In this document: one piece after another, positions 1-64,000 of the stretch
Layout: each line of letters begins with the position of its first letter
How positions within the stretch are numbered: position 1 is the first letter of the stretch
DNA from: Escherichia phage CMSTMSU
Reading direction: 5' to 3' (one strand)
Sequence record: MH494197.1
Length of the DNA stretch: 64,000 nt
The notes under the pieces: model-generated
What the model saw: the letters and a program-made list of their open reading frames with translations, nothing else
The model's database searches: none
What the model was told of the DNA's origin: nothing
Program-made: the position numbers and the translations under genes

Positions 1-1371
1 AAAACAAGTCGCTGATAACACTGATTTATCATATGGCGGTGATTATTATGGATCAGATAGTACCGTTGTGTCAAGCATTGGTGATTTAATTTTGGTGACA
101 CTCCAAGTCGTAACTATAATCTCGAAGCTATCACCTTAAGTTGCGTCTACCAAGTCCAAGAAGCAACTCCTGACTTGAAAATCCCGATTGTTCTTCAACT
201 TTAACACTATGGACATCACAATTCATTATAACACAATGATTCAGCGTTTGGGAAGAAAAATTATGCCGTGACGTAATCGAACTTCCTAACTTACGTGATT
301 TTGATGTACTTGGTAAAGATTCTGGTTTAAACCGCTTCTATGTAGTACAAGATGGGTTTAGAACGTCAGAAGGTTACTCAGTTACATGGCAACATCACAT
401 TTACAAACTCCGTGTTAAACCTCTTACTGATTCACCAGAGTACTCTGACCTTCTAGGTAACAATAACTACCCTGATGACCCAGATGATCCAAACAACGGC
501 AATGGTAATACTGATGATGGCTCTTCAGAGAACAGCAGCTATGGTAATGAAATGGATATTATGAACCGTATCATTATGCAAGCTGATGATGAAGTACCAT
601 ACATTCATTTTACTAACGAACACTTGTTCGATGACAGACCAGATACTGTTGATTTGTCTAAGTATATGCTAAATGGATACGAATTACCAGAGGAACCAGC
701 AAATAAAATGTATTTCCTCAAGAAAACTTACCCAGTACTGAAAGAACTATCTAATGATACATGGATTTCTGTAGAAGTCAAGCGTGGAACAATCTTTCCT
801 CGCAAACCGATGGATGGTGACTTCTTCTTTAAAGAAAACGAGGCTGATGTCACTGGCTTCTCATTGTATCAATACGATAAATCTGCCAAAAGTGGCTAAA
901 TTGTGATGTTGAGTATACTACAGAAAGCACACCACCACAAGGGGTTGATGATTTTTATATTGAATACAAAGAACCACACATTTATCAGTACTTAAATGGT
1001 AAATGGGGAGAACCAGAAGTAACTTACGTTAATGACCCATTCACTTCTAATAGTGTTTATGGAAATATCGATTCACAACAAGATTATCGTCCTAAGATTC
1101 CTCCAGCACGAGGTACAGTTCCTGAAGGTAACATGTTCCCAAGTGATGCAGTTGATGGTGATTACTACTATCGTACCGATTATACACCAGTAACCCTATG
1201 GGAATACAGTGCGTCCAAGAATTCTTGGGTGATTTTCGATTACGGTGGTAGAAAACCGTGGAAGGTGCAGATCTTGCTCTAACAGAATTTGTTAATAGCC
1301 CGAACCGTGTGCCATTACATGATGCAGTTAAACCTAATACAGTGTATCGTATACATAAGGATTCAGAATGA
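1..1371 (+). CDS. Virion structural protein, C-terminal part entering from upstream (possibly a neck protein by position before the gp15-like gene); reading frame broken several times
   Basis: Open frame runs about 267-899 (track ORF 552..899) and continues in other frames to a TGA at 1369-1371 that overlaps the next ATG (ATGA). Gly/Asn/Asp-rich linker. No motif recognised. Confidence 0.35.
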
Positions 1372-2690
1372 AAATAGATTATTATTATGATGGTCAATTT
1401 CGTCGAGTACTGAAACATCTTATCAGAGTGTTTGGTGAATTTCAAGTACAAAATGGTGTTGATGCTGACGGAAAACCAAAATATAAGAAAGTTCCTTGCC
1501 GCTATGCAGATATTTCACGTATGGCAGCAGCAATTATTAATGGTAACAGTGAGAACGTGCTTCCAACAGCACCAATCATGACCATTAGTGTAAACCAACT
1601 TAAACTAGATCGCAAGTCAGTTCGTTCAAACGCAAATGAAACATTGGTTATGGGGACTAACAAGTCCCGAATTAACGAATATACTAAAGACTTAGATAAA
1701 CAGTATAAAGTAACTCGTCATAACCCAGTACCTTGGACATTTACTTTTGATGTTAATATTTGGGTTACACAAACACAAACCAAAATGGAACTATTTGAGC
1801 AAATTTCAACATTGTTTGCTCCTAGTATTCAATTACAACTCTCCGAGAACCCATTGGATTGGACATCATTGAGTGATGTGGAGTTAATTGACTGTCAATT
1901 TACTACTCGTGGTTTCCCACAAGGAACCGATAGTGATTTGGATATAATGATTTTGACATTTGAAACAACAATTTGGTTCTCTTTGCCAGCTATTGTTGAG
2001 AAACCAAAACTTATTCAACAAATTACCACCAATATTAAAGGTGCTCGTGATGAACTTGATTTTGAAATTGGTAATTACTCGGATATCATTACTGATGTAT
2101 TCACACCAAAGAACTTATGTATTAAAGTTGATGAAATAACAAACTCTGAACTTAATATTCCAGATACTTACCAACTCACTCTTGTTAGTCAATCACTATC
2201 AGAAACATCACCAAATGGTGGAATTTATTCATGGGAAAAATACCTTAAGTACTTGGACCCAGAATATGAAGACAAGACGGTTGGTATCAAATTCCAACAA
2301 GCTATAGAAGAGGACAACCCACTAAAAGGACACATCTCTTCATTTGGTGAAGGTGCTGAATCTAACAAGATTGTAGTTCAGCTTGATAATAGTAATTATA
2401 CTGTTGATTATACAATACATGGATTCATTAGTAAAAGCTCTTTGTTATATAACGCACTGCCTGAACAATATTATGTAAATAATAGCATACATAACATCAT
2501 TTACAAAGAGACTGAAATCCCAGCGAACTATTTGTTTAAAATTACCAATGATGGAGCAGAACTTATTGAGCCATCACTAGTACACAACTATGTTTATAAT
2601 ATGGAAGATAGTGGATATTATAGATATAATGACAAATTCAAATGGCATAAGAGTATTATGTCAGTATATCGTCAGGGTATTGGAAAATAA
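1368..2690 (+). CDS. Tail sheath stabiliser / tail completion protein (T4 gp15-like), 440 aa
   Basis: N-terminus MKIDYYYDGQFRRVLKHLIRVFGEF and the later PWTFTFDVNIWV resemble the T4 gp15 pattern (Y.Y...FRR and W.LTFEVNGW) as recalled from memory. Intact ORF. Confidence 0.45.
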   Translation: MKIDYYYDGQFRRVLKHLIRVFGEFQVQNGVDADGKPKYKKVPCRYADISRMAAAIINGNSENVLPTAPIMTISVNQLKLDRKSVRSNANETLVMGTNKSRINEYTKDLDKQYKVTRHNPVPWTFTFDVNIWVTQTQTKMELFEQISTLFAPSIQLQLSENPLDWTSLSDVELIDCQFTTRGFPQGTDSDLDIMILTFETTIWFSLPAIVEKPKLIQQITTNIKGARDELDFEIGNYSDIITDVFTPKNLCIKVDEITNSELNIPDTYQLTLVSQSLSETSPNGGIYSWEKYLKYLDPEYEDKTVGIKFQQAIEEDNPLKGHISSFGEGAESNKIVVQLDNSNYTVDYTIHGFISKSSLLYNALPEQYYVNNSIHNIIYKETEIPANYLFKITNDGAELIEPSLVHNYVYNMEDSGYYRYNDKFKWHKSIMSVYRQGIGK

Positions 2691-2719
2691 CTTTCACTGA
2701 CAAATAAGGAGGTGTTGTT

Positions 2720-3181
2720 ATGAATGAAGCAGTAGGTGCTATATTTTTATCTAAAAGTACTGGACATATGATGTTAAACTTGAGATCAGAAAGAAGTACG
2801 TATTCTAACAACTGGGCATTTGTTGGTGGGAAGCTTGAGTATAATGAAACTCCGTTACAGGGTCTTATGCGTGAGATTAAAGAAGAGCTAGGTGATTCTA
2901 TTCCAACGATAATAGATATTATACCATTTGATGTATTCTGTACGAAGAATGGTAAATTTAAATATTATTCATTTGTCATTGTAGTTGAAAATGAATTCGT
3001 ACCTACTTTAAATCATGAGAGTTCGGGTTATGCATGGGTTAAGATTGGCTCATGGCCCAAACCATTACATCCGTGCAAAAACACATTACTTAACACAAAT
3101 TTAATGAAGGATTTCTATTCATTGTGGGAAAGTATACGACAAGGTACACAGTTTGTCAACAGCTTACCATATCGATATTAA
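2720..3181 (+). CDS. NUDIX hydrolase
   Basis: Canonical Nudix box GGKLEYNETPLQGLMREIKEELG (GX5EX7REUXEEXGU). RBS AAGGAGG 7 nt upstream of the ATG. Confidence 0.85.
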   Translation: MNEAVGAIFLSKSTGHMMLNLRSERSTYSNNWAFVGGKLEYNETPLQGLMREIKEELGDSIPTIIDIIPFDVFCTKNGKFKYYSFVIVVENEFVPTLNHESSGYAWVKIGSWPKPLHPCKNTLLNTNLMKDFYSLWESIRQGTQFVNSLPYRY

Positions 3182-3186
3182 TAAAA

Positions 3187-3210
3187 AGGAGCCAATGGCT
3201 CCTTTTTCTT
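3187..3210. terminator. Rho-independent terminator between convergent genes (bidirectional)
   Basis: Hairpin AGGAGCC-AAT-GGCTCCT followed by TTTTTC; A-run on the other side. Confidence 0.6.
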
Positions 3211-4302
3211 TATACCCCAATTAGTGGGATACCTGTTATGTTAAGTAGAACAGATGCTTGAAGCTTAACTGACTCACCTGCCGAAAGGTTGTTTACTATA
3301 CCATCGACGCGGAACCCTAAGTTTTTATTAGAGTTGAGAGAGTTAATCACCCAGTTTTCGTAATCCGCTTTTGTAATACCATTCGGATTTGGGAGAGTTG
3401 GATCAACATCATTAATTACCATAGAAACATCCCAATTCGGGCGACTACTTGTAATTACATCCTTGATTGATTCTAGTTGTGTAATGCGACGTGGATCTGG
3501 AATCTGACTTGCACCAATTGAACCGAAAAATGTACCTTGGTTATCAACATAGAACTGACCTTTAATGAAAAATGTTTTGAATTATACGGAAGAGAAACAA
3601 TTTCACCTGATGAATCACTAACTTCACGAATCATAATTTTCAATTCATAAAAATAGTTACTACCAAATTCAAACACACCAGTACCATTTGTGAATGTTGT
3701 CCAGTTATTTGAATCAACCTGTGAAGTACCACCCATATTGAAGTACGCTAATGGCTTAGTACTGTTACTTTGTGTAAATTCAATATATTTCTTACCTGTA
3801 TCATAGTTGATATCAAGTAGTGTTGAGTACTCTTTATTTTCTGGACGAGATGTTTGAATTTCACGCCATTCTTTATTTTTCATTAGGACACGAAGGAATC
3901 ACCATTACTGGTAAGAACCATACGACCCATAATACTATTTTCACCATCTGGTACTGTGTTGAAAATTGAAATCATTGGGATAGATGCCCAGTCAGCTTCA
4001 GATGCAGTATCTACTGGCTGACGAGCATTATCAACTAATGCAAGAAGTAGTTCGCCAGTGTTGCCAGTATTTCTGTACCAAATCTGACCATTAACGTTAC
4101 CACGAGGTGCAGTAGCTCCACTGAAGTTCTCAACCAAGTGGAGGAAGTTTTCGTTCCATGCTTGACCGTAACCAACTTTATTTCGACCTGCAAAGTTTAA
4201 CGGTACTGGGTTACTACCGTTGGTTTGGTCCTAATATTACGTTATTTGGAATGGTAGCATAAACGCTACCATTACTTCTATAAATTGTATAACTTACACT
4301 CA
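3210..4302 (-). CDS. Structural protein (tail/baseplate-associated?), frame broken into at least 4 pieces
   Basis: Track ORFs 3210..3422, 3473..3883 and 3883..4137 plus N-terminus MSVSYTIYRSNGSVYATIPNN with RBS AAGGTGA at 4302 join across single-base frame changes. Confidence 0.35.
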
Positions 4303-4311
4303 TATCATCAC

Positions 4312-4923
4312 CTTATTATTGTAGTTGGACACGAACTGTGTATTTGATTTGCAAAACACGGTTAGCACTTTTCTCAACTGGGTGAAAAATAATATGGGTA
4401 AGTGGAATACCGCTATCACCATTTGTATATAAACCCAATTCGTCAAATACATATGTCCCATCCATGCTAGTACCAGAGCTAACACCTTGGTCAGATGGCT
4501 CACCTAAACCTAATGTGCAAATACAGACGATATCAGTGTAAGCTTGGCACGGAATGTGAACAGTTGTAATGTTGTTATATTGTGAATCAATACCAGCAGA
4601 GATACGTGGGTTGATTTTTTCAGATAAGTCTGAGAATATAGACCACCGAAAGAAGTAACGCGTGGTTTCTTGTATGTGATACGACCAGTACTCAAAACTA
4701 CTGTTCCACCATTACCAAAACGCATCTCACTAATAGATCCAATAGGAATACCAGTACTATCTTGATTATAAGCCAACGCATTAGCAATAGCAGTACTCAT
4801 ATTTTCAGGGTGAATTGCGTTTGATTTATCCAAAACGATTTTTGGTTAGATGGATCAGTAACGTCAGTAATTAGTACATGACCCTTAACAAATAGTTTTG
4901 GTTGTTCTGTTTCTAATTTCATT
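4312..4923 (-). CDS. Hypothetical structural protein (~200 aa), frameshifted
   Basis: ATG at 4923 (MKLETEQPKLFVKGHV) with RBS AGGA; continues through ORF 4510..4833 and a further frame to a stop near 4312. Confidence 0.35.
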
Positions 4924-4966
4924 TCTAATCCTTAGTAGTTAATTAAAATTTGTTCTAACTTACCAG

Positions 4967-5428
4967 CTAAACTTTTTGTACATCAGATGGATACTTGCTA
5001 ATGTAATCACGGTCAATACCGACTTTCAGATAGGTAAAGTTTCCGGTTAAGGTTTCAGCGAATGTACCAGTTGTACCTTGTTCTCTAATAAGGTCACCGC
5101 CATTTGGGTTAAGAATGACATTATCAGTAAATTCAAGATAGAAGTTGCAGCTTTCGGTAAATTTAATTGGGAACCAATCATCGTCAGATGGATTACTTGC
5201 CAGTGTAGCGAGTACGTAAATTCTACCAATGAAGTTACGTAGGGTAAAGGATATTGTATGTAATCCTGTAGTACTACCATAATAGCCGCCACTAGCTAAT
5301 GGTAATGTTTGTTCGTTCCAATGATAATCTAAGTTAGCAGGATACCAGCTATCTGATTCAGGAAATTCTTGCCATGAACCATCTTTAGTTTTTCTTTTGA
5401 AGAGGAAGTCTTTTGATCTTAATGCCAT
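4967..5428 (-). CDS. Hypothetical protein (153 aa), likely virion-associated
   Basis: Intact ORF in the structural block; no motif recognised. Confidence 0.4.
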   Translation of the reverse strand: MALRSKDFLFKRKTKDGSWQEFPESDSWYPANLDYHWNEQTLPLASGGYYGSTTGLHTISFTLRNFIGRIYVLATLASNPSDDDWFPIKFTESCNFYLEFTDNVILNPNGGDLIREQGTTGTFAETLTGNFTYLKVGIDRDYISKYPSDVQKV

Positions 5429-5537
5429 TGTTAAGCCCTTTTAGTAGTGAACTTTCATTTATTTATTAATGGCAACGAAATGTATTTTGTACTGATAAAT
5501 ATTGGTATATGACATTAACTCATACAAGGGAAATATT

Positions 5538-6663
5538 ATGACAATTTCATTCAACAATGGGTCAGGTGGTTCATGTAATAATTCTGGCATCAAAAGTTTA
5601 GTTATTAACGCTGCTGGACATTTAATTGTAACCTATTCCGACAATACAATCCAAGACCTAGGTCTAGTGGTTGGACAAAATGGTGCTAACGGTAGAAACT
5701 TTTATCCAAATGAGATAGGTTTTGAAGTTCCTAATGAACTCTTCCGTGTTGGTGAAGAACTAGGGTGGTGTTATCTTAGTCTTGCAAACGGCACTAGTAC
5801 TTTATATTTTAAATCAAACGATGCCCAAGAAACAATTAGTACTTGGAACCGTGTAGAGTTTGGTAAAGGTGATACTGGTGAAGCTGGTAAACCATTCCAC
5901 ATTGACAGTTCTGGTACGGCGTTTCCAACAACTGGTCTTTTCGATAATTACACATTCTATAATACTGAAGATGGTAAATTATATTTCTATCAAAGCGTAA
6001 CTGCAACATGGAGTGATGGTATTCCTTTCCGTGGTGAACAAGGTCTACGTGGTCGTTTCCATATTGATAGTACTGGTAGTCAATTCCCAAGCATTGATAA
6101 TCTACCACAAGATTATTGCTTCTATAACACGACAGATGGTAATTTGTATTATGTCGATATCGTAACTACATCATCAACCCCAACTAAAGAGTGGAGTGCT
6201 GGTATCTTATTCCGTGGAAAAGACGGTGAAGAAGGTAAGCAAGGTGAACAAGGTATTCAGGGTGAACGGTAAAGATACAGTTGTTATCATCAACACTATT
6301 GATCATTCATGGACTAACGCATTGTTAGTTATTGGTACATGCCCTGCTGGATACCTAGTAACTAATATCGAAGTTGATATTAACCAAGCATATGATGAAC
6401 CAGTAAATGAAATGTTTGTACGTTTCGGTGGTGAAGCACAAGAAGATATTGGTGGTACTGTAATTGCACCTGTTGATTATTTCGATATCAACCGCAAAAT
6501 GCGTTACATTGTTAACGAAACCAACCACGAAGTATCAAGTAAAGATGAAATCATTTCTTGTGTATTCAATGATTCCGTAAACAACAGTTCATTTGGTGAA
6601 ATGAAGATCGTTTGTACTTTATCATGGCAAGCACCTATTCAGCCTATTCAAGATAACATTTAA
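5538..6663 (+). CDS. Fibre-like protein with three tandem ~55-aa modules each ending in a short collagen-like Gly-X-Y run; one frameshift near 6270
   Basis: Repeats FHIDSxGxxFP...FYNTxDGxLY...WSxGIxFRG followed by GKGDTGEAGKP, RGEQGLRGR and RGKDGEEGKQGEQGIQGE. C-terminal domain continues in ORF 6196..6663. Confidence 0.5.
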
Positions 6664-6705
6664 AGAGGGTTGATAAATGGCAGTTTTTCCAATTTAGAAG
6701 GGACC

Positions 6706-8770
6706 ATGATGCCAACATTCAAGTTGGGTAAACGTGGTGCTTCTATTAATTTTGTAAACGATTCTGTCGCAATCAAAGACTTTTAGGCGAAACGTTCCTA
6801 CCTGTTAAGGTGGGAACTCCTAATGACGATGATTCCGCAGTAAACGTTAGGTATCTTGAAGATAACCCAAATGCTTTATTTGGCGTACTTCCACCAACAA
6901 ATGACATTGGTAAAAATAACAACACTTATTTTCAAGTTGATTCTGAGGGTATTGTTGATATCTTTGCAAAACAAATGATGTTTGGGTAAAATCATTATAC
7001 ATTAATAAAAATGTCCTTTCCAGTGTTAACGGTGCTGATTATATCGGACTTATTACTGGAGGAACACTTCAACAGGCACAGTTTTACATAACACCAGAAG
7101 AGTTTGGTGCAAAGGTGATGGCATCACTGATGACACGGCGGCGTTAACGCATGTGCAGTTTATGCTAAAGAACACAAAATCCAAATTCAAGCTGGTGGTA
7201 ATTATCGTATCAGAACTGCTGTTTATTTGAATGATATTCAATGGTTTGGTGGTACAATCACTGGTAACGGTGGCACAATGGTATCGGTACTGAATAGTAC
7301 AATCCAACAAGCAACATTAACAGGATGTTATTTAAAATTCTTTGGTGGTAATGGTAAATTTTATTTTAATAAATTTATTAATATTACAAGTACTGCTGCA
7401 TTTCTAATGCAAGGTATGACTGAATCAGGTACTATCGACTTCTGCTTTAATGAAATGACACAATGTAAGTACGGTGTTCTTCAGCAAGGCACTGGTGAAA
7501 AATGACAGTTGGGCGTTATTCATACAACCACATCCATGATATATATGGTGATGCAATTGAATTGAACGTAGTCAACTCACATTACCCAGACGGATTTGTA
7601 ATAGAAGGCAACTTGATTGAAAACGTAGATGGTACAAATGCACCAATTCCTCTTTCAAACTGGGGTATTGGTATCGGTGTTGCAGGTTCTGGTCCTTATG
7701 ATGTGAATGCTGATGATTCACAATATGTAAAAAATTCGTTATAAAAATAACCGCTTGTACAATGTCCGTCAATGTATTCACGTTGAGTTGGGTAAAGACT
7801 TTAAAATTCTCAATAATGAAGTTTATCCATCAACGTTGGTATCAATTGGTACTGGTTTGACAACCGCTGGTGTAATTACTTATGGTTCTGTTGATTTTAT
7901 TATTGATGGCCTATCTGGGCATCTATTAAATGATCCATCAGTAACTAACCGTATGGTTTCTATTAACTGGGGCGTAACATCTGGTAAATTTGCTGGTCCT
8001 CCACGAAACTTTAAATTATGTAATCTCCACATTCCTGAGTCGTCTATTATTGTGTATACTTCAGGCTCTGATAATTGGCTAAATACTACTGAACTTTCTA
8101 ATATTACATGTAGTAGAATTCAATGGCGTGGATTGCCGTCATCTTCCAAGTTTAATAATATCAGTACTAAAGAACTTGATGTTATTGGACAACACCTTGC
8201 AACTGAAGGTGAAGGAGGGGCTTATATACTCGCTCTAAATATACATATACCAACTGGACTAATTGTGTTGTTCAAGATGATTGTAACATATCAAAATATA
8301 GTTTCTCAAGAATGTATGTTGACCGTATTGACCAATCATCTAATAACTTTAAAGTAACCACTGCAATTGATGGAACGGGTCATCGTGGACCTGTAGTAAT
8401 ACCTGTAGTTGAACAGTATTACGTGCCTTATGATGTTTTTCCGGTGGGAGATATTTCCCAACAGGAACAATTATCCATAAACAATCAGGTGGAAAATTTA
8501 TTGTTACAGTAGGTGGTTCTTTCTTTGGTCGATATGACACAATTAGACAAACAGTTGCAGGACAAACTTATATCGAAGCATTGGGTGTATCATGGGGTGA
8601 TAATCAATATGCTAAAGCTGCTGGAACCGAAATCCTAATCACAGGAGCAGGGGAAAATGGCGAAGATTTAAAACATATATCACTAGAGCAGTTTATGTTG
8701 TTAATAATGCGTATCGTATCGATATTGCCGATCCGATTGTTACTGCTACCGCAGCAGGGCATTATTGAAA
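6706..8770 (+). CDS. Tailspike / tail fibre with pectate-lyase-3-type beta-helix (putative polysaccharide depolymerase), frameshifted
   Basis: Translation around 7090-7150 gives ITPEEFGAKGDGITDDTAAL, the signature start of pectate_lyase_3 tailspikes. N-terminal module MMPTFKLGKRGAS is shared with the gene at 8850. Track pieces 7227..7505, 7502..7744, 7755..8357, 8312..8512. Confidence 0.55.
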
Positions 8771-8849
8771 GCTGCTCAACCAATAACATATATCACCCTA
8801 TCTTAAAGGAGATTATAAAAATGGCAGTTTTTCTAATTTAGAAGGAACC

Positions 8850-9715
8850 ATGAAGAAGACCTTCATACTTGGTAAAAATGGTGCACAAATTGCCACTAAT
8901 GGTAATGTTGTTCAAATCCAGAACTACACGGGTACACAACTTCTTCCTGTTTCAGCAGGTGACCCAACCGCAAATACACACTTGGTTACATTGGGTTATT
9001 TGAATACACATAGCGGTGGTGGTGGCGGTTCCGGTATTTTACGTGGAACTATTGCACCATCTGAATCAATCGGTGTAGATGGTGACGCTTACTTCTTAGT
9101 TGACAGTACTAATATTATTCAGATCTATATTAAAGACCTTGGTGTTTGGAAGCCTCTCCAAAGCACAACTCCGTACTGATAGTTCTTACGTTACTACTGA
9201 AATCGTTCCTGTATCGGCATTTACATTAGTTCACGGAACAACAGATCAATATACTTATTCTTTACCTGAATCAGTACATGGTCGTGGTCCAGATATTATG
9301 GTTCAGCTACAGGGTGATCCCGGTAACATCCCACTTGACACTGTATTCCAAACTAACGTCACTGTGAGTGGTATTGGTGACATTACGATTGATGTTATTG
9401 GTCAAATTACTGAATACACAAGTGTCAAAGTCAACATCATAGGAGCAACAACAATGACAGTACCTTATAGTAAATTAATTAATATAGCAGATTGGGTAGC
9501 ATCTGGTGATGATTACACCATTACTGTTCCAGCGTCAGAACATAACCAAACACCTGACAATTTGTATATTTCTATATATTCAAATAAAACACCGCAGTAC
9601 AGCAGCATCACCATTTGAACTGGTAATAACCGAAACTCAAATTGATGCAAGTGGTAATGTTACATTCACTTCTGATGAAGCGTTTAGTGGTAAAATAGTA
9701 ATTTCCGGTAAATAA
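8850..9715 (+). CDS. Short tail fibre-like protein with shared N-terminal module and poly-Gly linker, two frameshifts
   Basis: MKKTFILGKNGAQ parallels the 6706 gene start; GGGGGSG linker; continues in ORFs 9100..9618 and 9506..9715. Confidence 0.45.
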
Positions 9716-9721
9716 AAAATA

Positions 9722-9756
9722 ATCCAGACTGCGTTCCATCGAGTCTGGATTTTTAT
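9722..9756 (+). terminator. Rho-independent terminator
   Basis: Hairpin TCCAGACT...AGTCTGGA followed by TTTTT. Confidence 0.6.
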
Positions 9757-9765
9757 ATTAATAAC

Positions 9766-9786
9766 TAAATATATGTATATTAACAA
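9766..9786 (+). promoter_or_regulatory. Conserved 21-nt promoter-like motif TAAATATATGTATATTAACAA, 46 nt upstream of the fibre A start
   Basis: Near-identical copy at 14840..14860 with identical spacing to the fibre B ATG. Confidence 0.4.
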
Positions 9787-9829
9787 GGTCAAATGTATTT
9801 TATGCTTTTGCCTATTTGGAGGGAACTAA

Positions 9830-12800
9830 ATGTACTCGATTAAAACAGATCTAGATATAACTGGTGGTGCAACGGTTGGTAAAGATCTTCTTGTGAAAGG
9901 CGATGCAGTATTCAATAAAAATCTAACAGTTAATGGAACTGTAACTTTTGCTGACGCTGTATTCACTGCAATTGAAGCAGGAACTGTAGACATTTCATCT
10001 ACACTAGATGTTGCTGGTAAAGCATCATTGAATGGTGGAATTGAAGTTCATGGTAATTCCGTAATTGGTAATTTGCCTGTTGGCTCTGATACTGCAACGA
10101 TTAATTCTAATGCACAATTCCAAAGCCCAGTATCAATGGCAGGTAACCTAACACAAACCGCTGGCACTGCTGTACTAAAAGATACCCAAGTGGCATCAAT
10201 GGATGTTCTTGGAACTTCTTCATTTAAAGGTAATATTACTGCTGAAACTGGCACTACCGCAGCATTTGACAAAATAACTGCAACTGATGCAACATTCACA
10301 AACACTGCAACTACTGATATCACATCAACTGGAACTGCAAACTTTAAAGATGTGAATATTTCCGGTACACTAGGTGGAACATTTAGTCTATCTGATGTTA
10401 ATGCAACAACTCTAACTGTTTCTGGTTTAACCAGTCTACAAGGTGGTGTTACATTAGGTTCCAACATTACTGGTGTGAATAGTAGTGCAAACTTCCGTGA
10501 TATTAAAATTGGTTCCAATGCTGCAAACACTAACTACCGTTTGAGCTTTAACTATTCTGCTCCAAGTCTTCGCCCAACTGTAATTCTACAGAACGAAATC
10601 CAATCAGAATTGATGTCTCCAGCTACCCTAAGTGTATTGAAAACTGCATCTTTTGGTGATTCGTCATTATCCACTTTTGGTATTACTGGTAATGGTCTAA
10701 ACAAACTAGATTACCTAACAGTATCTGGTAACTCTGTTCAAGATCCAGCAACTCCACTATTACAAGTAACTTCAGGTAAAACTAAAGTTCATGATTTCGA
10801 AGTAACAGGAACTGCAACTATTCCTAACATTGAAAGTACTGGTACTGCTAATTTTAATAACATCAACGTATCTGGTACACTCGGCGGTACTTTCAGTCTT
10901 GATGATATTGAAGCAAACACTCTAACTGTTTCTGGATTAACTAGCCTTGTTGGTGGTGTAACTTTAGGTGCTGATATTTCCGGTGCTAATAGTACTGCTA
11001 ATTTTAAAGCAGTAAGTTTAGGACAAAACGCAGCCGATGCTAACGTTAAGTATGGTTTTGCTTATTCTGCCCGGTGCTCGTCCAACTGTAATTCTACAAA
11101 ATGAAATTCAGTCTGAACTAGTATCTCCAGCAGTACTAAATGTACAAAAACTGCTACCTTTGGTGATGCATCTCTTGCAACCTATGGTATCACAGGTAAC
11201 GGTCTAAACAAACTAGATTATCTATCTATTACTGGTAATGGTACACAAAGTCCAGCTACCCCACAACTACAAGTAGCTGGTAAATCAGTACTAAATGATG
11301 TTGAATTCACTGGTACTGTAACTGGTCTAACTGTTGATGTGAGTGGACAAGATCTAACTCCTAAATCAGTAGTTGCTGCTGAAGCAATCAAAGGTCAAAC
11401 CCTTGAATCAGTTGGTCAAACCACCGTAGGAACTAACCTACAAGTTGGTGGAACTGCTAATGTTGTTGGTGCACTAACTGGTACTGCTGCTACCTTCACT
11501 GGTGATGTAAGTGCTGCTAAAGGTACTTTCAGTGGTGATGTTAGCGTTACTGGTCAAACTGTAACTGTACGTGATTTAGTAGTAACTGGTACAACTACTG
11601 GTGTAACTGCCCAAGCTGATGTTGATGGTCTTGATATCGCCCCAAATAAAGTTGATGTTACAACAACACTATCTGTTGCTGGGGACACTACTTTAGCTGG
11701 CCTAACTGCTAGTTCAGTAACCAGTACTGGTGATGTTACTGGTGCGTCTGTATCTGGTAATACAGTAACTGCGGCTGGTGCACTATCTGGTGGTTCTCTT
11801 GCAGTAACTGGTGCTGGTTCTATGGCTTCACTAACTGTTCCAAGTATTACTGGTGACACTACTTTTGCTAATAACGTAACTATTACTGGAACACTAACTC
11901 CGAGTAGTATAGATTTAAGCACTACTGATGTAAGTGCTGCTTCTTTAACAACTACTGGTAACGTAACTGTTGGTGGTTCTCTTGCAGTAACTGGTGCTAT
12001 TGATTTGTCTGCTGCTGATGTAGTAACAAAATCAGTTAGTGCAACTAACCCAAGTACATTTGGTGTAATTAATGCATCTTCTGTTGTCGCAACTGGTGAC
12101 GTTTCAGGTGGCACTCTAACTACTACTGGTGCAGCGAAAGTAGGAACACTAACTAGTACTGGTGTAGTATCTGGTTCGCGTTTGTCTTCTGGTACTGCAA
12201 CAATCTCAACTTCTGTAACAGTTCCAACTTTACAAGCTGAAGCTGCTGGTGCTGGTACACTAAATCTAGCAAGTAATGTTGTCGCGGCAAAGATCTAACT
12301 GTCACTGGTGTATTCAAACCTGAAGGTGGTCTTGACCTAACAACTGTTGATATTACTGCAAACTCACTAACTACTACTGCTGATGTTAATGTTGGTGGAA
12401 ACTTAGTAGTTGATGGTACTTTTGACCTAAGTGCTGCTGATGTGTCTGTGAAATCTCTTGCAAGTGCAGAGACAATTACAAGTGCTGGTGTTATTACCGT
12501 TACCGATTCAACCAATACTAGTTCGTTACCTAAAATTACTTCAACTGATGCAACACTCTTTACAGTAAATGCAGGTACTATTAATGCAACTGGCAACAGT
12601 GTACTACAAAGTGTATCAGCTACTCAAGTAACTGCAACTAGTGCTGAATTGACTGGTGTTGGTCTTGGTCTTCAAGTCGATAATGATGCAAACGTTGGTG
12701 GTGCATTATCTGTTGGTGGAATCGCAACTGTTGGTTCTTTAACAACAACTGCTGCTTCTCTTAATATTGCAAAAATACTGCAATCACTGGTGATTTAGCT

Positions 12801-14759
12801 GTATCTGGCACACTAACTGCTGGTTCAATCGACCTAAGCAATACTGATGTAACCGTTAAATCTCTTGATTCACTAGGTAACGCACACATTGCTGGTGACC
12901 TAACTGTAGATGGTGCATTCGACTTAAGTGCAACTAACCTTGTAGCTGCAAGTCTAGCAAGTACTGGTTCTACTACTGTTGGAACTGATCTAGTACTAAC
13001 AACTGGTGTTGTGACTGGTAGCCCAGCTATCTCTGGTAATACAACAATCGGTGGAACTCTTGGTGTAACTGGTGCTGTTAACCTAACTGATATTGTTAAT
13101 ATCGGTAAGAAAGTAACAGTGAGTACTGGTGGTATTCAGGTAGTTGATGGTGGTATCAATACTAACACAATTAACGTTTCTGGTGCTTCTACTCTAGCAG
13201 GAACTTCCATTACTGGAACTTTAGGTGTAACTGGTGCTTCTACTCTAGCAGGTGTATCTGCGACATCACTAACAGTTTCTGGTGACAGTACTGTTCAGAA
13301 ACTAACTGTCCAAGGTGAATTGATCCCACAAGGTGGTCTTGACCTAAGCGGTGCAGACATTACTGCTAATAGTCTAACTACTGCAACAACTATCAATGCA
13401 ACTGGCCTAAGTACTCTAAGTGGTGGTGTTAGTACTTCTACTGTGACTGCATCTGGTCTAGCAACTGTTGGAAGTTTAACTTCTACTGCAAACGCATCAG
13501 TTGGTGGCAATTTGGGTGTAACTGGAACTCTAGATGTTACTGGTGCTACTACTGTATCTTCACTAACAGCTACTGGTGCAGTGAAAACTGGCACAACCCT
13601 AACTGTTGGTACTCCAGTTGGTGAACAACCTGAAACTGTACAGATCATTCCAGATACTTATATTGCTGGTAAATTGCGTGTAATCGGCGGTATTAACGCT
13701 GAAATCGACGTAAGTGGTCAAACACTAGAACCATATGCAATTGAAGCTGCTGCAACACTATCTGCTGTTGGTAACATTACTTCTGGTGCAACCATCGTTT
13801 CTAAAGCTGCAACAATTGGTGATGTTGGTTCACAAAACAACAACCTAACTGTTAATGGTAACGTAGTAACTAATGGTGACTTCACCGTTACTGGTGTACT
13901 AAATGCACAATTGAACCAAGCAGATTCCGATGTAGCTGTTAAATCTTTAACTGCAACTAATAACGTTGCGGCTGGTACTTCAATCACTGCTGGAACATCC
14001 ATCACTGCATCAGGCTTACTAAAAGGTAATTCGTTAGAAGTCACCACTACTGGTTCATTTGGTGGTGCAGTAACTATGTCAAGTGGTGCAAACATCACTG
14101 GTACTGTTGGTATCACTGCTGGTGACCTAACAGTAGGTGGTAATATCTCTGCAACTGGGACTGCTGGATTCGGTGCAACAACCGTTTCTACCATTACAAC
14201 ATCAGGTTTAGCTACACTTGCAAGTGCATCTGTAACTGGTGCTCTAACTGTAGGTGGTACATTAACTGCAAATGGTAACACTGTGATTGGTGATGCTGCT
14301 GCTGATACTTTAACTGTAAATGCAACATCGACATTTAAAGAGAACGCAACATTTGATAAGAACCTAACAGTGACTGGTTCTATTAACACCACCACTGCAA
14401 ACTTCACCACAAACAACATGGTAACTAAGAAATATTCTGTTATCCCTGCTAGTGTTACTGCTTCTACTGCTGCTGTAGGTGGTACTTGGACACCAGATGG
14501 TACTACTAACGTATATCGCTTAACTCTTGACCAAAGTGTTACAATGGATTCCATCGCGGGTCTAATTGGTAGTGGTCAAGCATGTTCAGTGTATATCTAT
14601 GTAACTCCATCTGTTGCTGATACTACTTTCACCTTCGGTGGTGCATACTCTGTAGTTTCTGGTACAGTAAGTGCTGTAGTTGGTCAAACAAGTATTATCC
14701 AAGTAATCTATGATGGTTTCAGTACTGTGTTTGATACCTTCGTTGCACAACGTGTATAA
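9830..14759 (+). CDS. Giant repeat-rich fibre protein A (~1640 aa), reading frame broken at about 11100, 12300 and 12800
   Basis: Track ORFs 9830..11104, 11339..12298, 12442..12798 and 13011..14759 all carry V/T/G/S/A-rich short repeats (xTVxGxxTLxG). RBS GGAGGGA. N- and C-termini are paralogous to fibre B. Confidence 0.6.
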
Positions 14760-14778
14760 CATTTTAAATTAATAATTA

Positions 14779-14806
14779 AAGCCAACTAAAATAGTTGGCT
14801 TTTTCT
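14779..14806 (+). terminator. Rho-independent terminator
   Basis: AAGCCAACT-AAAAT-AGTTGGCTT followed by TTTTCTTT. Confidence 0.6.
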
Positions 14807-14839
14807 TTGTATTAGATAATAGTGTTTTGTGAATTAAAC

Positions 14840-14860
14840 TAAATATAAGTATATTAACAA
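14840..14860 (+). promoter_or_regulatory. Second copy of the conserved promoter-like motif (TAAATATAAGTATATTAACAA)
   Basis: One mismatch to 9766..9786; 46 nt upstream of the ATG at 14906. Confidence 0.4.
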
Positions 14861-14905
14861 AAGATGGGTTATGAATATATAGTTCATCGTTATAGGAGGG
14901 ACTCT

Positions 14906-17900
14906 ATGTACTCGATTAAAACGGATCTTGATGTATCTGGTAATTCCACGGTAGGTAAGGATCTTTTGGTCAAAGGTAATGCAGTATTCAGTAATGACCT
15001 AACGGTTAATGGGGAAGTGTCTTTTGCTAACGCAGTATTCACTGCAATTACCGCTGGTTCTGTGAATGTCACAGGTGCATTGGATGTTGCTGGTAAGGCA
15101 ACCTTATCCGGTGGTGCTGATGTTTCAGGTGCTGCGACATTTGCAGGAAACATTACTGCTGCTGACGGCACAACTGCAAAATTTGATAACTTAGAAGCTA
15201 ATTCAGGATCATTTAATTCTGTTGAATCAACTGATATTACTTCAACTGGCACAGCAACTTTTAAAGATGTAAACATTTCTGGTACACTTGGTGGTACTTT
15301 TAATCTTTCTGATATTAATGCTACAACACTTAATGTGTCTGGTGCTTCAGCACTAACTGGTTCAGTCACATTGGGTGCAAATATCACTGGTCTTGCAAGT
15401 ACTGCAAACTTCCGTGATATTCGTATCGGGCCTAATGAAGAAGGTCAAGCATATAGACTAAACTTTGGTTACACCGTTCGGACAACGACCAACCGTTCTT
15501 CTACAGAACGAAGTTCAATCCGAACTAATGTCTCCTGCTAAGTTGAATGTTCTACAAACTGCAACATTTGGTGATTCTTCACTTTCAACTTACGGTATTA
15601 CAGGTAATGGTTTAAACAAATTAGATTATGTAACTATTTCTGGTAACGCAATTCAATCACCAACCACTCCTTTACTTGAAGTAACTAAAGGTAAAACTAA
15701 AGTTGTTGATTTAGAAGTGACTGGCGTAGCAACTATTCCTAATATCGAAAGTTCTGGTACTGCAAACTTTAACAACATCAACGTATCTGGTACTATTGGT
15801 GGTAGTTTTGATTTAGATGATATCCAAGCAACAACATTATCAGTATCCGGTGCTTCAGCACTAACTGGTGCAGTTACATTGGGTGCAAACATCACTGGTC
15901 TAGCAAGTACTGCAACATTCAAAGCAATCAATTTGGGTCAAAATACCGCTGATGCTAACGTTAAGCTAGGTTTTGCATATACTGCACCTAGTGCACGTCC
16001 AACAGTCTTGTTAGCAAACGAAGTTCAATCTGAACTAATGTCTCCTGCTAAGTTGAACGTTCTACAAACTGCAACCTTCGGTTCTGCTGCACTATCTACC
16101 TATGGTATTACTGGTAATGGTCTAAACAAATTAGATTATCTAACAATTACTGGTAACGCAACACAAAACCCTGCTACTCCACAACTTCAAGTTGGTGGTA
16201 AAGCAATTCTTAATGATGTTGAATTTACAGGTACTGTAACTGGCCTAACTGTTGATGTGAGTGGACAAGATCTAACTCCTAAATCAGTAGTTGCTGCTGA
16301 AGCAATCAAAGGTCAAACTCTTGAATCAGTTGGTCAAACAACTGTAGGTTCATCTCTACAAGTTGGTGGTACTGCAACTGTTACTGGTGCATTATCTGCT
16401 GCCGCTGGTACTTTCAGTGGTGATGTTAGTGGTTCTAAAGGTATCTTCAGTGATAGCGTATCCGGTACAAGTGCAACCTTTACTGGGGATGTTAGCGGTG
16501 ATAACGCAACCTTTAGTGGCGATTTATCTGCTGTAGCTGGCACTTTCAGTGGTGATGTAACCGTAACTGGTCAAACAATCACTGTTAAAGACTTGGTAGT
16601 AACTGGAACTTCAACTGGTGTAACTGCAATCGCTGACGTTGACGGTCTTGATATTGCTCCAAACAAAGTTGATGTTACAACAACTCTATCTGTTGCTGGT
16701 GAATCAACTCTTGCTGGTGTTACAGCAACTTCAATCAATAGTACTGGTGCAATTGCAGGTACTGCAATTTCTGGCTCTACTATTACAGCAACTGGTGAAA
16801 TTTCTGGTGCATCATCTGTAGTAACTGGTCTTTCTAAATCTGGTAGCGTTGAAACTGGTGCTCTAAAGGCATCTTCTGTTGAAACTGCAATCATTAGCAA
16901 CACTGCTGGTGTGTCAATAACAAACAACACTTCAATTGCAGGTAATCTATCTGTAACTGGAACTGTTACCCCGTGCAATTGACCTAAGTACTACTGATAT
17001 TGATGCTAAGTCTCTAACAACTACTGAAGGTGCTAACATTGGTGGTGACCTAGTTGTTGCAGGTACAGTTGATCTAAGTGCTGCTGACGTTGCTGTTAAA
17101 TCTCTAACCAGTACTGGTGCAGTTATTAGTTCTGAAGGTACAGTAAGTAGTGTTCTACCTAAACTTTCCAGTACTGAAGCTAATATTACCACAGTAACTG
17201 CAACCACTGCAAATGCTACCACACTAAATGTAACTGGTACATCAACTCTAGCTGGTGTTAACGCTTCTGGTGCTATTACTTCTGCAACTAACATTACCGC
17301 TACTGGTGTATTAAAGGTGCATCTGTTGAAACTGCGTCAATCAGCAATGCTGATGGTGTAGCAATTAACAATAACACTACAATCACTGGTAATTTGGACG
17401 TATCTGGGACATTGACCCGTGCAATTGACCTAAGTACTACTGATATTAGTTCTAAGTCTCTAACCACAACTGAAGGTGCTACAATTGGTGGCGATCTTGT
17501 GGTAGCAGGTACTGTTGATCTAAGTGCTGCTGATGTGTCGGTGAAATCTCTTGCAAGTGCAGAGACAATTACAAGTGCTGGTGTTATTACAGTTTCGGAT
17601 ACAGTGAATTCTAGCACTCTACCAAAACTAATTACTACTGATGCAACTATTGGTGCTGTCCATGCAGCTACTATTGAAACAACTGGTTCAAGTACACTAA
17701 AACAAGTATCTGCTACTGAAGTAACAGCTACAAGTATTGTACTAAATTCAGTTGGTGAAGGTTTACGTGTTGACAATAATGCAAACATTAATGGTATATT
17801 AAGTGTTAATAATATTACTTCTACCAATGATACTATTGCAATTGCGAAAAGTGCTGCTATTACTGGTGATCTGACCGTATCTGGAACTGTTACCCCGGTG

Positions 17901-20608
17901 CAATTGACCTAAGTACTACCGATATTAGTTCTAAATCCTAAGTACTACTGAAGGTGCTACAATTGGTGGTGACCTAGTTGTTAATGGTTCAATTGATTTA
18001 AGTTCTTCCAATGTTTCAGCAATTACCCTTGCTAGTTCTGGTAATACTACCGTTGGTGGTAACCTAGTACTAACAACTGGTGTTGTGACTGGCAGCCCAT
18101 CTGTATCTGGTAACCTTTCAGTTGCAGGTACTGCGGCAGTAACTGGTGCAACTACCTAACTGATATCGTAAATATCGGTAAGAAAGTAACTGTAAGCACT
18201 GGTGGTATTCAAGTAGTTGCAGGTGGTATTAATACCGACGCTATATTAGTATCCGGTGATACAACTTTAAACAACACTACTGTAAACACTACCTTAAATG
18301 TAACTGGTCAAAGTACAGTTGCTGCACTAAGTGCTGCATCTTTGAATGTATCTGGTGATAGTACTGTTCAAAACTAACAGTTGAAGGTGAATTGGTTCCA
18401 CAAGGTGGTATCGACCTAACTGGTGCAGATATTTCTGCTAATAGTCTTGCAACTGCTTCAACAATCACTGCAACTGGACTAAGCACACTAAGTGGTGGTG
18501 TAAGTACTACTAATGTTACTGCATCTGGTACAGTGAATGCTGGTAGTTTGGATGTTACTAACAACGCAACCGTTGGTGGTAATTTGGGTGTAACTGGTTC
18601 ATTAACTTCTGGACCATTGAGTGTAACAGGCATTGCGAATATTACTGGTGTAACAACTGTTGGTTCATTGGTTTCCGGTGCTGTATCTGGTAGTACTGGT
18701 ACATTTAGTTCAACATTAGGTGTAACTGGTGCAGCTACATTTGACAATGACGTAACTGTTGAAGGTGTATTCACCCCAGCAGGTGGTTTAGACCTAACAA
18801 CTTCTGATATTACAGCTAAGAGTTTGTCAGTATCTGAAACTATTCACTCTGATGGTGCAGCTTCCTTTGGTGGTAACACAACAGTAGGTGGTACATTGGG
18901 TGTAACTGGTGCAGTAACTGCTCCATCGGCAACCCTAAGCGGTACTGGTACTGCACTAGCAGTAACTAATAATGCAACTATTGGTGGTACATTGGGTGTA
19001 ACTGGTCAAGCAACACTTGGTTCTATAGTAACTTCTGGTGTATCTGCAACAAGTGGCTCTTTCAGTACTACTCTTGGCGTTACTGGTGCTGCGACATTTG
19101 GAAACGATGTAACTGTAGTTGGAACACTAACTCCGGTAGCTTAGATCTAACTGGTGCAGATATCTCTGCTAAAACACTAACTCTATCTGAAACATTAAAT
19201 GCGACAGGTAATACTACCCTTGGTGGAACATTAGGTGTAACTGGTTTAGCAACAATTGGTGGAACACTAACGTCTGGTGCAGTAACTGCTCCATCTGCAA
19301 CCTTGAATGGTTCAGGAACTGGTCTAGCAGTAACTAACAACGCAACCGTTGGTGGTACATTAGGTGTAGTTGGTCAAACAACACTAGGTTCTGTTAAAAC
19401 TGGTGCAACTCTAACAGTTGGTACACCATTAGGTGAGCAGCCTGAAACTGTACAGATTATGCCAGACACTTATATTGCTGGTAAACTACGTGTTGAGGGT
19501 GGTATTAACGCAGATATCGATGTTGGTGGACAAACACTAGAACCGTTTGCAGTAATAGCATCTGATTCTTTATCTTCTGCTGGTAATATTACTGCTGGTG
19601 CGGCAATTATTTCAAGTTCTGCAACAATTGGTGAAGTCGGTTCACAAAACAACAACCTAATCGTTAATGGTAACGTTGTAAACAACGGTAACTTCACTGT
19701 TACTGGTGTACTAAATGCACAATTGAACCAAGCAGATTCCGATGTAGCTGTTAAGTCTTTGACTGCAACTAACAACGTAGCTGCTGGAACCACATTAAGT
19801 GCAGGTACTGCAATTACTGCTGGTACTTCCATCACTGCAACTGGATTACTTAAAGGTAATACTTTATTACTACTACTGGTTCATTTGGTGGTGCAGTAAC
19901 TATGTCAAGTGGTGCAAACATCACTGGTACAGTGGGTATTACTGCTGGTAACCTAACAGTGGGTGGTGATATCTCTGCAACTGGCACTGCTGGATTCGGT
20001 GCAACAACCGTTTCTACAATTACAACATCAGGTTTGGCTACACTTGCAAGTACATCCGTTACTGGTAACGCAACAGTAGGTGGAACACTAGCAGTAACAG
20101 GAGCACTAACTGCGAATGGTAACGTAACATTAGGTGACGCAGCGGCTGACGTTCTAACCGTTAATGCAACTTCATCATTTAAAGAAAATGCTGTGTTTGA
20201 TAAGGCAGTAACAGTAACTGGTGAACTAACCACTACTAATGCTAACTTAACTACTACAACAGTAACTACCAAAAGTATGATGTAATCCCAACTCAAGTTA
20301 CATCATCAGTAATTGCTCCAACCGGAACATGGACTCCAGATGGTACAAGTAACGTGTACTTCATCACTCTAGACCAAGATACCACGTTGGCTCCAATTAC
20401 TGGCCTAATTGGTGGCGGTAAAGCTGCATCAGTATACATCTATGTTAAACAAGATACAACTGGTAACAGAAACTTTACAACTGATGGTACTTATGCTGTT
20501 GTTGATGGTGAACTAAACAAAACTGCTGGTAGCGTGACCATTTACCAAGTAATTTATGATGGTGTAAGTCCAGTTACTGATTTGTTCATTGCACAACGTA
20601 CTGCTTAA
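14906..20608 (+). CDS. Giant repeat-rich fibre protein B (~1900 aa), several frame breaks
   Basis: Starts MYSIKTDLDVSG with RBS TAGGAGGGA. Pieces 15465..16982, 17394..17912, 18392..19144, 19303..19899, 19902..20285 and 20354..20608. Shares long near-identical nucleotide blocks with fibre A. Confidence 0.6.
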
Positions 20609-20625
20609 TAATTATAATAAAAAAC

Positions 20626-20649
20626 GGTGTCATCAATTATGGTGACACC
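20626..20649 (+). terminator. Hairpin after fibre B (terminator-like, weak T-tract)
   Basis: GGTGTCA...TGACACC inverted repeat; A-run before it, poor U-run after on the plus strand. Confidence 0.3.
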
Positions 20650-20672
20650 ATCTTAACAAGTGAGGTAGTTAT

Positions 20673-21449
20673 ATGTTTACATATGTAAAAGGTAGTTCTA
20701 AAGAAAATTATGAATTGGGTAACATCATCTCCAACCCAGTTGGTGTTAAGGGTTTAAAAGAACGCCGGGCAACTCCAGATGATGAACAAACATATCGTTA
20801 TTTGTACAGTGATATTCGTGCACTTTATGGTATTTCAAGTAAAGATGGTTCTGAAATTGAACCTAATAACGCTGTTCGCAAAGAAGAGGGTTTCTGGTGG
20901 TTGGAATATAAGAATGTTGGTAATGTGAACGCAATTAATGAGAATTTGGAATATATTAAACTACAAGATAGTAATCAACCAGTCATCACATTCTTAGAAG
21001 AAGCAGAAGGTGAATATAAAGAGTTAACAGTACTGAAAACTTATAATTATGTTGATATGGACATTGCAGCAGTTAAATCTGATCTGAAAGCACGCACAGT
21101 ATCATCTCGTAGTGATCGTATTAATGCTGGTTATATGTTTAACGGTCATCGTTATAGTACTGATCTAGCTGGTCGTCAAATGCTTCTTAATTATTATACA
21201 CAAGTAACTTCCGGTTCAGATAGCGTTTCGATTTTCCTTGATGACGCAATTGTAAAACTATCTGCTGCTGAAATGACTCAACTATACACTGAAGCATTTG
21301 CTATGGTTGAATCCCTATTTGCAGAGTGTAATAAGCAATGTGCTGACATTGATGCAGTTCCTGATGCTGATGAAGATGCAATTTATAAAGCACAACAGGC
21401 GGCTGTATGGGTATATGAAGGTATTGATATTCCTGAGCGTACTCGTTAA
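20673..21449 (+). CDS. Hypothetical protein (258 aa); possible tail-fibre assembly/chaperone by position
   Basis: Intact ORF immediately after the giant fibres, RBS GAGG. Function inferred only from position. Confidence 0.4.
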   Translation: MFTYVKGSSKENYELGNIISNPVGVKGLKERRATPDDEQTYRYLYSDIRALYGISSKDGSEIEPNNAVRKEEGFWWLEYKNVGNVNAINENLEYIKLQDSNQPVITFLEEAEGEYKELTVLKTYNYVDMDIAAVKSDLKARTVSSRSDRINAGYMFNGHRYSTDLAGRQMLLNYYTQVTSGSDSVSIFLDDAIVKLSAAEMTQLYTEAFAMVESLFAECNKQCADIDAVPDADEDAIYKAQQAAVWVYEGIDIPERTR

Positions 21450-21463
21450 TTTATATTTTTTTA

Positions 21464-21491
21464 AAGGTCAACTATGGTTGGCCTTTTCTTT
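21464..21491 (+). terminator. Rho-independent terminator
   Basis: AAGGTCAAC-TAT-GGTTGGCCTT (one G-U pair) followed by TTCTTTT. Confidence 0.55.
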
Positions 21492-21540
21492 TATCTAAAA
21501 TAAATACTTAATATATAATCTATTCTGAGGAAATATTTAA

Positions 21541-23501
21541 ATGAGTATAAATCGAATTAGAGGTGATGGTGGTGTAATTATAGATAGTCAGGCATTTCTA
21601 GAATTACCTAAAGCACCGACTAAAGAAACCGCTGATGTGGTTAGATCAGGGATGATTAGATACAATAAAGGATGGAAAGCATTTGAAGGTGTACTAGACT
21701 TTGAAGATGGTTCAATGGCATATCGACGTTTTGCAAACCTAGATGCAAACGGTAAACTTCTTACTTCCCAATTACCAGATTCAGTAACTAGTGGTTTACA
21801 ATTTGTTGGTACATATAATCCCATCCCAGATGATATCGATCCACCTTTAGCACAAACTCCACTACCAGCACCATCACCATCGCTTAATGGTGATTATTAT
21901 GTCGTTCGTGGTATAATGGATGCCGCACAAGCACATTATGAAGCAAATAATCCACAAACAAGTCCTGTTACATTTACACCTACAAATCCAACTGGACAAG
22001 GTAATTGGATTGAAATTTTATATTATGTTGACTCTAATCCAAATATATCTGGTGCTAAACTAGTAACATACGCTTTTGCTAGAATTATTACTGCATCTAT
22101 TCCCAGTACTGGACATGATGGCCTTGAAAATTTAGCAACAGATACTGACTTGACCAAACCATTTGCATCTGGTGTTCCAATGAACCAAACTGCACTTTCA
22201 GATGGCGATTGGATTATTATAACTGAAGATAAGAATATACGTCTTCGTCAGTCAAGAACAAGCATTTCCGCTGCTTCAGTATTATATGACAATACTGTAA
22301 TGATTGCAAATCATCGTCAATTTAGAACAAACGCAGGGACCGTTCAAACATCCATAGATAACGTTGTGATTGAGTGTTTACGTAGAACTGGCGATTCCAT
22401 GTATAATGATGGAACAGACGGCTCTGGGCGTTTTGGGGTGGTGTATGGCAGTGCAGCAGCACCAGCATTGACATTTAATAATAATCCGTTTGACCCAACG
22501 AACAACCCGTAATGACCCAACTAAGTGGTCCGATGCTAATACTGGTATATTCCATCCAGCAGATGATGCAATTGGTTTTACAACAGCCGGAACTGAGCGT
22601 GTTCGAATTAATAATGGAACACTAACATTATTCCAAACTACCGCTACACCAGCAGCTACGCCAGTAATACGTTTTGATAATGCATCAAACACAAACGTAG
22701 GGATAAGTGCAAGTAGTAATATTATTTCTTTAAGTTCAATGAATAAAATTCAAGTTGAATTTAAAAATGGTGAATCACATTTTCATGGAAATATTATTGT
22801 AGATGGATCAACATCACTAACAGGTGATTTAAACGCAGGTAACATCACTGCCAGCGGAATTTAGTTGTTAAAGGTAATACAACACTAGGCGACACTACTG
22901 GCGACACTATTACAGTTAATGGTGTTAGTACTTATAATGCAAATACTAATTTCAATGGAACTAATAACAAATTCAAAACATAAACTTACTAGAGAATGGT
23001 GTATTCACATTAGAAAGTACTACAAACCAAAGTGATATAAAACTACTTGGTGCAGACTTACGTTTCACTATGGGAAGTTATGCTGATGTAAGTATATATG
23101 ATAACGGTGTTATTCGTACTCGTTTCAACCGATATGGTATTCAATTACCAGTACTGGCTACAATTGATAACTCAGTTGGTGTTGATGGTATGATTGCATA
23201 CTCAAATACCGAACGTACATCGATGCAGAAGGTCCAAGGACAATGGGTTCCAATTGGTTCTGGTTCTGTACGTACTGACCCGTTTACTGCGTCAGCGTGG
23301 GTTTTAAACGGCTCATATTACACATTAACAGTAACTGCTAGTAACATAGTAACTGCTGAAATTCAAGAACTCGTAAGTACTGGTGTTTACACTCGTGTTG
23401 AAGTTGATAGTGTCACATTCAATGGAACAAGCGTAGTGTTCAGTATTCCTGCAACTCCTGATGTGAGATTTGCCGGACGTACACTGGTTACATTAAGATA
23501 A
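21541..23501 (+). CDS. Tail fibre protein (~650 aa), frame broken at about 22500, 22865 and 22985
   Basis: Track ORFs 21541..22512, 22490..22864 and 23070..23501 are collinear with short bridging frames. Recurring G(M)I(R/A)Y(N/S) fibre-like motifs; N-terminal RGD. Confidence 0.5.
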
Positions 23502-23502
23502 T

Positions 23503-23530
23503 AAAAAGGAGACTTATGTCTCCTTTTCTT
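23503..23530. terminator. Bidirectional rho-independent terminator between the fibre gene (+) and thyA (-)
   Basis: GGAGAC-TTAT-GTCTCC flanked by an A-run upstream and a T-run downstream. Confidence 0.6.
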
Positions 23531-24460
23531 TATACAGCCATTGGTGCTTTGATCGTTGGCATTGGATCGTAATTAACTAATTTGAAAGAATCCATAGTGA
23601 AATCTTCAATATCAGTAATAGTAGGATCTAACCATAATTCTGGTAATGTACGTGGTTCACGTTGGAGTTGCTCTTTTACTTGTTCAATATGGTTTTGATA
23701 GATATGGCAGTCGCCACCATTCCAAATAAATTCACCAACATCTAACCCTGTAATTTGTGCAATCATATGAGTTAGTAGTGAGTAACTACTAATATTAAAT
23801 GGCACACCAAGGAATAGATCAGCACTACGTTGATGAAGAATACAACTTAGTTTACCCTGTACAACACAAAACTGCACAAAGCTATGACAGGGTGGCAAAG
23901 TCATAGCATCAAGCTCACCAACGTTCCATGCACTTAGAATGTGACGACGACCATATGGATCAGTATTGATACCTTCAATAACTTGTTTTAGCTGGTCAGT
24001 TACGACGCATAATAACACCATGTGAACCAGTATAATCAATAACTTTATACCCTTTATCTTTTAGTTCTTGAATTTCTTCAGTACTGGAACTGAATTTATA
24101 ATCTTCCCATTCACGCCATTGTTTACCATAAACTGGGCCAAGCTCACCATCAGAATACCCAAGGCTTACACCTTGATTAAGGTAGTTGTCTGTCCAAATT
24201 GTTTTCTTTTCTACATCACGTGTCCCGTGTAAAATTTCACACAGACGACGCTCATCGTGAGAACCTTCAATAAACCATAACAATTCTGAAGTCATTGCTT
24301 TCCAAGCTAAACGTTTAGTAGTTACTGCTGGGAAACCTTCTTTTAGGTCAAAACGCATTTGTTGTCCGATTAGCTTGATAGTGCCAACACCAGTACGATC
24401 AACGCTTTCGACACCTTGATCCAGAATTCTTTGATATAGTTCTTGTAGTTGTTTCATTTT
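23530..24460 (-). CDS. thyA: Thymidylate synthase, split into two overlapping frames near 24000-24040
   Basis: N-terminal piece contains [16 protein letters not shown] and GPVYGKQWR; C-terminal piece contains [29 protein letters not shown] and APMAV. These are the universal ThyA motifs and are collinear with E. coli ThyA. Confidence 0.85.
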
Positions 24461-24461
24461 A

Positions 24462-24820
24462 CGTCCTTGAAAAATGTAATAAAGTGTTCCATGTGTTTTG
24501 TGTAGCATTACGTGAACCAATCCCAGTCCAGTTACCGTGTGGTGCTGGTATTGAGAATGTTTCAGTAAACTCTTTCAGTACTGTATCATAATAAAATACA
24601 GAGCGAGTGTTCATATCATAACAATATATTTCTGGATTGTCAACTGAATCCATATACATCTGTACGGCCCATGCAGTTCCACCTGAAACTTGCGTAGGTG
24701 ATGTAATATTTGCAATACAATATACTCTTTTGTATTAAGTATCTGGTAACTATTCCTTGCAAGTAAGTTATATACATACGAACCGCTTAGGAACTTTACG
24801 GCGTAAAGAGTAACATGCAA
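24462..24820 (-). CDS. Hypothetical small protein(s); two overlapping ORF fragments
   Basis: Track ORFs 24459..24659 and 24611..24820; stop overlaps the thyA start. Confidence 0.25.
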
Positions 24821-24954
24821 TGTTTAATTGTTTTAATATTGAACTATCACAAAGGATATTGGGTGGAATTTCTAATATAGTATTTTCATCTACGCTGCTT
24901 TGGTGACCCTTGAATGAAAAATTTATTACTTCAAATCCATTGTCTTTTGCATAG

Positions 24955-24988
24955 ATAGAAAAAGGCGGTCAGCACCTGCTGCCCGCCA
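24955..24988 (-). terminator. GC-rich hairpin terminator (minus strand)
   Basis: GGCGG-CAGCA-CC-TGCTG-CCGCC with an A-run on the plus side, giving a U-run after the hairpin on the minus transcript. Confidence 0.45.
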
Positions 24989-25040
24989 CTGAAACATACA
25001 TTAGATAAACCATTGATTGCTTCATCTAATTCTATTTTAT

Positions 25041-25700
25041 TCATTTATATTATTTTGCTTTACGTTCTGCAAATGCCTGTTTAACTTTCTCAATTGCTTT
25101 GGTTTGTGAAATTCCTTCTGGGATTTCAATATAGAAAGTTTTGCTATCAGGTGCTACAGGTGTTGCTTGAACTTGTGGACGTAGAGATGGTTCTAAGTTG
25201 TAAGCACGTTCAAAGTGCTCTTTAGCCAACTGCTCATAACGTTGTGCATCTTTAAGTAGTTGCTCAACAATGGTAGCTTCTTCAACAGAAGTATCAACTT
25301 CTTGTGGCTTGAATGGGTTGTATTCTTTAACTTTACCATCTTCATGTTTTTAGCATCATTATCATTGATTGCGTTGTTTAGAACATCAAGAGAAATCTTA
25401 CTGTTTCCACCAACATGCATATCAATATCACAAGTACGTGCACGACGCAAATGTTGTAGATTATGAAGAACATCTAGCATTTTGCGACCGTCTAGATGAC
25501 CAATCTTATGCATAACTTCCCACAAATCTACATTCGATTGACCTTGATTCATTACTAAATCTGCAACAGATTGAGCATATGCTTCAGGAAGTGAGTCGCG
25601 ATAAACAATGAGACAATGTTCTGGATCATCAGGAGTGAACGCCATACCACAAATACTCGTGAACCCGTATTACGTACTACACCAACGTGACGAATAGCCA
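25041..25700 (-). CDS. Hypothetical protein (~220 aa), one frameshift
   Basis: Starts MAIRHVGVVRNTG with RBS AAAGGAGAA; continues through ORF 25193..25645 and a C-terminal frame ending ...AFAERKAK. Confidence 0.35.
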
Positions 25701-25706
25701 TTATTA

Positions 25707-25881
25707 TTCTCCTTTATTTTGTTCAGCAGCAGCTTGTGCAGCATCAGCTTCTTCTTGTGCTTTGATATCTTCGAGTGCAGAGTTAGCAAACTCAACAAAC
25801 TTAGATACGACTGGAGCAACATCAACAAGTTCTTCGACTTTAAATGAATTACGAGCCACAGCAGCTTCCATGATTTTAGCA
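25707..25881 (-). CDS. Small acidic Ala-rich protein (~58 aa)
   Basis: MEAAVARNSFKVEELVDVAPVVSKFVEFANSALEDIKAQEEADAAQAAAEQNKGE; below the track's size cut-off. Confidence 0.25.
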
Positions 25882-25999
25882 GCGTTGATTAGGTCGATTA
25901 GTGTTAGTTGAATTTTTCTGGTTCTTGTTCCATTTTAATACTCTCCATGTATGTTGTTACAAATATAATTATATCACCTTTTTCCAAGCTGTCCCGCTG

Positions 26000-26029
26000 A
26001 AAAAGTAGAAACGGAATTTTCCGTTCTCA
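26000..26029 (-). terminator. Rho-independent terminator after the VWA gene
   Basis: GAAACGGAA-TTT-TCCGTTCTC with a T-run on the minus transcript. Confidence 0.45.
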
Positions 26030-26033
26030 TTAT

Positions 26034-27447
26034 TTAGTACTTAGCTACGTTGACGCTTTTGTCAGCTTCATATTCGTAGTGTACAGTTTCGCCAAATGGT
26101 GCTTGTTTGTTAGGATTGCTGTGGATAACAAACAGTGTCTTACAGTAATCAGGATCACCCCATGACTGCCACGGCTCACCATCGGTAAACATAATAAGCT
26201 GTTTAGGCTTATAGTTGTCATGCTTCATATGAACCCATACTGCTTCAAAGTCAGTACCACCACCACCTTTCACTGGATATTCGAGAATCTTACTCTCTTC
26301 ACCAGTTTTGTAATCTTTCACAGTATAAACTTCAGTATCGAACGTCATGATACGGATTTTAAATTGTTTAAACTGCTTAGTGATACCCAGTACTTCACTG
26401 ATGAAATCACGGAGCATATCTTCAGAGATAGAACCGGATGCATCTAGTGCAATTGCAATATCAATATCATCATCTGGTTTCATACCGGGAAGATTGGATT
26501 CCCGTAGAATGAACCAGAACTACCAAAACCAGCACCCCATGAACGACGATTAGGATTTTGATAAGTTGCATCAGACTTCAACCAGCTACGCAGTGTGCGG
26601 TGAAGTTTAGAACGCCAGTCAATCTTAGGTTCTTTGAAGTTGTTAATCATACGTGCGATTTCAGCAGGAGTACCACCTGCACGAGCAGCATTCATCATTG
26701 CTGTTTTGAAATCATCCATATAATCACGTTTTTGTTTCTCACTTGAACCACCCTCTTGACCTTCTTGTGGAACGTCATGCTGGTCGATTGTTGTACCTTT
26801 GCCTTTACCATCTTTGATATCACCAAAAGTACCGCGTGATTTACCTTCACCCTCACCACTACCAGCCTGTGGATTTCCTTCACCTTCTCCGTCTTGATCC
26901 TGCTTATCTTCTTCTTCGAGAATATTATAAATCTCTTCAGCAGTCATACCATCGTACTTTTTATCGTACAGCCATTGGCTTTGGATTTTACCAATTTTAT
27001 CACGAACAAGAATCTGGTTAATTGCATAGTCAGCAGCACGGTTATAACGCTGCGGGTCACGCATACCACGACGCAAGAAGTGGTCATATGCACAGTGAAG
27101 AATTTCATGACAAATAACTGCAATCAGGTTTTCATCAGTCAAACCTTCTGTCATTTCTTTAAGTTGTTCTTCAGTTACTTCAGGATGTTTCTCACGAATT
27201 GCTTCTTCGTATGCTGACTTTTGGATTGGTCCTGAATACCCATGATGAATTCTACGTTGTAGAATAAATGCTTACCATCTACAGCCAAAGTACGACACCA
27301 TGTGTTGTTTGCAACTGGACGCAGACGAGAAGCCAGTACACCAAAGAATGGGAATGTTAGCATTAAAGATGTGCGAGCTAAGATCAGACGATCTTGACAT
27401 TCTTTCTGGAGAGCCGGAGTAACATCACTGAAACGTTTATCTGACAT
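26034..27447 (-). CDS. Two-domain protein: N-terminal HExxH zinc-metallopeptidase-like domain plus C-terminal von Willebrand factor A domain (DUF2201-like VWA partner of MoxR ATPases); frame broken twice
   Basis: CHEILHCAYDH (HExxH) in ORF 26480..27154; DIAIALDASGSIS (MIDAS DxSxS) and GGGTDF in ORF 26034..26483; N-terminus in ORF 27175..27447. Confidence 0.7.
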
Positions 27448-27520
27448 TTGTATTTCCTCGTTTAGTTAAGATAAAGAAGGATACCATGTGGTATCCTCCT
27501 TGTCAACACTCTTTTAATTA

Positions 27521-28846
27521 TTAACCAAGAGAGCGTGCTTTACGTACTAGGTCAGAGTACTTCATAACGAAGTCTTTAAACGCTGGTACATCTTTAATCG
27601 TAATCGCTACTTTATGAAGCGTGATGGTACGAATCGCCAGTACTGCCAGTTCTGCTTGAGTTGCAGAGAAGTTATGGTCTAGGAAGGTGATGAAGTTGTT
27701 GCACAGCTTACCCCAATCTTCCACTGGTAGACGTTGTTCTTGCTTCTCATTGTAGAGGTCGATAATTTTGTAAACCAGATTCAGAGTGATGAAGTAGTTC
27801 GCGGAAATATCGAGCGAAGCATCAATCTCTTTAATCTCACCCTGTAGGATGGACATGGTATCTGGTAGTTTAGCTACGTTATCAACATACTCGATGTATT
27901 CAGTTGCTACGCCTTCACCAACACGACCTGCAATCATCGCACGGAACACTTCTTTATCAATGTTCTTAACTTTCTTCAGATCTTCGTAGCGTGCTACTGC
28001 TTCCCATGAACGTGGAGAAGTACCACCACAGTGAGAAGGATCTTGTGGGCTAAGGGTGTTGAAGTGTTTAGCACCAGTGTTGTTGATGAACGCTACAGTT
28101 GCTGGGTTCAAACGCTTGCCAATCGCATAATCGTTAATCCAATCTTGATGATAAGGAATCATTTCGATGTGGGTCATACGGTCACGCAGTGGTGTAGCTA
28201 GAGAGAACGTTACACCGCCATCAGTTTCACGGTTACCTGCTGCGAGAATCAGTGCAGTCTTAGGTAGCTTCATCTCACCAACACAACGGTCGAGGATTAG
28301 CTGATAAGACGCTGCCTGTACAATCGGCATTGCAGAGTTGATTTCGTCAAACAGAATAACACCTTTCCAATCTGGAGACAGTTTCAGTACTTTAGGTGCT
28401 GCCCACACAACTGCTGTTTCAGCGATGTAATCTTGTGCACTAGCCAGTTCAGATTCAATCAGTTGCTTACCATCCATATCAAGGAACACTTTCTCTGGAA
28501 CTGGGATACCACGAAGGTCACTTGGTTCAATCTGAGACAAACGGAAATCGATAAAGTTAGTGTCTTGGTCGATTAGTTTGGCTTCAAACGCTGCCAGTTC
28601 ACGGCGAAGTTGATCAGCATTTTCAGTATCAGCTTCGATTTGTTGTTTCATGAACTCAATTTTGCCACGTTATCTTTACGCAGTGGGTAGTTCTCATCAG
28701 CGTATTGACGTGCGATAGCAGATTTACCGATACGGGCTACCCCAAATCATCAGGCTATCTTGAATCATGTCAGCCAGTGCCATTGCTTCTTTAGCTTTCT
28801 TAGGAGTCAGTTTTACGTTCAGGATATCGTTGTTTTGAGTAGACAT
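27521..28846 (-). CDS. MoxR-family AAA+ ATPase (CobS-like); N-terminus with two frame breaks
   Basis: Walker A GSP-IGKSAIARQYA reconstructed at 28700-28750, PSDLRG, Walker B ILFDEINSAMP and sensor AAGNR in track ORF 27521..28651. ATG at 28846 with RBS AAAGGAAA. Confidence 0.75.
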
Positions 28847-29013
28847 GTATATTTTCCTTTTGTTGGATAAAATCGTTTAGGTTTCTATTATAGCCAATCC
28901 GTGGGCAAAGTAAAGGAACTGTGTTAAAAGAATTTTAACTTATCAGTTCCTTTGTTACTTCATGAATCATCCGTGTATTTAAAAGGCATTTCTCTTTGCC
29001 GTCTTGATGTGTC

Positions 29014-29041
29014 ATTATATCACATCGTTCAGGCTTGTCAA
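29014..29041 (-). promoter_or_regulatory. Consensus sigma70-type promoter (TTGACA-16 nt-TATAAT) reading toward the ATPase gene
   Basis: Reverse complement of 29036..29041 is TTGACA and of 29014..29019 is TATAAT; spacer 16 nt. Confidence 0.55.
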
Positions 29042-29104
29042 CAACTTTTTTATTTCTTTTCAATCTCACATCTTGTGATTTTGAAAACTTGCTTCGTGGT
29101 GGTC

Positions 29105-29132
29105 ATTATAACACATCATTCGGCGTTGTCAA
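29105..29132 (-). promoter_or_regulatory. Second consensus sigma70-type promoter, inside a ~75-bp direct repeat of the first
   Basis: Reverse complement gives TTGACA (29127..29132), a 16-nt spacer and TATAAT (29105..29110). Confidence 0.55.
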
Positions 29133-29535
29133 CATCTTTTTCTTTATTTTCGAAGCTACATGTGCATCGAAAATAACATTCTAAAATCATCACCACACAA
29201 TGTTAACTCTGTAACTATCATTTGCGTCGAGAGGTATATGTACTGCCCTTCTACATAGTAGGGTGAAGTACATATCCTATCAAGCGATGTAAAGATTATA
29301 GAACTTTTGAACTCTCTTTGCAAGGGGATTTTTGTAAATTCGTAAAGAATGTTTTCTTTACAAATTGTATATCCAAACTTGCTAAGTCTTAAACCACCGC
29401 CAGTTCTGAAATTTTCAAAATTGACATCAGAAGCATACGGTCTGTTAATTCAGCGTCTGATCCATGTACTTCTCTAACTTTTAAAAGTACATCGTTTTGA
29501 AATTCAGTACTGTTGTGTGGTTCAGGAATCATAAA

Positions 29536-30912
29536 TTACATCCCCACGAAACCCTGTCTTGCTGCATATGAAGGAGCATCTTTAACTTTATAGTCTTGGA
29601 CACCATCTTTACCAATTTTCGGACCCATATCTTTGGTTCCGAAGCAGCAATCAGTGGATTCATCAACTTCTTCAGTACTTTCATCATTATATCGAACATC
29701 CGATAAAATGTCACACGCTTTTGAAGCTTTTCTACGATTTCTTTTGATCTTCACCTGATTTAACCTTATCCACAATGTGGATAAGGCATTCGGTGATATC
29801 TTTAAGTAAATCGGTGGCAACAGCATCAGAAGGAGTCTCAACTGCAAAACTTTCTTCTTCAGTAGATTCTTCACTAGAAGTGATTTCATCTAATGCTTCA
29901 ACCAATTCACGATAATTATATCCCATCTTATTTGTCCCTAGAAATTGTTGATATTTCTTCTGGAGACTTTCGAAAATGTCTTCGACTTCTTCATCGCTTT
30001 CATCTTCTAGTTCTTCGTTACCTTCCACGGACTCATCACTCTCATTAACATTGAGTGGGTTGTCACCTAGAGCAGTACACGGAAACTTAGGTTCAAATTT
30101 GTGAACACGGTTCTCGTTACCGTCATTGTCATAGTACTCTGGTTCAGGACGATTGTCAACATCTTCATCAACGACACGTCTCCAGTAGAACTTGTTACCC
30201 TTGGTAATAACAACAAAGTGGTCACCTTCTACACCATTAGTTTTAGCTTGACCGTCACGAACAGCATCAGCTTCAGTGTTGTAAGGGCCAAAATCAGTAC
30301 TGTCACCTTGTTCTTCATCTTCAGAGATGGTTAGGTCTGGTAGGAAAGTGTTTTCTTCAACTTTAACTTCAGTATCTGGGTTACCTTCTACAGAATATTC
30401 ATCTTCTGGTTCGTCTTGAAGACCAGCTAGAGATAGCATACGACTGAAATCGAATTCTTCTTCGATGATTTCTTCTTCTTCCTCTTCTTCAACTGATTCT
30501 AGTTGAGGTTGACCGGAAAGATCTAAAGAAAACTCTTCTTCATCTGCAACACGGCTCTTCGAACTCTGCATCCATACTTACTTCTTCAGAATCACCACCA
30601 AAATCACCAGCTTCAGCAGATAGTGAGTCAGCAGCAACTTCTAATGGGTCTTCAACAGGTGCATCAATTGCACCATCCATTGAACCACCAACTTCTTCTT
30701 CTGCACCAGCACCAATTGAATCCATATCGAGTGGTGCGATTGGTGTAGAAAGGGTCATTGACCCATAGAAGGAACTGGAGCAGCAACAGGAGAAGCTTGA
30801 CGCTCGGCTTGACCAGCTAGTGCAAGCATACGAGATAGTGTTTCTAGATCTTCAGATTCTAGTCCTGCGATATCGATTTTAACTTGTGCTTCATTAATTT
30901 TTTAGCCATTTT
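29536..30912 (-). CDS. Highly acidic protein (~400 aa, Glu/Asp-rich) with a basic Cys-containing C-terminal tail; frame breaks
   Basis: Track ORFs 30540..30758, 29732..30571 and 29536..29889. Repeated SRML(A/S)LAG motif; runs of EEEEEE. Confidence 0.4.
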
Positions 30913-30946
30913 AAATAAATCCTTTTAGTTATCAATCATTCTTATT

Positions 30947-31380
30947 TAATGATTTTAAAATTTGCACTGTTTCATCCTTTTTACCAGATAGTAAAATGTC
31001 AGCAGCAATTAGAGAAACCTCATCACCACGCGTTAAGAGTACTGTAATTTTCTTAGCGTAAGGTGATTCTTTAATTCGTGAAGCCAATGATTGAACTTCA
31101 TCACCGGAGCAGGAACTTCAGGTTCTGGCTCTGATACAGGTTCTGGTTCTTTAGTAGGTTCAGCTTTTGGTTCAACTACATCAGTACTTGATACTTCAGC
31201 ATCTACTTTATCTTCAGGTTCTTCTTCTTTCTTATCAGCACGTTCTGCATCATAACGAGCAAGAATGTCATCAGCAGTTGATTTTGGAATCAATTTACCA
31301 TCAGCACTAATAAAGCGGTTACCACCGATATAAGAATACTCTGTGCCTTTCTTAGATTTTACTTTAGTTCCGATTTTCAT
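30947..31380 (-). CDS. Hypothetical protein with acidic/Pro-rich low-complexity linker
   Basis: ORF 31033..31380 (MKIGTKVKSKKGTEYSYIGGNRF...) plus a shifted C-terminal frame. Confidence 0.3.
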
Positions 31381-31399
31381 TGCACCAGAACTATTATGG

Positions 31400-32690
31400 C
31401 GAATTATATCACGTTGAGCAGCACGTTCAACACTTTTGCAGCACTAGAATTTAGTTGTTTTTAGTTTCTACATCAAACCATGCATTTTTTGTTTAATGTA
31501 TGTTTTACCTTTATTTGAAGTAATGCGGTAACCATGTGGAACCACAACAGATTCAGTTTCTTCAATCTCTTCATCTGCTTCATTAATGGATTCTTTTGTT
31601 GCGAATACTGGCTGTTTTACTGGTTGTTTAGGTTGTTCTGGCTTTTCACCTGAACCAAAACGTTGTTCACCTGATTCATGATCACCAGTTAGTGAAGGAA
31701 AATCACCGGGTTAGCCTTAACAAATTGTTGATATGCATTAAAGATTACATGTGCATTTTGTTCTGGAATTACAACATTACCATCATTATCACAAAATTCT
31801 TTACCATTCCATTCTGAACGAGTATTACCTTGTACTAATGTAGATTTAATTGGAATTAGTTTGTTTTTGGTGCTAATTGGCGAGCAATACGCATACCTTC
31901 ATCGGAAAGTTTACGTGTCATTGCTGGGTCAACTGGACGTCCAGATTTTGCATCAACAAAACGGTGATTTTAGGGATGAATTTAAATCCACTAACTTCCA
32001 TACCTGCTGGAATAGAAATATCATCAGCATATGGTGGAAGGATATAGAATTTTAGGGAGTTCCATTCTTTTGTAGAGTTTCTTTTGAAACATTATATACA
32101 CGGTGGTCATCTGCCATTAGTTCAGTGATAATTTCACTTTCAGTTAGTAGAATTCCATCTTTAGAATTGAAACGATTTTCACCAAGAAATGTACACTCTT
32201 TACCTTCAAGAATATATTTTTACCAATTTTATATTCACTAGAAGATAGATTGTGCTCAACAATCTGTTGTCGAGCACTTGCGTACATGGATGGGTATTTT
32301 TAGGGTCTACCATTAACATATTATTGTCGTTAAACCAGAAACCTTCTAGAAATACATATTTGCCACCAGTGTGAGAAGTATATACATATCCATTAGGTAC
32401 TGTGGTAGTTTCAGTACTGAAAAAATTATCCATGTGTTGATTCTCCTTAAGAAAGCATACGCAAAAGTTGTTCACGCTGCTCTGGACTTAATTTTTGTAG
32501 AGCATCAGGATACTAGAACCTTGTGCTTTTGGCTGTTCCTGTGGTGCTGGTTGTGGAGCATTGTCAGGTTGAGCTTGTGGTGCAGGACGTTGTTGTTCTT
32601 CACCTTTATCATCATCACGATAATCATTCATCAAGTCACGTGCTGCTGCCAATAGAGCAGAACCAACATCTTTAGGAGTAAAAGTACGAC
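31400..32690 (-). CDS. Fragmented coding region, product unknown (one or two genes with multiple frame breaks)
   Basis: Only short minus-strand ORF pieces (for example 32206..32475) that are collinear across frames; includes a Pro/Gln-rich low-complexity stretch. Confidence 0.2.
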
Positions 32691-32695
32691 GACTG

Positions 32696-32989
32696 TTATT
32701 TCCCGTGTTTTATATCAAGGTTATTTCCTTTGAAGAATTGTGCAACATCAGCATATGGTACTGATGGCTGTGCTTTACCGTATTTGCGACCAACATAGCG
32801 TTTAAATTCAGCCCAAAGACGGTTTGCTTCTGCACCAACTTCTTGTGCACCTTGTTCTACTTGACCACTACCGAAAAAGCCTTTTACTTTTCCTTTTGCA
32901 CTATCTACTGCACTTTGTGAACGACTATATGGACGAGCTTCATTTAGCTCTTCATCATTATAGTCTAACATTTCATTAAGTATACTCAT
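32696..32989 (-). CDS. Hypothetical protein (97 aa)
   Basis: Intact ORF; ATGA overlap with the upstream gene. Confidence 0.4.
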   Translation of the reverse strand: MSILNEMLDYNDEELNEARPYSRSQSAVDSAKGKVKGFFGSGQVEQGAQEVGAEANRLWAEFKRYVGRKYGKAQPSVPYADVAQFFKGNNLDIKHGK

Positions 32990-33527
32990 GTCTCAATCCT
33001 TTTACCAAAACCAGCACTCATATATTGAGAGTATTTATTGTCACTTTTAACTGCTTCAATCGCATCTTTAACTGCGGTTACAGCACGTTCTTCACCAGCT
33101 AAATCATGGCTGTCTTCTGGTTTGCCAAAATCAACACCAATTACTGGTTCGTAATCGTCAAAGTCAATATCATCTTCGAGTTCGGTCATTTCTTGTTGAC
33201 GTGGTTCATCTTTACTACGTACACGGATTAGAGCTTCAGTCATACTTAGTAGGTTGCCAATTTCATACATTAGTACGTTTGATTGAACACCACGGTGGCA
33301 TTTGAAATCAAACATCCAAATTTCACCACAATCTAATTCATAAAAATCTAGTGGTCTTTCCATGAAAATAGTTTTCTTTAGTGCACCAATATCAAATGCA
33401 TCATAACGATCCATTAGGCGTTGTGATACTTTACTTAGTTGCTCATTGGTAGGTTCAACTGCAAACTTGACTCGGTATTCAAAACTGGTTTTTATCCGTT
33501 AGGATTTGTTGTAATCTATTCATTTTA
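32986..33527 (-). CDS. Hypothetical acidic protein (~180 aa), one frameshift near the N-terminus
   Basis: ORF 32986..33414 extended upstream to MNRLQQILTDK in a neighbouring frame. Confidence 0.35.
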
Positions 33528-33544
33528 ATAACTCCATAAGGTCG

Positions 33545-34562
<1,018 letters not shown>

Positions 34563-35015
34563 TTAAAAATCTCCTAATATGTTGCCTAATCCGAATTTTG
34601 AGCTTGCAGAAGAAACGATGCTTCCTAAACCAATAGCATTTGCACCTCTTGTCACTGCGGAACCTATGTTTCGGATGGTATCAGGAGTAATGTCACCACG
34701 AAGGATATCACCAGCACTACTGATTATATCACTAACTGATGTTCCTGCTCGGATAATTTTACCAACTGTCGAAATTCCTTTAGTTTTGTCATCAAGTTCA
34801 CCAAAGTACTTAAAGAATCCACTCACACCAAGACCTTCAGTATCGGTGATGAGTTGTGCAATTTCCATTGTAGGGACACCAATACTCAAGTACCCTTCAG
34901 GACCAAAGTTGTTACACGCTTCATAACGCATAGTCAAAGATAATAGTGCTGGGTCACCTTCACTTTCCATAGATTTAGTTTCTAATTGTATATCTTCGAT
35001 GAATACATTTATCAT
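34563..35015 (-). CDS. Hypothetical protein (150 aa), Gly/Ser-rich C-terminus
   Basis: Intact ORF; no motif recognised. Confidence 0.4.
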   Translation of the reverse strand: MINVFIEDIQLETKSMESEGDPALLSLTMRYEACNNFGPEGYLSIGVPTMEIAQLITDTEGLGVSGFFKYFGELDDKTKGISTVGKIIRAGTSVSDIISSAGDILRGDITPDTIRNIGSAVTRGANAIGLGSIVSSASSKFGLGNILGDF

Positions 35016-35640
35016 GTTATGAACTGTATAGGTTTCATTATCAATTTCATAGATATTAATTGATTTGAAAAGTACTGGTTGTCGTAGTTACCATTGTTCA
35101 TTACAGAACGACCCCAGTTTCCACCTAAACCATTGAAATTTTCTGGTGTACTGAGTACGTCATTTCGGTAAGATTGTGGGTTCTTGTCAAAGAAGTCACC
35201 ATAGTAGAACTTACGATATGCGTCCATTAAAAGATATCCAGCACCATCGACGGTATCATAGAAAACAACATTACTGGGTTTATAAACAATATCACCAGTA
35301 ACTAAACGTTTTTGTTGTATTGGTTTACGGTTTCAACACTGAAAGAAAAGCTAGGAAGTGTTACGTCTTTTACAAAGCACGATACATTATTAACATCAAA
35401 ATCAGTATGTGTATCTGGGAGTTGAGTTTTAATAAAGTTCTTTGCGAACGGGTTAGTACAAATTCGATAATAAAACTGTTCTTAAATTTTGGTAAATTAT
35501 AGAATGAAAAACCCATTTCACCTGCTGTACCAAACACTCGTTGTGCAGCGTTATAATTTTCAAAAGCTGGATCTCTAATGATGTTGATATTGTCAATAAC
35601 ACCATTAACTATACTAGTTCCAGTACTGACAAATGAATCA
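35012..35640 (-). CDS. Hypothetical protein, fragmented
   Basis: ORF 35012..35227 plus upstream frame pieces. Confidence 0.2.
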
Positions 35641-35664
35641 AAAAATCACTCATGGGTTATCTCC

Positions 35665-36441
35665 TTATAATCCAATGCTACCGAAAACACGGTCAATGAT
35701 ATCTAATCCTTGGTTTACGTTTTCAGGTAAAAGTGAATTTATTCTAGTACTGTACATTTCTTCGATATTATCGAATTGGATACAATTATCAGGTTTTATT
35801 GTAATAACCATTTCAACAGGAGAACTTGAACTATAGTCAAGTGAATCATATGATATATTTTGTATAACACATCCTGTTAGTACAAAGTACTCCATAACGC
35901 CAGCACTATTGTATGATGATCCACCAATGAACTGATCAACAGCGTTGACTAATCCAGTATTGTTGGTAGCGGCAGTTGTTGCATTAACTAATGTGTTTCT
36001 TCCCAAGTCTTCTAGTGTATCATCAGAGTTGCGACCATTCAACATCTGAATGACAATTCCGAACTTATATGAACCATAATCATGGTCAGTTCTGGAAGTA
36101 ATTCTTCGTTGAAAATCTAATTGTTTCTGTAATTGTCTTGACAAGGCTTTTGCTGATGCATTACCAACTGAATCACGGATAGTTAAAGTAATTGGGTCCC
36201 AATCGTGACTACCAATGTAAGATGTATTTGTTGTAAATTGATATAGTTTATGAGTACTGAAAGTAACAGTAGGTCTATCAACTTTATCAACATCTAATGC
36301 AATGTGATCACGCTCATCTATATCAGTACCGAAATTATATACAATAACACGAAATTTGTATTTTGCTTTCGGTTGTAACATTGAACGGTTACGTCCTGAT
36401 GGTAGAGGAACGCCATATTTATTAATCATGTTATTTGCCAT
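35665..36441 (-). CDS. Tail tube-like protein, paralog 1 (258 aa)
   Basis: Lies directly downstream of the sheath gene, as tube follows sheath in T4. KYKFRVIVYNFG / DWDPITLTIRD pattern; N-terminus paralogous to 36529..37214. Confidence 0.45.
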   Translation of the reverse strand: MANNMINKYGVPLPSGRNRSMLQPKAKYKFRVIVYNFGTDIDERDHIALDVDKVDRPTVTFSTHKLYQFTTNTSYIGSHDWDPITLTIRDSVGNASAKALSRQLQKQLDFQRRITSRTDHDYGSYKFGIVIQMLNGRNSDDTLEDLGRNTLVNATTAATNNTGLVNAVDQFIGGSSYNSAGVMEYFVLTGCVIQNISYDSLDYSSSSPVEMVITIKPDNCIQFDNIEEMYSTRINSLLPENVNQGLDIIDRVFGSIGL

Positions 36442-36484
36442 AGCAACCTCTTTTATTTTATAAGGTATTATACTTTATTTAGCA

Positions 36485-36511
36485 TAAAAAGCCCCGAACT
36501 AGTTCGAGGCT
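36485..36511 (-). terminator. Rho-independent terminator
   Basis: GCCCCGAAC-TA-GTTCGAGGC hairpin with a U-run on the minus transcript. Confidence 0.45.
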
Positions 36512-36528
36512 TACGTTTAAAAGAAAAA

Positions 36529-37214
36529 TTAATTTTCGTAGAAGTTACTATCTGGTAGAGTAGTACTACTAATGTTGGTTTGTGCACCACTAATAGAGGT
36601 AGCAGTGGATGGGTTACCGAAACCAGTAATTTCATCACCGAACGCTTCACCATTAGGACCGAGTTTTGCACAGCCGTCTGGTTGAATTGTCATAGAAATA
36701 ACTTGTGCTTCACTTGAGGAATAATCCCAGTCACCAAAGTTACTAGATTCGATAAAGCAGCCTTGACATACCCAAGTACTCAAAGTACCTTCAAAAGGTT
36801 AGAAGTGTTTTCACTATTGGAGCCATCTAGCTCTTGAATCCACATTTCAAATTTGAACTGGGAATCAGTCATACGAGATTCTTGACTGTAATAGTTAAAT
36901 TCTTTACGCATTTGGTTATAAAGAGCTTTAGCAGAAGCATTACCAACTGAATCACGGAAAGCCACATCAATAGTATCCCAAGTATACTTACCTTTATAGT
37001 GAGCAGAACTGTTATAACTATGCACAGTGACGTTTTCATGTGATACAGATACAGCACCAACGGTGTTGGTATCTAGGTAATCATATTGCCATCGTCGTTA
37101 GCACCGAAGCCAAAGAAAACAACACGGAATTTATATTTTGCTTTAGGTTGTTTCATAGAGATACGACCACCGCCAGCGAGCGGAACGCCATATCGATCAA
37201 GCATTGTAGCCATT
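36529..37214 (-). CDS. Tail tube-like protein, paralog 2, frameshifted
   Basis: Start MATMLDRYGVPLAGGGRISMKQPKAKYKFRVVFFGFG parallels paralog 1 (MANNMINKYGVPLPSGRNRSMLQPKAKYKFRVIVYNFG). Track pieces 36529..36783 and 36780..37025. Confidence 0.4.
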
Positions 37215-37286
37215 TATATTCTCCTGTTATGGAATGACATCTTTATATTATTTATCTATTACTTACACTTTTATTGAAGTATCTCA

Positions 37287-37562
37287 TCAACAGGAAACCA
37301 ATCTATATTCACACAATACAAGTACTTTTTCTTGTTTATGATCTGTATAGTTTACACCAACCGACCATTTACCATTTGTGTAAACATTGTATTCTCGAAT
37401 TATACCGACAATGTTCCAAATTTTGTATAAAAGCTTTAAGGATTTTACGGCATCGTCCTGTGTCGCTACAGTTTTACTTACATCTTGTAATGTTTTTAAG
37501 TATTTCTTCCATATTATTCCTGATCGTTGAATTAATAACATAACGTATTTAATTTTAAACAA
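37287..37562 (-). CDS. Hypothetical protein (91 aa)
   Basis: ORF between the sheath and tube genes. Confidence 0.3.
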   Translation of the reverse strand: MFKIKYVMLLIQRSGIIWKKYLKTLQDVSKTVATQDDAVKSLKLLYKIWNIVGIIREYNVYTNGKWSVGVNYTDHKQEKVLVLCEYRLVSC

Positions 37563-37585
37563 TAAAAGGAACCAAAAGGTTCCTT
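37561..37585 (-). terminator. Rho-independent terminator after the sheath gene
   Basis: AGGAACC-AAAA-GGTTCCT hairpin with flanking A/T runs. Confidence 0.5.
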
Positions 37586-37593
37586 AGTGTTTT

Positions 37594-40244
37594 ATTGAGT
37601 CTTTTCAATACGAATAGGTACGTAAATGAAGTTGATAGACTTAGTAGGTTGGATTGCAATATCCATCCAAAGTTCGTTACGGTCAATACGTTCAGAAGTG
37701 TTGTTACTTTCGTCACAAACTACTGCGAAGTTGTATAGACCTTGTTGTTGAACGATTTCAGCTAGAAGCTATTCACTACACCACTGAATTCCTGACGAGT
37801 ACTTGGAGTATTCAAACGGAATAGGAATGGTTCAGAGATGATTTCTAGTTGACGACGAATGTAAACAACCAAACGAGCAACGTTAACACGGCTTAGTGCA
37901 GAGGTTTGGTTAGCAGATAGTGTTTTATCACCATATACTAGCAAGCCACGGTTAGGACGCATTGCAATTGGGTTAATGTTGTTGGTATACATCACGTCAC
38001 GTTGACCTTGGTTGTATACTACTGGTTGATATTCACCTTCACTGTTAATGAAACCAGTACTTGCAGCGTTGGTTACAACACCACGAGTAGTACCAGCAGG
38101 TGGATACCATACAAAACTAACACTATCACTGTACGCATAGGTACGCATTGCAACAGTACTGCCGGAACCGCTACTTCTTCACCATCAACGTTAGTACTTA
38201 GACACCAGCCCATGTACTGAGCAGCATAATCATATGCAGAAGTACGGCCTACTGAACCATTACTTGGTGCGTTATTCGCGTTAGTAGCCCATTCTTGAAC
38301 TGCACTACCGTTTCCGGTTGGGTTCAAACGAGCAGGTACATCAGTTACAATGAACGCTGTTTCTTTACGATCAGTGTTTAGGGTAATACATTCATCTAGA
38401 GTTTCTACATAACCGGAACACAGATTAGGTTGAAGTCGATGAATTCAGAACGGATATCATCATTACCGACGATTACAGCAGCTAGTGCTTCAACGATTAG
38501 TTTGCGTTGTGCTGCACGACCGAATAGACCTGCACCATCAAGACTAACACCACTAACAACTTGCCATTGACCATTAACCATTTTCTTAACAACACCTTCG
38601 GTATTACCGAGGTCAATTGCAAGCATACCATTCTGATAAAGAGCAGCAGAAGCAACTTGTTCAGGGAAGTTAAAGTCAGCGAAAATCATACCGTTTAGAG
38701 TACTTTGGTCAGTATTGTCTAGTTTAACCCACTCACCATCAACGTTACGATAGAAATCATAACCATCAATGCCTTGAGATAGAGGGCGTACCCAAATTAG
38801 GCGGTCAGCCGATGGCTCATCAACTTGAACGTATTTGTTATCTTCTTGTACTAGATCCCATTCGTCATTTGCAACATCTGCAATGTACATGGTAACAGTT
38901 AGGTTATCTGAATTACCGAAATCATACCAAATAGTACCGTCTTTAGCAATACTACGTGGAACAGAAGAGCTAACACGCAAGTTATTAACGTTAACTAGAG
39001 AATAGTTGTTACTATCTACAGTTAGTTTAGCTAGTTCATTCGCTGCAAAAATATCATCACCGCTTTGGGTAACTTTAAAGCTATAACCTTTGGTGTTTGT
39101 AACTACCAAACCGCCATTAGATTCACGTTTGAATTTGAATCCATCATTGATAAGATCAGCACTAACATTTAGATTATCGATGATAGTTTGAGTATTAATT
39201 ACGCCACCTTGTGGTACTGCAAGTACTTTAACAGATTTGTTTAGGTAAGCGAAAGTCAAATAACTATTTTCACCAGCTTGCTCAATAACAGTTTCACCTA
39301 GTGGTACTGCTGGAGCACTAATTGCTGATAGTTTTGCACTTTGAATATAGAAAGAGAAACTCTTACTATCGTCATCAAAACGGCAAGCAATATAACTGTT
39401 GTTTAGTACACCACTCTTAGCTTCAACTTCTTGGAAAGAATTACCAGTATATGCTGGAACGATATTCCAAACTTGAGTTAGAGATGCATAACGTTTTAGA
39501 ACAAAGCGAGTGCCAAAATAGTTTGAACCATTTTGAGTATAACCATCACGAATCCATACGTTACCTTGTTCAACAGTTGAACCAACTGGAACTTTGTTGA
39601 TTGGTGATAGATAAGTTTCAACCTGTACTAGACCAGATGCTGCACGTTTGTACATAAGCATTTGACCATTACTTGGCTTATAACGTAGAACTAGATCATC
39701 AACGTTTAGACCAACTAGGCTAACATCGTCAACTTCTTCAGAACTTACGATGGTAACAGGCTTCAATTGCCAGTCATAGAAGCTGCTTGGGCTGTCTTTC
39801 TTAGCAACATAAGCTTCAATTTGTGATTGAGCAGCATCAAACCATAGAGTACCATTTGGTACTGGGCCAGTTGGTGCAGTTGCACTTGGTGATAGTTGAG
39901 CCAAATCGATATCAGCACGAATAACATATGCACGGTTGGTGATACCTAGATAAGAATATACAGCATGTAGACCATATTCGTTTAGTTCGTCACCTTGAAC
40001 AACTGAACCATTGTTCATTTGGAAAATTGGTGAGCCAAATGTATCTAGTGAGCTTTTCTGTGATGTTAGTAGCTGTAGTTTACCAGCGTTTGCTTTAGTG
40101 GTTCCGCAGCGATTGCACTGCTACCGGAACAAGTTTGTCTTCAGCAGTAGCGATTACAAATAGTGGTACTGTGCGAGCAGCAGCAGTACTCATACTTTCA
40201 TCAGTTACTGAAATGGAAACGCCGGTGAGAGTAGATCTCCTGCC
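37594..40244 (-). CDS. Tail sheath protein (~880 aa), frame broken at least 3 times
   Basis: N-terminus MAGDLLSP resembles T4 gp18 MTLLSPG; C-terminus YNFAVVCDESNNTSERIDRNELWMDIAIQPTKSINFIYVPIRIEKTQ matches the T4 gp18 C-terminus (YRVVCDTTNNTPSVIDRNEFVATFYIQPARSINYITLNF). Track ORFs 38405..40018 and 37762..38148. Confidence 0.85.
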
Positions 40245-40340
40245 ATATTAAATCCTCCAAAAATAATTGGTTATTCGAATTATATTCGTATAGTCTTATT
40301 TATTGAAGGATTTGAATGTCAAGTCCTAATTGTTTTAATT

Positions 40341-40580
40341 TCACTTATTGGCATAAATAACGCTCAATGCTTGTTGGTGCAACGCTTCAATTGTGCTATT
40401 ATTTTGTACAATGATATCAGGATTATTGATACCAATCCACGCCCATTCAGATTCATGAACTGATTCTAACTCAATTGGTTTCATGCTAATATCACCTTTA
40501 TTAAAAGATGCTGCTAAACCATACCAGTGTGGGAGGGTACGCTGAACTTCAATCACAATACCATTTAATGAACGAATCAT
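40341..40580 (-). CDS. Hypothetical protein (79 aa)
   Basis: Intact ORF. Confidence 0.3.
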   Translation of the reverse strand: MIRSLNGIVIEVQRTLPHWYGLAASFNKGDISMKPIELESVHESEWAWIGINNPDIIVQNNSTIEALHQQALSVIYANK

Positions 40581-40589
40581 TTTTAGTTC

Positions 40590-40962
40590 ATTTGGGAATC
40601 GACAGTCAGTAATGATAATATTCCTTCAACAGATTGCATTGACTTCTAAACTATGGACCCAAATATCATTATGAAAGTACTTACGCAAAATATTAGTACC
40701 GTAATTCTGTAATACCCATCGAGGGAAACATCATCACGCCCCAACTTCTCGCACCAGTACTGGTCTGGCTCTTCACGGAGTTTACGACTTTCCTTAGTCG
40801 AACCCTCAAGCATTTCACGATCCATCCAAAGATAGCAGCAACTGAATCTTTAAGATTAGTTGCAAATGACATTCTTGTGTAACCATTATTGATAAAAGTT
40901 TCACCAAAAGTATCTTTGCCACTACCGATAGTACCGTTAATTGCAATTATTTGTCTTTCCAT
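40590..40962 (-). CDS. Deoxynucleoside monophosphate kinase (T4 gp1-like), frameshifted
   Basis: P-loop INGTIGSGKDTFGETF and ATNLKDSVAAIFGW parallel T4 gp1 (SGVKRSGKDTTADF, AGPIKDALAYAWG). Confidence 0.5.
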
Positions 40963-40980
40963 AATACTTCTCCATGTATA

Positions 40981-41259
40981 TTATATAAGTACTACTAAAT
41001 CCTTTCCTACTAAACATTCAAGTAATCCAACTATAAACTCACTCCCATAATATATAGTAACATAAGTGATGTAGAATGTTTCACCATTATCATCACGACA
41101 TATACTCGCCCACGCGTTTATTCGATCTCTACCGAAAACATCTACGATTGATTCTTTTATAAATTTCCAGTTCTTTTCGGTTGATTCATAATCCAATGTA
41201 GGTGCTCCACAAGTATATTTGTTATACATTGCATACACTGCATCTATGTTGTTATTCAT
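40981..41259 (-). CDS. Hypothetical protein (92 aa)
   Basis: Intact ORF. Confidence 0.35.
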   Translation of the reverse strand: MNNNIDAVYAMYNKYTCGAPTLDYESTEKNWKFIKESIVDVFGRDRINAWASICRDDNGETFYITYVTIYYGSEFIVGLLECLVGKDLVVLI

Positions 41260-41339
41260 GTCAGGTTCCTTTAGATTAATATTATCATTATATCACAACA
41301 TATAAAAAGACCCCATATAGAGTCTTTTTTGTTTTATCC

Positions 41340-42121
41340 GATAATCATTCCAAGTGGATCACCACCATCTTTGTATCTCTTCAACTGTTCTTTAAGCTGT
41401 TCTTGAAGTTGTGCACCTTCATTACGTAATGTATCACCATCCATAGAGAATGTACCCTGTGGTCCGCAATGTAGCAAATTTAGCACGGTTGCGACCCAAC
41501 ATAATCATAGCTTCAGACAATGCCCAGTCACGTAGCCAAGGATAGCTTTGTTGACGTTGGAATAGCAATGGTTCAGGTATATTATGATATACATGTAATA
41601 GCACTTCTTCAGTACCACGAATATCACGGTCAATTATTAGTTTTTGGTCATTGGGTTGAACTGGAAGATGATTTCTCTACCAAACATACGCCCAACTAAT
41701 TCTTGGAACTGAAAACTAAAATCATAAGTAGTTAAGTCATAACCACCAGCGTTACGTGCAGACGTTAAAAGGTAAGTGTTGGTAAATGCGAGTGAAAAAG
41801 GGTCTACTGAGTTACCACTTCCAGAACTTAGATAACCGTTACCATAACGATAAATCTGTTTGACAATTTCAACTTCAGTAGGGAGCATGTATACAGATTG
41901 TGAATCATAGAATTTCATGTTCAAGAATGCTTCTTCTTTGAAGCAGAACTCCATGCTCGGTAGTTTGATACCGCATTATCAATTGCAATTTCCAATTGAC
42001 CATCAGTAATTTCAACTTCAACTGCACCAGCACCTAACATTTGAGTGATAACATCTTTCAGTTTTTCACGATGATCAAAGTTTGGAGCATCTGGGTTTCC
42101 ACCCATATAATCGTAAGACAT
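41340..42121 (-). CDS. Hypothetical protein (~260 aa, possibly structural), frameshifted
   Basis: Starts MSYDYMGGNPDAPNF; track ORFs 41921..42151 and 41637..41954 plus a C-terminal frame. Confidence 0.3.
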
Positions 42122-42328
42122 AAAAAGCACCTCATTAATGTTTATATACATTATTTAGAGGTGCTAATAGTTATTTGGAATTATACAAGCAATACAAGTA
42201 TACCATAGGAGCAAAATGTTCGGTATCAACTAAGTATATTAACTGGGTGTCATATATACCGTACAAATCTCGAAATTTATCTCTGTACAGCAACAATGAC
42301 TTATTGTTGTGTGGGTCAACCCAGTACT

Positions 42329-42757
42329 TTAAGTCATTGTAGTGCAACGTGTTATTACGGTAACCTGATAATATTTGTTTTTAGCCAACTTTTTACAATT
42401 ACTTAGTAAATGCATGATGGCATCAGCGGTAAATGGTCCCAGTACTAAAACTTCTTCTCCATTACCGAAGATACTCAATGGTACAGATTGTTGTCCTGCT
42501 AGATATTCGATTTGTTCTAATTCGAAAATGTCATCAGCAGCATAAACAACCTGTTCCATTTCATTATCTTTAATCCATGACTGCCAATGTTCTTTAAACT
42601 GCTTCGCTTCGTATTCCAGTACATAGTTAGGTGATTCTGGATTGTACTGATGTAGCATTGTCATACCAGCCATAACCAGTTCTTTTGGTGATGGAGTAGA
42701 ATCTTTCAGTACTACGATAGCTTGGATAGTTTTAACTTTAACGTTTTGAGCAGCCAT
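42329..42757 (-). CDS. Hypothetical protein (142 aa)
   Basis: Intact ORF. Confidence 0.4.
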   Translation of the reverse strand: MAAQNVKVKTIQAIVVLKDSTPSPKELVMAGMTMLHQYNPESPNYVLEYEAKQFKEHWQSWIKDNEMEQVVYAADDIFELEQIEYLAGQQSVPLSIFGNGEEVLVLGPFTADAIMHLLSNCKKLAKNKYYQVTVITRCTTMT

Positions 42758-42779
42758 TAGATACCTCTATTATAGAATG

Positions 42780-43075
42780 ATTTTGTTATCAGGAACAATC
42801 AGTGCTGGTTTTTCTTCGATAGCCTTGATTGCTTCAACATAAGCTTCAACTAGTGCAGGGTTTGCATCGCTGATGCTAATGATGTTGGATTTATAAAAAT
42901 AACGCCTTTTTCAGAACTAATGAATTCTAGGTAATCACGTAGAATGATTTCACCTTGTTCGTCAGTACCTAGCTGTGCTGGGTAGTTAACTACTACTGCT
43001 TCTGGTGCATCATTTTGTAGAATTGCTAGTACTGCCAACGCTGTTGATGTTTAGTAGTTTAACGGTCATAGTCAT
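42780..43075 (-). CDS. Hypothetical protein, frameshifted
   Basis: ORF 42850..43038 with flanking frames. Confidence 0.2.
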
Positions 43076-43093
43076 TTTGTCAAGTCCTTTTGT

Positions 43094-43570
43094 TTATTTT
43101 AGAAAGTATAAGTGTTTTTCTGCATTAACCAGTCTGTGGTCAATGATTTCTTTGATAACGTTCCAGTTACCACCGCCTAAATCGGCTCCAATTTTCGGGA
43201 AGTGTACATGAACAGTGCGTTCAACGTTACATAAGTAATTGAGTTGTTTGAAAACATCATCGATTGCATCATAACTCACATACTTAGAACCGTCATTACC
43301 ATAGTACTTTTGGGTAATGCAGTTTGCGATAAGCAAATCATCACTTATAGAAGAATATGAAATTTGTCCTGTTCTTAGAAATCCCATTTCCTTTTCATAT
43401 GCTTTATAATCATCATATGCCATCGGATAACGATTTCTTAGTTCTTTTGCAAAACCCGAACCCATCTTACCCTGTGCATTACAACCATGAGCGATTATAT
43501 GCAACGCGGTTTGATCATCAGTAACAGTGTTGAACAATTCAAACAAATTACCTAGGTGTTCATGTATCAT
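43094..43570 (-). CDS. Macro-domain protein (ADP-ribose binding/processing family)
   Basis: HIIAHGCNAQGKMGSGFA matches the macro-domain glycine-rich ADP-ribose-binding motif (HGCN..G.MG.G.A). Confidence 0.5.
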   Translation of the reverse strand: MIHEHLGNLFELFNTVTDDQTALHIIAHGCNAQGKMGSGFAKELRNRYPMAYDDYKAYEKEMGFLRTGQISYSSISDDLLIANCITQKYYGNDGSKYVSYDAIDDVFKQLNYLCNVERTVHVHFPKIGADLGGGNWNVIKEIIDHRLVNAEKHLYFLK

Positions 43571-43613
43571 TATATTCTCCGAAAGAAAGGACTCTGTAAT
43601 CAGAGTCCTTAAT

Positions 43614-43877
43614 TTATATTTTATTCTTCTTCACCGAATCGAATTTTTTCAATTCTTTTCGTTGTTTGCGAGCAATGGTACTTTTGTGAAGTCTATTACC
43701 ACGTTTTGTGTCTTTCGTAATGTACCATGAATCTTCTGGTGCATCATAATCACAATAACCATCTTCTGTAATCGTCCCTAAGAAAGCAGACTTTTTAGGA
43801 ATGGATGTTTGAGCTTTAGCAGCGAATTGGCCTTTTGCTAATTGTTCACGAAAACTGAGCATAATAGTATCTCCCAA
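43614..43877 (-). CDS. Hypothetical basic protein (87 aa)
   Basis: Intact ORF. Confidence 0.35.
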   Translation of the reverse strand: MGDTIMLSFREQLAKGQFAAKAQTSIPKKSAFLGTITEDGYCDYDAPEDSWYITKDTKRGNRLHKSTIARKQRKELKKFDSVKKNKI

Positions 43878-43907
43878 ATTGTTACGAAGAACTTGTGTTC
43901 TTCATTA

Positions 43908-44150
43908 TTATTTAGGGTTGCTCGAAACCTCTACTGAAGCGATGAATGCCAAAATATCATCTTTACTGAAAGCTTCAATAATATAAGCAACCGCTTTATC
44001 GTACTGTTCTTTCTTAGTAGTGTATTCTTTCATTTTGTGAATTTTACGTTGTGCTTTAACTTTTGCAGCTTCCATATCAGGCATTTTAAATTCAACACCC
44101 AATGTGTCAGCTAAATGTTTTGCACGAGATGATACTTTATCAATATTCAT
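43908..44150 (-). CDS. Hypothetical protein (80 aa)
   Basis: Intact ORF; its start overlaps the glutaredoxin stop (TAATG). Confidence 0.35.
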   Translation of the reverse strand: MNIDKVSSRAKHLADTLGVEFKMPDMEAAKVKAQRKIHKMKEYTTKKEQYDKAVAYIIEAFSKDDILAFIASVEVSSNPK

Positions 44151-44397
44151 TAATTCCAGCGACCTTCTTTAAGACCTTCAACGAAACCAGTACAGCCACG
44201 GAACGTAAACATCGTTTACGAAAATTTGTGGAACCTGTCGTACTGGCTCACCACATAGTTCAGATAGTTTAGCACCATCAATACCAGCGGTAACATATCG
44301 ATAAACTCCATATCAAATTTGTTATTTTCACATACTGCTTTAGCAGTGTCGCAGAATTTACAACCAGTAGTGCGACCATAAATTTTAACTTTCATTT
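44149..44397 (-). CDS. Glutaredoxin/thioredoxin-like protein (T4 NrdC-like), frameshifted
   Basis: MKVKIYGRTTGCKFCDTAKAV parallels T4 NrdC MFKVYGYDSNIHKCVYCDNAKRL (CxxC); downstream frames give VPQIFVNDVYV and GGCTGFVEGLKEG. Confidence 0.5.
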
Positions 44398-44579
44398 CTT
44401 TTCCTTTATTTCGTTGAAACATCGTAACAGCCTTTATTATACTGTTACACATTCGTTCAGTCAAATACTTTTGACAATCTAGTACATCAATGTACATGAA
44501 CTTATCCAATTCTGGGTGACTTCTACCATATCTGTTTGTGTAAGTACTTTTACACTCCAACTCTTCTGGTATAGGCTTA

Positions 44580-44830
44580 TCTTTGGCTGTATAGAAAAAT
44601 AAAACTAAACGTTTCCCTTTCTATACGATACATCACCAAGAAACAGAAGATCATCTTCATCGATTTCATATCCTGTCTCTTCGTAGCATTCACGTACAGC
44701 AGCCTCTTTAAATGTTTCTGTACCTTCAGTTTTACCTTTAGGTAAGTCCCAGTGATTCTGTCCGTGTTGTATGCCCGATAAGTATCTGACCATCACGATA
44801 AAATATTATACCACAGCTATAACGCATAAT
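44580..44830 (-). CDS. Second NUDIX hydrolase (fragmented)
   Basis: Nudix box GKTEGTETFKEAAVRECYEETGY in ORF 44605..44796. Confidence 0.45.
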
Positions 44831-44902
44831 CTTATCTCTTTATCATCAAGTGATGTTCAGATACTAGTAATTATATCAGAAGATGTTAACTTGTCCCAGC
44901 TT

Positions 44903-46136
44903 TTAGAACATTTGCTTGATTGCTTCAATACGCAATTCAGCAACAAAATCACGAATCTCCGATGTTTGGAGTTCACCATCTTTCACTAACTGCTGAATAT
45001 CAGGTAATTCAACATCAGTATAACGATCATAAACTTTAATAATCAAATCTTCAAGTTCAGAATCAATTTCTTTGTTCAAAATGAAGTTTTCCAGTACTTT
45101 GTAAAGGAAATCTTCACCACCATTGTTTTTGATATTCATATCCAGTAAGATTTGTCCCATTTCAACTGGGGTCTTCTTACGGAAGGTTTTAATATCTTCA
45201 CGGAAACGCTTGATGTAATTATAAACTTCACGTACTTAACTGGAACCTTAATGGAACCGTTAAGTACTGAATCATTATTTACTTCTTCATTTTCAAGAAG
45301 TACTGTCCATAAGAAATATGGTTTATATTCTTCTGTACAATTTACAGAGATAGAATCAATTAATTCCAGACGTTTCTTGGTAACTGGAACTGTAGTAAAT
45401 GCCTTTTCGTAATAACCAAATTGTACCAGAGTTTTGATAAACTTGGAAGGGTTTTCTTCAGAAAGTGCTTTTCGAATTCAACAAAACACGATCTGGAACT
45501 AGATGGTCTAGTTCACCAGTACTAACCATATCTTTACACATTGTCATAGTATCATCATGGATTGTAAAGTCGGAGTAACGCGTAGCGAAACGGGCCAAAC
45601 GTAGAACACGCAATGGATCTTCTTTAAAGTGTTCTGATACATGACGAAGTACTTTGTTCTTGATATCAGCTTTCCCGCCATAAGGGTCGATGTGAATCTG
45701 GAGTACTGGATCATATGCAATACTATTGATTGTGAGATCACGACGATATAGATCTTGTTCTAGTGTCACACCTTTGTATTCACTTCGAAACCACCATATC
45801 CAGTACCAGTTTTACGCTCAGTACGGGCTAATGCGTGTTCATTACCTTCTGGACTTAGATATACAGGAAATCCTTACCTACTTGCTTGTATCCAATACTT
45901 TGCAAGTATTTAATATCGGATTCGGTAGCACCGACAATAACATAATCTTTGTCTTTTGCACGGATGCCCATTAAACGGTCACGAACGTAGCCACCAACCA
46001 AATACTTTTTCATATCATTCCCCATCAACCAATCACGTAGACGTTCCCAGAAGCCTTTTGGCTGATATTCTGGATATTCATATTCATCTGTTCCTTGCTC
46101 GGAAACACCCCAATCTTCTTCTAATACTGTAATCAC
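44903..46136 (-). CDS. cca: tRNA nucleotidyltransferase (CCA-adding enzyme), frameshifted; likely true start MKKYLVGG near 46013, preceded by an in-frame ~40-aa module
   Basis: [29 protein letters not shown] and [13 protein letters not shown] are the head-domain signatures of class II CCA enzymes (E. coli: YLVGGAVRD, RRDLTINALA). Confidence 0.7.
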
Positions 46137-46149
46137 AATGCCTCCAATT

Positions 46150-46569
46150 AAATTAATCTATCACGTAGACGGTCGTAATATTTTGCATGTATATCTAGTA
46201 TACACTGAAATGACGGATAGTCAATACTAAATGTATCATCAATGAACATGTACTGATCAAGTGTTTCAGGACCATTATCATAAACTGGCAATGAACCTTC
46301 TTTTTTAACAGTGTGTTCCACATCAAATCACATGTAGTATCGAAAATTGCGTATGCTAATTCTATCTTACTTTTTCTAAGTGTAATTAATAATTCATCAT
46401 TCTCTACTAACGCGTTTCGTATTTTTACACGTACTGTACCCTGAAATTTATTAGTGGTTAGTACTCTATATTGATTATACGAAATCATGCCTCGTATTTC
46501 AGTACTGATTTCTTGTTCAGAAAAGTACCTTAATGTACTGTGGAAATTTGGTATTTTACGAATGTCCAT
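46150..46569 (-). CDS. Hypothetical protein, tandem paralog (frameshifted C-terminus)
   Basis: C-terminal [27 protein letters not shown] parallels SGSLPIDASYEEYLQYQFIDDTFGFDF of the 46556..46966 gene. Confidence 0.35.
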
Positions 46570-46966
46570 TCAAATTCCTTTCGTATATATGGTATACGTT
46601 CATTATACTATTATATAGTTCAAAGTCAAATCCAAATGTGTCATCAATGAACTGATATTGTAGATACTCTTCATATGAAGCATCAATTGGTAATGAGCCA
46701 GAACGAATATCATCTGATTTAAAATCGTCAATATATCTTAATGTTATTTCTTCATCAACAGTGATATCTATCATCAACGTATCGTCACTGTACCAAAGGT
46801 TATGTATACGGATGTAAAGTTTCTTAGCACGATTAAAACTAGATACATTGGTATTGCGATGGAGTTTATCTAAGTTGAAGTAAAACCGGCTCGTTTTACT
46901 TATGTTTTTCATATGTTCTGCAATCGAATCAATTATATAATCAATGTTGAATGTTCTCATAAACAA
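46556..46966 (-). CDS. Hypothetical protein, tandem paralog (136 aa)
   Basis: Intact ORF. Confidence 0.4.
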   Translation of the reverse strand: MFMRTFNIDYIIDSIAEHMKNISKTSRFYFNLDKLHRNTNVSSFNRAKKLYIRIHNLWYSDDTLMIDITVDEEITLRYIDDFKSDDIRSGSLPIDASYEEYLQYQFIDDTFGFDFELYNSIMNVYHIYERNLNGHS

Positions 46967-46989
46967 ATCTCATAGCGGTTTGTGTTTGG

Positions 46990-47264
46990 ATTGTAGCAAT
47001 AGGTATCATTAATTTTAACACGGTTTAAGTGTTATTGTTGTTCCTACTTCAGTACTGGGTTCTGCATCACAATAAATCATCACACCAACGCCACAGATTA
47101 AAGCTAAGATACAAATAATAGCACATATTATATATTCCATCACTCCCCATCAGCCAATCAAAGAGACGTTCCAAGAAGCCATTAGGCTTGTATTCTGGTT
47201 CTTTGTTCACGTCGGTTTCTTGTTCATAAACACCCAAATCTTCTTCAAGTATAATTGTATTCAT
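46990..47264 (-). CDS. Small protein: conserved N-terminal module plus C-terminal transmembrane segment (frame break between them)
   Basis: MNTIILEEDLGVYEQETDVNKEPEYKPNGFLERLFDWLMG followed, in a neighbouring frame, by MEYIICAIICILALICGVGVMIYCDAEPS. Confidence 0.3.
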
Positions 47265-47647
47265 TATATATTATACTCTATTATACCATCATCACTTTCA
47301 CCAGACAACCACTTAATGTAATTTACTTTGTAGAAATTAATCAATGCATAAGTGCTGTACTCAATCAACAAGTGATCTCTCAAGAATTCGTCTTGAGCAT
47401 ATCCATCTTCATCCAAATCTGTTGGAATATCAGTTTCTTTGTCTTGAATGTGTAAAGTTATTGTGTCTTTTGTTATACAAATTTTTATATGATTACAAAT
47501 AGTAATGATGATTATGCTATATGTTCTATTGAAATATATTGTGAAATCTTCATTAATATTATATCTTCGACTTTCTTCATATTTCTGATATGGGTCGAAA
47601 TGTGATAAATTAACTTTAATTAATGTATTTCTCAACTTACACCTCAA
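47264..47647 (-). CDS. Hypothetical protein (127 aa)
   Basis: Intact ORF. Confidence 0.4.
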   Translation of the reverse strand: MRCKLRNTLIKVNLSHFDPYQKYEESRRYNINEDFTIYFNRTYSIIIITICNHIKICITKDTITLHIQDKETDIPTDLDEDGYAQDEFLRDHLLIEYSTYALINFYKVNYIKWLSGESDDGIIEYNI

Positions 47648-48039
47648 TCATATAAAGTAATTATACATTTTATTGTACAATATAAAAGGTCTTTCACATT
47701 ATCATAAGTAATATCAGATATATCATGAATTAATGATAACTGAAAAATGAAGCTTCGTCTATCTCTACTGGGATTATAACATCATAGTCTTCGTCAATTT
47801 TATGGGTGTAGTATTTTATGTGATCAGCATTCAACACAAGGTTGTATTTTGTATCATCTTCAATTAATCCGACAAATTGAGATTTTTGATTAATAAAAAT
47901 CCAATCCCAACACAACGGTTATCTGGATATGGATAGTACCATCTATTAATAACTAGGTGTTCAGGTAAGTCCATATCATGTGTTGATATTAAAGATTTTA
48001 CAATTCCCATCCGGAATAATTCATAATTAAAACTCCATA

Positions 48040-48070
48040 AGAAAAGGGACAGAATAATCTCTGTCCCTTT
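48040..48070 (-). terminator. Rho-independent terminator
   Basis: AGGGACAG-AATAATCT-CTGTCCCT with flanking A/T runs. Confidence 0.5.
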
Positions 48071-48077
48071 ATTATAT

Positions 48078-48409
48078 CTTACTCTTCGTCTTCAGTCAAG
48101 TCTTCTTGAACTGGATGTTCGGGTGGTTACGGCGATGCAATTTGATGCTTTTGTCTTTACCTAAGACAGTTTCCATTTTTCAAATGAATCACCAATTGCT
48201 TTGTATAAATCTGCATCATCGGCGGTGACAATCTTACCACCTGATGTTAAAGTTACGGAATATTGATTCTTATGCTCTTTCTTCACATGAACACCGATAT
48301 AAAGTACTGAAGAATCACTAAATTTCGTTAGTACATTTGCTTCTGCATGAATCGCGTCATTGATTGCTGGAGTAATATCAACATTACCTTGGATAACTAA
48401 ATCTAGCAT
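48078..48409 (-). CDS. Hypothetical protein
   Basis: ORF 48161..48409 plus a shifted C-terminus. Confidence 0.3.
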
Positions 48410-48423
48410 AATTTACCTACCTT

Positions 48424-49017
48424 TTAGAGTGAGCTTAACAGCAAATCCGCTCTGTTTGTAACTTGGCGATACCACAAGGAATTCATGATTTCTTTCTTGA
48501 ACTTCTTAGGGTTATCCATTTTAACACTTTTCCAAAGTTTGTCAAATGTTGCCAACTTATCAACGCCCATTGTGTATGACATTTCAAACAGGATACGCTG
48601 CTGTTCTTTTGTCAGATTAACTGCATCTTTCTTCTGCATCAATAGTGTAAAGTCCTCGTAAGTCCTTTTCATATCTTGCATTAAAAGTTTGTTGGCCTGT
48701 GCTTTGGTAATCCCGTTTCTGTACTTCATTGCATCAGAATCTTTCTTACCCAAATAATGCCCATAACCAATTGTATAATTACCTTTCATGTCCTTATAGG
48801 GATGAAATTTAGAATTGTGGAAAGGAACTCCAACTTTCCCACCAAGTAATTTACGTTTGTTCTTGGACTGAAATTCAATAGAACCTTCAGCTTCTTTGAT
48901 GTGATCGACAATTTCTGGATCTTTATAATCAAACAGTACAGTCACATCTGGTAACAATACGTTCTTCAAATCCTCTTTGTTGGGATAAAGATACCTGAGA
49001 AGTATGAAGAGTTGCAT
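48424..49017 (-). CDS. T4-type lysozyme (GH24 family), probable endolysin
   Basis: IKEAEGS...KDMKGNYTIGYGHYL and LWYRQVTNRADLL parallel T4 lysozyme ([38 protein letters not shown]). Confidence 0.8.
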   Translation of the reverse strand: MQLFILLRYLYPNKEDLKNVLLPDVTVLFDYKDPEIVDHIKEAEGSIEFQSKNKRKLLGGKVGVPFHNSKFHPYKDMKGNYTIGYGHYLGKKDSDAMKYRNGITKAQANKLLMQDMKRTYEDFTLLMQKKDAVNLTKEQQRILFEMSYTMGVDKLATFDKLWKSVKMDNPKKFKKEIMNSLWYRQVTNRADLLLSSL

Positions 49018-49032
49018 TTAAGTTGATATTCT

Positions 49033-49299
49033 TCAACAAAATGACATAATCTTCAATCTGTACATTTTAGGTTTAAATTTCTGTGCAATAGAATAATAAC
49101 TATCTCCGGTTGAACCGTATAATGTTTCTCGCTGCTTGGAACTGCCTTTGGTACTGATACCTTTAGTAGTTCCTGCTTTTGAATTTACAACTTGTGGTTT
49201 TAAATTATGCACCTGACTTTCGTCTAATGATGATGCACGATCACTTTGAGAAAAACCATAAAATCCAATCGCAGCGAATAGGGCTGATGAAACTAACAC
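49033..49299 (-). CDS. Small protein with N-terminal hydrophobic segment (signal/TM)
   Basis: VLVSSALFAAIGFYGF hydrophobic N-terminus; sits immediately upstream of the lysozyme on the same strand. Confidence 0.3.
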   Translation of the reverse strand: MLVSSALFAAIGFYGFSQSDRASSLDESQVHNLKPQVVNSKAGTTKGISTKGSSKQRETLYGSTGDSYYSIAQKFKPKMYRLKIMSFC

Positions 49300-49923
49300 G
49301 CCTATGGCAATTTTAGTTTTCAGTGCTTTTTCGCTTTTTCAAAACGCCTCCTTTGTTGGTTGTTAACAATGAGCAATCACAAAGAGGGCAAAGAGGCCAT
49401 TTGCAAAAGCCTCATTGGACTTTCTACAGTACTCATTTGTTCTTTGGAACATTTAAGTAGTATAGCATACTTTTTAGTTATATCAAGACCTATTTACCAA
49501 ATAACCACATTAATCGTAGTATGTTCTACCAATGGTGATGTGATATTTGAAATATTTAGATGCCAAACCCAGTTCATTACGAATATGTGCAATGAAATCA
49601 TCTTCAAACTCTATGATAAAGAATGACCGGTTTCTTATTGTCTTTTACTTCTTCGATGAAAGGATCGAACTTAATCTTAACTTTCATACCATCGTACTTT
49701 TCCAGTACTCTGGATTTGGTGGCACTTCACCACGAACGATACTGACATGTGCTCCCCATTGTGGGTCTTTAATATCAATATGTAAGTCAGTTCTGATGAA
49801 GTACTGGTAGTATCGAACCAACTGTAATGGAAGTTGCAGTACTAACCAGAAGTCCTTCTTCTTTTCATAGTGCCACGATCTGGATCATACACCAGAGTTC
49901 CTTCCATTTCAATCATATTTTAC

Positions 49924-50127
49924 CTATAAATTTACATATATATTTTTATTTTCAATACGAACATAAGTTTCTAAAACATCTTTCGGAATTTTATTACTTG
50001 TTTTGTACCATGTAGTATTATCTACTAAAACAAAAGTTTCACCTTCAGTTTCACCAAATGTACTTAGTGCATAAATGAAGTAGTTTGGTGATGCACTACA
50101 ATAAACATCAGCATTAATTTCAATCAT
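49924..50127 (-). CDS. Hypothetical protein (67 aa)
   Basis: Intact ORF. Confidence 0.3.
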   Translation of the reverse strand: MIEINADVYCSASPNYFIYALSTFGETEGETFVLVDNTTWYKTSNKIPKDVLETYVRIENKNIYVNL

Positions 50128-50273
50128 ATTTTACACCACAATAAAGCTTAATACAACGAGTGTAATAAACACACCCACAATGGCGGTCATTTCAGGGTTA
50201 GCATCGTATGTATAACGGATGCACTTTAGAAAATCTTTACCAAACTTTTTTAGTCCATTCATATATTTTCCTT

Positions 50274-50625
50274 TCATTTCTTGTGTAAAGGGTCGGCACT
50301 TTCATAATAGATTGTATCATTGTTTCGCTCAATAGTAAAACTCTTTTGACACAACTCTTCAGCTAAACCCTTAGCATAGTTTAATACATCTCGGTTGAGA
50401 TATACTTCTTCTTTTGGGAAGCGTGGGTACTGAATAATACGAGCACACATTCCACTTTCAAGACCACCCGTGTAGATGTATTCACACGGAATCAATTGTA
50501 CACAAAATCCAAGCTTGAATGCAAACTTTCGTGTGTACTCTCTTGCTGTTTGATATCACCAGCAATATGAATATTCCAGTACTGTGTTTCAACTGTACCT
50601 TTGTCGATGTATTTCATACTCATCT
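50274..50625 (-). CDS. Hypothetical protein, one frameshift
   Basis: ORF 50274..50495 extended upstream to MSMKYIDKGT. Confidence 0.3.
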
Positions 50626-51014
50626 CCAATTATAGCATAAAAATCCTACTTGCCCAAATCTTCTATAATTCTTTTATGATATCATTGTTTTCCAGACATA
50701 AAGTACTGAAATTTCTACCTGTTTTTCATTGAGTTCATTAATCTCAAGCATAAGATAACCATAAGTGATATCTTGAACCCTACTTCGTTTTACCCTTGAG
50801 TACAGTCTGATGGGTACAGATACGCGAGTATTCAAAAGAATTCTGATAAATCATAACGATATACGGTATTCATTCTTGTAACGTTTACGACTGTACGATT
50901 CTAAACACTGTGGAAACGTCTATCAAACATACTACTTCTTAGTTGAAGTATGATTGGATCTAACTTATGCGAGAAATACTTTTGATTATTTTATTAAATC
51001 TTGTTACATGTCGT

Positions 51015-51506
51015 TTACGCCATCTCATAATCAAACCTTAAAAATATAATAGGAAAGTATTTTGTTTCCGAATCTGAAATACTGTTACAGTAATCTTTCA
51101 ATTCATCATGGATAACATTCAAATGAATAGTAGGATAGTTCATAGGTTTCTGTACTGGGCCAGTGGCATATACGCAATCTGTTCTATCCCAACTTACATA
51201 TTGGGTTGGGTAATTATCTTTAGTACGTTCTTCAATAATAATATTATATTCTGGTGTATTGAATACATACATATCACATTGTGAAATGTACTGAACATTA
51301 AAATCACCATCAGTTAGATGGATCATGTTCCCATCGCAATATAAGCATGATGGTTCAGTGTATCCTAAAATTGAAGATAAAGTTCTGAAGTTTGCTCGGA
51401 CCCAAATATACCAAATTCGTGTGTAAACAAATATCAATGAAACGTTTGAAGACTTCAGTTTCGTTATGCATATAGATACCTTAAAAGACCCACATAGTGA
51501 GGTCAA
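51015..51506 (-). CDS. Hypothetical protein (163 aa)
   Basis: Intact ORF. Confidence 0.35.
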   Translation of the reverse strand: MTSLCGSFKVSICITKLKSSNVSLIFVYTRIWYIWVRANFRTLSSILGYTEPSCLYCDGNMIHLTDGDFNVQYISQCDMYVFNTPEYNIIIEERTKDNYPTQYVSWDRTDCVYATGPVQKPMNYPTIHLNVIHDELKDYCNSISDSETKYFPIIFLRFDYEMA

Positions 51507-51652
51507 ACACTTTTAAACGTTATCATCATCCAAAGCTTCACGGTAAACATAATAAACATGCGTACCTAGAAGAACAATGAGTACAATGAATACTAACCAG
51601 AATGGTACAAAATGCAGTACAAGTGCAAATGCCATTACGGTAATAACCATCA

Positions 51653-52308
51653 CTACTGAACTAAAAATAAGACTAGTCGCTTTTTAAATCCAGATAGTAC
51701 ATCATTCAAAACGCGTTTCATAAATGAATCAACCATTTTATTCCTCATATAATCCATATAGCAAGTTCTGCATAGACTCTTGTATGATTCATCACCACCA
51801 ATAAAGACTTTATCAGTACTTTCAACTATACGGGCATTCATAGTGGCTTCTTTGCCACACTTCTGATTCTCACACACGTTCTTAAGTTCATGTATGTCAT
51901 CAGCTATTTCGAACAGTCTTTGTGAACCTTCAAAAGATTGATTCAAAATCTGTTCGTATTCCATAACAGGAAACATCAACACCATAATTATCTGCTATAT
52001 CAGCTAAATGGTCAATTTGTTCTCTGTTTAAAATTGACATTCATCAACATAGATACTGTTAATGTCAACGTCATTTTTGAGTGTTTCTTTAACTTTAAGA
52101 AGAACACTAATGTCATTTTTGGAATTACTTCAGCCACAGCTTCGATGCCAATTCTTGAAGTAATCTTTCCTGTTCCATAACGATCATCAAGTGCACTGGT
52201 TAAGTAAATTACCTTCATTCCATTTTTCTTATGGTTATATGCTTTTTGTAAAAGATGAGTACTTTTACCACTAGACATACTACCATAGTAATATACTAAT
52301 TTACCCAT
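51653..52308 (-). CDS. tdk: Thymidine kinase, at least 3 frame breaks
   Basis: MGKLVYYYGSMSSGKSTHLLQ (P-loop) and DDRYGTGKITSRIGIEA; shifted frames give VDECQF, CYGIRTDF and the zinc-ribbon region CGKEATMNARI...VFIGGDESYKSLCRTCY. All collinear with E. coli Tdk. Confidence 0.8.
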
Positions 52309-52747
52309 TTTAATCCTTAAGTACGTGTGCTTACATTTTAATCTATTACCATAGGATGAAATTGGGATATTGAACATTTCTATTTTACCCTCTTTTAAAA
52401 GACGTAAAATATCTGGATCGTTTTGGTTTGTACACAATGAAGACCATTGACTTGAATTTCTAAACCATTCTTCAGAAATTCATAAATCTTCTGTCTACGC
52501 TTCCCACCGAAACTTTCATTTCGGATAACATCTCTTAGGTCTTTATATTCTTGTTTTAATTTCCTGTCAAAAGTGTTCCATCTTTCTTTCTGATTTCTTC
52601 AATACACTTATATTGAGTTTGTCCTCTAAGAGCCATATTTGACCTCGTTGGGATATTTCTTCATTAACTCATGTAAACGTTGAATTTCCTGATTTTTCTT
52701 ATGTTCTTCATCATACTTCTTAGAAAGATTCTTTCTTGTATTTGTTT

Positions 52748-53104
52748 CTAATAATCTAAAATTAGTACAGAATCTATCATTTTTAGCAACGTTCTTACGT
52801 AACGCATCAAAACAGTACTGAAATAGTTATCCAATGGAAAAGAAGTATCAGTGTAATTATAAAAATCCATTACATTTGTCATGTTCACATGTTCAATTAC
52901 CGCACCATTGTGCGTTACAATAAACATTATATCACCATAATTACAATTTGCATCAGTACGGTACAGATATAAATGATCACGTAAATAATCTTTTAATTTA
53001 TGTTCAATACCACTTTGTTCAGTACTTTGAAATACCAAAACTTCACCATAGATTGTATTACCTTCATAATCATTTGGTTCGCGGATAATTGTAAGGTTAT
53101 ACAT
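52748..53104 (-). CDS. Hypothetical protein (118 aa)
   Basis: Intact ORF. Confidence 0.4.
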   Translation of the reverse strand: MYNLTIIREPNDYEGNTIYGEVLVFQSTEQSGIEHKLKDYLRDHLYLYRTDANCNYGDIMFIVTHNGAVIEHVNMTNVMDFYNYTDTSFPLDNYFSTVLMRYVRTLLKMIDSVLILDY

Positions 53105-53112
53105 ATAACTCC

Positions 53113-53403
53113 TTATACCGGAGATACGGTACTCAGCATTAGTAGAGCAGTGTTTTCATCAATTTCATGTTGATTGTCGCACACTAGTGTTTCCAATAGG
53201 TCTGGATTGTAATAATAATGTTCATAATCTGTATCATTTGGAATATGGTGATAGGTGAATACAATGTCAAATACATCATCATCATTTTCACTTTTGAAAC
53301 GCTTTAATTCTTCTACACTTTCAACAAAACCATACTCTTCAAAAGCAGTAGTACCATCAGTAAGTTTCATCCATGCACTTGCGACAATTTTCATAAATTT
53401 CAA
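53113..53403 (-). CDS. Hypothetical acidic protein (96 aa)
   Basis: Intact ORF. Confidence 0.4.
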   Translation of the reverse strand: MKFMKIVASAWMKLTDGTTAFEEYGFVESVEELKRFKSENDDDVFDIVFTYHHIPNDTDYEHYYYNPDLLETLVCDNQHEIDENTALLMLSTVSPV

Positions 53404-53462
53404 ATCCTTATTCTTTTGTAATGTTTAGTTTAGAAACGAAATGGTTTTTGCTTCTTCAAATG

Positions 53463-54680
53463 TCATTGAAGTATATACTGGTTCCAATTATCGTCAAGAT
53501 CTGTAAGTACTTTAACTTCCATTACATCTTCAGGTGTGTAGAATTGCCATGTGTTATGATCTGGTTCATAATTAGGGTCTAGTGTGAAAACTGTTCCATT
53601 CTGACCATAAACTTGTCCATCCTCTAATAGCTCACGAAATAAGTCTTCCCCAGTTGTTGGGTCTTCGTATGCATTATAAAAGGAAAACAACATTCTCAAC
53701 ATCAGTTCGGTAGTACCATCGTCTTCATCATATTCAACCAAACGGTCCTGATGAAATACTAGGTCAATAGCACCAATGCGAGGTTTATTATGTGGAGTTT
53801 TGATTTCTTGCTGGGAATTGTAATCCATACGTTCAGTACTGATGAATACACCACTTGGTGTGATTTCAATACCAGATACATTTTCTGGTGAATAATAAGA
53901 GTCACACATATCATCAATATGCATGTGCTCATGATACACTTCCATTTCAGGGTTCTGCATCAACAGTGCTGCTAGGTCTTTTGCTTTCAATCTTCAATCT
54001 CCATAGAGTCATCACTTTCGTAATCATCACTAGTGTACTTAGTTTTACCTCAATACCATTCTCATGAAGGTATGTGATAAAGCCATTACCATGAACGAAT
54101 TGATTATAATATGTATTTTCTTCTACATGTGAGTCATAATCATCTTCGTAATATGTGGGCATTGTAACATCATGACCAGCACTTTGCAAGTACTGGAACA
54201 ATTCTTTCAGAACTACTTCGATATCACCTTCTTCTGTGCCATAACAATATGCAGGTTCACCGTGAGTGAATTTGAATCCTTTACAGGAAACTGTATAAAT
54301 GTCACTCATGTTCATACCACAATCATCACATTCATGTATAGAACAATGCTGGTGGAATTTAATCTTTTGATTTGCATTTAGAAAATCCTGTAAAGATGTA
54401 GTAGACATTGGACTATCAGCACCATCATACCACAGTGATGTATATGGCTGAACTGAACTAATATCAATACAGAATCCTTCACGCTCACATTTTCGAGCGA
54501 ATTCTTCAGTAGTTAGTTTGTTACCAAAAGAAATCTCAAATTCATAACTAGACATATCAATATCAGTACTGTAAATCAATGTACCATCATATGTAATATG
54601 GAGTTTAGAATCTGCGTCAAAAGACGATCTGAAATAGCTTCATAATCATCTTCAGGAACTGCTTCAATAAGACGGGCCAT
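53463..54680 (-). CDS. Hypothetical protein with Cys/His cluster; C-terminal module paralogous to 54762..55340; frameshifts
   Basis: Track ORFs 53947..54579 (HQHCSIHECDDCGMNM) and 53463..53990 (MKAKDLAALLMQNPEMEVYH...TPSGVF); the latter has no ATG in frame, consistent with a shifted continuation. Confidence 0.35.
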
Positions 54681-54761
54681 TAGTCCAGATGTTACGCGTA
54701 ATCACTCATTTTTAATCCTTTTTTTATTTTTCAAGTTTATCAATAATAGAAGGTGATACTT

Positions 54762-55340
54762 TTACATTGAATTCAGAATCAGGAAAATCTTTAGAAAATG
54801 AATCAATTTGTTCTTGTGAAAGTTCTTCTTTTGTGGAAATAACATTTTAACTAAATTTTTACCACATTCAATTGCTTCATCATACGACATAGTTTCCCAT
54901 GTTCCATGCCAAGTACTAGGTTCATATTCTGTCAGTACAGAAATGAAATCAATATCATCGGGTGTATACCAAACAGCATTTTGATTCCCTGATGGTGCTG
55001 ATTGATTTTTACCTAATAAAACAATTGGCTTTTCATAAGGAATGTTAAATATCAACCCAGATTCTAAGTTAAGAACAGTTTGAATAGATGAACCCTCCAA
55101 TTTTGGAGTAATAGTACCATCCTTAAAGAAAATTTGTACATGACCCAAGAGTGGGGTTTCATATGGTGTAAGTACATTTTCAGAAACTGATGTGGGTTTT
55201 GCCGTTGTGAAAATACCAGATGGGGTGACCATTAATTTATTATCAAAATTCTGATAATGCAATTCACTATCCACATCATAATGATAAATGTCTAGATTTG
55301 GTTGAGATAGTAGTAATTTTGCTAAATCATGAGATTTCAT
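54762..55340 (-). CDS. Hypothetical protein, paralog of the 53463 module
   Basis: MKSHDLAKLLLSQPNLDIYH...TPSGIF; ATG at 55340 with RBS GGAGAAA. Confidence 0.4.
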   Translation of the reverse strand: MKSHDLAKLLLSQPNLDIYHYDVDSELHYQNFDNKLMVTPSGIFTTAKPTSVSENVLTPYETPLLGHVQIFFKDGTITPKLEGSSIQTVLNLESGLIFNIPYEKPIVLLGKNQSAPSGNQNAVWYTPDDIDFISVLTEYEPSTWHGTWETMSYDEAIECGKNLVKMLFPQKKNFHKNKLIHFLKIFLILNSM

Positions 55341-55351
55341 TTTATTTCTCC

Positions 55352-55381
55352 AAAGAAAAGGAGAGTCACAATGACTCTCCA
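55352..55381 (-). terminator. Rho-independent terminator
   Basis: GGAGAGTCA-CAA-TGACTCTCC with a U-run on the minus transcript. Confidence 0.5.
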
Positions 55382-55574
55382 TATATTTTATTGTAAAACT
55401 TTGAGTTTGTAAAGCATTCCTTCACAAAAACTCATAATGTCTTCTAGCGTGTTAGTACTACCATAGTCTTCAGCCTCTTCTAGCATAGCATGAATGGCTT
55501 TACATTGACTAACATATTCTTCAAGAATTGGTACACAATCCTCGATAGGGTAAAACGATAACTGTTACCAGTAC

Positions 55575-55826
55575 CTACCTGCAATGCCCGCGAGTGTTCA
55601 TAATACCCTCTACAAATGCATCAACGTACTCAGGTAACTCTTTGTATAGTTCATCCAATTGTAGGTGCTTCGTGTAGAAATGGCTCTGTAAATGCCAGTT
55701 GTGAGCAGCAGCACTTAAAAATAAACTATTCTCAATAAATGTAAGTAGTACTTCATCATAAGAACTATCTTCTTCAGTATCTCCGATAAAGTCCATTACA
55801 TGTCGTAAATCATTAATATTTTCCAT
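55575..55826 (-). CDS. Hypothetical protein (possible shifted C-terminal extension)
   Basis: ORF 55575..55826. Confidence 0.35.
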   Translation of the reverse strand: MENINDLRHVMDFIGDTEEDSSYDEVLLTFIENSLFLSAAAHNWHLQSHFYTKHLQLDELYKELPEYVDAFVEGIMNTRGHCR

Positions 55827-56002
55827 AAATCTCTCCTTAGAGTTATTCTATGGTATTTAGTTAATAATAAAGGTAACTTCAGGATTCATTTCTGAAACTG
55901 CATTTCTCTTACTTCTATTCCATAGTACTCTATTGTTATATAATGAAGAATCACAAATTATAAGTAAGCAATTCCTTAATCTACTTACAGTACTTTGATT
56001 AC

Positions 56003-56284
56003 TTAAATCAGTTTCTGTAACAAAAATACATTATCAGGAACTTCTACAGGAATTGATTTATCAAAGAAGAAAACTACAATAGGTCTGTTTGTATGAACTA
56101 AATTAATAAAGTCTAAAATACTGTTATAAAATTCAGTTCCTTTGTTTAAACTTAATGGATCTTTGATTCTCTTCAAATAGGTCTGAACCAAATTATGATC
56201 GCTTTTGATTTGATACTCAAAATATTCTTTGAATAACATTTGTGTTAATTCAGATGTATTGGATATTTTCGTTGTGTTACTCAT
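56003..56284 (-). CDS. Hypothetical protein (93 aa)
   Basis: Intact ORF. Confidence 0.4.
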   Translation of the reverse strand: MSNTTKISNTSELTQMLFKEYFEYQIKSDHNLVQTYLKRIKDPLSLNKGTEFYNSILDFINLVHTNRPIVVFFFDKSIPVEVPDNVFLLQKLI

Positions 56285-57123
56285 TCACTTCGTTCTCTCG
56301 TAACTCAAGAAGTCACTACGTTTACTTCGTAAACTAGTTCCTTCTGAAAATGATAATGTACTTTAAAAGCTTGACGGATTTGTTGAGGACTATTTCATCC
56401 CCGAGGAAGAAGGTAATAAAAAGAGACAATTAAGTCTCTCTGACGATGATGGCATCGGATATTATCGAATTGCGAATTTCTCAAATTTTGGACGGATCTT
56501 TCCTGTACCAAAATTTAGAGAAAAGCGGGTTGCTCGGTTTCTCTCTATCGCAGTCATATGCAACGGTCGCTGGTCTTTTCATCAACAGCACTCAGTACTA
56601 AACTCTATTCGATCAAAGTAGTACCTGTTCTCAAATTTTGGACGCAACTTTCTTGTAAAATCGCGTCCACAATCCTGAACTCCTTAGCAAATTCGTAAGG
56701 TGCGAACCTTATACATCTATCTAGGAACTCTCTGTGTGCTTGGAGTTCTTTATACAGCCGTGTCGCCGTGATTCGTGGTCTTATCTCGTGTTTGTTTGAT
56801 TGCCAGTACTCTAACAGGTTTCTTTTGCTGTTCGCTACAACGGTAAAGCTCATCTATCCTTTACATTTTCAAGAGAAGTAGGTTCTCATTATCCATTTTT
56901 CAATGTCCGTTGTCATTTTACAATATACATTATATCACTAGGATGTATTATGTCCCGTTACATGTATACCTTTTTCAAATCCTTGGAACAACGGTCAAAA
57001 TTGTGTTGATGAATTCGACATCCTCTTTGATATTGGAGTCTATAGCATCATTCTCGTTTCTTGTTGTGTTCCTGTATTTGTGTTCAGGGTGATTGTATAC
57101 CACCTTGACTACATTATTTAGGT
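56285..57123. other. ORF-poor segment, GC-richer than its surroundings, with a ~35-bp imperfect direct repeat and hairpins; nature unknown
   Basis: Only one 82-aa ORF (56605..56853, no motif). TTCTCAAATTTTGGACG occurs at 56479..56494 and 56629..56644; hairpin GGACGC...GCGTCC at 56641-56664. Confidence 0.3.
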
Positions 57124-57369
57124 CTACAAAAATGACGATTTTTGCGTATAGGAAGCCTGAAGCTTGATGAGTTTACCATCGTTTTGTAGATTAGTCTTGT
57201 GAATTAGTTCTTCAATACCATCTAAATGGCTATAGCTATCCTGTTCTTTGACGAATGTAACAGTTACCAGTACTGACTTCTCATCTCCAAAGTCAGAGAT
57301 ATTTTTAACAGCACTGATGATTTCTAAGTTTGAAAAATCTAATTCTTTTAGCATTACAAATATTTCCAC
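57124..57369 (-). CDS. Hypothetical protein (81 aa)
   Basis: Intact ORF. Confidence 0.35.
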   Translation of the reverse strand: MEIFVMLKELDFSNLEIISAVKNISDFGDEKSVLVTVTFVKEQDSYSHLDGIEELIHKTNLQNDGKLIKLQASYTQKSSFL

Positions 57370-57710
57370 AAAGTTCGATAAGTGATAATTTCTTCTCTGG
57401 TAACAGAAACTTCATAGCACTTAACACCATCAGTTTCATTTCTGAATGGTTCTGCTGGTCTATCTTCTGTTAAACCTCGTTCATACGTACAATGATAATA
57501 TTTGTTCGTGTTCATGTCAAGAAAAACTAGATCAAATTCTTCTGTCCATCGTCTATGCCCTTTACTTTCATTACTAATGATTTTGTACTTAACATCGGGA
57601 TTGAATGATTCAGTACTGTCATCCCATGTACCATAGTCAGTATATTCATCATCTTCATCTAACTCTGCCAGATGCCACATTAACTGTGGTAAAAAGATTT
57701 TAGATTTCAT
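57354..57710 (-). CDS. Hypothetical acidic protein (118 aa)
   Basis: Intact ORF, RBS GGAGAAAA. Confidence 0.4.
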   Translation of the reverse strand: MKSKIFLPQLMWHLAELDEDDEYTDYGTWDDSTESFNPDVKYKIISNESKGHRRWTEEFDLVFLDMNTNKYYHCTYERGLTEDRPAEPFRNETDGVKCYEVSVTREEIITYRTLWKYL

Positions 57711-57720
57711 TTATTTTCTC

Positions 57721-57752
57721 CAAAAATAGGGACTCGATTTCTCAAGTCCCTA
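57721..57752 (-). terminator. Rho-independent terminator
   Basis: AGGGACT-CGATTTCTCA-AGTCCCT with a U-run on the minus transcript. Confidence 0.5.
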
Positions 57753-57776
57753 TCATAACATATTAATTGTGATTAT

Positions 57777-57980
57777 TCAATTTCTTTTGTTCTTTTTAGA
57801 GCTTTCATATGTCAAAATCACGAACATGCCATATATGGTCGGTTTCCCATAGTTCTGTACGTAAACGGCGTTCTTCCAATTCTTCTGGAGTAGGAATTTT
57901 AGATTTCTTCTTATCTTTATTGAAAAATCATTCATATGTTCTTCCAGTAGATTTCTACCCTTAACTTTTTCGGAATTCAT
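57777..57980 (-). CDS. Hypothetical protein (67 aa)
   Basis: ORF overlapping the HNH gene stop region. Confidence 0.3.
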   Translation of the reverse strand: MNSEKVKGRNLLEEHMNDFSIKIRRNLKFLLQKNWKNAVYVQNYGKPTIYGMFVILTYESSKKNKRN

Positions 57981-58365
57981 CTACTGATTCAGTTTTATTA
58001 GAACGAAGACTGTTACAACGTGAACACATGGTGTTGTAATTTGACTCTAAATCAGGTCCACCCTTAGATGCTAGTTGGTTATGATCTACTGTCATCAGTA
58101 CTTCATATAGACCACAAACTGCATAGACATTTAAGTGAGGTTTACCATATACCGGATCAGTGCTATGTGAACGCTCAATGCGAACTTCAGTGGCTTCAAT
58201 ACCACACGCAACGCATTTACAATTCTTAACGAATGTAAGTACTTTTTGTGGGAAGTATCGGAAAGTAACACCGTTATATGTATAGCGTTTCATCTGTGTA
58301 CTTCTTTGATTTAACTCATCAAGAAGTGATAGTTTGGCAACATAGTAGACCTGATATTTTGACAT
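57961..58365 (-). CDS. HNH endonuclease (free-standing homing-endonuclease-like)
   Basis: CKCVACG...HLNVYAV...TVDHNQLASKGG...NYNTMCSRCNSLRSN: Cys pairs flanking the DH-N..SKGG-N core of HNH nucleases. Confidence 0.8.
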   Translation of the reverse strand: MSKYQVYYVAKLSLLDELNQRSTQMKRYTYNGVTFRYFPQKVLTFVKNCKCVACGIEATEVRIERSHSTDPVYGKPHLNVYAVCGLYEVLMTVDHNQLASKGGPDLESNYNTMCSRCNSLRSNKTESVDEFRKS

Positions 58366-58477
58366 TTTTAATCCTCGGATTTAATTTTAACCTTAACATC
58401 TTGATTTTGTAAATCACGAATAGTTTTAATTAATGCATCATGTTTTAGTGCACAGTCATTGTACATTGCATCCCATT

Positions 58478-58681
58478 TTACGAGTACTGCAAGAATTTCA
58501 GCACCATCATATCCTCTGAACCCGTTTTATCGACCATGATTTTACTTGGTAGTGGTGTATTTTCGTCACAACGTTCAAGTAAGATTTCTTGTTCTACAAT
58601 TGGTTTAGGTTGATACTTAATTTCTTCAGCACAACCACTAATTAATAGAAAAGAAATTGCAAATACTAAAGCGTATTTCAT
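58478..58681 (-). CDS. Outer-membrane spanin subunit (o-spanin), lipoprotein
   Basis: MKYALVFAISFLLISGC: signal peptide with lipobox L-I-S-G-C; Pro-rich 67-aa product; ATGA overlap with the upstream i-spanin. Confidence 0.65.
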   Translation of the reverse strand: MKYALVFAISFLLISGCAEEIKYQPKPIVEQEILLERCDENTPLPSKIMVDKTGSEDMMVLKFLQYS

Positions 58682-59050
58682 TTGAATTTATTCCTCGCTG
58701 CAAGGGAATTCTGTTTAAGTTCATTCAGAAGTTTAACGCCATCTTCATCTAGACATACGTTTTTGTAAACTTCTCTTTCTACTATAATAGGCACTTGTGT
58801 CTCGATAACTTTAGCATTATCTTGCATTATCTTTTTGGTTTCTATATAGTTTTTGCATTTTCTTGCTGCATCTTAGCGAGTGCAGAATCAACTTTCTTTT
58901 CTATTTTTGGTCAATACTTTCTTTATAACCAGTATAATAAGTATTTGCTGACCATCCACCGTAAACACAACCTGCCATTACTCCTACTACCAAAATTGGT
59001 TTCCAATATGGTATTAAAACTTTTGAAACAATAATTTCTAGTACACTCAT
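58678..59050 (-). CDS. Inner-membrane spanin subunit (i-spanin), one frameshift
   Basis: MSVLEIIVSKVLIPYWKPILVVGVMAGCVYGGW (N-terminal TM helix) followed by a Lys/Glu-rich coiled-coil region; below the track cut-off because of the frame break. Confidence 0.5.
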
Positions 59051-59090
59051 AATAACATCTCCTATAGTTGGTAATATTATTTAGAGTGTA

Positions 59091-59279
59091 CTATATTATA
59101 TGTTTACAACATTTTTGAATATGATCTACGAGTTTATACAGTTTAGTGTTTTCATTCTCGTATTCCAAATCAACTTCAACTTTGAATTCTTCTTCAAGTT
59201 CCATGATCATTTCAATCCAGTCAAGCCAATCGAATTTAAATTTTTCCACGACTTCACATTTAGTAAGATGGAAGTTCAT
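59091..59279 (-). CDS. Hypothetical small acidic protein
   Basis: ORF 59091..59279. Confidence 0.3.
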   Translation of the reverse strand: MNFHLTKCEVVEKFKFDWLDWIEMIMELEEEFKVEVDLEYENENTKLYKLVDHIQKCCKHII

Positions 59280-59520
59280 TGATACATCTTTTTCGGATGC
59301 ATTTTGTCGCGACTTGTAATGAATTTGACAATTGCTTTTTCAACGTCAGTTAGTTCACGTGTGCGATATTCTGGTTCAAGATACCATTCGCCATTATTGA
59401 TAGCTTCCAACGAAAGTCTAAGTTCATGCATTAGTTTATAACGATCAGTACTTTTATGGATGCGGTTAACTTCGCGATTCAGTACACGTAGTGCGTCTTT
59501 GATTTGTTCGTTTAGCATAA
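59276..59520 (-). CDS. Hypothetical protein (~80 aa; internal start MLNEQIKDAL likely)
   Basis: The upstream part of ORF 59276..59683 overlaps the next gene; RBS before the internal ATG. Confidence 0.3.
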
Positions 59521-59586
59521 CAATCCTCTTATTTTTTCTGTACCATTGCATTTCACGGATATCTAATAGTACCTTCGTAGCCAACT

Positions 59587-60717
59587 TTATGTTTGGTCGC
59601 TTCGGTAGATGGGTCTTATGATACGCCACATTTCGGATGTAGCCTTTTCGTTGAAATAATCCATAACTTCTTGATACAACCACTTCCCGTTACGAATGTC
59701 CATCAACATAGCAGCATCCGGTCGGTGAACTTGGATGATGCCAGTTTCAAGTGCTTCCTGTGCTGTATTCAGCAGCCTGATTATGCATAGCATGTTTGCA
59801 GTCATAACCGTGGTGTGATTCAAGAATAGCACGTTTGGCATTACGATTCTGCTTCCATTTGTGATAACTCTTACGGTTCTCACTATTTTCTTTGTATTCC
59901 TTTTCATTGAATTTTACAATGAGTTCAGGACGAACTTTCAATTCTTCTGTAGTACGTTCTTTGTTGAAGTAACGTAGTGAACCATCAGCATTCACTGTAC
60001 TTTCATTCGGGTTGATAATTACCCCAAAGATGTTTTCACCGTAATGGATTAGTTCATATCCAGAATTGTAATTCAATAAATTGAAATCACGATCTAATAC
60101 TTTATCAGTACTATAATTATGTACTAAACGTACAAAATGATATTGTTTCAATGCTTGTGTTGAAACTTAATAAGTATCACGCATGTATTTTTCAAAATCA
60201 ATTTTTGTAGCATTGAATGGGTGAAGATTGGATTTATTCAAACGTCAGAATATCATTCGTCAACTGGATGTTCTTCTAAAATTTCATTTAGTTTACGTTC
60301 AGCAATTCGTTCCTTATCGAGCCAGCCGTGGTGATTAGACATACGCTTAACCTGATTGTATGCATATCCACTGTATGAGTGTGCAATCTTTGAACTCAAT
60401 AATTGCTGATTGAATGAGCGTAGATAGTCATAGATTTCAGTACTTTCTACGATGTGTTCCGGTTTAACCCATAGTGATTCAAGAATGTTTGGGTTAGCTT
60501 CAGTATGAACTTAAGTACTGATTGATTTCATAAAATTTAGTATCTTCTTCAGAAGTATCTGAAACTTCCTTAACATTAAAAAAGGAGTTAGGATATATTC
60601 TTTGTTTGCAAGGAAGATACCACGATAATCTGTATCACTTTCTGGTGTGCTTGTGCCATACGCCTGTGAACCAGCTAAGTGTTTCACAATAGTTTGTTCT
60701 AGAAAATTGTTTTTCAT
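59587..60717 (-). CDS. Pol-beta-superfamily nucleotidyltransferase-like protein (~375 aa), frame broken several times
   Basis: N-terminal HLAGSQAYGTSTPESDTDYRGIF fits the minimal nucleotidyltransferase signature hG[GS]x(9-13)[DE]h[DE]h. Track pieces 60511..60717, 59747..60151 and 59587..59907. Confidence 0.4.
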
Positions 60718-61144
60718 AAGTAAATCGTTAACTCCTTTAGAAAACCATTATAGTATCGTTTAAAATCATGATCCAGTACTTGATAGTCATTGTAACTAAA
60801 TCCAAGATTGATGATGGTATCTTCTTGGAAGAATTTCTCTTCATTCATTACTTCGATGGGTTCGTATTCTTTCCCACCTTTATATACTTTGTAAAGAACA
60901 TACCATCATTGTTAATTTCAACGTACATGAAATTATTTTCTGGATCTCGTGGACACACAATGTTTAGTGAACTTGTCCCATTGTTATTATATTCGTATGA
61001 AATAATATCAAAAGAATCGATACCATAACATTTGGACTTTTCTTTGTCACCAAGACTTTTCTATCTGTACTCATATTGCGTATAGTACTGTAGATATCAT
61101 CGATTGTAGTCATAATTAACCACCGTACTTTGACTTATATGTTT

Positions 61145-61537
61145 CTAAAGATAAAGAAATGCGATTTTGCTTTTAATTCTTTCATCAATATCCTTTGAAT
61201 TCTTAACACTTCTGTATACATCAGCTAATAAATTATAATCTTCTTTATTTGAGCTATGTAATGCCCAACCTATATCTGTTTTGATTCGAACATATGCTTT
61301 ATTTGATGTGAAATAAAAATTGAATCCGTTAGACCCATCAAAAATATCATAAGTATTTACCCAATCTCCATAAGGAAAACTCATTGGTACTGACTCATAA
61401 TCAATGGTGATATCCGATAAATTTTTAGAACAGTACTTTACAAAGTGGTAAACAATCGGATCACATTTTGATAATTCGTATTTGTATTCAATGATAGTTT
61501 TTCTATTAGTATCATTGATGGCATATTCTTTTATCAA
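61145..61537 (-). CDS. Hypothetical protein (130 aa)
   Basis: Intact ORF. Confidence 0.4.
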   Translation of the reverse strand: MIKEYAINDTNRKTIIEYKYELSKCDPIVYHFVKYCSKNLSDITIDYESVPMSFPYGDWVNTYDIFDGSNGFNFYFTSNKAYVRIKTDIGWALHSSNKEDYNLLADVYRSVKNSKDIDERIKSKIAFLYL

Positions 61538-61616
61538 TGGACTTTTTGATGATAAGAGTCCATAGAAACGATTCTAATCCAGTTTCATCAACTTTTCTTT
61601 CTTTTGAAAAATGAAA

Positions 61617-62140
61617 TCATTTATATAAACCCTTAATTTTTTGTCTATTATGTATATCATTTTGCTGAATTTTCAAATTAGTAAGATTGTGTCTTACACC
61701 TTCAACGCCACGCATTATTTGTAACATAATTAGTGATTCGTCATATGTTAGAACATTGCTATTATTATCGATATATACTTTCACTCCACTTTCAAGATAA
61801 TCATTTTCTTTGGAGTTAAAGTTTCTAATAAAACTTAACGCCATTTGTTGCATCACTGAATACATATCGTTCCGCACCGTAGAATGTTTTCCACGAAATA
61901 AACCGCCTTCTTCAAACTTCCAACGACTGGATTCATAATCATTAACGTAATCAATGATTAATGGTAGCAAAGGTGTTTGCTCAATTTATATTTTGCTTCT
62001 AAAGAACAGACGATCTTGATCTGTATTGATGATATCTTTAAGTGTGAAACTTTTTGATATAATTTTAAAGATAATTTCATGCCAAATTAAAGTACTGTTT
62101 TGTTTTCCAACTGGGCCAAAAACATATTCATTCCTCATTA
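61617..62140 (-). CDS. Hypothetical protein, one frameshift
   Basis: ORF 61617..61970 extended upstream to MRNEYVFGP. Confidence 0.35.
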
Positions 62141-62344
62141 GTATAAATCAGTAATGTCTTTGTATGCATTAATCTGTTTTTGTTGTAATGAAAGTTCATT
62201 GAGTTTAGTTACCATTTTATCTACACCAACACGTATATAGAAAATAATAAATGAATCTAACTTGCCTAGAGTAATTCTTGAACTGTAAGTTGAAAGTTTT
62301 CTTGCATAAACATAAATTTCTTCTTCACGGTAAACGTTTCTCAA
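62138..62344 (-). CDS. Hypothetical protein (68 aa)
   Basis: Intact ORF. Confidence 0.3.
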   Translation of the reverse strand: MRNVYREEEIYVYARKLSTYSSRITLGKLDSFIIFYIRVGVDKMVTKLNELSLQQKQINAYKDITDLY

Positions 62345-62724
62345 TCAGCAAGTTTTCCACACCATTCGGCTCATAATCAATTTCGAACTCTACGCCTATC
62401 ACAGTATCTTGAATGATATCAGTATATGAACCACCGAAAAATACTCTCTTGGTTTGGCTCTCCAACGAGGACTAAATGGGTCAGATGCGTATTCTTTAAA
62501 AATTTGTAAAAGGACATTTTACTGAGCATATATTTCATCTCAATTAGTGCTTTGCGGTCATCATCAGTTTTAAACTCTGCTTTGAGCGATGGACTTTTAC
62601 ACGCTTAACTAAATTGTTGTACATCTTTAATGTACGTTGGTCTTTCATTTCTTGGATTTTGTGACGCTTTGGTGGTAGTAAAGATTTGACCATAATTTCC
62701 TCCTGTATTTTCTAGCATTATACA

Positions 62725-62754
62725 CATAAAGAAAAGCCCGTCAATAGACGAGCT
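62725..62754 (-). terminator. Rho-independent terminator
   Basis: AAGCCCGTC-AATA-GACGAGCTT overlapping the stop codon, with a U-run on the minus transcript. Confidence 0.45.
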
Positions 62755-64000
62755 TAAAATTTTAATGCCAACGTGTACCAGAGCTTGAAGGAACACCAGA
62801 ACTTGCAGGGATAAGAACCACGCTTGGTTGTACTAGGTCTGTATGTCAAGAATCGTGTTACCTTTTCCGTATCAATTGACGTGATACTCGTACTTCCAGT
62901 AACAATATCACCAACGTATACGTTTGTCAATGTCTCATCAAGAAGAGTTGTACTGATAACGTATGCCGCTTTTCTTGTGTTACGGTTCATTTGAATGTAA
63001 AGATAAAAAAGTACTGTTAGCTGGGTTAGTTTTAATAGACTTAATTCTATGGTTTGAATCGCTAATCTATCAAACATACCACCAAGGAATACCGGAACTT
63101 CACGGGTGAAGTACACCGTGAAACCTTCAGCAACATCTTGTGAAACTACTACGATTTTATCTTGTACAGTTCCTGAACCATCAATCAACCCATCCATCTG
63201 TGCTGATGTTGTCCCAAAGAGACTAAACACTGCTTTAGTTTGATAATCTGAATCTTGAAGATGATAGTATCCAAATCCAACACGGTATAACTCCGTGCTG
63301 GAATGCATTGCCATTATCTATGTAGCTGGATGACATAAATCGGTTAGATGTAATCAAACCATTCACTGTTTTAGCAATCATCAATTTGAATTGAGCATTA
63401 CCAGTTGTGAAAACTGATGAACTGCATCAACCCCAATATAACCAAATCCAGAATACTTTGCAACAGTTAGACCAGTACAGCGTTTCATATAGGCTTCAGT
63501 TACAATACCTGTTACAGAATTAAGTGTTTCGTATCTAGAACTCACCATAGTCGCAGAACTAATATTGGTTCCTGAAATGGTAACATCAACTTCAGAATAT
63601 ATTGCATAACCTTGGTTATTGCCTAAGTTATGCAGAAACCACCGCAATAGATTTTGAGAAAGAACTATCTGGTACATAATATAAAGCAATTTTACCAGTA
63701 AATGCTCCTACTATTCCAATATTAGCAAGTATTTCTTGTTTTAATGTTTCCAGAACATTATCACCAATTATAAGAACCATCAAATTCTAAAGTATCTGGG
63801 TTAAACAAACCACCACTTGTTTGTATACACCTTCAATGAATGATGTCCCATAGCATTTAACTGAACCGTCGTGTCAATTAATGAAATCATACCTGTATAT
63901 TTGTAGTTGTCGAGGCGAATTCGGTTGGCTTGTGGTGCAAAACCATTAAGTGTTGTATTGTTTTGTACTGAATTGAACTGGAAGGTTGGTTCAGTACCAA
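62754..64000 (-). CDS. Structural-type protein(s), frameshifted, continuing beyond the window end
   Basis: Track ORFs 62754..63314 and 63381..63689 plus bridging frames; Ser/Thr/Gly-rich composition. Confidence 0.3.

Follow-up and report, generated by a model that had tools for sequence, protein, structure and literature searches.

A GC-rich hairpin followed directly by a U-tract lies within the coding sequence of a DprA-like gene in Escherichia phage CMSTMSU, and alignments of the orthologous genes show that both elements are under nucleotide-level purifying selection, with compensatory change. The stretch of DNA that we analyzed, here called the window, covers 64,000 nucleotides (sequence record MH494197.1). 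We lean towards reading the hairpin as a conserved intragenic intrinsic terminator, which would divide an operon upstream of the DprA-like gene and the thymidylate synthase gene (thyA). Judged by its sequence, it is a well-supported intrinsic-terminator-like element within a coding sequence and represents no novel mechanism class. What could have been a coding shadow of a Gly/Ala motif is among the clearest synonymous-constraint signatures obtainable from 20 sequences. For RaK2-like jumbo phages, the hairpin would mark a specific predicted transcript boundary in a tightly packed operon, and the putative terminator and a conserved protein motif share the same 35 nucleotides, a compact example of dual coding. 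The features discussed below are as follows.

24964..24987, minus strand: GC-rich stem-loop, GGCGG-G-CAGC-AGGU-GCUG-A-CCGCC; codons 20-28 (G G A A G A D R L) of the DprA-like gene
24959..24963, minus strand: U-tract adjoining the 3' end of the hairpin (sense strand); codons L28-F29-(S/G)30
24454..25044, minus strand: DprA-like / SLOG gene (phrog_768; weak PF10686), 591 bp here, 597 bp and 198 aa in relatives
25050..25701, minus strand: upstream gene, 654 bp in relatives and frameshifted here by two deletions; 62 nt separate its stop codon from the hairpin downstream
23530..24457, minus strand: thyA; its start and the DprA-like stop overlap (ATGA), and loss of 2 nt at 24001 splits the ORF here
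25968..25995, minus strand: promoter-like site preceding the small first gene of the cluster (GGGACA-16-TATAAT with TG); the transcription unit presumably begins here
23503..23528, minus strand: A/T-richer terminator-like hairpin and T-run past thyA; presumed end of the transcription unit
26026-26009, minus strand: terminator-like hairpin before the cluster, from the terminator scan

Fold and coding context of the hairpin

The hairpin sequence, GGCGGTCAGCACCTGCTGCCCGCC, occurs once in the 64-kb window, at 24964-24987, and gave 0 matches in 100 shuffles. With ~75% G+C, against ~37% G+C for the window, it bears out the GC-rich hairpin of the original prediction. The range proposed at that time, 24955-24988, contains this core and also covers the A5 run at 24959-24963. 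The stem had been described as about 10 bp with two mismatches; the stem itself is confirmed, while the computed fold consists of 5 + 4 bp with one T·C mismatch (G·A on the sense strand) and a tetraloop. Folded as RNA, the minus (sense) strand has an energy of -16.6 kcal/mol (z = -2.4; 2 of 200 shuffles were equally stable), and the plus strand one of -16.9 kcal/mol (z = -4.0). The stem G run reads GGG in the window, compared with GGGG in the relatives (one G is missing), and the U-tract reads T5 in the window and T6 in the 99% identical relatives. The true hairpin probably contains a 2-nt/1-nt internal loop, with a predicted energy of -16.0 kcal/mol. Within a 160-nt context, the hairpin has a computed probability of ~1.0 (0.99-1.0) in seven phages, with no competing structure.

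A consensus scan flagged the site as terminator-like, and the anatomy expected of an intrinsic terminator is present: a hairpin rich in G+C (expected stem ~5-14 bp, loop 3-8 nt), a U-rich stretch right after the stem on the sense strand, a position downstream of a gene along the direction of transcription, though within the next ORF, and a structure kept in evolution (constraint or covariation). An Rfam scan of 22000-28000 with E up to 1 gave no match at the hairpin, and ARAGORN detected no tRNA or tmRNA in the window. Searching with the hairpin string and up to 3 mismatches found no copies in the window beyond the one site, a motif of the 3' arm and T-run found none either, and a covariance model from 13 orthologues gave a single significant match each in the window and in 50 kb of a relative. 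The original prediction had counted a lack of other copies against the element; none is indeed present in the window, which does not settle the matter, since terminators can occur singly. The single copy in the window led us to reject a repeated palindromic element (REP, MITE-like). Ribosomal frameshifting or transcriptional slippage at the T-run was likewise rejected: on inspection, CGC CTT TTT T is not an in-frame X XXY YYZ heptamer, the hairpin precedes the run instead of following it, and slippage would need a run longer than T6. A leader-type attenuator would require a mutually exclusive antiterminator; the terminator arm pairs with its own partner at a probability of 0.99-1.0 in the seven phages, and since there is no alternative antiterminator fold, the hairpin is not a classical leader attenuator.

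The hairpin had been placed in an AT-rich intergenic region between minus-strand genes, a setting that does not survive comparison with relatives. The window belongs to an Asteriusvirus-type (121Q/PBECO4/RaK2-like) jumbo coliphage, 99.4% identical here to EC.P1, fEgEco12, and vB_Ec-M-J. In 99% identical phages, the hairpin lies inside a continuous 597-bp gene, and the apparent gap corresponds to assembly frameshifts in the DprA-like gene. Six bases are missing from this gene in the window, at 24495, 24727, 24784 (2 nt), 24958, and 24981, so that it hops among all three frames and no long ORF is listed. Two of the six touch the hairpin feature itself (24981 in the stem and 24958 in the U-tract). 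In comparison with the 99% identical fEgEco12 over 49.8 kb (window 1-49614), 237 bases are missing and 1 is extra. The deletions are concentrated in homopolymers (mostly 3-7 nt) and CCWGG (Dcm) sites, for example CC[AG]G and CC[T]GG, a pattern that looks like the signature of uncorrected long-read consensus error. Most ORFs of the window are fragmented by such deletions, including those of thyA, the upstream gene, and many structural genes. At approximately one deletion per 210 bp, gene-based readings of the window need frame correction against relatives first. The window and the relative also gave off-diagonal cross-matches of 77-84% identity (10313-11536 with 15230-16452, and 13565-14264 with 19377-20090), a sign of paralogous segments internal to two adjacent giant 'long tail fiber proximal subunit' genes.

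Read against the intact relatives, the hairpin site is coding sequence, namely codons 20-28 of the DprA-like/SLOG gene. The 597-bp gene is labelled 'DprA-like DNA recombination-mediator protein' or 'DUF2493' in relatives, and 85 phage records encode the full protein intact. The protein matched phrog_768 (DprA-like; E = 4.7e-27, residues 4-164) and, weakly, PF10686 (YAcAr SLOG; 19.1 bits against a cut-off of 28.2) at residues 15-44, over the glycine motif; a search of NCBIfam gave no hit, and a PDB sequence search gave no relative. The sense strand of the relatives reads AGT GGC GGG GCA GCA GGT GCT GAC CGC CTT TTT, corresponding to S19-G-G-A-A-G-A-D-R-L-F29. In this translation, the hairpin codons spell the glycine-rich GGxxGxD loop of the SLOG/DprA-like fold (SGGAAGADRL), and GGxxGxD (SGGA.G[AS]D in most) is present in all examined homologues with a locatable motif. 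The gene begins 5 nt past the upstream stop, its end overlaps the thyA start, and no Shine-Dalgarno sequence is found ahead of its ORF.

The minus-strand cluster comprises, in order and all on the same strand, a 231-bp gene, the 654-bp gene, the DprA-like gene, and thyA; the hairpin lies ~1 kb into these four genes. Its distance of 62 nt from the upstream stop is usual for a terminator of the 654-bp gene. Phage Munch has terminators annotated at the positions equivalent to 26026-26009 and 23503-23528. Compared with vB_Ec-M-J, the hairpin at 23503-23528 carries dinucleotide deletions on opposite sides (AG at 23507 and CT at 23523) and four substitutions (23514, 23517, 23527, and 23528). In RaK2, Hallingskeid, Munch, and XaC1, an extra ~300-bp ORF overlaps the DprA-like start, and one or two small ORFs lie between the DprA-like gene and thyA, so that outside Asteriusvirus the operon is plastic around the conserved hairpin.

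We observed a sigma-70-like promoter sequence within the DprA-like gene (24615-24643, minus strand; TTGACA-17-TATGAT with TG, 11/12), ~160 nt before the thyA start. JNE01 retains both hexamers, and 121Q retains the -10 element, with TTGAAA at -35. As a promoter for thyA, this site was set aside, being found only in the closest relatives and absent from other genera; it is probably lineage-specific or due to chance. Further along, 26034-27447 and 27521-28651 (both minus strand) hold a gene called 'HNH endonuclease' in several relatives and a MoxR-like AAA ATPase preceding it. The product of the former carries a HEILH zinc-peptidase-like motif and a von Willebrand A-like C-terminal part here, and phage A4 names its counterpart a VWA domain protein; the HNH label looks like a propagated mis-annotation.

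Synonymous constraint and compensatory change

The hairpin and U-tract are present in 20/20 distinct RaK2-like genes of our core sample, which span 44-99% protein identity, and in further metagenomic contigs. The genes that bear them come from Asteriusvirus, RaK2, GAP32, CBB, BF, Yen9-04, Munch, Hallingskeid, XaC1, and others, and the orthologous hairpins have energies of -14.8 to -18.9 kcal/mol. In most genera the U-tract is U5 followed by GGUUUG, and a weakened form (CCGCC-AUUUU) occurs in JNE01 and L122.

Based on the codon alignment, the ratio of observed to expected synonymous change is 0.42 in the 5' arm (codons 19-20), 1.04 in the bulge, inner stem, and loop (codons 21-25), and 0.059 in the 3' arm and U-tract (codons 26-30), in comparison with 1.06 for the remainder of the DprA-like gene. 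Codons 26-30 showed 1 synonymous event, against 28 expected from the same-amino-acid columns elsewhere in the gene (parsimony on a neighbour-joining tree; Poisson 2e-11). The lowest 5-codon windows are at 0.41 in thyA and 0.46 in the upstream gene. R27 is CGC in 20/20 sequences, and each of the other four conserved Arg codons has changed 5-12 times. The U-tract codons (CTT TTT, then GGT TTG) are constrained as strongly as the stem. The fixed codons are rare in the phage (GGC 8%, GAC 25%, CGC 12%, CTT 18%), and only 0.1% of random synonymous encodings drawn with phage codon usage gave an equally stable hairpin with a T5 run. An overlapping ORF was rejected as the source of the constraint: the upstream ORFs stop at or within ~26 nt of the DprA-like start, before codon 19. 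Recent recombination behind the identical arms was rejected because the loop codons between them evolve neutrally.

Codons for Gly (GGN) and Ala (GCN) are self-complementary in part, which gives some of the stem for free, and the possibility of a mere by-product of the protein motif therefore had to be tested. The control consisted of 56 distinct distant homologues (30-40% identity) that keep GGxxGxD. Ten of the 56, mostly from GC-rich genomes, fold at <= -12 kcal/mol, 2/56 have a T-run of at least 4, and the hairpin and T-run occur together in 0/56. The feature is also absent from the neighbouring clade at 40-42% identity (SGGAKGSDCEWG). In the RaK2-like clade, residues 27-29 (R-L/F/H-F) do not vary, in contrast to the distant homologues (LQW, CEW, TLF, and others), a difference compatible with selection acting on these residues at the RNA level.

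Several lineages carry stem changes that preserve pairing. The third positions of Ala22 and Ala25 pair as A:U in 11 sequences, U:A in 3, and G:U in 2. In A4, XaC1, and the metagenomic contig L108, coordinated substitutions (AGT>AGC, GGC>GGT, CTT>TTT) have moved the outer stem by one codon, resulting in a perfect AGCGGU/ACCGCU helix. XaC1 and L108 also differ in amino acids (AAGA changed to AKGS or ASGS), and their new inner stems, GGAGCC/GGCUCU and GGGGCU/GGCUCU, keep the pairing. Overall, 91.7% of cells are paired, versus 29-54% with the partner slid. Formal covariation is modest: double changes affect 2 pairs, and RNAalifold assigns -0.2 kcal/mol to covariation; the argument rests mainly on the constraint pattern, not on covariation. 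Two IMG/VR contigs, L011 and L013, whose proteins are 99% identical, differ by three synonymous changes, all in the inner stem and loop of the hairpin (GCG..GGA GCT versus GCT..GGT GCA). Both versions pair, a hint that the inner stem turns over rapidly or is exchanged locally.

Predicted termination and rival explanations

In the RaK2-like phages, the synonymous positions appear to be constrained in such a way that the mRNA folds into a GC-rich hairpin of 9-10 bp ahead of a U-tract, which together would constitute a canonical Rho-independent terminator for the host RNA polymerase. A fraction of polymerases would stop at the U-tract and yield a short transcript of the two upstream genes, and the remaining polymerases would read through into a long transcript adding the DprA-like gene and thyA. 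The terminator is presumably leaky because of its mid-operon position, and would lower the DprA-like and thyA mRNA relative to the upstream genes. Since the ORF lacks a Shine-Dalgarno sequence and starts 5 nt past the upstream stop, closely following ribosomes would mask the hairpin; ribosomes re-initiating close behind the polymerase would favor read-through. Tightly coupled ribosomes are known to keep terminator hairpins inside translated genes from forming (Elgamal et al., mBio 2016, PMC5021804). We infer that termination occurs at the site and that translation modulates it; a gating of read-through by translational re-initiation is speculative. In its full form, this proposal holds that re-initiation at an ATG without a Shine-Dalgarno sequence shields codons 20-28, and that R27-L28-F29 were fixed by selection for the RNA signal and not for the protein, which we regard as rather doubtful. 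If it were true, the polarity of the operon would be set by translational coupling, and a regulatory RNA element would dictate the sequence beside an enzyme active-site loop in at least five phage genera.

Several published observations bear on the proposed terminator. [quoted passage not shown] CBB encodes a sigma factor (PMC5259590), as does Sharanji, whose authors suggest that it acts with the host polymerase (PMC11895373). We found no transcript-end maps in the literature for RaK2-like/Asteriusvirus phages, and transcript maps for PA5oct only. The hairpin site is absent from the 74 terminators listed for CBB in a supplementary table and from the terminators annotated in Munch. As a counterpoint, a terminator inside a packed, translationally coupled operon would lower thyA expression, and the use of this is not obvious.

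The original prediction had offered a terminator or RNA-stability element as one option. The sense-strand U-tract, the constraint, and the compensatory variants favor it, without the intergenic context in which it was framed. A conserved RNA structure with another role would account equally for the synonymous constraint and the compensatory changes, and is in keeping with a position 20-30 codons into the ORF and a hairpin probability of ~1 in context. Such a structure might protect the 3' end or serve as a processing site (RNase III or RNase E), act as a pause hairpin synchronizing transcription and translation, or delay ribosomes as a roadblock during folding of the nucleotide-binding loop. 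None of these roles calls for a U-tract, whose codons are nonetheless under the same constraint as the stem, and a hairpin with an immediate U5-6 is the defining anatomy of an intrinsic terminator; we consider them unlikely, though credible enough to be kept in mind. An element acting in DNA, such as an inverted repeat for a dimeric protein, or a cruciform or ssDNA hairpin for replication, recombination, or packaging, would match the conserved arms and variable spacer, which fit a palindromic operator, and the plus-strand fold, which is as stable as the minus-strand one. The arms and their register, however, vary by lineage with pairing kept (GGCGG/CCGCC versus AGCGGT/ACCGCT), and so do the inner stems (CAGC/GCTG, CTGC/GCAG, GGAGCC/GGCTCT). 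Moreover, the G:U wobble variants pair only in RNA, the T-run is conserved in a strand-specific manner, and there is one copy per 64 kb. An origin of the conservation at the DNA level thus appears quite improbable, and the protein-binding palindrome that had been put forward as the other option is disfavored because the arm sequences change while the pairing and U-tract are kept.

It is highly improbable that the hairpin has no nucleic-acid function and merely follows from the coding of a Gly/Ala-rich motif, from chance, or from codon-context effects. The foldable minority among the distant homologues speaks for such an origin, as does the fixation of 3/4 inner-stem pairs by non-synonymous positions; terminator-like matches in 12 kb number 10, compared with 6.4 ± 2.6 by chance, so that one match is within expectation. 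Against it stand the near-complete loss of synonymous events from five adjacent codons, with neutral intervening loop codons, the rarity of both the fixed codons and the encodings that reproduce the feature, and the absence of the combined hairpin and T-run from all 56 distant homologues. XaC1 and L108, which alter amino acids yet keep the pairing, point the same way, and the constraint, encoding, and homologue tests have already largely refuted this explanation. Scarcely credible is the literal reading of the original prediction, in which an ordinary intergenic terminator follows the 25041-25700 gene and the DprA-like gene is a true pseudogene here. The window as given contains no long ORF at 24454-25044, and the hairpin lies 62 nt past the upstream stop, but the same one-sided deletions in homopolymers and CCWGG sites break thyA and structural genes too, a pattern of consensus error and not of single-gene decay. 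In addition, all nine relatives with at least 98.5% identity align over 1409 bases, the intact length, compared with 1401 in the window.

Comparison with known systems

The favored reading, a conserved intragenic intrinsic terminator, places the hairpin beside canonical E. coli and phage intrinsic terminators, among them the ones predicted at both ends of this operon, with which it shares a 9-10 bp GC-rich stem, a tetraloop, an energy of -15 to -19 kcal/mol, the sense orientation, a U5-6 directly 3', and a position ~60 nt past a stop codon. Unlike these, it is contained entirely within the next ORF and occupies codons of a conserved motif, not a spacer. It also differs from the other predicted terminators of the phage, being much richer in G+C and located mid-operon. 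With REP-type elements, it has in common a GC-rich imperfect palindrome in an AT-richer genome, but it is a single-copy, intragenic feature with a conserved U-tract.

Synonymous-constraint elements are functional RNA structures that overlap viral coding sequence; they are detected by synplot-type methods and are known mostly from RNA viruses. The phage hairpin resembles them in its local substitution trough at a predicted structure, with free loops and fixed or covarying stems, and differs from most of them in its host, a dsDNA jumbo phage, and in its terminator anatomy. In the trp and his leader-peptide attenuators, the position of the ribosome relative to a terminator hairpin decides downstream read-through. 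Ribosome position would likewise decide read-through at the phage hairpin; in contrast to the attenuators, the phage ORF encodes a full-length enzyme-like protein, without a regulatory codon run or antiterminator pairing.

In its setting, the phage hairpin resembles the intragenic terminators masked by transcription-translation coupling (PMC5021804), in which the hairpin likewise lies in a translated region, and a dependence on ribosome proximity would be expected here as well. In contrast to those terminators, the phage hairpin, whose masking we infer, is not incidental but is kept by purifying selection in several genera.

What the first reader, a model, noticed from the sequence alone, without database searches (positions are those of the whole stretch)
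26034..28846. MoxR-type AAA+ ATPase paired with an HExxH-peptidase/VWA protein in a phage early region
The two adjacent minus-strand genes carry Walker A/B plus the PSDLRG motif (ATPase) and CHEILH plus a MIDAS DASGS motif (partner). MoxR-VWA pairs are chaperone/metal-insertion modules in cells (for example CobS/CobT); what such a pair does for a phage is not established. Here the VWA partner also has a metallopeptidase-like domain, and the ATPase has a coiled-coil insertion (QIEADTENADQLRRELAAFEAKL) between Walker A and the PSDLRG motif that I do not expect in canonical MoxR. Candidate roles are host takeover, virion maturation or counter-defence.
Basis: partly seen in the sequence, partly recalled or inferred. 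Interest (0 to 1): 0.7.

Follow-up and report, generated by a model that had tools for sequence, protein, structure and literature searches.

The report
Known phage MoxR–VWA peptidase gene pair
Two adjacent genes of a 121Q/RaK2-type jumbo coliphage encode a MoxR-class AAA+ ATPase and a partner that joins a zinc-peptidase domain to a VWA domain; the pair is real, but it is the already described counterpart of phage N4 gp24/gp25 and its function is still untested.

Summary
In the window each gene is cut into three reading frames by 1-2-nt deletions. These are sequencing artefacts. The window carries 317 deletions against a 98%-identical phage (99.3% over the two genes), mostly in homopolymers, and has lost all 48 CCWGG sites. 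Restoring 3 nt per gene gives a 442-aa ATPase identical to that of Ecwhy_1 and a 469-aa partner with one change.

The ATPase is MoxR-class: its closest solved folds are NorQ and CbbQ. The partner is Pfam DUF2201_N (invariant HExxHxxxxH) plus a VWA-like domain with a complete MIDAS.

The pair is widespread. About 720-810 of 50,697 phage records hold each protein. It includes N4 gp24/gp25, which are core genes of N4-like phages. Iyer et al. (2021) described it for exactly this jumbo-phage group and proposed a virion-assembly role.

Three things were not in the finding:
- The only two perfect sigma-70 promoters in 64 kb sit in tandem upstream of the ATPase gene.
- A terminator-like hairpin between the two genes is conserved in four genera.
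- In about 11 other phage lineages sampled the pair sits in or beside replication or nucleotide-metabolism modules.

This context fits pre-late expression better than virion assembly. The client and the biological role remain unknown.

Verdict: real, ordinary and already known, with moderate residual interest.

The parts
29105..29132 (-). Distal promoter-like site: TTGACA-16 nt-TATAAT (12/12, with TG extended -10) and an A/T-rich upstream tract
   Evidence: One of only two perfect matches in 64 kb (0.21 expected). Conserved in Ecwhy_1 and A4.
29014..29041 (-). Proximal promoter-like site: TTGACA-16 nt-TATAAT (12/12, with TG), about 170 nt upstream of the ATPase ATG
   Evidence: A perfect site at the equivalent place in Alcyoneusvirus KP13-7; weaker extended -10 sites in GAP32 and pEa_SNUABM_50.
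28847..29013 (-). 5' leader of the ATPase gene. Folds better than shuffled sequence.
   Evidence: -30.9 kcal/mol, z = -3.07. Function not examined.
27521..28846 (-). MoxR-class AAA+ ATPase gene, 442 aa when repaired. Broken in the window by deletions at 28733 (2 nt) and 28659 (1 nt).
   Evidence: PHROG 1297 E=3e-105. AlphaFold pLDDT 89. Foldseek top hits are NorQ and CbbQ.
28720..28741 (-). Walker A, G-S-P-[G]-I-G-K-S. The Gly codon is destroyed by the 2-nt deletion at a CCWGG site.
   Evidence: G36, G39, K42 and S43 are invariant in 45 homologs.
28556..28651 (-). Clade-specific helical-hairpin ('coiled-coil') insertion between helix alpha1 and strand beta2
   Evidence: Absent from homologs P0099-P0120. 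Helices 61-73 and 75-91, pLDDT about 95.
28496..28546 (-). DFRLSQIEPSDLRGIP motif (strand beta2 and the start of the helix-2 insert)
   Evidence: D101, R103, L104, P109, D111, R113, G114 and P116 are invariant.
28394..28495 (-). Enlarged beta-hairpin at the helix-2-insert position; a second clade-specific insertion
   Evidence: gap in short homologs. (strands 115-124 and 141-150).
28337..28363 (-). Walker B (VILFDE)
   Evidence: D168 and E169 invariant.
28004..28252 (-). Sensor 1 (AAGNRE, N206), Arg finger (PLRDRMTH, R224) and sensor 2 (SPRSW, R280)
   Evidence: Invariant columns; coordinates.
27474..27501 (-). Intercistronic 12-bp hairpin followed by a U-rich tract; a terminator or attenuator candidate
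   Evidence: -21.3 kcal/mol, z = -4.8. Same position in A4 and KP13-7. Canonical GC-stem/U-tract terminators in GAP32 and pEa_SNUABM_50.
26034..27447 (-). Partner gene, 469 aa when repaired: N-terminal zincin-like DUF2201_N, an acidic/Gly-rich linker, a helical region and a C-terminal VWA. Broken at 27218 and 26486; the C-terminus is altered by a deletion at 26056 (corrected stop near 26041).
   Evidence: PHROG 1314 E=2e-127. AlphaFold pLDDT 76.
27080..27118 (-). Zinc site candidate HEILHCAYDH (HExxHxxxxH)
   Evidence: H114, H118 and H123 invariant and E115 present in 11 of 12 phage lineages. Invariant in 44 closer homologs.
27014..27043 (-). NRAADYAINQ helix with an invariant Asp and Asn; a possible further ligand or active-site helix
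26741..26917 (-). Low-complexity acidic/Gly-rich linker containing the conserved (I/L)DxH motif (TIDQHD, 26774-26791)
   Evidence: pLDDT below 50 over residues 193-221. D227 and H229 invariant.
26169..26453 (-). VWA domain with a complete MIDAS: DASGS (26424-26453), GGGGT (26247-26267) and FTDG (26169-26195)
26009..26026 (-). Terminator-like hairpin plus T-run immediately after the partner stop codon

Best explanation
This is the RaK2/121Q-lineage version of the phage N4 gp24-gp25 module. It is a two-gene unit with its own host-type (sigma-70) promoters.

Gene 1 encodes a MoxR-class AAA+ ATPase, presumably a hexamer. Gene 2 encodes its adaptor. The adaptor's C-terminal VWA domain docks on the ATPase ring and uses its MIDAS metal site to hold an acidic residue of a client protein. 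Its N-terminal HExxHxxxxH zinc-peptidase domain cleaves the client or the adaptor itself. ATP hydrolysis pulls or twists the adaptor, as shown for NorQ-NorD, and so remodels or presents the client.

The conserved hairpin between the genes would give more ATPase than adaptor, which fits many motor subunits per adaptor.

The module is most likely made before the late genes. It most likely acts on a phage or host protein during the replication and nucleotide-metabolism stage. The client is unknown.

Shown here: gene integrity after repair, domain identities, motif conservation, promoter-like and hairpin sequences, pairing, and neighbourhoods. Inferred: hexamer formation, docking, proteolysis, timing and client class.
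For: Identity:
- ATPase fold nearest to NorQ and CbbQ. All AAA+ catalytic motifs are invariant.
- Family members hit AAA_5, AAA_3 and bpMoxR.
- Partner is DUF2201_N plus DUF2201. The VWA fold is confirmed.
- HExxHxxxxH and the full MIDAS are invariant across 12 lineages at 25-45% identity.
- Strong purifying selection, dN/dS 0.06-0.11.

Obligate pairing:
- Near-identical taxon counts for the two proteins in 808 and 724 phage records.
- The ATPase lies upstream on the same strand in 21 of 22 loci from bacterial assemblies.
- The two genes are adjacent in metagenomic phages at about 32% identity.
- N4 gp25 is a prototypic member: DUF2201_N E=3e-87.

Mechanistic analogy: in NorQ-NorD a VWA finger sits in the pore of the hexamer and ATPase activity remodels a NorD linker (PMC13036017, abstract).

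Timing:
- The only two perfect sigma-70 sites in 64 kb lie in tandem upstream and are conserved.
- N4 gp24/gp25 are reported as middle transcripts (PMC4193335).

Neighbourhoods outside the RaK2-like group are in or beside replication or nucleotide-metabolism modules:
- N4 (dCTP deaminase, ThyX, rIIA/B, helicase, DNA polymerase) and LUZ7 (helicase, DNA polymerase)
- rV5-like and PVP-SE1
- Atu_ph07
- RHph_TM27B
- a Brucella prophage
- two metagenomic phages

The hairpin between the cistrons is conserved in four genera.
Against: - No experiment on any member of the phage family was found.
- Promoter and terminator calls are consensus matches only.
- In this phage group the pair directly follows tail and virion structural genes.
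- The ATPase ortholog was detected in purified phAPEC6 virions: gp265c, 6 peptides, 19% coverage (PMC7247149).
- Cyanophage S-TIM66 also has structural genes nearby.
- Atu_ph07 has HQxxH, so catalysis may be dispensable in some lineages.
- No complex model could be made.
Confidence: 0.5

Rival explanations
1. Virion-assembly chaperone and protease. The MoxR-VWA pair folds, assembles and proteolytically processes structural proteins (tail, neck or fibres). Iyer et al. 2021 proposed this by analogy with ATV p618/p892.
For: - The proposal was made for this phage group (PMC7824862).
- ATV p618/p892 interact, and p618 is a virion component implicated in tail development (PMC4124505, citing Scheele 2011).
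- Here and in three sister genera the pair directly follows a structural-gene block.
- phAPEC6 virion mass spectrometry detected the ATPase (PMC7247149).
- In N4-like roseophages a 'second structural module' lies near the gp24/gp25 homologs (PMC4193335).
Against: - The pair has its own perfect sigma-70 promoters rather than continuity with the structural operon.
- In about 9 other lineages no structural genes are nearby and the neighbours are replication or nucleotide-metabolism genes.
- The partner was not listed among phAPEC6 virion proteins.
- The same list contains thymidylate synthase and PhoH, which suggests carry-over of abundant non-structural proteins.
Confidence: 0.3
2. Host take-over or counter-defence protease. 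The ATPase-adaptor pair captures a host protein, such as a defence or stress factor, early in infection and cleaves or inactivates it.
For: - Strong sigma-70 promoters.
- In rV5-like phages and PVP-SE1 the partner sits beside an anti-sigma-factor homolog and the ATPase sits near rIIA/rIIB.
- The peptidase active-site residues are conserved.
Against: - The pair is a vertically conserved core gene set. It is among the 14 core genes of N4-like phages (PMC4193335) and is syntenic across four jumbo genera. Typical anti-defence genes are patchy and fast-evolving.
- dN/dS is 0.06-0.11.
- The same module occurs in phages of Proteobacteria, Cyanobacteria and Bacillus, which argues for a target shared by all of them.
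Confidence: 0.13
3. CobS/CobT-like or BchI/BchD-like chelatase: a metabolic gene pair that inserts a metal into a tetrapyrrole or enzyme cofactor.
Against: - No CobT, CobS or Mg-chelatase Pfam family passes its threshold. Mg_chelatase scores 16.3 bits against a cut-off of 20.3, over the P-loop only.
- The partner is DUF2201 with a peptidase domain.
- No third (CobN/BchH-like) subunit gene lies nearby.
Confidence: 0.03
4. The frameshifts are real: both genes are decaying pseudogenes in this phage isolate.
For: Each gene is split into three frames in the window.
Against: - Indels occur about once per 190 nt across the whole window. They are 94% deletions, concentrated in homopolymers, and have removed all 48 CCWGG sites.
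- Essential genes such as the tail fibres and thyA are equally broken.
- The repaired proteins are 100% and 99.8% identical to Ecwhy_1.
Confidence: 0.02

Closest known systems
Phage N4 gp24 (AAA ATPase) and gp25 (vWFA protein): core genes of N4-like phages (Schitoviridae)
   Same: Same two families. N4 gp25 is DUF2201_N E=3e-87 plus DUF2201 E=1e-46, and gp24 is AAA/AAA_5-like. LUZ7 'gp24-like' and 'gp25-like' are hit by tblastn at E=7e-16 and 2e-24. Same order (ATPase then partner) and same strand, with a thymidylate synthase a few genes downstream.
   Different: Only about 25-30% identity. The N4 proteins are shorter (352 and 380 aa). They lack the helical-hairpin and enlarged beta-hairpin insertions of the ATPase and the about 30-aa insertion and long acidic linker of the partner. 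N4 has ThyX where this phage has ThyA.
MoxR AAA+ / vWA pair with an N-terminal metallopeptidase in group 2.2 jumbo phages (Iyer, Anantharaman, Krishnan, Burroughs, Aravind 2021, Viruses 13:63)
   Same: This is the same gene pair. The paper cites a protein with an Ecwhy_1-series accession (QAY00453.1) as a group 2.2 example. The Atu_ph07 pair, likely the paper's ASV44729/ASV44728 example (accession mapping not checked), is homologous at 31% identity, E=1e-44.
   Different: The paper proposes a virion-assembly role from the ATV analogy. The promoters, the intercistronic hairpin and the cross-lineage neighbourhoods reported here were not part of that description and point to pre-late expression.
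NorQ-NorD (and CbbQ-CbbO): the CGN subfamily of MoxR
   Different: 12-15% sequence identity. NorQ is about 256 aa and lacks the about 150-aa C-terminal helical domain and the two insertions. NorD has no peptidase domain. The client is a respiratory metalloenzyme.
Acidianus two-tailed virus p618 (MoxR) and p892 (VWA)
   Same: A virus-encoded MoxR ATPase with an interacting VWA protein that stimulates its ATPase (PMC4124505).
   Different: An archaeal virus with no peptidase domain on the VWA partner. p618 is modelled on RavA. No homology to the present proteins beyond the family level was tested here.
RavA-ViaA of E. coli
   Same: A MoxR ATPase plus VWA cofactor encoded in one operon (PMC3893208).
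   Different: RavA has a LARA domain and binds LdcI. ViaA has no zincin domain. RavA was not among the top structural matches.
CobS/CobT and BchI/BchD chelatases
   Same: An AAA+ motor with a VWA/MIDAS partner.
   Different: The family profiles are not matched, there is no third subunit, and the partner carries a peptidase domain.

Membership tests
MoxR-class AAA+ ATPases | Walker A GxxGxGK[ST] and Walker B hhhhDE | tested here: met
   GSPGIGKS (after repair of the 2-nt deletion) and VILFDE. Invariant in 45 homologs.
MoxR-class AAA+ ATPases | Sensor 1 Asn, Arg finger in an xLxDR motif, and sensor 2 in a SPR motif | tested here: met
   AAGNRE (N206), PLRDRM (R224) and TSPRSW (R280) are all invariant. 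That these are the MoxR-typical forms is from my own knowledge of the family.
MoxR-class AAA+ ATPases | Helix-2 insert and pre-sensor-1 beta-hairpin (AAA+ clade 7 topology) | tested here: inconclusive
   The AlphaFold secondary structure shows a long hairpin (115-124 / 141-150) after beta2 and short strands before beta4. I could not inspect coordinates.
MoxR-class AAA+ ATPases | Match to the curated profiles (Pfam AAA_3 / AAA_5) above the gathering score | tested here: not met
   AAA_3 17.9 bits against 27; AAA_5 15.5 against 22; only generic AAA at 21.5 against 21.2. Shorter family members do match AAA_5 (16/45), AAA_3 (12/45) and bpMoxR (9/45) at E<=1e-3. The two insertions probably break the profile alignment.
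MoxR-class AAA+ ATPases | Closest solved structures are MoxR proteins | tested here: met
   NorQ (9qh4, 9qhd and others) and CbbQ2 (6l1q) rank at the top, E 3e-7 to 1e-6.
MoxR-class AAA+ ATPases | Genomic coupling to a VWA-domain partner | tested here: met
   Adjacent here. Co-occurring in about 720-810 phage records and in 21 of 22 loci from bacterial assemblies.
MoxR-class AAA+ ATPases | Hexamer formation and ATPase activity | not testable with these tools
   Needs purified protein.
VWA domain with MIDAS | DxSxS ... T ... D metal-ion-dependent adhesion site | tested here: met
   D336-A-S338-G-S340, T399 and D423 are invariant across 12 lineages.
VWA domain with MIDAS | VWA (Rossmann-like alpha/beta) fold | tested here: met
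Zincin-like metallopeptidase (Pfam DUF2201_N) | Profile match above threshold | tested here: met
   125.8 bits against a cut-off of 23.2, E=3e-36.
Zincin-like metallopeptidase (Pfam DUF2201_N) | HExxH plus a third zinc ligand | tested here: inconclusive
   HExxH is invariant. Candidate third ligands H123 (HExxHxxxxH) and D140 are also invariant. Which one binds zinc cannot be decided without coordinates or experiment.
Zincin-like metallopeptidase (Pfam DUF2201_N) | Zincin fold, and peptidase activity | tested here: inconclusive
N4 gp24/gp25-type phage module (PHROG 1297 + PHROG 1314) | Both proteins match the family profiles over their full length | tested here: met
   PHROG 1297 E=3e-105 (profile positions 5-355 of 356). 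PHROG 1314 E=2e-127 (positions 4-392 of 394). N4 gp25 has the same Pfam architecture.
N4 gp24/gp25-type phage module (PHROG 1297 + PHROG 1314) | ATPase gene upstream of the partner gene on the same strand | tested here: met
   True here and in N4, LUZ7, CR8, Atu_ph07, S-TIM66, RHph_TM27B, PAC2 and the metagenomic phages. The exception is rV5-like phages and PVP-SE1, where the genes are divergent and about 4 kb apart.
CobS/CobT cobaltochelatase | CobS- and CobT-family profile matches and a CobN partner | tested here: not met
   No such Pfam or NCBIfam hits. No CobN-like gene in the window's annotated counterpart.
vWA-MoxR ternary conflict systems (Kaur et al. 2020) | A third component (VMAP, beta-propeller or FtsH-like) and effector domains | tested here: not met
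   Neighbours are small ORFs, a DprA-like gene, thyA and structural genes. No PADLOC hit. bpMoxR matches only distant short relatives.
HNH endonuclease (the label carried by PHROG 1314 and many GenBank records) | HNH/His-Me finger domain | tested here: not met
   No HNH Pfam family matched; the protein is fully accounted for by DUF2201_N plus DUF2201. The label is an annotation error.

The most novel reading that the evidence does not exclude
The N4 gp24/gp25-type MoxR-VWA-zincin module may not be a virion-assembly chaperone. It may be a pre-late remodeller and protease tied to the phage replication and dNTP-supply machinery.

Three observations fit this reading:
- It is driven by strong host-type promoters.
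- In most lineages sampled it sits in or beside replication or nucleotide-metabolism modules.
- In three unrelated lineages it lies 1.5-2.5 kb upstream of a thymidylate synthase. That enzyme is the non-homologous ThyA type here and the ThyX type in N4 and cyanophage S-TIM66. Such a pattern hints at functional rather than merely inherited linkage.

The conserved terminator between the cistrons would set a motor-to-adaptor excess.
Probability: 0.3. Interest if true: 0.55.

Novelty: already known. Interest (0 to 1): 0.3.

Why it matters
The module is one of the few genes conserved across all N4-like phages. It is also shared with rV5-like phages, many jumbo phages, cyanophages and prophages, and is present in roughly 1.5% of deposited phage genomes. 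Despite this, no experiment addresses it.

A widely conserved ATP-driven adaptor-protease of unknown client is a worthwhile target for phage functional genomics. The contrast between the published virion-assembly proposal and the pre-late, replication-linked context seen here gives a clear, testable question.

For this window specifically, the finding is ordinary. The more practical lesson is that the sequence is an unpolished assembly whose frameshifts must not be read as biology.

Tried and rejected
- PADLOC and NCBIfam scans of both proteins gave nothing relevant.
- Single-sequence searches of PDB gave nothing.
- A profile search with the peptidase domain gave only a marginal selecase hit, E=0.13.
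- Literature searches for DUF2201 and for CRISPRi-ART were uninformative; CRISPRi-ART does not mention these genes. A search for RaK2 virion proteomes gave nothing beyond the phAPEC6 table.
- The T4-type late promoter core TATAAATA has no occurrence in the window, so it cannot be used to class the genes.
- Rfam found no RNA family in the window.
- The pseudogene reading, the CobS/CobT reading, the HNH-endonuclease annotation and the ternary conflict-system reading were considered and rejected for the reasons given under rivals and membership.
Full report
**What the window is.** The region is 99.3% identical over 2.9 kb to several 350-380-kb Escherichia jumbo phages of the genus Asteriusvirus (Ecwhy_1, WPEC3, EC.P1 and others). 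It is about 87% identical to 121Q, phAPEC6 and relatives. In these genomes the region carries two intact minus-strand genes, annotated 'ATPase' and 'Zn-dependent hydrolase', 'VWA domain-containing protein' or, wrongly, 'HNH endonuclease'.

**Checking the observation.** Neither gene is a single ORF in the window.
- The ATPase reads MSTQ...IWGSP in one frame, IGKSAIARQ...NVAK in a second, and MKQQIEADTE... to the stop at 27521 in the first again.
- The partner is split into ORFs 27175-27447, 26480-27154 and 26034-26483. HExxH and the MIDAS therefore sit in different ORFs.

Alignment with Ecwhy_1 places the breaks at single deletions: T5->T4 at 28659, 27218 and 26056, and CCAGGG->C(C)GGG at 28733 and 26486.

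Over the whole window there are 336 indel events against Ecwhy_1, of which 317 are deletions. 168 lie in homopolymers of four or more bases and 43 lie at CCWGG. The window contains no CCWGG site at all, against 48 in the homologous Ecwhy_1 stretch. Tail-fibre genes and thyA are fragmented in the same way. This is the signature of an unpolished long-read assembly of Dcm-type methylated DNA. That attribution is my inference from general knowledge.

Filling three bases per gene yields a 442-aa ATPase identical to that of Ecwhy_1 and a 469-aa partner with one substitution. Between Ecwhy_1 and phage A4, dN/dS is 0.11 and 0.06. The genes are real and under purifying selection, and the frameshifts are artefacts.

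**The ATPase.**
- Pfam gives only a borderline generic AAA hit (21.5 bits against a cut-off of 21.2). AAA_3 and AAA_5 fall below threshold.
- PHROG 1297 'ATPase' matches end to end, E=3e-105.
- An alignment of 45 homologs shows Walker A, Walker B, sensor 1, the Arg finger, sensor 2 and the D-x-R-L-x(4)-P-x-D-x-R-G-x-P motif to be invariant.
- The AlphaFold model is confident, pLDDT 89. Its best matches among solved structures are the MoxR proteins NorQ and CbbQ2, E about 3e-7 and TM 0.63 on the target.
- Shorter family members hit AAA_5, AAA_3 and bpMoxR.

Residues about 55-95 form a helical hairpin between alpha1 and beta2. It is present in all relatives down to about 37% identity and absent from the 370-400-aa relatives. 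A second clade-specific insertion lengthens the beta-hairpin that follows the PSDLRG motif.

**The partner.**
- Pfam DUF2201_N ('putative metallopeptidase') matches at E=3e-36 and DUF2201 (VWA-like) at E=1e-21. PHROG 1314 matches at E=2e-127 and carries a mistaken 'HNH endonuclease' label.
- Across twelve phage lineages at 25-45% identity the motif HExxHxxxxH, an Asp in AADYAIN and the full MIDAS (DxSxS, T, D) are invariant. The one exception is that Atu_ph07 has Gln in place of the catalytic Glu.
- A disordered acidic/Gly-rich linker holds a conserved (I/L)DxH motif.
- The zincin fold itself could not be verified against solved structures.

**Distribution and prior knowledge.** tblastn finds the ATPase in 808 and the partner in 724 of 50,697 phage records, with near-identical taxon counts. 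These include:
- N4-like podoviruses, where LUZ7 annotates them as 'N4 gp24-like' and 'N4 gp25-like'
- rV5-like phages and PVP-SE1-like myoviruses
- other jumbo phages (PAC2, Atu_ph07, Bacillus phage G)
- cyanophage S-TIM66

N4 gp25 is a textbook DUF2201_N plus DUF2201 protein. gp24 and gp25 are among the 14 core genes of N4-like phages and are reported as middle transcripts (PMC4193335; also PMC2784036).

Iyer et al. [quoted passage not shown] They cite a protein with an Ecwhy_1-series accession (QAY00453.1) as a member of that group. They propose a role in virion assembly by analogy with ATV p618/p892. The architecture is therefore already known. No experimental work on the phage family was found.

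**Anatomy beyond the finding.**
- Upstream of the ATPase lies a 316-nt spacer with two tandem perfect sigma-70 sites (TTGACA-16-TATAAT with a TG extension). These are the only two in the 64-kb window, against 0.21 expected.
- Both sites are conserved in Ecwhy_1 and A4, and one is conserved in the Klebsiella genus Alcyoneusvirus. Weaker extended -10 sites stand at the same place in GAP32 and an Erwinia phage.
- Between the two genes a 12-bp hairpin followed by a U-rich tract (27474-27501; z = -4.8) is conserved in position across four genera. It takes the form of a canonical GC-rich terminator in GAP32 and pEa_SNUABM_50.
- A terminator-like hairpin follows the partner stop.
- The order 'structural block - spacer - ATPase - partner - small ORFs - DprA-like gene - thyA' holds in all four genera.

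**Neighbourhoods elsewhere.**
- N4: gp24, gp25, dCTP deaminase, ThyX (gp30), rIIA/B, helicase, DNA polymerase.
- LUZ7: the pair lies directly upstream of the helicase and polymerase.
- rV5-like MaxTheCat and PVP-SE1: the partner sits beside an anti-sigma-factor homolog. The ATPase sits beside rIIA/B and helicase, or thymidylate kinase.
- Atu_ph07: among DNA polymerase I, glutaredoxin, RNA ligase and Nudix genes.
- RHph_TM27B: upstream of DNA polymerase I.
- Two metagenomic phages: beside a 5'-3' exonuclease, glutaredoxin, macro domain and metallophosphatase.
- A Brucella pecoris prophage: beside a ligase, sliding clamp and methyltransferase.
- In 21 of 22 loci from bacterial assemblies the ATPase lies upstream on the same strand.
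- Only the RaK2-like group and S-TIM66 have structural genes close by.
- CR8, PAC2 and Bacillus phage G were also sampled. Their neighbours are almost all unnamed hypothetical ORFs, so they add little.

**How it most likely works.** By homology and by analogy with NorQ-NorD, the ATPase is expected to form a ring that engages the partner's VWA domain. In NorQ-NorD a VWA finger enters the pore of the hexamer and ATPase activity remodels a NorD linker (PMC13036017, abstract). The MIDAS would bind an acidic residue of a client. The zincin domain would cleave the client or the adaptor's own linker. The internal hairpin would give an excess of motor over adaptor.

The promoters, N4's middle-gene timing and the neighbourhoods favour action before late morphogenesis. 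The virion-assembly proposal keeps substantial weight for two reasons. The pair abuts the tail and virion genes in this lineage. The ATPase ortholog (gp265c) was also found in phAPEC6 virion preparations, although thymidylate synthase and PhoH were found there too and the partner was not (PMC7247149). A host-directed protease role is possible but fits poorly with the core-gene status and strong purifying selection.

**Verdict.** The domain interpretation is right. The claim of novelty is not. The biological function remains open, and the context assembled here gives a specific alternative to the published hypothesis.

Noticed in passing
window 1-64000: The window is an error-rich assembly. Against Ecwhy_1 it has 317 deletions and 19 insertions. 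168 deletions lie in homopolymers of 4 or more bases. Every one of the 48 CCWGG sites of the relative is lost, and the window has none. This suggests uncorrected long-read basecalling on Dcm-type 5mC-methylated DNA. All long ORFs are fragmented.
   Followed up: yes
window 27474-27501 (-); L002, L005, L006, L007 at the same spacer: A stable hairpin with a U-rich tail lies between the ATPase and partner genes. It is conserved in position across four genera and is a canonical intrinsic terminator in GAP32 and pEa_SNUABM_50. It may be an attenuator that sets the motor-to-adaptor ratio.
   Followed up: partly
window 29014-29041 and 29105-29132 (-): The only two perfect TTGACA-N16-TATAAT sites in 64 kb stand in tandem, 91 nt apart. 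They share the sequence GATGTGnTATAATGAC and A-rich upstream tracts.
   Followed up: partly
window 23530-24520 (thyA) relative to 26034-28846; L039 (N4); L037 (S-TIM66): A thymidylate synthase lies 1.5-2.5 kb downstream of the pair in three unrelated lineages, and it is of non-homologous types: ThyA here, ThyX in N4 (gp30) and S-TIM66. N4 also has dCTP deaminase directly after gp25, and PVP-SE1 has thymidylate kinase nearby. My rough estimate is about 0.5 such co-locations expected by chance against 3 seen. This is suggestive only.
   Followed up: partly
window 23530-24039 and 23996-24520 (-): thyA is split into two overlapping ORFs by the same kind of indel.
   Followed up: partly
window, both strands: The T4 late-promoter core TATAAATA does not occur at all, against 7.3 +/- 2.5 expected from shuffles.
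   Followed up: no
PHROG 1314 and GenBank records of N4 gp25, Atu_ph07 gp263, PVP-SE1 gp216 and many others: The partner family is widely mislabelled 'HNH endonuclease'. No HNH domain is detectable; the protein is DUF2201_N plus DUF2201.
   Followed up: yes
L010 5944-7233 (Atu_ph07 gp263): The catalytic Glu of HExxH is Gln (HQILH) in Atu_ph07, while all zinc-ligand candidates and the MIDAS are kept. The peptidase may be inactive there.
   Followed up: no
Ecwhy_1 L001 6445-7041 (-), which by offset is about window 24.5-25.0 kb (not mapped; the ORFs there are fragmented): The gene between the small ORFs and thyA matches PHROG 768 'DprA-like DNA recombination-mediator protein' (E=5e-27). It has no Pfam hit.
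   Followed up: partly
window 28847-29010 (-): The 5' leader of the ATPase gene folds more stably than shuffled sequence (z = -3.07) and includes a long hairpin at about 28905-28950. No Rfam family matches.
   Followed up: no
window about 10300-11540, 13560-14600, 15230-16450 and 19380-20090 (+): The two very long tail-fibre genes share paralogous segments at 77-83% nucleotide identity, seen as secondary BLAST alignments.
   Followed up: no
partner residues about 70-100 (window about 27150-27240): A roughly 30-residue insertion between the beta-sheet and the HExxH helix is shared by RaK2-like jumbo phages and by rV5-like, PVP-SE1 and CR8 phages. It is absent from N4-like and other lineages.
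   Followed up: no

What the first reader, a model, noticed from the sequence alone, without database searches (positions are those of the whole stretch)
29013..29280. Two tandem consensus sigma70 promoters inside ~75-bp direct repeats, plus a nested palindrome
Read on the minus strand, each repeat contains a perfect TTGACA, a 16-nt spacer and a perfect TATAAT (29014-29041 and 29105-29132). Both point at the MoxR/VWA operon, about 170-260 bp upstream of its ATG. A nested inverted repeat (ATATGTACT...CCC...GGG...AGTACATAT, 29236-29275) lies just upstream. Perfect host-consensus promoters in tandem are typical of strong phage early transcription units and suggest the ATPase module is expressed immediately on infection.
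Basis: seen in the sequence. Interest (0 to 1): 0.55.

Follow-up and report, generated by a model that had tools for sequence, protein, structure and literature searches.

The report
Duplicated strong promoter before a terminator
Two perfect host-type promoters sit in tandem in a giant E. coli phage, as reported, but they feed a conserved terminator hairpin that lies before the ATPase gene, so they may mainly make a short leader RNA rather than simply switching the gene on early.

Summary
Two perfect TTGACA-N16-TATAAT promoters lie on the minus strand at 29041..29014 and 29132..29105, the only two in 64 kb (0.08 expected). They sit in two abutting ~92-104-nt tandem units that are 72% identical. 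The window comes from a Rak2/121Q-like jumbo coliphage (Asteriusvirus). A 98.5% relative has 28 such perfect promoters, all on one strand, so these belong to a large phage promoter class. Three things change the interpretation. (1) Between the promoters and the ATPase start codon every Rak2-like lineage keeps a hairpin plus T-tract resembling an intrinsic terminator (window 28953..28906), with compensatory base changes. The leaders (171 and 265 nt) are the longest in the class. (2) The orthologous promoter is single-copy in sister genera and carries a phage-type -35 (GAAACG or GGGACA); only RaK2 and Asteriusvirus have TTGACA, Asteriusvirus has two copies and SP27 three. (3) The "nested palindrome" lies inside a conserved 125-aa gene and is made by codons for conserved residues. 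The orthologous ATPase was also detected in phAPEC6 virions. Strong host-polymerase promoters are well supported. "Immediate ATPase expression" is not shown. Nothing here is categorically new.

The parts
29156..29532 (-). Orthologue of CDS '121Q_562' (125 aa in relatives). It is frameshifted in the window by homopolymer indels and is the last gene of the virion-structural gene block.
   Evidence: Annotated in Ecwhy_1, G17, WPEC3, RaK2, A4, ph0011, SE_PL, CBB and GAP32. Substitutions against G17 are spaced in multiples of 3. Indels are listed.
29295..29323 (-). Internal promoter-like site TTGCAA-17-TATAAT inside CDS 562, followed by cttt-ACATC.
   Evidence: The -10 is invariant in six phages including RaK2, at synonymous positions too. 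It is absent in SE_PL, CBB and pEa47. Function not shown.
29236..29275 (-).
   Evidence: Read. Folds at -18.7 kcal/mol, z -3.2. It encodes I-C-T-S-P-Y-Y-V-E-G-Q-Y-I-Y. The arms are the ATA-TGT and TAC-ATA codons of conserved residues. It is weakened in RaK2 and not recognisable in SE_PL or CBB.
29144..29176 (-). AU-rich hairpin H1 spanning the stop codon of CDS 562 (TAG 29158..29156), directly upstream of the P1 A-tract. No T-tract follows it.
   Evidence: Inverted repeat I4, 13-nt arms, 92% complementary. Folds at -11.6 kcal/mol, z -3.15. Not conserved in G17.
29069..29161 (-). Tandem repeat unit 1: A-tract (UP-like), P1 -35 TTGACA (29132..29127), 16-nt spacer ending TGT, -10 TATAAT (29110..29105), start region.
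29057..29087 (-). Hairpin H2 between P1 and P2, at the junction of the two repeat units. It is the paralogue of H1.
   Evidence: Inverted repeat I6. Folds at -9.8 kcal/mol, z -3.0. Both stems are kept in G17, A4 and ph0011, with changes only in the internal loop. Homology of the right arms of H1 and H2 is shown.
28968..29071 (-). Tandem repeat unit 2: A-tract, P2 -35 TTGACA (29041..29036), 16-nt spacer ending TGA, -10 TATAAT (29019..29014), class start motif ACATCAAG, mini-hairpin GGCA/TGCC+TTTT (29000..28981), and motif AUACACGGAUGA (28978..28967).
28906..28953 (-). Terminator-like hairpin in the leader: AAAGGAACTG (28953..28944) and CAGTTCCTTT (28921..28912), with an inner stem in the 22-nt loop, then ACTTT(T)G.
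   Evidence: Inverted repeat I15, 10/10. Annotated as an ARNOLD terminator in G17. Folds at -14.6 kcal/mol, and -13 to -17 in 11 lineages. 97.9% of cells paired, 3 pairs with changes on both sides and none one-sided. Recovered by unguided RNAalifold.
28893..28906 (-). Small hairpin with a CGGA loop (GCCCA-CGGA-TTGGC) directly after the T-tract. It is weak in this phage (one C.U mismatch) and clean in other lineages.
   Evidence: 84% of cells paired, 3 pairs with changes on both sides, four pair types at one position. Predicted de novo in the single-promoter clade. In the window only -3.2 kcal/mol, z -0.45.
28887..28914 (-). Proximal weaker promoter-like site P3, TTTACT-16-TATAAT (spacer 17 in error-free relatives). 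Its -35 overlaps the terminator tail, and the -10 ends 40 nt before the ATG.
   Evidence: Invariant within Asteriusvirus. TATCAT in RaK2 and absent in SE_PL, CBB and pEa47.
27521..28846 (-). MoxR-like AAA ATPase gene (442 aa in relatives). In the window it is split by two frameshifts into 28846..28724 and 28651..27521. SD GGA at 28857..28855.
26034..27447 (-). DUF2201_N (putative metallopeptidase) plus VWA-like protein gene (469 aa in relatives; N4 gp25-like), also fragmented in the window. It is followed by a terminator (26026..26009) and a phage-type promoter GGGACA-16-TATAAT (25995..25968), which close the two-gene unit.

Best explanation
P1 and P2 are two copies, made by a ~92-nt tandem duplication, of one ancestral promoter that stands at the boundary between the virion-structural gene block and the MoxR-like ATPase / VWA-metallopeptidase gene pair in all Rak2-like jumbo phages. 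In the RaK2 + Asteriusvirus lineage this promoter acquired the full host consensus: an A-tract UP-like element, TTGACA, a 16-nt spacer, TGn and TATAAT. It thereby joined the phage's class of roughly 28 perfect host-sigma70 promoters. It is then predicted (inferred, not shown) to be read by unmodified E. coli RNA polymerase from the start of infection.

Transcription from P2 (about +1 at 29007) and P1 (about 29098) does not run straight into the gene. It enters an unusually long leader holding a conserved hairpin plus U-tract (28953..28906). A large share of transcripts should stop there, giving leader RNAs of about 100 and 190 nt, and only read-through reaches the ATPase. The same hairpin also ends transcripts arriving from the structural genes upstream. 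A weaker proximal promoter-like site (28914..28887) may supply terminator-independent expression in Asteriusvirus.

Shown here: the sequence elements, their conservation, the duplication, the covariation in the hairpin, and the switch of -35 type. Inferred: promoter activity and strength, termination, timing.
For: - Perfect hexamers, only 2 in 64 kb against 0.08 expected. Extended -10 and A-tracts.
- 28 perfect sites, all on one strand, in the 352-kb relative TH47 against 0-4 in simulations. P2 shares the class start motif ACATCAAG.
- Both -35 hexamers are invariant and the -10s nearly so across Asteriusvirus clades that are only about 84% identical overall, while neighbouring spacer bases differ.
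- Tandem units abut, 72% identity, score 79 against 26 +/- 5. Copy number is 1 in RaK2, SE_PL, CBB, GAP32, Erwinia phages and metagenomic relatives, 2 in Asteriusvirus, and 3 in SP27 through an exact ~94-nt duplication.
- The -35 at the orthologous site is GAAACG/GAAACA, GGGACA or TTGACA depending on lineage. The promoter just after the VWA gene stays phage-type in both CBB (Table S6 of PMC5259590) and the window (25995).
- The hairpin plus T-tract lies between promoter and ATG in every lineage, at -13 to -17 kcal/mol. 97.9% paired, with three positions changed on both sides and none on one side only. Covariation score 0.297 against 0.096 in shuffles (0/500) and 0.03-0.18 when slid. Recovered de novo. 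Annotated as a terminator in G17.
- Leader lengths of 171 and 265 nt, against about 30-55 nt for most other perfect promoters.
Against: - There is no transcription data for any Rak2-like phage, so promoter use, start sites, termination efficiency and timing are all inferred.
- The U-tract in Asteriusvirus and RaK2 is interrupted (UUUACUUUU), so termination could be weak there.
- Keeping two (or three) strong promoters upstream of an efficient terminator seems wasteful unless the short RNA itself or regulated read-through matters.
- No alternative (antiterminator) pairing was predicted, so any regulation of read-through has no identified mechanism.
- The hairpin could exist solely to end the upstream late operon.
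Confidence: 0.55

Rival explanations
1. One reading: two strong tandem early promoters simply drive high, immediate expression of the ATPase-VWA operon. The leader hairpin is a stabilising 5' structure or a negligible terminator.
For: Promoter quality and class membership. Tandem strong early promoters are a known phage arrangement (T7 A1/A2/A3, from my own knowledge). The interrupted U-tract in Asteriusvirus could mean leaky termination. Selection has kept both copies.
Against: The hairpin plus T-tract is conserved with covariation in all lineages, and in CBB, GAP32 and pEa47 it looks like a canonical strong terminator. The leader is 3-5 times longer than for other class members. Sister genera use a phage-type promoter here. 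The ATPase is found in virions.
Confidence: 0.2
2. The promoters plus terminator form a gene for a small non-coding RNA (about 100 nt from P2; about 50 nt in CBB-like phages) that acts in trans, for example as an Hfq-type regulator or by binding host CsrA through its A-N-GGA motifs. ATPase expression comes mostly from elsewhere (P3, or read-through from upstream).
For: The order promoter, short conserved RNA, terminator is kept in every lineage. Two A-N-GGA-(U/A) motifs are conserved, one in a hairpin loop. The Asteriusvirus leader has AUACACGGAUGA, 10/12 to the CsrA SELEX consensus RUACARGGAUGU with ACA and GGA intact (consensus from PMC4347634). Duplicating the promoter would raise RNA dosage.
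Against: No Rfam match. Outside Asteriusvirus the motifs score 4-8 of 12, which is background. One lineage (L025/L028) has lost motif 1. GGA-loop hairpins are not enriched genome-wide, 36 against 30-42 expected. The RNA body between start and terminator is poorly conserved between genera. No expression data.
Confidence: 0.15
3. The hairpin is only the terminator of the upstream late structural operon, and the promoters happen to lie in that operon's 3' untranslated region. The order promoter-before-terminator has no regulatory meaning, and enough polymerases read through.
For: No other terminator-like element lies between the structural genes and the hairpin; H1 has no T-tract. In CBB-like phages the promoter is squeezed between the stop codon and the hairpin in a 137-144-nt spacer.
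Against: The order is retained over all genera and through a rebuild of the promoter, an A-tract insertion and one or two duplications, always upstream of the hairpin. If the terminator is efficient enough to end late transcripts it must also stop promoter-proximal ones.
Confidence: 0.08
4. The two sites are chance matches to the consensus in AT-rich DNA and are not used.
For: None beyond the general caveat that consensus matches are not proof of function (tool caveat).
Against: 0.08 expected against 2 observed. 28 against about 1 genome-wide, all co-oriented with the genes. Conservation of the hexamers across diverged relatives.
Confidence: 0.02

Closest known systems
Tandem strong host-RNA-polymerase early promoters of coliphages (T7 A1/A2/A3; T5 and T4 early promoters with A-rich upstream regions) - from my own knowledge, not tested here
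   Same: Several near-consensus sigma70 promoters in one orientation within a few hundred bp, with A-rich upstream tracts and an extended -10, in a lytic phage that relies on the host polymerase.
   Different: These promoters are not at a genome end or in the early-gene cluster. They sit between a late structural block and a two-gene ATPase/VWA unit, arose by a recent local duplication with variable copy number (1-3), and are followed by a terminator before the first gene.
'RpoD-like promoters preceded by an UP-like element' predicted in Rak2-like phage CBB, and its 'divergent' TGAAACG class (PMC5259590)
   Same: Same phage group and same architecture. P1/P2 match the first class. The CBB, GAP32 and Erwinia-phage orthologues of this very promoter match the second class in sequence and spacing (TGAAACG-16-TATAAT).
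   Different: The CBB rows visible run from Porf_193 to Porf_218 with no Porf_216. The site lies more than 100 nt before the ATG, beyond the 100 bp that the study extracted upstream of each gene. Neither the class switch at an orthologous position nor the tandem duplication was described there.
Promoter-proximal terminators controlling phage operons (lambda PR'-tR' with its short 6S RNA and Q antitermination; T4 immediate-early/delayed-early read-through) - from my own knowledge
   Same: A strong promoter, a short leader, an intrinsic terminator, then the genes. The default product would be a short RNA, and gene expression needs read-through.
   Different: No Q-like or N-like factor, binding element or sigma-dependent pause signal was identified. 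No antiterminator structure was predicted. Regulation of read-through is purely hypothetical.
CsrA/RsmA binding sites (GGA in a hairpin loop; SELEX consensus RUACARGGAUGU; PMC4347634)
   Same: Two conserved A-N-GGA motifs, one in the loop of a 5-bp hairpin that shows covariation. A 10/12 match with ACA and GGA intact in Asteriusvirus. In Asteriusvirus, RaK2 and SE_PL-like phages a further GGA lies in the Shine-Dalgarno region.
   Different: The similarity beyond GGA is confined to one genus. In Asteriusvirus the hairpin is weak. No binding data exist. This is a lead only.

Membership tests
Bacterial sigma70 (housekeeping) promoter | -35 TTGACA and -10 TATAAT hexamers separated by 17 +/- 1 bp | tested here: met
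   12/12 matches with a 16-nt spacer at both sites. The spacers are identical in length in all relatives.
Bacterial sigma70 (housekeeping) promoter | Auxiliary elements of strong promoters: TGn extended -10 and an A/T-rich UP element at about -40 to -60 | tested here: met
   TG before both -10s. 65% A in the 20 nt upstream of each -35. The A-tracts are 2 nt longer in error-free relatives.
Bacterial sigma70 (housekeeping) promoter | Transcription initiates 6-9 nt downstream of the -10 with sigma70 holoenzyme | not testable with these tools
   No transcriptome or 5'-end data for any Rak2-like phage in the held literature.
Phage-wide class of perfect host-consensus promoters in Asteriusvirus (equivalent to the CBB 'RpoD-like + UP' class) | Co-oriented with genes, far above chance in number, shared start-region motif | tested here: met
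   28 perfect sites, all on one strand, in TH47 including this pair. P2 has gaccACATCAAGac like many members. P1 has a diverged version (ACCACGAAG).
Phage-wide class of perfect host-consensus promoters in Asteriusvirus (equivalent to the CBB 'RpoD-like + UP' class) | Short leader, with the first gene starting a few tens of nt after the -10 | tested here: not met
   Most members have the first ORF about 30-55 nt after the -10. P2 is at 171 and P1 at 265, the longest in the class.
Intrinsic (Rho-independent) terminator | Stable G+C-containing stem-loop directly followed by a U-rich tract on the transcribed strand | tested here: met
   10-bp outer stem plus inner stem, -14.6 kcal/mol, tail ACUUU(U)G. 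Canonical tetraloop hairpins with U5-6 tracts in CBB, GAP32 and pEa47. ARNOLD call in G17. The simple scan did not list it because the loop exceeds 8 nt.
Intrinsic (Rho-independent) terminator | Structure maintained by selection (compensatory changes) | tested here: met
   Three stem positions with changes on both sides (GC/AU; CG/AU/GC), none one-sided, 97.9% paired. Recovered without guidance.
Intrinsic (Rho-independent) terminator | Transcripts actually end there | not testable with these tools
   Needs Term-seq, a Northern blot or in vitro transcription.
Transcription attenuator / riboswitch-type leader | Mutually exclusive terminator and antiterminator structures, or a conserved ligand- or protein-binding domain upstream of the terminator | tested here: not met
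   RNAalifold on nine leaders predicts only the terminator and the small GGA-loop hairpin. No Rfam family at gathering or permissive thresholds. No conserved leader peptide: short ORFs differ between lineages (sequences).
Small regulatory RNA gene | Own promoter and own terminator, non-coding, conserved among relatives | tested here: inconclusive
   Promoter and terminator are conserved everywhere, but the RNA body is poorly conserved between genera. No expression data.
CsrA/RsmA target | Two or more GGA motifs, at least one in a hairpin loop, with similarity to RUACARGGAUGU | tested here: inconclusive
   Two conserved ANGGA motifs. Hairpin supported by covariation. 10/12 match only in Asteriusvirus, 4-8/12 elsewhere. 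Matches of 10/12 or better occur about once per 13 kb.
T4-type replication origin (promoter-primed, oriF/oriG-like) | Promoter next to an unwinding element at a replication-related skew inflection | tested here: inconclusive
   Cumulative GC skew follows gene orientation only. The nearest flip (TH47 about 310 kb, window about 23.7 kb) is a convergent gene boundary about 5 kb away. No support; idea dropped.

The most novel reading that the evidence does not exclude
The conserved unit 'promoter - short leader - terminator - GGA-loop hairpin' is a regulatory RNA module of Rak2-like jumbo phages. Its main product would be an abundant short RNA, boosted in Asteriusvirus by rebuilding the promoter to host consensus and duplicating it, and that RNA would either gate the MoxR-ATPase/VWA genes through regulated read-through or act on a host RNA-binding protein such as CsrA. 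The lineage-specific swap of the -35 from the phage type (GAAACG/GGGACA) to the host type (TTGACA) would then be a documented case of a phage gene unit being re-timed from factor-dependent to immediate host-polymerase transcription.
Probability: 0.2. Interest if true: 0.6.

Novelty: new member of a known kind. Interest (0 to 1): 0.38.

Why it matters
Jumbo phages of the Rak2/121Q group have no published transcription map. This locus gives a compact, testable entry point for three reasons. First, it holds the clearest candidates for host-polymerase promoters. Second, it provides a natural series at one orthologous site (GAAACG, GGGACA and TTGACA at the -35; one, two or three copies) that could show how the phage's promoter classes are read and how gene timing evolves. 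Third, it has a conserved terminator-containing leader in front of the widespread but functionally obscure phage MoxR-ATPase/VWA pair (N4 gp24/gp25-like). For annotation, it warns that a perfect promoter upstream of a gene does not by itself indicate when that gene is expressed. The promoters themselves are an expected kind of element.

Tried and rejected
- **Divergent TGAAACG promoter inside the P2 spacer:** G17 and SP27 read TTGACAAGT-TGAAACG-ATGTGATATAAT. Rejected, because in CBB that motif lies 16 nt from the -10, not 6. The true relation is that TGAAACG occupies the -35 register at the orthologous promoter of CBB-like phages.
- **PA5oct ncRNA003 as a homologue of the leader RNA:** rejected. 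It is not adjacent to the PA5oct ATPase, and in Paride the order upstream of the ATPase is the ordinary terminator-then-promoter.
- **Replication origin:** GC skew follows gene strand only.
- **Genome-wide family of GGA-loop hairpins:** not enriched, and no second copy of the module was found.
- **Leader peptide:** short ORFs in the leader are not conserved (an 11-aa ORF in the window, 3 codons in A4, an immediate stop in pEa47).
- **T4-late-type promoter near the ATPase, to explain its presence in virions:** no TATAAATA on the minus strand of the window or in TH47 313-322 kb around the locus.
- **tRNA, tmRNA and Rfam families:** none.
- **Literature:** no transcriptome of a Rak2-like phage found.
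- **Not used:** the large protein searches and structure prediction, because the question concerns non-coding DNA.
Full report
**Source and context.** The window is from a Rak2/121Q-like jumbo coliphage. Positions 27500-30600 are 99% identical to Escherichia phages Ecwhy_1, WPEC3, BF17 and fEgEco12, and 84% identical to 121Q, PBECO4, G17 and phAPEC6, all Asteriusvirus. Everything relevant is on the minus strand. Relatives annotate, in order of transcription: virion structural genes; a 125-aa hypothetical gene ('121Q_562'); a ~300-nt spacer; a 442-aa ATPase; and a 469-aa protein. Pfam gives only weak AAA/AAA_3 hits for the ATPase. The next protein has DUF2201_N (putative metallopeptidase) plus a VWA-like DUF2201 domain. 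phAPEC6 calls them 'MoxR ATPase' and 'N4 gp25-like'. The window itself lacks 21 bases relative to Ecwhy_1 over 3.1 kb, almost all in homopolymer runs of 4-7, and has only 8 substitutions. This is a sequencing-error signature. It explains why the ATPase, the VWA gene and CDS 562 all look frameshifted in the window.

**Checking the observation.** They are the only perfect matches in 64 kb, with 0.08 expected. Both have TG before the -10 and an A-rich tract upstream. The direct repeat is real but was mis-sized. It is 56 nt at 77% without gaps. With gaps it is two abutting units, 29161..29069 and 29071..28968, at 72% identity, scoring 79 against 26 +/- 5 for shuffles. That makes it a head-to-tail tandem duplication with a period of about 91 nt.

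The palindrome (29275..29236) exists and would fold stably, at -18.7 kcal/mol and z -3.2. However, it lies inside CDS 562. The arms are the codons ATA-TGT and TAC-ATA of a conserved peptide I-C-x-S-P-Y-Y-x-x-G-x-Y-I-Y, and the inner CCC/GGG comes from Pro and Gly codons. Substitutions against G17 fall every third base. The repeat is weakened in RaK2 and unrecognisable in SE_PL and CBB. One both-sides change in phage A4 keeps the pairing, but a single event is not evidence. I treat the palindrome as probably incidental to coding.

**P1 and P2 belong to a large class.** I assembled the unannotated 352-kb genome of TH47, a 98.5% relative. It has 28 perfect TTGACA-N16-18-TATAAT sites, all on the same strand, where simulations give 0-4. 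Many share a start-region motif (TATAAT-N5-6-tACATCAAg), and P2 has it too. This matches the 'RpoD-like promoters preceded by an UP-like element' predicted for the related phage CBB (PMC5259590). This pair is also the only one in TH47 less than 100 nt apart.

**What is unusual is downstream.** For most of the 28 promoters the first gene starts about 30-55 nt after the -10. For P2 it is 171 nt and for P1 265 nt, the longest in the class. That leader contains a 10-bp inverted repeat, AAAGGAACTG/CAGTTCCTTT (28953..28912), with an inner stem in its loop, followed by ACTTT(T)G. G17's authors annotated it as a terminator.

I collected the same spacer from RaK2, A4, ph0011, SP27, SE_PL, pEa_SNUABM_47, CBB and GAP32 and from 18 IMG/VR loci found with an ATPase alignment. 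Every lineage has promoter, then hairpin plus T-tract, then ATPase. The stems read GGAACTG/CAGTTCC, GGACTG/CAGTCC, GGCACTG/CAGTGCC, GACACTG/CAGTGTC or AGCACTGA/TCAGTGCT, and the loops range from 2-4 to 23 nt. On a loop-trimmed alignment the 9-pair stem is 97.9% paired. Three positions changed on both sides and none on one side only. The covariation score is 0.297 against 0.096 in shuffles (0/500) and 0.03-0.18 for slid controls. Stability is -13 to -17 kcal/mol throughout, and in CBB-like phages the element is a textbook terminator.

A second, 5-bp hairpin with a YGGA loop follows the T-tract: CCAAA-cgga-TTTGG, TCAAA-tgga-TTTGA, GCTTA-tgga-TAAGC, TCAGA-tgga-TCTGA. It is 84% paired, with four pair types at one position. 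Unguided RNAalifold on nine full leaders predicts exactly these two hairpins and nothing else. In Asteriusvirus the second hairpin is weak, and its sequence overlaps the spacer of a proximal promoter-like site, TTTACT-16/17-TATAAT (28914..28887). That site is invariant in the genus but fades in RaK2 and is absent further out.

**Evolution of the promoter.** The orthologous promoter is single-copy in most lineages and its -35 differs:
- TGAAAC(G/A)-16-TATAAT in CBB, GAP32, the Erwinia phages and their metagenomic relatives. This is the 'divergent' class of the CBB paper, which that paper links to DNA-synthesis genes.
- GGGACA-17-TATAAT in SE_PL-like phages.
- TTGACA-16-TATAAT with a newly inserted A-tract in RaK2.
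- Two copies in Asteriusvirus, and three in SP27 through an exact ~94-nt duplication.

The window itself uses GGGACA-N16-TGATATAAT promoters elsewhere (25995, 44897, 56956; nine in TH47). The one at 25995 sits just after the VWA gene, where CBB has a TGAAACG promoter (Porf_218). So the neighbouring promoter kept the phage type while the ATPase promoter was converted to the host consensus. All classes share the TGTGnTATAAT extended -10.

**Interpretation.** The best-supported reading (about 0.55) is that the duplicated, host-consensus promoters fire strongly with unmodified host polymerase, but their transcripts meet a conserved terminator about 100 nt (P2) or 190 nt (P1) downstream. Short leader RNAs would then be the main product, and ATPase/VWA expression would depend on read-through or on the proximal promoter. 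The same hairpin would also end the upstream late operon.

A dedicated small-RNA function (about 0.15) is suggested by the conserved promoter-terminator order and by two conserved A-N-GGA motifs. In Asteriusvirus one of them reads AUACACGGAUGA, 10/12 to the CsrA consensus RUACARGGAUGU. Outside that genus the resemblance drops to background, and such hairpins are not enriched genome-wide.

Timing is unknown. No transcriptome exists for this clade. The orthologous ATPase was found in phAPEC6 virions, 6 peptides and 19% coverage, which argues against a purely early role.

**Verdict.** The sequence observation is confirmed apart from the size of the repeat and the nature of the palindrome. The element is a new member of a known kind: phage host-type early promoters, here tandemly duplicated, followed by a promoter-proximal terminator. 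The comparative findings (class switch at an orthologous site, copy-number series, covarying leader terminator) make it a useful experimental handle, but not a surprising one. Interest 0.38.

Noticed in passing
window 27500-30600 (e.g. 28659, 28733, 28906, 28932, 28980, 29056, 29136, 29416): The window lacks 21 bases relative to Ecwhy_1, nearly all in homopolymer runs of 4-7, against only 8 substitutions. As a result the ATPase (28846..27521), the VWA gene (27447..26034) and CDS 562 (29532..29156) appear frameshifted. This is probably a sequencing or assembly artefact rather than pseudogenes.
   Followed up: yes
window 25968-25995, 44870-44897, 56929-56956 (minus strand); also 50629-50656 (TGGGCA): A recurring phage-type promoter motif (T)GGGACA-N16-TGATATAAT, in the same register as CBB's TGAAACG/TGGAACG 'divergent' class. 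There are nine copies in the TH47 genome, all on one strand. The copy at 25995 follows a terminator (26026..26009) just after the VWA gene.
   Followed up: partly
window 29295-29323 (minus strand): Promoter-like TTGCAA-17-TATAAT inside CDS 562, followed by cttt-ACATC (resembling the class start motif). The -10 is invariant even at synonymous positions from Asteriusvirus to RaK2, but absent in SE_PL and CBB.
   Followed up: partly
L007 (SP27, LC494302.1) about 905-1090: An exact ~94-nt tandem duplication of the P2 unit gives three consensus promoters in a row, so repeat copy number is still changing within the genus.
   Followed up: partly
TH47 genome (L032-L039), e.g. 91773-105605: 28 perfect sigma70-consensus promoters, all on one strand, clustered around 91-106 kb in front of short ORFs. 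Many share AGTACTGTATAAT and the start motif tACATCAAg, which looks like the phage's early region.
   Followed up: partly
L032 (TH47) 20597, and TH47 218158 (L036): The hairpin gagtacaAGGAtgtactc carries a 12/12 match to the CsrA SELEX consensus RUACARGGAUGU 7 nt before an SD-ATG. GTACACGGATGTAC (11/12) lies directly after a TATAAT. Both are outside the window.
   Followed up: no
L004 (RaK2, NC_019526.1) 1635 vs 1695: The annotated start of the RaK2 ATPase (record 33157) seems about 60 nt too far downstream. Alignment with orthologues and a good SD support the ATG at record 33097.
   Followed up: partly
L008, L014-L016, L027 just upstream of the GGGACA -35: SE_PL-like phages have a small AT-rich palindrome, AAGATTTT-AAAAATCTT, abutting the -35 of the ATPase promoter, in the position where Asteriusvirus has hairpins H1 and H2 next to the A-tracts.
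   Followed up: no
window about 23700 (TH47 about 310 kb): GC skew flips where plus-strand genes (window 1 to about 23.5 kb) meet the minus-strand block that includes the ATPase unit. This is a convergent transcription boundary.
   Followed up: partly

What the first reader, a model, noticed from the sequence alone, without database searches (positions are those of the whole stretch)
29536..30912. A ~400-aa extremely acidic protein with internal SRML(A/S)LAG repeats next to the early promoters
Long runs of Glu/Asp (EEEEEEIIEEEF; DESDESVEGNEELEDESDEEVED) give a strongly negative charge. Phage proteins of this type include DNA mimics that inhibit restriction enzymes or other DNA-binding defence proteins (as Ocr and ArdA do), and also scaffold or internal head proteins. 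The repeated SRMLxLAG motif and the basic Cys-containing C-terminal tail are not features I recognise.
Basis: inference. Interest (0 to 1): 0.5.

Follow-up and report, generated by a model that had tools for sequence, protein, structure and literature searches.

The report
Two acidic virion genes, mis-sequenced
The "400-aa acidic protein" is really two neighbouring, already-annotated virion-protein genes of a giant E. coli phage, broken and falsely joined by nanopore sequencing errors; their acidity and repeated motif are real, their function is unknown, and nothing supports a DNA-mimic role.

Summary
The window is the unpolished MinION/Canu draft of the Rak2-like jumbo coliphage CMSTMSU. Region 29536-30912 (minus strand) is not one ORF. 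It is read in three frames because of nine 1-2 nt deletions, most of them in homopolymer runs. In 60-72 related phage genomes the locus holds two separate genes. These are a 329-aa protein (121Q gp560, RaK2 gp050, CBB_213, phAPEC6 gp267c; PHROG 15988) and a 130-aa protein (121Q gp561, RaK2 gp051, CBB_214; PHROG 14971). A 1-nt deletion at 29938 fuses them artificially.

The extreme acidity is real (pI 4.05, net charge -73). So are the two RMLxLAG copies, which are conserved in 72 homologues. Orthologues were detected in purified virions of RaK2, CBB and phAPEC6. The genes lie in a tightly packed operon with tail-tube and head-completion genes. The two perfect sigma-70 promoters lie downstream and serve the MoxR ATPase gene.

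AlphaFold2 predicts a mostly disordered polyanion with four short helices and a 40-aa beta-alpha-beta-beta mini-domain. No fold or sequence match to Ocr or ArdA was found.

Best reading: late-expressed, virion-associated disordered acidic proteins, probably in the capsid interior or near the neck. The exact role is unresolved. Ordinary finding, low interest.

The parts
29928..30909 (-). Damaged copy of gene A (329 aa when intact; orthologue of 121Q gp560, RaK2 gp050, CBB_213 and phAPEC6 gp267c). It encodes a polyanionic, mostly disordered virion protein. ATG at 30909-30907; true TAA stop at 29930-29928.
   Evidence: coordinates and 7 frameshifting deletions; intact orthologues; PHROG 15988, E 8e-124; AF2.
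29536..29926 (-). Damaged copy of gene B (130 aa when intact; orthologue of 121Q gp561, RaK2 gp051 and CBB_214). It encodes an acidic protein with three predicted helices and a conserved C-terminal APSYAARQGFVG tail. ATG at 29926-29924; TAA at 29538-29536.
   Evidence: 2 frameshifting deletions, at 29745 and 29722; PHROG 14971, E 1.5e-44.
29732..30571 (-). Artefactual 279-aa ORF. It is a chimaera of the C-terminal ~213 aa of A and the N-terminal ~61 aa of B, created by the 1-nt deletion at 29938. It was deposited as a hypothetical protein of 'UNVERIFIED_ORG Escherichia phage CMSTMSU'.
   Evidence: ORF; P0006 has the identical sequence.
30812..30835 (-). Motif copy 1, S-R-M-L-A-L-A-G. It lies inside the highly conserved N-terminal helix (residues ~19-38).
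30422..30445 (-). Motif copy 2, S-R-M-L-S-L-A-G. It lies in a short helix (residues ~158-164) directly after the poly-Glu run.
30176..30295 (-). Conserved ~40-aa beta-alpha-beta-beta mini-domain (FGPY...FYWRR). This is the only part predicted with pLDDT above 90. Some homologues carry it in triplicate.
   Evidence: pLDDT 92-96 for residues 211-250; P0021 and P0050 have three copies.
29156..29532 (-). Damaged copy of the next gene (121Q gp562-like, 125 aa). It is the last gene of the tightly packed operon and has not been reported in virions.
29014..29132 (-). Two tandem perfect sigma-70 promoters (TTGACA-N16-TGnTATAAT). These are the 'early promoters' of the finding. They lie downstream of genes A, B and gp562 and upstream of the MoxR ATPase gene.
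   Evidence: 12/12 matches with an extended -10; the only two in the window.
27521..28846 (-). MoxR-type AAA+ ATPase gene, also frameshifted in the window. It is followed by a DUF2201 metallopeptidase-vWA gene (26480-27447). Others have proposed this pair as a virion-assembly and processing chaperone system.
   Evidence: PMC7824862.

Best explanation
The span holds two adjacent genes of a Rak2-like (Asteriusvirus) jumbo coliphage. They appear broken and falsely fused because the window comes from an unpolished nanopore assembly with homopolymer deletions.

Gene A encodes a 329-aa polyanion (net charge about -73) that is mostly intrinsically disordered. It has four conserved islands:
- an N-terminal helix carrying RMLALAG;
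- a second RMLSLAG helix;
- a ~40-aa beta-alpha-beta-beta mini-domain preceded by LPDL(S/T)(L/I)xE;
- a C-terminal helix.

Gene B encodes a 130-aa acidic three-helix protein with a conserved C-terminal tail.

Both genes are transcribed late, as part of the operon tail-tube / gp4-like head-completion / gp556-gp562. Both proteins are incorporated at low copy number into virions.

Most likely mechanism (inferred): the short conserved helices dock the proteins onto a structural partner inside the capsid or at the portal/neck. The long acidic disordered segments act as a DNA-excluding, DNA-like spacer during head completion or genome ejection. Possibly the proteins are trimmed at T4-type (L/I)-x-E sites or by the neighbouring metallopeptidase-vWA/MoxR system.

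Sub-confidences: two genes plus sequencing artefact, 0.97; virion-associated late proteins, 0.85; capsid-interior or neck location with docking helices, about 0.35.
For: ARTEFACT
- Ten deletions and no insertions in 1.7 kb against a 99%-identical relative, nine of them inside the finding's span and most in homopolymers.
- 214 indels in 41.7 kb. 41 of 47 genes are frameshifted, including tail sheath and tail tube.
- The 279-aa ORF is identical to a protein of 'UNVERIFIED_ORG phage CMSTMSU'.
- That genome was MinION + Albacore 2.1.3 + Canu only (PMC6256653).

TWO GENES
- Separate adjacent CDSs in vB_Ec-M-J, 121Q, Turkey3, phAPEC6, RaK2 and CBB.
- One match per genome in 72 (gene A) and 60 (gene B) phage records.
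- The same gene order in a divergent metagenomic contig.

VIRION ASSOCIATION (MS in relatives)
- RaK2 gp050: 1 peptide, 5.3% coverage. RaK2 gp051: 2 peptides.
- CBB_213: 5 peptides, 18.9% coverage. CBB_214: 1 peptide.
- phAPEC6 gp267c: 1 peptide, 4.9% coverage.
- The RaK2 and phAPEC6 coverages equal the only 16-residue fully tryptic peptide, residues 12-27.

LATE OPERON
- Intergenic gaps of 0-30 nt from tube2 to gp562.
- ATAAATA motifs 35-57 nt upstream of sheath, tube1, gp557 and gp558, matching the late-promoter motif proposed for CBB.
- The sigma-70 promoters lie downstream.

ARCHITECTURE
- AF2 and the alignments.

NECK/HEAD-COMPLETION ASSOCIATION
- The gene neighbourhood.
- Distant homologues carrying the N-terminal module lie next to T4 gp15- and gp13-like genes.
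Against: - The location within the virion is not shown by any data. MS support for gene A is a single peptide in two of the three phages, and RaK2's authors did not call gp050 a virion protein on that basis.
- A polyanion is electrostatically awkward inside a DNA-filled capsid.
- The genes are not in the head module (MCP / scaffold / protease / portal).
- The (L/I)xE motifs are expected by chance in a Glu-rich protein. No cleavage data exist.
- The phiKZ internal-head-protein Pfam hit of gene B is below threshold and is seen in only 5 of 14 members.
- Late timing is inferred from operon structure, not measured.
Confidence: 0.6

Rival explanations
1. Morphogenetic (scaffold/core-like or chaperone-substrate) proteins. 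A and B act during prohead or neck assembly and are largely removed or degraded, either by the T4 gp21-like prohead protease or by the adjacent MoxR / metallopeptidase-vWA system. Only traces or fragments remain in mature virions.
For: - Peptide counts are very low, similar to those of the annotated scaffolding protein and prohead protease in phAPEC6 (2 peptides each).
- Acidic, partly helical, partly disordered proteins are typical of phage scaffolds (general knowledge).
- (L/I)xE motifs are conserved at residues 5-7, ~167-169, 198-200 and 315-317.
- The MoxR and metallopeptidase-vWA genes, proposed to process structural proteins, lie immediately downstream (PMC7824862).
Against: - A dedicated scaffolding protein and core proteins are already annotated in the head module.
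- The genes lie in the tail-tube/head-completion operon.
- The MoxR/vWA genes are behind strong sigma-70 (presumably early) promoters, so their timing may differ.
- The proteins are detected in three independent virion preparations.
Confidence: 0.25
2. One reading: an acidic DNA mimic that inhibits host DNA-binding defence proteins such as type I R-M or BREX. Given the virion data, it could be delivered by co-injection with the genome.
For: - Extreme negative charge.
- Presence in virions would allow delivery before any transcription, as with P1 DarA/B or T4 IPI* (general knowledge).
- Unfolded acidic chains could pass through the tail channel.
Against: - There is no sequence match or fold match to any known DNA mimic.
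- AF2 predicts disorder, not a rigid array of carboxylates.
- The genes are not in the early region and not behind the early promoters.
- The family is strictly syntenic with structural genes and single-copy in all Rak2-like phages. That is the pattern of a core structural gene, not of a variable anti-defence gene.
Confidence: 0.07
3. The frameshifts are biologically real. The locus would then be a pseudogenised gene, or one expressed by programmed frameshifting, giving one long product or several small ones.
For: The window sequence taken at face value. The first shift lies in an A-run, which could be slippery.
Against: - The same type of deletion hits 41 of 47 neighbouring genes, including essential tail sheath and tail tube genes.
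- 102 of 148 single-base deletions lie in runs of 3 or more bases.
- Nine close relatives have intact genes.
- The assembly method is known to be error-prone.
Confidence: 0.02

Closest known systems
RaK2 gp050 / 121Q gp560 / CBB_213 / phAPEC6 gp267c (PHROG 15988, 'virion structural protein'), and RaK2 gp051 / 121Q gp561 / CBB_214 (PHROG 14971)
   Same: These are direct orthologues. They are 99-100% identical to Turkey3 and vB_Ec-M-J, 77% to 121Q and 36-41% to RaK2 and CBB. Gene order, length, motifs and acidity are the same.
   Different: The only difference is that the window copy is corrupted by sequencing errors. The function of the family is unknown in all members.
T4 prohead core and internal proteins (gp22, gp67, gp68, IPI-III; processed by gp21 at L/I-x-E)
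   Same: They are acidic (gp22, gp67, gp68) and partly unstructured. They belong to a phage with a T4-type protease, MCP and portal. (L/I)xE motifs are conserved, including an I-N-E-A at residues 5-8 that resembles T4 N-terminal cleavage sites (recalled from memory; a lead only).
   Different: There is no sequence homology. The genes are not in the head-gene cluster. The N-terminal region appears to be retained in virions. No processing data exist.
phiKZ inner-body / internal head proteins (Pfam PF12699)
   Same: phAPEC6, a close relative, has a bubblegram-visible inner body whose components are unidentified (PMC7247149). Gene B gives weak hits to PF12699.
   Different: The hits are 18 bits against a 27-bit cut-off, occur in 5 of 14 members, and cover 70 of 387 profile positions. 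Gene A has no hit. Peptide counts are far too low for a major inner-body component.
Ocr (T7 gp0.3) and ArdA DNA mimics
   Same: High density of Asp and Glu; phage origin.
   Different: Ocr and ArdA are compact, folded, early-expressed proteins that are not part of the virion. This protein is predicted to be disordered, is encoded in a late operon, is found in virions, and shows no sequence or fold similarity.

Membership tests
PHROG 15988 / 14971 (Rak2-like 'virion structural proteins') | Significant full-length profile match | tested here: met
   E 8e-124 over residues 1-329 (gene A) and E 1.5e-44 over residues 3-130 (gene B), using the intact Turkey3 orthologues. These are 99% identical in DNA to the window.
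PHROG 15988 / 14971 (Rak2-like 'virion structural proteins') | Conserved synteny: tail tube, gp4-like head completion, four small genes, A, B, gp562, MoxR | tested here: met
PHROG 15988 / 14971 (Rak2-like 'virion structural proteins') | Presence in purified virions | not testable with these tools
   Literature on orthologues only. RaK2 Table S3, CBB table and phAPEC6 Table 1. Support is 1-5 peptides.
Ocr/ArdA-type DNA mimics | Compact fold displaying carboxylates in a B-DNA-like pattern | tested here: not met
   AF2 gives mean pLDDT 60, with 128 of 330 residues below 50 and only a 40-aa ordered mini-domain. Foldseek against PDB and BFVD gives no significant hit other than the protein's own family.
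Ocr/ArdA-type DNA mimics | Sequence relationship to a known mimic | tested here: not met
   A profile search of all PDB chains gives nothing below E = 0.8. Pfam gives no family.
Ocr/ArdA-type DNA mimics | Early expression ahead of genome exposure | tested here: not met
   The genes lie inside a tightly packed structural operon. The perfect sigma-70 promoters lie downstream of it. Timing is inferred, not measured.
Ocr/ArdA-type DNA mimics | Inhibition of type I R-M or other DNA-binding defences | not testable with these tools
   Needs plaque or restriction assays.
phiKZ_IP (PF12699) internal head proteins | Pfam match above the gathering score | tested here: not met
   Gene B scores 18.6 bits against a 27-bit cut-off (E 1.2e-3) and covers profile positions 277-348 of 387. 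Only 5 of 14 family members hit. Gene A has no hit.
T4-type prohead core proteins processed by a gp21-like protease | Conserved (L/I)-x-E cleavage motifs | tested here: inconclusive
   Five alignment columns carry the motif in 57-100% of the 72 sequences. About 6 such motifs are expected by chance in a protein with this composition.
T4-type prohead core proteins processed by a gp21-like protease | Gene located in the portal / core / protease / scaffold / MCP cluster | tested here: not met
   In phAPEC6 the head cluster is gp225c-gp230c, whereas this gene is gp267c. Its neighbours are tail-tube and head-completion genes.
Programmed frameshift / genuine pseudogene | Frame changes specific to this gene and reproducible in relatives | tested here: not met
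   41 of 47 neighbouring genes carry similar indels. None of these indels is present in nine relatives that are 98-99% identical.

The most novel reading that the evidence does not exclude
The most novel reading not excluded is this. Gene A is a packaged, intrinsically disordered polyanion, a protein 'DNA surrogate'. Its RMLxLAG helices anchor it at the portal or inner body of the giant capsid. It is threaded through the tail ahead of or together with the 350-kb genome. It would then either organise spooling and ejection of the genome or act in the cell as a decoy for DNA-binding defences. The neighbouring MoxR / metallopeptidase-vWA machine might load or trim it through the affinity of the vWA MIDAS site for acidic residues.
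Probability: 0.1. Interest if true: 0.6.

Novelty: already known. Interest (0 to 1): 0.15.

Why it matters
As written, the finding does not matter. It is an error-corrupted copy of two genes that are already annotated as virion structural proteins in many Rak2-like jumbo phages.

It has two modest uses:
1. It is a caution. This window is an unpolished nanopore draft, so any ORF-level observation in it needs to be checked against relatives.
2. The gene family itself is uncharacterised. It is an extremely acidic, mostly disordered virion protein with two conserved RMLxLAG helices and a tiny repeatable domain. It could be a candidate when the unidentified inner-body or ejection proteins of these giant phages are eventually sought.

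Tried and rejected
- Pfam on both proteins, on 72 + 14 family members, on isolated modules and on distant homologues. The only results were sub-threshold STAS_2 hits (22 of 72 members, best E 0.01, on the N-terminal 30 aa; judged a motif-level coincidence) and sub-threshold phiKZ_IP hits.
- Sequence and profile searches of all PDB chains: nothing.
- Foldseek of the AF2 models against PDB and BFVD. The only hits were the protein's own family. The remaining hits (for example rhabdovirus phosphoproteins) are non-significant matches between disordered acidic chains.
- A profile search of 1.84 billion representative proteins returned only 87 proteins. This is a narrow family with no link to a characterised one.
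- A search for other proteins carrying the N-terminal module in the same genomes found none. It is single-copy in 72 records, so it is not a shared capsid-targeting signal.
- The supplementary files of the proteome papers were searched for the identified peptides. They are not held. Only coverage arithmetic could be used.
- Thomas et al. 2012 on phiKZ inner-body proteolysis is not held in the library.
- No transcriptome of a Rak2-like coliphage was found.
- Programmed frameshifting and genuine pseudogenisation were rejected because the indels are genome-wide.

Full report
WHAT IS IN THE WINDOW

On the minus strand of 29536-30912 there is no single long ORF. ORF listing and three-frame translation show pieces in all three frames:
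- MAKKLMK... stops after 16 codons.
- KINEAQVKIDIAGLESEDLETLSRMLALAGQAER...SMGQ* is in a second frame.
- MTLSTPIAPLD...EEPCCR* is in a third frame.
- A 279-aa ORF runs from 29732 to 30571.
- The C-terminal ...RQGFVGM* is in another frame again.

WHY IT IS BROKEN

Megablast finds 34 jumbo coliphage and Salmonella phage genomes of the 121Q/PBECO4 (Asteriusvirus) group. Nine of them are 98-99% identical. Against vB_Ec-M-J, the 1.7-kb query has 9 mismatches and 10 gaps. Every gap is a deletion in the window, and most are in homopolymer runs (A7 to A6, G4 to G3, C4 to C3, A5 to A4, T5 to T4).

Over 41.7 kb aligned to phage Turkey3 there are 214 indels. 148 are single-base deletions, 102 of them in runs of 3 or more bases. 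41 of 47 annotated genes carry at least one frameshifting indel, including tail sheath (6) and tail tube. A viable phage cannot carry these.

The artefactual 279-aa ORF is identical to a database protein named 'UNVERIFIED_ORG: hypothetical protein [Escherichia phage CMSTMSU]', from a 386,442-bp contig. The genome announcement for CMSTMSU describes MinION R9.4 reads, Albacore 2.1.3 and a Canu assembly with no polishing (PMC6256653). The fragmentation is therefore a sequencing artefact.

WHAT THE LOCUS REALLY ENCODES

In every relative examined the span holds two separate, adjacent genes. The relatives checked were vB_Ec-M-J, 121Q, Turkey3, phAPEC6, RaK2 and CBB.
- Gene A is 326-329 aa in Asteriusvirus: 121Q gp560, phAPEC6 gp267c, RaK2 gp050, CBB_213.
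- Gene B is 130-131 aa: 121Q gp561, phAPEC6 gp266c, RaK2 gp051, CBB_214.

In window coordinates, A runs 30909-29928 and B runs 29926-29536. The 1-nt deletion at 29938 removes A's stop from the frame and reads into B. This is what made the locus look like one protein.

tblastn finds exactly one copy per genome: 72 phage records for A and 60 for B, all of them Rak2-like jumbo phages. The pair keeps its place in a divergent metagenomic contig with the order sheath, three tube paralogues, TnsA-like gp4, five small genes, A, B, gp562-like. Both match PHROGs annotated 'virion structural protein' (15988 at E 8e-124; 14971 at E 1.5e-44). Neither has a Pfam family.

PROPERTIES OF THE INTACT PROTEINS

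Gene A has 93 Asp+Glu and 20 Lys+Arg (pI 4.05). It is the most acidic of the 47 proteins encoded nearby.

An alignment of 72 homologues shows conserved islands separated by acidic linkers that vary in length and have low complexity:
- Residues 1-36, M-KKINEA-VKID--GLES-DLETLSRMLALAGQAE. This is the best conserved part, 70-75% identical even in RaK2 and CBB, where the whole protein is 36-41% identical.
- A short DFG-containing segment.
- FDMxRMSSLAGIxE, the second motif copy.
- LPDL(S/T)(L/I)xE(D).
- FGPF-SE-EAV-DGQ-KTNG-EGD-F-V--KGN-FYWKR.
- H-YK-K-PGTALGDNPL.
- A C-terminal (D/E)E-VE-I-ES---KY-KF-G.

The RM..LAG pattern occurs only twice in the six-frame translation of the 64-kb window, both times in this gene. 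The repeat is therefore real, specific and conserved.

AlphaFold2 with this alignment gives mean pLDDT 60 and pTM 0.27, with 128 of 330 residues below pLDDT 50. The predicted elements are helices at 19-38, 90-99, 158-164 and 312-327, and one small beta-alpha-beta-beta unit at 210-248 with pLDDT 92-96. Some homologues carry this unit three times (P0021, P0050).

Gene B is predicted as three helices (5-20, 34-56, 61-83), an acidic disordered stretch and a conserved tail YGT--M-P...APSYAARQGFVG.

Foldseek against PDB and BFVD, and sequence and profile searches of PDB, return nothing significant outside the family itself. A profile search of 1.84 billion representative proteins finds only 87 members.

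EVIDENCE FOR VIRION ASSOCIATION

Three independent virion proteomes of relatives contain these proteins.

| Phage | Gene A orthologue | Gene B orthologue | Source |
|---|---|---|---|
| RaK2 | gp050: 1 peptide, 5.3% | gp051: 2 peptides, 18.7% | PMC3622015 Table S3; |
| CBB | CBB_213: 5 peptides, 18.9% | CBB_214: 1 peptide, 15.4% | PMC5259590; |
| phAPEC6 | gp267c: 1 peptide, 4.9% | gp266c: not detected | PMC7247149 Table 1; |

The low peptide counts are partly explained by composition. A has a 117-residue stretch with no tryptic site.

The coverages in RaK2 (5.3% of 304 aa) and phAPEC6 (4.9% of 326 aa) both equal 16 residues. In each protein the only fully tryptic 16-mer is residues 12-27, just ahead of the first motif. 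This is arithmetic inference, not published peptide data. It suggests that the N-terminal module is present in mature particles.

GENOMIC CONTEXT AND TIMING

From the second tail-tube paralogue to gp562 the intergenic gaps are 0-30 nt. Pfam and PHROGs confirm the neighbours as tail tube x3, TnsA-like gp4 head closure, then four small proteins of unknown function. Three of these are virion proteins in RaK2.

ATAAATA motifs lie 35-57 nt upstream of sheath, tube1, gp557 and gp558. This is the late-promoter-like motif proposed for CBB and GAP32 structural genes. Their number is what chance would give, and only their placement is suggestive.

The 'early promoters' are two tandem perfect TTGACA-N16-TGnTATAAT sites. 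They are the only two in the window. They lie in the 318-nt gap after gp562 and read into the MoxR ATPase gene. They do not drive A or B.

Downstream are a MoxR AAA+ ATPase and a DUF2201 metallopeptidase-vWA protein. Iyer et al. proposed that this pair aids virion assembly and proteolytic processing in this phage group (PMC7824862).

The N-terminal module of A also occurs embedded in larger, otherwise unrelated acidic proteins. In two metagenomic contigs these lie next to T4 gp15-like and gp13-like neck/tail-completion genes. This is a second, independent association with head-tail joining genes.

INTERPRETATION

Shown:
- The locus is two genes, and the breaks are a sequencing artefact.
- The family is conserved, single-copy and syntenic.
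- The acidity and the repeated motif are real.
- The protein is predicted to be disordered.
- Orthologues are detected in virions.
- The sigma-70 promoters lie downstream.

Inferred:
- The genes are expressed late.
- The conserved helices act as docking elements.
- The proteins sit in the capsid interior or near the portal/neck.

I favour a packaged, low-copy, polyanionic disordered protein pair acting in head completion or genome ejection. The reasons are the gene neighbourhood, the virion data, and the fact that an unfolded acidic chain is the kind of protein that can sit beside DNA, or travel with it, through a negatively charged channel.

The main rival is an assembly (scaffold- or chaperone-substrate-like) role, with most of the protein removed before maturation. 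The trace-level peptide counts resemble those of the annotated scaffold and protease in phAPEC6.

phAPEC6 has an inner body whose components are unknown. Gene B's weak phiKZ_IP hits are below threshold, and the abundance looks too low for a major inner-body protein.

The DNA-mimic idea is not excluded in principle, because a packaged acidic protein could be injected. It fails every testable criterion of the Ocr/ArdA class.

VERDICT

It is partly an artefact: there is no single ORF. The DNA-mimic interpretation is unsupported, and the virion-protein alternative is supported by published proteomics of orthologues. The genes are already known and annotated in many genomes, although their function remains uncharacterised. 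Low interest.

Noticed in passing
whole window; quantified for 9456-50982: The window is an unpolished nanopore draft (phage CMSTMSU). It has 214 indels per 41.7 kb against the closest relative, mostly homopolymer deletions. 41 of 47 genes are frameshifted. It also has substitution errors, for example Cys in place of an invariant Gly in FPGTALG. Any ORF-based finding from this window needs checking against relatives.
   Followed up: yes
window 29014-29132 (- strand): Two tandem perfect sigma-70 promoters with an extended -10 (TTGACA-N16-TGnTATAAT). They are the only perfect ones in the 64 kb. They drive the MoxR ATPase gene from within an otherwise late structural region.
   Followed up: partly
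window 26480-28846 (- strand): A MoxR AAA+ ATPase plus a DUF2201 metallopeptidase-vWA gene pair, both split by frameshifts in the window. The ATPase was detected in phAPEC6 virions (6 peptides) but not in RaK2 virions. Iyer et al. proposed the pair as a virion-assembly and processing chaperone.
   Followed up: partly
window ~30932-32475 (- strand); intact in L003 18658-20169: The upstream 503-aa virion protein (121Q gp559-like) contains an internal duplication of a ~95-aa module (34% identity, E 7e-16). It has its own acidic Pro/Glu-rich linker.
   Followed up: partly
L008 1960-3810; L010 2628-4781: The ~40-aa N-terminal module of gene A (KINEAQ...GLE..D...LSQMLSLAGQAE) is embedded at residues ~115-150 of larger, otherwise unrelated acidic proteins. 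These are encoded next to T4 gp15-like and gp13-like neck genes in metagenomic phage contigs.
   Followed up: partly
L003 10751, 13817, 17527, 18049: ATAAATA (T4 late-promoter-like) motifs lie 35-57 nt upstream of the sheath, tube1, gp557 and gp558 start codons. The total count is no more than chance, but the placement is consistent.
   Followed up: partly
homologues P0021 and P0050: Some family members carry the 40-aa beta-alpha-beta-beta mini-domain (GPF..E..A......G..F.V....G.YW.R) in three tandem copies. It therefore behaves as an independent repeatable unit with no Pfam family.
   Followed up: no

What the first reader, a model, noticed from the sequence alone, without database searches (positions are those of the whole stretch)
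43094..43570. Phage-encoded macro-domain protein
HGCNAQGKMGSGFA fits the ADP-ribose-binding loop of macro domains. In phages such enzymes can reverse ADP-ribosylation, for example by host toxins or defence effectors, or process ADP-ribose-derived metabolites. It sits near a NUDIX hydrolase (44580-44830), a glutaredoxin and the CCA enzyme, which together look like a nucleotide/ADP-ribose handling cluster.
Basis: partly seen in the sequence, partly recalled or inferred. Interest (0 to 1): 0.5.

Follow-up and report, generated by a model that had tools for sequence, protein, structure and literature searches.

The report
Jumbo-phage macrodomain, likely ADP-ribose eraser
This gene of a giant E. 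coli phage does encode a macrodomain, an enzyme that removes ADP-ribose; public records already annotate it that way, it belongs to a very common phage family, and it probably strips the ADP-ribose that a bacterial defence toxin (DarT2) puts on phage DNA.

Summary

The window is an Asteriusvirus-like jumbo coliphage. The protein is 100% identical to fEgEco12 XBS49371.1, and its PBECO4 orthologue is already annotated "macro domain-containing protein". Homologues occur in more than 1,500 phage records, including T4.

It belongs to the ALC1-like class. It has an invariant Gln (Q87) where DarG, TARG1 and PhiKZ AdfM have the catalytic Lys. SCO6735 (a thymidine-ADP-ribose DNA hydrolase) and T4 Tk.4 (T4's genetically shown anti-DarTG2 factor) share this Gln.

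The most likely role is an orphan antitoxin-like eraser of DarT2 DNA ADP-ribosylation (about 0.5). The main rival is an Adpp/Poa1p-like ADPR-1''-phosphate phosphatase. That reading is weakened because the relative PBECO4 has no NARP1 genes.

The proposed macro/NUDIX/glutaredoxin/CCA "cluster" is lineage-specific synteny, not a conserved module. The neighbours are frameshifted in the window by homopolymer deletions.

The finding is ordinary and already known. Interest is low.

The parts
43094..43570 (-). Complete 158-aa ORF (stop codon included) encoding a stand-alone macrodomain
43448..43489 (-). Loop 1 / first ADP-ribose-binding motif HGCNAQGKMGSGFA (residues 28-41). It includes H28 and N31, which are equivalent to SCO6735 H24 and N27, and N31 also to DarG N22.
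   Evidence: In 93 homologues N31 is invariant, H28 is kept in 92/93, G29 in 92/93 and G39 in 92/93. Aligned to HxCN of BT1257, SCO6735 and Poa1p, and to VN of DarG and AdfM.
43310..43315 (-). T86-Q87: Gln at the position of the catalytic Lys of DarG (K80), TARG1 (K84) and PhiKZ AdfM (K78). Equivalent to the essential Gln85 of SCO6735.
   Evidence: Q87 is invariant in 93/93 homologues and T86 is kept in 91/93; the adjacent K88 is variable. Alignments. Role of SCO6735 Q85 from PMC9411070.
43271..43309 (-). Residues 88-100, the extended 'mobile loop' after Q87 (KYYGNDGSKYVSY). It is longer than in DarG and AdfM and close to the length in SCO6735 and BT1257.
   Evidence: 12 residues lie between Q87 and Y100 in 89/93 homologues. 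Profile alignment shows 5 gap columns and 1 insertion against M. tuberculosis DarG, and a 2-residue insertion in BT1257. pLDDT dips to about 80 only here.
43163..43198 (-). Loop 2 / second Gly-rich ADP-ribose (diphosphate) binding motif PKIGADLGGGNW (residues 125-136)
   Evidence: P125 and G128 are invariant; G133 is kept in 91/93, G134 in 92/93 and W136 in 85/93. Aligned to PRIGCGLAGGKW of BT1257 and SCO6735.
43577..43580 (-). Shine-Dalgarno GGAG, 6 nt upstream of the ATG
   Evidence: Read directly from the sequence. Inference only.

Best explanation
The gene encodes a small, stand-alone, catalytically competent macrodomain of the ALC1-like class.

It belongs to a Gln-type branch, with signature H-G-C-N ... 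N-x-x-T-Q ... P-K/R-I-G-A-x-L-G-G-G-x-W. The bacterial proteins SCO6735 and BT1257 and phage T4 Tk.4 share this signature.

It binds the ADP-ribose moiety between the two Gly-rich loops and hydrolyses the bond at C1'' of the distal ribose. Gln87 (with Asn31 and His28) positions the substrate and a water molecule, instead of using the lysine of DarG and TARG1.

Its most likely job during infection is that of an orphan antitoxin. It would remove the ADP-ribose that a host DarT2 toxin attaches to thymidines in single-stranded phage DNA, so that replication can proceed in DarTG2-carrying E. coli.

Shown here: the fold, the class, the conserved active-site signature, the orphan phage context, and homology to the experimentally characterised proteins. 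Inferred: the substrate (thymidine-linked ADP-ribose on DNA) and the anti-DarTG2 phenotype.
For: 2. **Family profile against PDB.** BT1257 2.6e-26, SCO6735 1.6e-20, Poa1p 1.9e-15, DarG 3e-15 and 7e-15, TARG1 4e-12.
3. **Active-site conservation.** Q87 is invariant in 93 homologues at the position of the DarG/TARG1/AdfM lysine; N31 and N83 are invariant and H28 is kept in 92/93. The mobile loop is extended as in SCO6735 and BT1257.
4. **SCO6735 biochemistry.** SCO6735 removes DarT's thymidine-linked ADP-ribose from ssDNA faster than DarG, rescues E. coli from DarT, and is inactivated by Q85A (PMC9411070).
5. **T4 Tk.4.** The macrodomain between vs and tk is the single T4 gene required on DarTG2 hosts and was named AdfM (bioRxiv 10.1101/2025.11.20.689424). 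I located it. It has the same HGCN...TQ...PRIGAG signature and aligns with this protein at 29% identity over 120 aa, E 5e-12.
6. **DarG models.** The DarG models of NCBIfam and PADLOC are the best or only significant hits in those libraries.
7. **Orphan status.** There is no DarT, no C-terminal DarT-binding domain, and only one macro gene in the PBECO4 genome. Mid-distance homologues are also phage-borne; one lies two genes from a Gad2-family anti-defence gene in a T5-like early region.
8. **Second eraser in the lineage.** The lineage also carries an AdfN-family (NADAR) gene. PBECO4 gp432 and T4 30.3/AdfN both hit PHROG 652 (5.9e-45 and 9.2e-51), and its Ecwhy_1 orthologue is cited as a NADAR in PMC7824862. 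This phage group therefore has the same eraser pair that T4 uses against DarTG1 and DarTG2.
Against: - No experiment exists on this protein or any Asteriusvirus orthologue.
- Identity to T4 Tk.4 is only 29%, and Tk.4 has a shorter post-Gln loop.
- The HGCN...TQ signature is not specific for DNA de-ADP-ribosylation. A homologue with the same signature and a similarly long loop sits in a NARP1 (Adps + Namat) operon of Acinetobacter phage Aci05. That is the genomic context in which a macrodomain (Adpp) was shown to be an ADPR-1''-phosphate phosphatase.
- This protein is about equally distant from all characterised relatives. BLASTP bits: BT1257 72, Felixounavirus 72, T4-like Klebsiella 59, Aci05 58, SCO6735 55, T4 Tk.4 48.
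- The SCO6735 residues implicated in DNA binding (K34, K89) are not conserved here (S38, about N92). The protein is mildly acidic (pI 6.0), although T4 Tk.4 is too.
- Macrodomains are often promiscuous, so several activities may coexist.
- Macro and NADAR genes are each common in large myoviruses (41% and 27%; PMC9503650), so their co-occurrence is weak evidence.
Confidence: 0.5

Rival explanations
1. It is an ADP-ribose-1''-phosphate phosphatase (Adpp/Poa1p-like). It would convert ADPR-1''-P into ADP-ribose. ADPR-1''-P is made either by host RES-domain NAD+ phosphorylases (aRES defence) or as a by-product of 2'-phosphotransferase RNA repair.
For: - PHROG 335, the family it falls in, is labelled 'phosphatase'.
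- A phage macrodomain (Adpp of Vibrio phage Gary) was shown to dephosphorylate ADPR-1''-P and, together with NARP1, to overcome aRES.
- The homologue in Acinetobacter phage Aci05 directly follows Prs-like and Nampt-like genes, a NARP1-type arrangement. It shares the HGCN...TQ signature and long loop with this protein (58 bits).
- The phage group encodes Pnk, RNA ligase and an RlaP nucleotidyltransferase, so RNA repair is present.
Against: - Neither annotation nor tblastn with the Aci05 Adps-like and Namat-like proteins finds any homologue in the whole PBECO4 genome or in the 64-kb window (no hit with E<1). Free ADP-ribose could therefore not be rebuilt into NAD+ by NARP1 here.
- No KptA/Tpt1 is annotated.
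- The fEgEco12 genome paper mentions no NAD genes.
- Poa1p has Ser, not Gln, at the key position. The residue aligned with Poa1p S30 (mutated in PDB 6LFT) is variable here (K/R/V at position 35).
- PHROG 335 also contains PhiKZ AdfM and T4 Tk.4 (T4-like member), so its label is not informative.
- I could not retrieve the Vibrio phage Gary Adpp sequence, so closeness to the tested enzyme is unknown.
Confidence: 0.2
2. It works with the phage's own NAD+-consuming enzymes. It would hydrolyse O-acetyl-ADP-ribose, or reverse protein mono-ADP-ribosylation, produced by the phage-encoded Sir2-family protein, acting as a toggle on phage-driven ADP-ribose signalling.
For: - PBECO4 encodes a real Sir2-family protein (PF02146, 3.6e-20) next to a Nudt16-like NUDIX (PF22327, 1.3e-18), and a WGR-domain protein.
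- TARG1 is deposited as an O-acetyl-ADP-ribose deacetylase.
- SCO6735 also removes ADP-ribose from automodified PARP1 E988Q.
- Iyer et al. propose such toggles for jumbo-phage SIR2, Macro and Nudix genes (PMC7824862).
Against: - The Sir2 gene is about 40 kb from the macro gene in PBECO4 and lies outside this window.
- Homologues of this macrodomain are widespread in phages where no Sir2 was seen in the neighbourhoods examined.
- There is no fusion or operon link between the two.
Confidence: 0.1
3. One reading: macro, NUDIX, glutaredoxin and CCA-adding enzyme form one co-functioning nucleotide/ADP-ribose handling cluster. For example, the macro would release ADP-ribose and the NUDIX would degrade it.
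For: - All four genes are real, co-directional and within 3.3 kb.
- The same order is kept in a Klebsiella jumbo phage whose macro is only 62% identical.
- Macro-then-Nudix processing of ADP-ribose has been proposed for jumbo phages (PMC7824862).
Against: - The genes sit in a block of more than 50 same-strand genes that also contains tail and neck genes.
- They are interrupted by small genes of unknown function.
- No other phage lineage with a homologue keeps these neighbours.
- The NUDIX has no detectable ADP-ribose-specific affinity; only Nudix-box matches to MutT/Ap4A-type proteins were found.
- Glutaredoxin and CCA enzyme have well-understood unrelated roles (established knowledge).
Confidence: 0.05
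4. It is a non-catalytic ADP-ribose or nucleotide-signal binder (reader or sponge) rather than an enzyme.
For: Some macrodomains only bind ADP-ribose (PMC9503650). One phage record annotates a homologue as 'high-affinity ADP-ribose binding module protein'.
Against: Every residue known to be needed for catalysis in the nearest characterised enzyme is invariant or nearly so across 93 homologues (SCO6735 H24, N27 and Q85 correspond to H28, N31 and Q87). That pattern is typical of an active enzyme.
Confidence: 0.03

Closest known systems
T4 Tk.4 (AdfM of phage T4), anti-DarTG2 macrodomain (bioRxiv 10.1101/2025.11.20.689424)
   Same: A stand-alone macrodomain of about 155 aa in a lytic coliphage. 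Same HGCN...TQ...P(K/R)IGAG signature. Detectable homology (29% identity, E 5e-12). Same PHROG (T4-like member). The phage also carries an AdfN-family NADAR.
   Different: Only distantly related. Tk.4 has a shorter loop after the Gln. Different genomic neighbourhood, between vs and tk. Tk.4 has genetic evidence; this protein has none.
SCO6735 (Streptomyces coelicolor, PDB 5E3B) and BT1257 (Bacteroides thetaiotaomicron, PDB 2FG1/2AFC): the Gln-type subclass of ALC1-like macrodomains
   Same: Best sequence, profile and structural matches. Gln at the catalytic-Lys position, His and Asn of the HxCN motif, extended mobile loop. SCO6735 is a proven thymidine-ADP-ribose DNA hydrolase (PMC9411070).
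   Different: These are bacterial chromosomal proteins with 23-26% identity to this one. They are basic (pI 9-10) whereas this protein has pI 6.0. SCO6735 K34 and K89 are not conserved here. The loop here is 1-2 residues shorter.
PhiKZ gp104 AdfM (chimallivirus anti-DarT2 macrodomain, PMC13309987) and the DarG2 antitoxin macrodomain (PDB 5M3E, 5M3I)
   Different: These use a catalytic Lys (K78 in AdfM, K80 in DarG) and lack the His of HGCN; here the residue is Gln87. Only 30-34 bits pairwise. DarG has a C-terminal DarT-binding domain and an adjacent DarT; this protein has neither. PhiKZ AdfM is imported into a phage nucleus, a structure not known for this phage group.
Adpp (NARP1-associated macrodomain, Vibrio phage Gary; bioRxiv 10.64898/2026.01.28.702374) and yeast Poa1p (PDB 6LFQ)
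   Different: No NARP1 genes in the PBECO4 genome or in the window. Poa1p has Ser at the Gln position and a large insertion before loop 2. The tested Adpp sequence itself could not be compared.

Membership tests
Macro domain (Pfam PF01661 / macro fold) | Three-layer alpha/beta/alpha fold with a central mixed sheet, recognisably superimposable on solved macrodomains | tested here: met
Macro domain (Pfam PF01661 / macro fold) | Two Gly-rich ADP-ribose-binding loops (N-x6-G-x-G after strand 2; G-x-x-G-G before the last helices) | tested here: met
   N31...G37-S38-G39 and G128...G132-G133-G134, conserved across 93 homologues.
Macro domain (Pfam PF01661 / macro fold) | Score above Pfam's gathering threshold | tested here: not met
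   20.2 bits against a cut-off of 22. The alignment covers 115 of 118 profile positions, and many homologues carry precomputed PF01661 hits. This is a near miss of the sequence model, not evidence against the fold.
ALC1-like macrodomains, Gln-type subclass (SCO6735/BT1257) | Closest sequence and structure relatives are SCO6735 and BT1257 rather than MacroD, PARG or viral types | tested here: met
ALC1-like macrodomains, Gln-type subclass (SCO6735/BT1257) | Gln replaces the catalytic Lys of DarG and TARG1 (SCO6735 Gln85) | tested here: met
   Q87 aligned to SCO6735 Q85, BT1257 Q, DarG K and AdfM K. Invariant in 93/93.
ALC1-like macrodomains, Gln-type subclass (SCO6735/BT1257) | Mobile loop about 5 residues longer than in DarG and TARG1 | tested here: met
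   The family profile is about 4 residues longer than M. tuberculosis DarG here and 2 shorter than BT1257. 12 residues lie between Q87 and Y100 in 89/93. Slightly shorter than in the founding members.
ALC1-like macrodomains, Gln-type subclass (SCO6735/BT1257) | Hydrolysis of thymidine-linked ADP-ribose on ssDNA | not testable with these tools
   Needs biochemistry.
DarG antitoxin (NCBIfam NF048014, type II/IV TA system DarTG2) | Full-length match above the curated cut-off, with an N-terminal macrodomain plus a C-terminal DarT-binding domain | tested here: not met
   32.7 bits against a cut-off of 250. The match covers only profile positions 20-139 of 338, and the protein ends at residue 158.
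DarG antitoxin (NCBIfam NF048014, type II/IV TA system DarTG2) | Catalytic lysine (K80 in T. aquaticus DarG) | tested here: not met
   Gln87 occupies that position.
DarG antitoxin (NCBIfam NF048014, type II/IV TA system DarTG2) | Encoded next to a DarT toxin gene | tested here: not met
   The neighbours are small unknown genes, glutaredoxin, NUDIX, CCA enzyme and a neck protein. No DarT is annotated anywhere in PBECO4.
Phage anti-DarT factor macro (AdfM), T4 Tk.4 type | Stand-alone phage macrodomain homologous to T4 Tk.4 with the same active-site signature | tested here: met
   E 5e-12, 29% identity. Shared HGCN...TQ...PxIGAG signature.
Phage anti-DarT factor macro (AdfM), T4 Tk.4 type | Needed for phage growth on DarTG2 hosts / removes DarT2 ADP-ribose from DNA | not testable with these tools
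   Genetic and biochemical assays are required.
Adpp (phosphatase of the NARP1-AP pathway) | Encoded within or next to a NARP1 operon (Adps + Namat) | tested here: not met
   No Adps or Namat homologue in the window or in the complete PBECO4 genome by annotation or tblastn. The full fEgEco12 genome was not scanned.
Adpp (phosphatase of the NARP1-AP pathway) | Sequence similarity to the tested Adpp (Vibrio phage Gary KNV71_gp137) / ADPR-1''-P phosphatase activity | not tested
   The sequence could not be retrieved with the available tools. Only the NARP1-linked Aci05 homologue was compared (58 bits).

The most novel reading that the evidence does not exclude
The Gln-type macrodomains of large lytic phages might not be dedicated anti-DarT2 enzymes. 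They could be broad erasers that also act on ADP-ribosylated RNA or tRNA, such as CmdTAC-type mRNA modification or ADP-ribosylated RNA ends. In this jumbo-phage lineage the gene would then have been recruited into a translation and tRNA-maintenance neighbourhood (CCA-adding enzyme, a gene some records call peptidyl-tRNA hydrolase, an HPF/RaiA-like factor) to protect the phage's translation apparatus. Nothing in my data excludes RNA substrates. Nothing specifically supports them either, beyond lineage-specific gene order.
Probability: 0.07. Interest if true: 0.55.

Novelty: already known. Interest (0 to 1): 0.2.

Why it matters
It matters little as a discovery. An identical protein is already deposited (fEgEco12 XBS49371.1). 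Its orthologues are annotated as macro domain or Appr-1-p processing proteins. Macro domains are reported in 56% of jumbo phages (PMC9503650). Phage macrodomains of this class have recently been shown to counter DarTG2 and aRES.

What this analysis adds is a finer placement. The protein belongs to the Gln-type branch (SCO6735, BT1257, T4 Tk.4), not the Lys-type DarG/PhiKZ-AdfM branch. The PHROG label "phosphatase" lumps together at least two experimentally distinct activities.

For phage-therapy candidates of the Asteriusvirus group, such as fEgEco12, knowing whether this gene gives resistance to DarTG2 or to NAD+-phosphorylase defences would help predict host range. It is also a convenient additional test case for what determines substrate choice in Gln-type macrodomains: DNA-linked ADP-ribose or ADPR-1''-phosphate.

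Tried and rejected
1. **Catalytic lysine.** I first suspected K88 ('ITQKYY') was the DarG/TARG1-type catalytic lysine. Alignments show the lysine column is Q87, and K88 is variable. Rejected.
2. **PHROG label.** The PHROG 335 label 'phosphatase' is not evidence of function, because PhiKZ AdfM and T4-like Tk.4 proteins fall in the same PHROG.
3. **NARP1-AP membership.** I scanned the whole PBECO4 genome by annotation and by tblastn with the Aci05 Adps-like and Namat-like proteins and found nothing. Not supported for this lineage.
4. **Vibrio phage Gary Adpp.** I tried a paper search, a spread listing of tblastn hits and a Vibrio phage from the same kind of host (Bakedbeans, which is not in a NARP1 operon). 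All failed.
5. **Net charge.** I tested pI and net charge as a discriminator of DNA binding. It is uninformative, because T4 Tk.4 is as acidic as this protein.
6. **NUDIX specificity.** PDB sequence search gave only Nudix-box hits, so the substrate is undetermined.
7. **NADAR confirmation.** Pfam, PDB phmmer and BLASTP against T4 30.3 were all negative for PBECO4 gp432. Only the shared PHROG 652 supports the NADAR assignment.
8. **Literature on close relatives.** The Poa1p mutagenesis paper is not in the library. The fEgEco12 and phAPEC6 papers do not mention the gene.
9. **Promoter scan.** Sigma-70-like matches around the gene are no more frequent than in shuffled sequence (8 found against 6.4 expected), so no promoter is claimed.
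Full report
**1. The observation**

The finding's coordinates match a single ORF, 43094..43570 on the minus strand, with an ATG start and 158 codons. A GGAG lies 6 nt before the start codon (read). The quoted peptide HGCNAQGKMGSGFA is residues 28-41.

The ORF is a macrodomain by every test:
- Pfam Macro aligns almost end to end, at a score just under the gathering threshold (E 5.7e-4, 20.2 bits against 22).
- PHROG 335 matches at 2.9e-46.
- Solved macrodomains match by sequence alone: BT1257 1.2e-15, SCO6735 3.3e-11, Poa1p 2e-6, T. aquaticus DarG 9e-4.
- The DarG models of NCBIfam and PADLOC match over their macrodomain part.
- An AlphaFold2 model built on 93 homologues has pLDDT 95 and pTM 0.91.

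**2. What the window is, and a caveat about its sequence**

The region is 99.3% identical to Escherichia phage fEgEco12 and 87% identical to PBECO4, the type of the genus Asteriusvirus. These are jumbo myoviruses of 348-384 kb.

An alignment of 41000-47000 with fEgEco12 shows 34 bases missing from the window, mostly in homopolymer runs, and only 14 substitutions. As a result the neck protein, glutaredoxin, NUDIX and CCA-enzyme genes appear as strings of short ORFs in the window. They are intact in fEgEco12, Ecwhy_1 and PBECO4.

No deletion falls inside the macro ORF. Its product is 100% identical to fEgEco12 XBS49371.1. I therefore used the fEgEco12 copies to characterise the neighbours.

**3. 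It is already annotated and belongs to a very large family**

- The PBECO4 orthologue is 'macro domain-containing protein' in RefSeq. The Ecwhy_1 orthologue is 'Appr-1-p processing domain protein'. Pharokka-style records call it 'phosphatase'.
- tblastn finds homologues in 1,510 phage records. A related query finds 2,461, including T4.
- An exhaustive HMMER scan finds 7,493 cluster representatives at E<=1e-3.
- A published survey reports macro domains in 56% of jumbo phages and 41% of myoviruses (PMC9503650).

**4. Which kind of macrodomain**

Within that class the residue at the catalytic-lysine position is diagnostic:
- DarG, TARG1 and PhiKZ AdfM have Lys.
- SCO6735 and BT1257 have Gln.
- Poa1p has Ser.

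This protein has Gln87, which is invariant in all 93 homologues. The neighbouring Lys88, which I first suspected, is variable. His28 and Asn31 (equivalent to SCO6735 H24 and N27) and both Gly-rich loops are also conserved. The loop after the Gln is extended, as described for the SCO6735 subclass.

SCO6735 removes DarT's thymidine-linked ADP-ribose from ssDNA faster than DarG, rescues E. coli from DarT, and is dead as Q85A (PMC9411070).

**5. Experimental anchors in phages**

Three recent studies matter.
- PhiKZ gp104 'AdfM' is a DarG2-like, Lys-type macrodomain that counters DarTG2 (PMC13309987). It is only remotely similar to this protein (30 bits).
- A transposon screen found that T4 tk.4, a macrodomain, is the single T4 gene needed on DarTG2 hosts, and also named it AdfM (bioRxiv 10.1101/2025.11.20.689424). 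I located Tk.4 between vs and tk. It carries the same HGCN...TQ...PRIGAG signature as this protein and aligns at 29% identity, E 5e-12.
- Some NARP1 operons include a Poa1p-like macrodomain, Adpp. It dephosphorylates ADPR-1''-phosphate made by the aRES defence so that NARP1 can rebuild NAD+ (bioRxiv 10.64898/2026.01.28.702374).

A homologue in Acinetobacter phage Aci05 sits directly after Prs-like and Nampt-like genes. It also has the Gln signature and a long loop. So the signature alone does not separate the two activities. PHROG 335 lumps all of them, AdfM included.

**6. Context as a discriminator**

I read the annotation of the complete PBECO4 genome and ran tblastn with the Aci05 Adps-like and Namat-like proteins against it and against the window. 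There is no homologue with E<1. An Adpp would therefore have no NARP1 to feed in this lineage. I did not scan the whole fEgEco12 genome; its genome paper mentions no NAD genes.

The lineage does encode:
- a Sir2-family protein next to a Nudt16-like NUDIX;
- a WGR-domain protein;
- Pnk, RNA ligase and an RlaP nucleotidyltransferase;
- a gene (PBECO4 gp432, Ecwhy_1 QAY00367.1) that the jumbo-phage survey lists as a NADAR.

Pfam, PDB and BLAST do not detect the NADAR. However, gp432 and T4 AdfN (30.3) hit the same PHROG 652 at 5.9e-45 and 9.2e-51. This phage group thus has the same eraser pair as T4, which uses AdfN against DarTG1 and Tk.4 against DarTG2.

Mid-distance homologues (about 45% identity) are also phage-borne orphans. 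One lies two genes from a Gad2-family anti-defence gene in a T5-like early region. Another lies near rIIB in a T4-like phage.

**7. The 'cluster' idea**

NUDIX, glutaredoxin and a CCA-type nucleotidyltransferase are real. They lie within 3.3 kb on the same strand. They are separated by small genes of unknown function and embedded in a same-strand block of more than 50 genes with tail and neck genes.

The order is kept in a Klebsiella jumbo relative but in no other lineage examined. The NUDIX matches solved structures only through its Nudix box. I see conserved synteny within one phage group, not a functional module.

**8. Verdict**

The protein is a catalytically competent, stand-alone, Gln-type ALC1-like macrodomain.

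- Most likely (about 0.5), it removes DarT2-type ADP-ribose from phage DNA, like T4 Tk.4 and SCO6735.
- An Adpp/Poa1p-like phosphatase role is the main rival (about 0.2).
- A link to the phage's own Sir2 is possible (about 0.1).

It is not a DarG: the lysine, the C-terminal domain and the toxin neighbour are all absent. It probably works like one.

The identity of the gene is already in public annotation, and its family has been surveyed and partly characterised. I rate it as already known, with low interest.

Noticed in passing
window 41000-47000 (for example 41303, 41322, 41465, 42377, 42389, 44199, 44402, 44614, 45468, 45772, 45865, 46019): Relative to the 99.3%-identical phage fEgEco12, the window lacks 34 bases, mostly in homopolymer runs, and has only 14 substitutions. 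All indels are deletions in the window. This frameshifts the neck protein, a 125-aa unknown gene, glutaredoxin, NUDIX and CCA-enzyme genes. It looks like uncorrected long-read assembly error rather than biology.
   Followed up: yes
window 43587-43610 and 43886-43903: Palindromic hairpins (10 bp and 7 bp stems, 4-nt loops) sit in the short intergenic gaps just upstream of the macro gene and of the next gene but one. The scan flags them as terminator-like on the plus strand, although all local genes are on the minus strand. Their function is unknown.
   Followed up: no
L009:30250-31550 (PBECO4 gp094/gp095); L009:24973-25944 (gp086): The phage group encodes a Sir2-family protein (PF02146, 3.6e-20) directly next to a Nudt16-like NUDIX (PF22327, 1.3e-18). 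It also encodes a 322-aa protein with a C-terminal WGR domain, a domain typical of PARPs. This is a second NAD+/ADP-ribose locus about 40 kb from the macro gene and outside this window.
   Followed up: partly
L012:42584-43075 (PBECO4 gp432; Ecwhy_1 QAY00367.1 at L029:1585-2076): A 163-aa protein with no Pfam, PDB or BLAST match to T4 30.3 falls in the same PHROG (652, 'unknown function') as T4 AdfN/30.3. It is listed as a NADAR in PMC7824862. It is probably an AdfN-family anti-DarT1 enzyme that standard annotation misses.
   Followed up: partly
L007:2977-3762 (Escherichia phage PHB11, Felixounavirus): The Felixounavirus homologue is a 261-aa protein. The Gln-type macrodomain is fused to a C-terminal extension of about 100 aa of unknown function, and the gene lies near a PseT polynucleotide kinase gene.
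   Followed up: no
L006:404-3974 (Acinetobacter phage Aci05): An RNA ligase gene, a Prs-like gene, a Nampt-like gene and the macro homologue are packed together; the macro start overlaps the Nampt-like stop. This looks like a NARP1 operon with an associated phosphatase (NARP1-AP).
   Followed up: partly
L011:22251-34510 (PBECO4 gp286-gp296): Ten tandem paralogues annotated 'regulator of chromosome condensation' (RCC1-like), each about 1.1 kb, lie on the strand opposite to nearly all surrounding genes.
   Followed up: no
window 42329-42757; L003:4394-4771 (fEgEco12 g291): The gene two positions downstream of the macro gene is called 'aminoacyl-tRNA hydrolase' or 'peptidyl-tRNA hydrolase' in some records. 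It has no Pfam hit and falls in an unknown-function PHROG (14786), so that annotation looks unsupported.
   Followed up: partly
L019:5868-6500 and L019:8253-8639 (metagenomic T5-like phage contig): A 46%-identical macro homologue lies two genes upstream of a Gad2-family (anti-Gabija) gene and near a T5 A2 homologue. This suggests an early-region anti-defence island.
   Followed up: no
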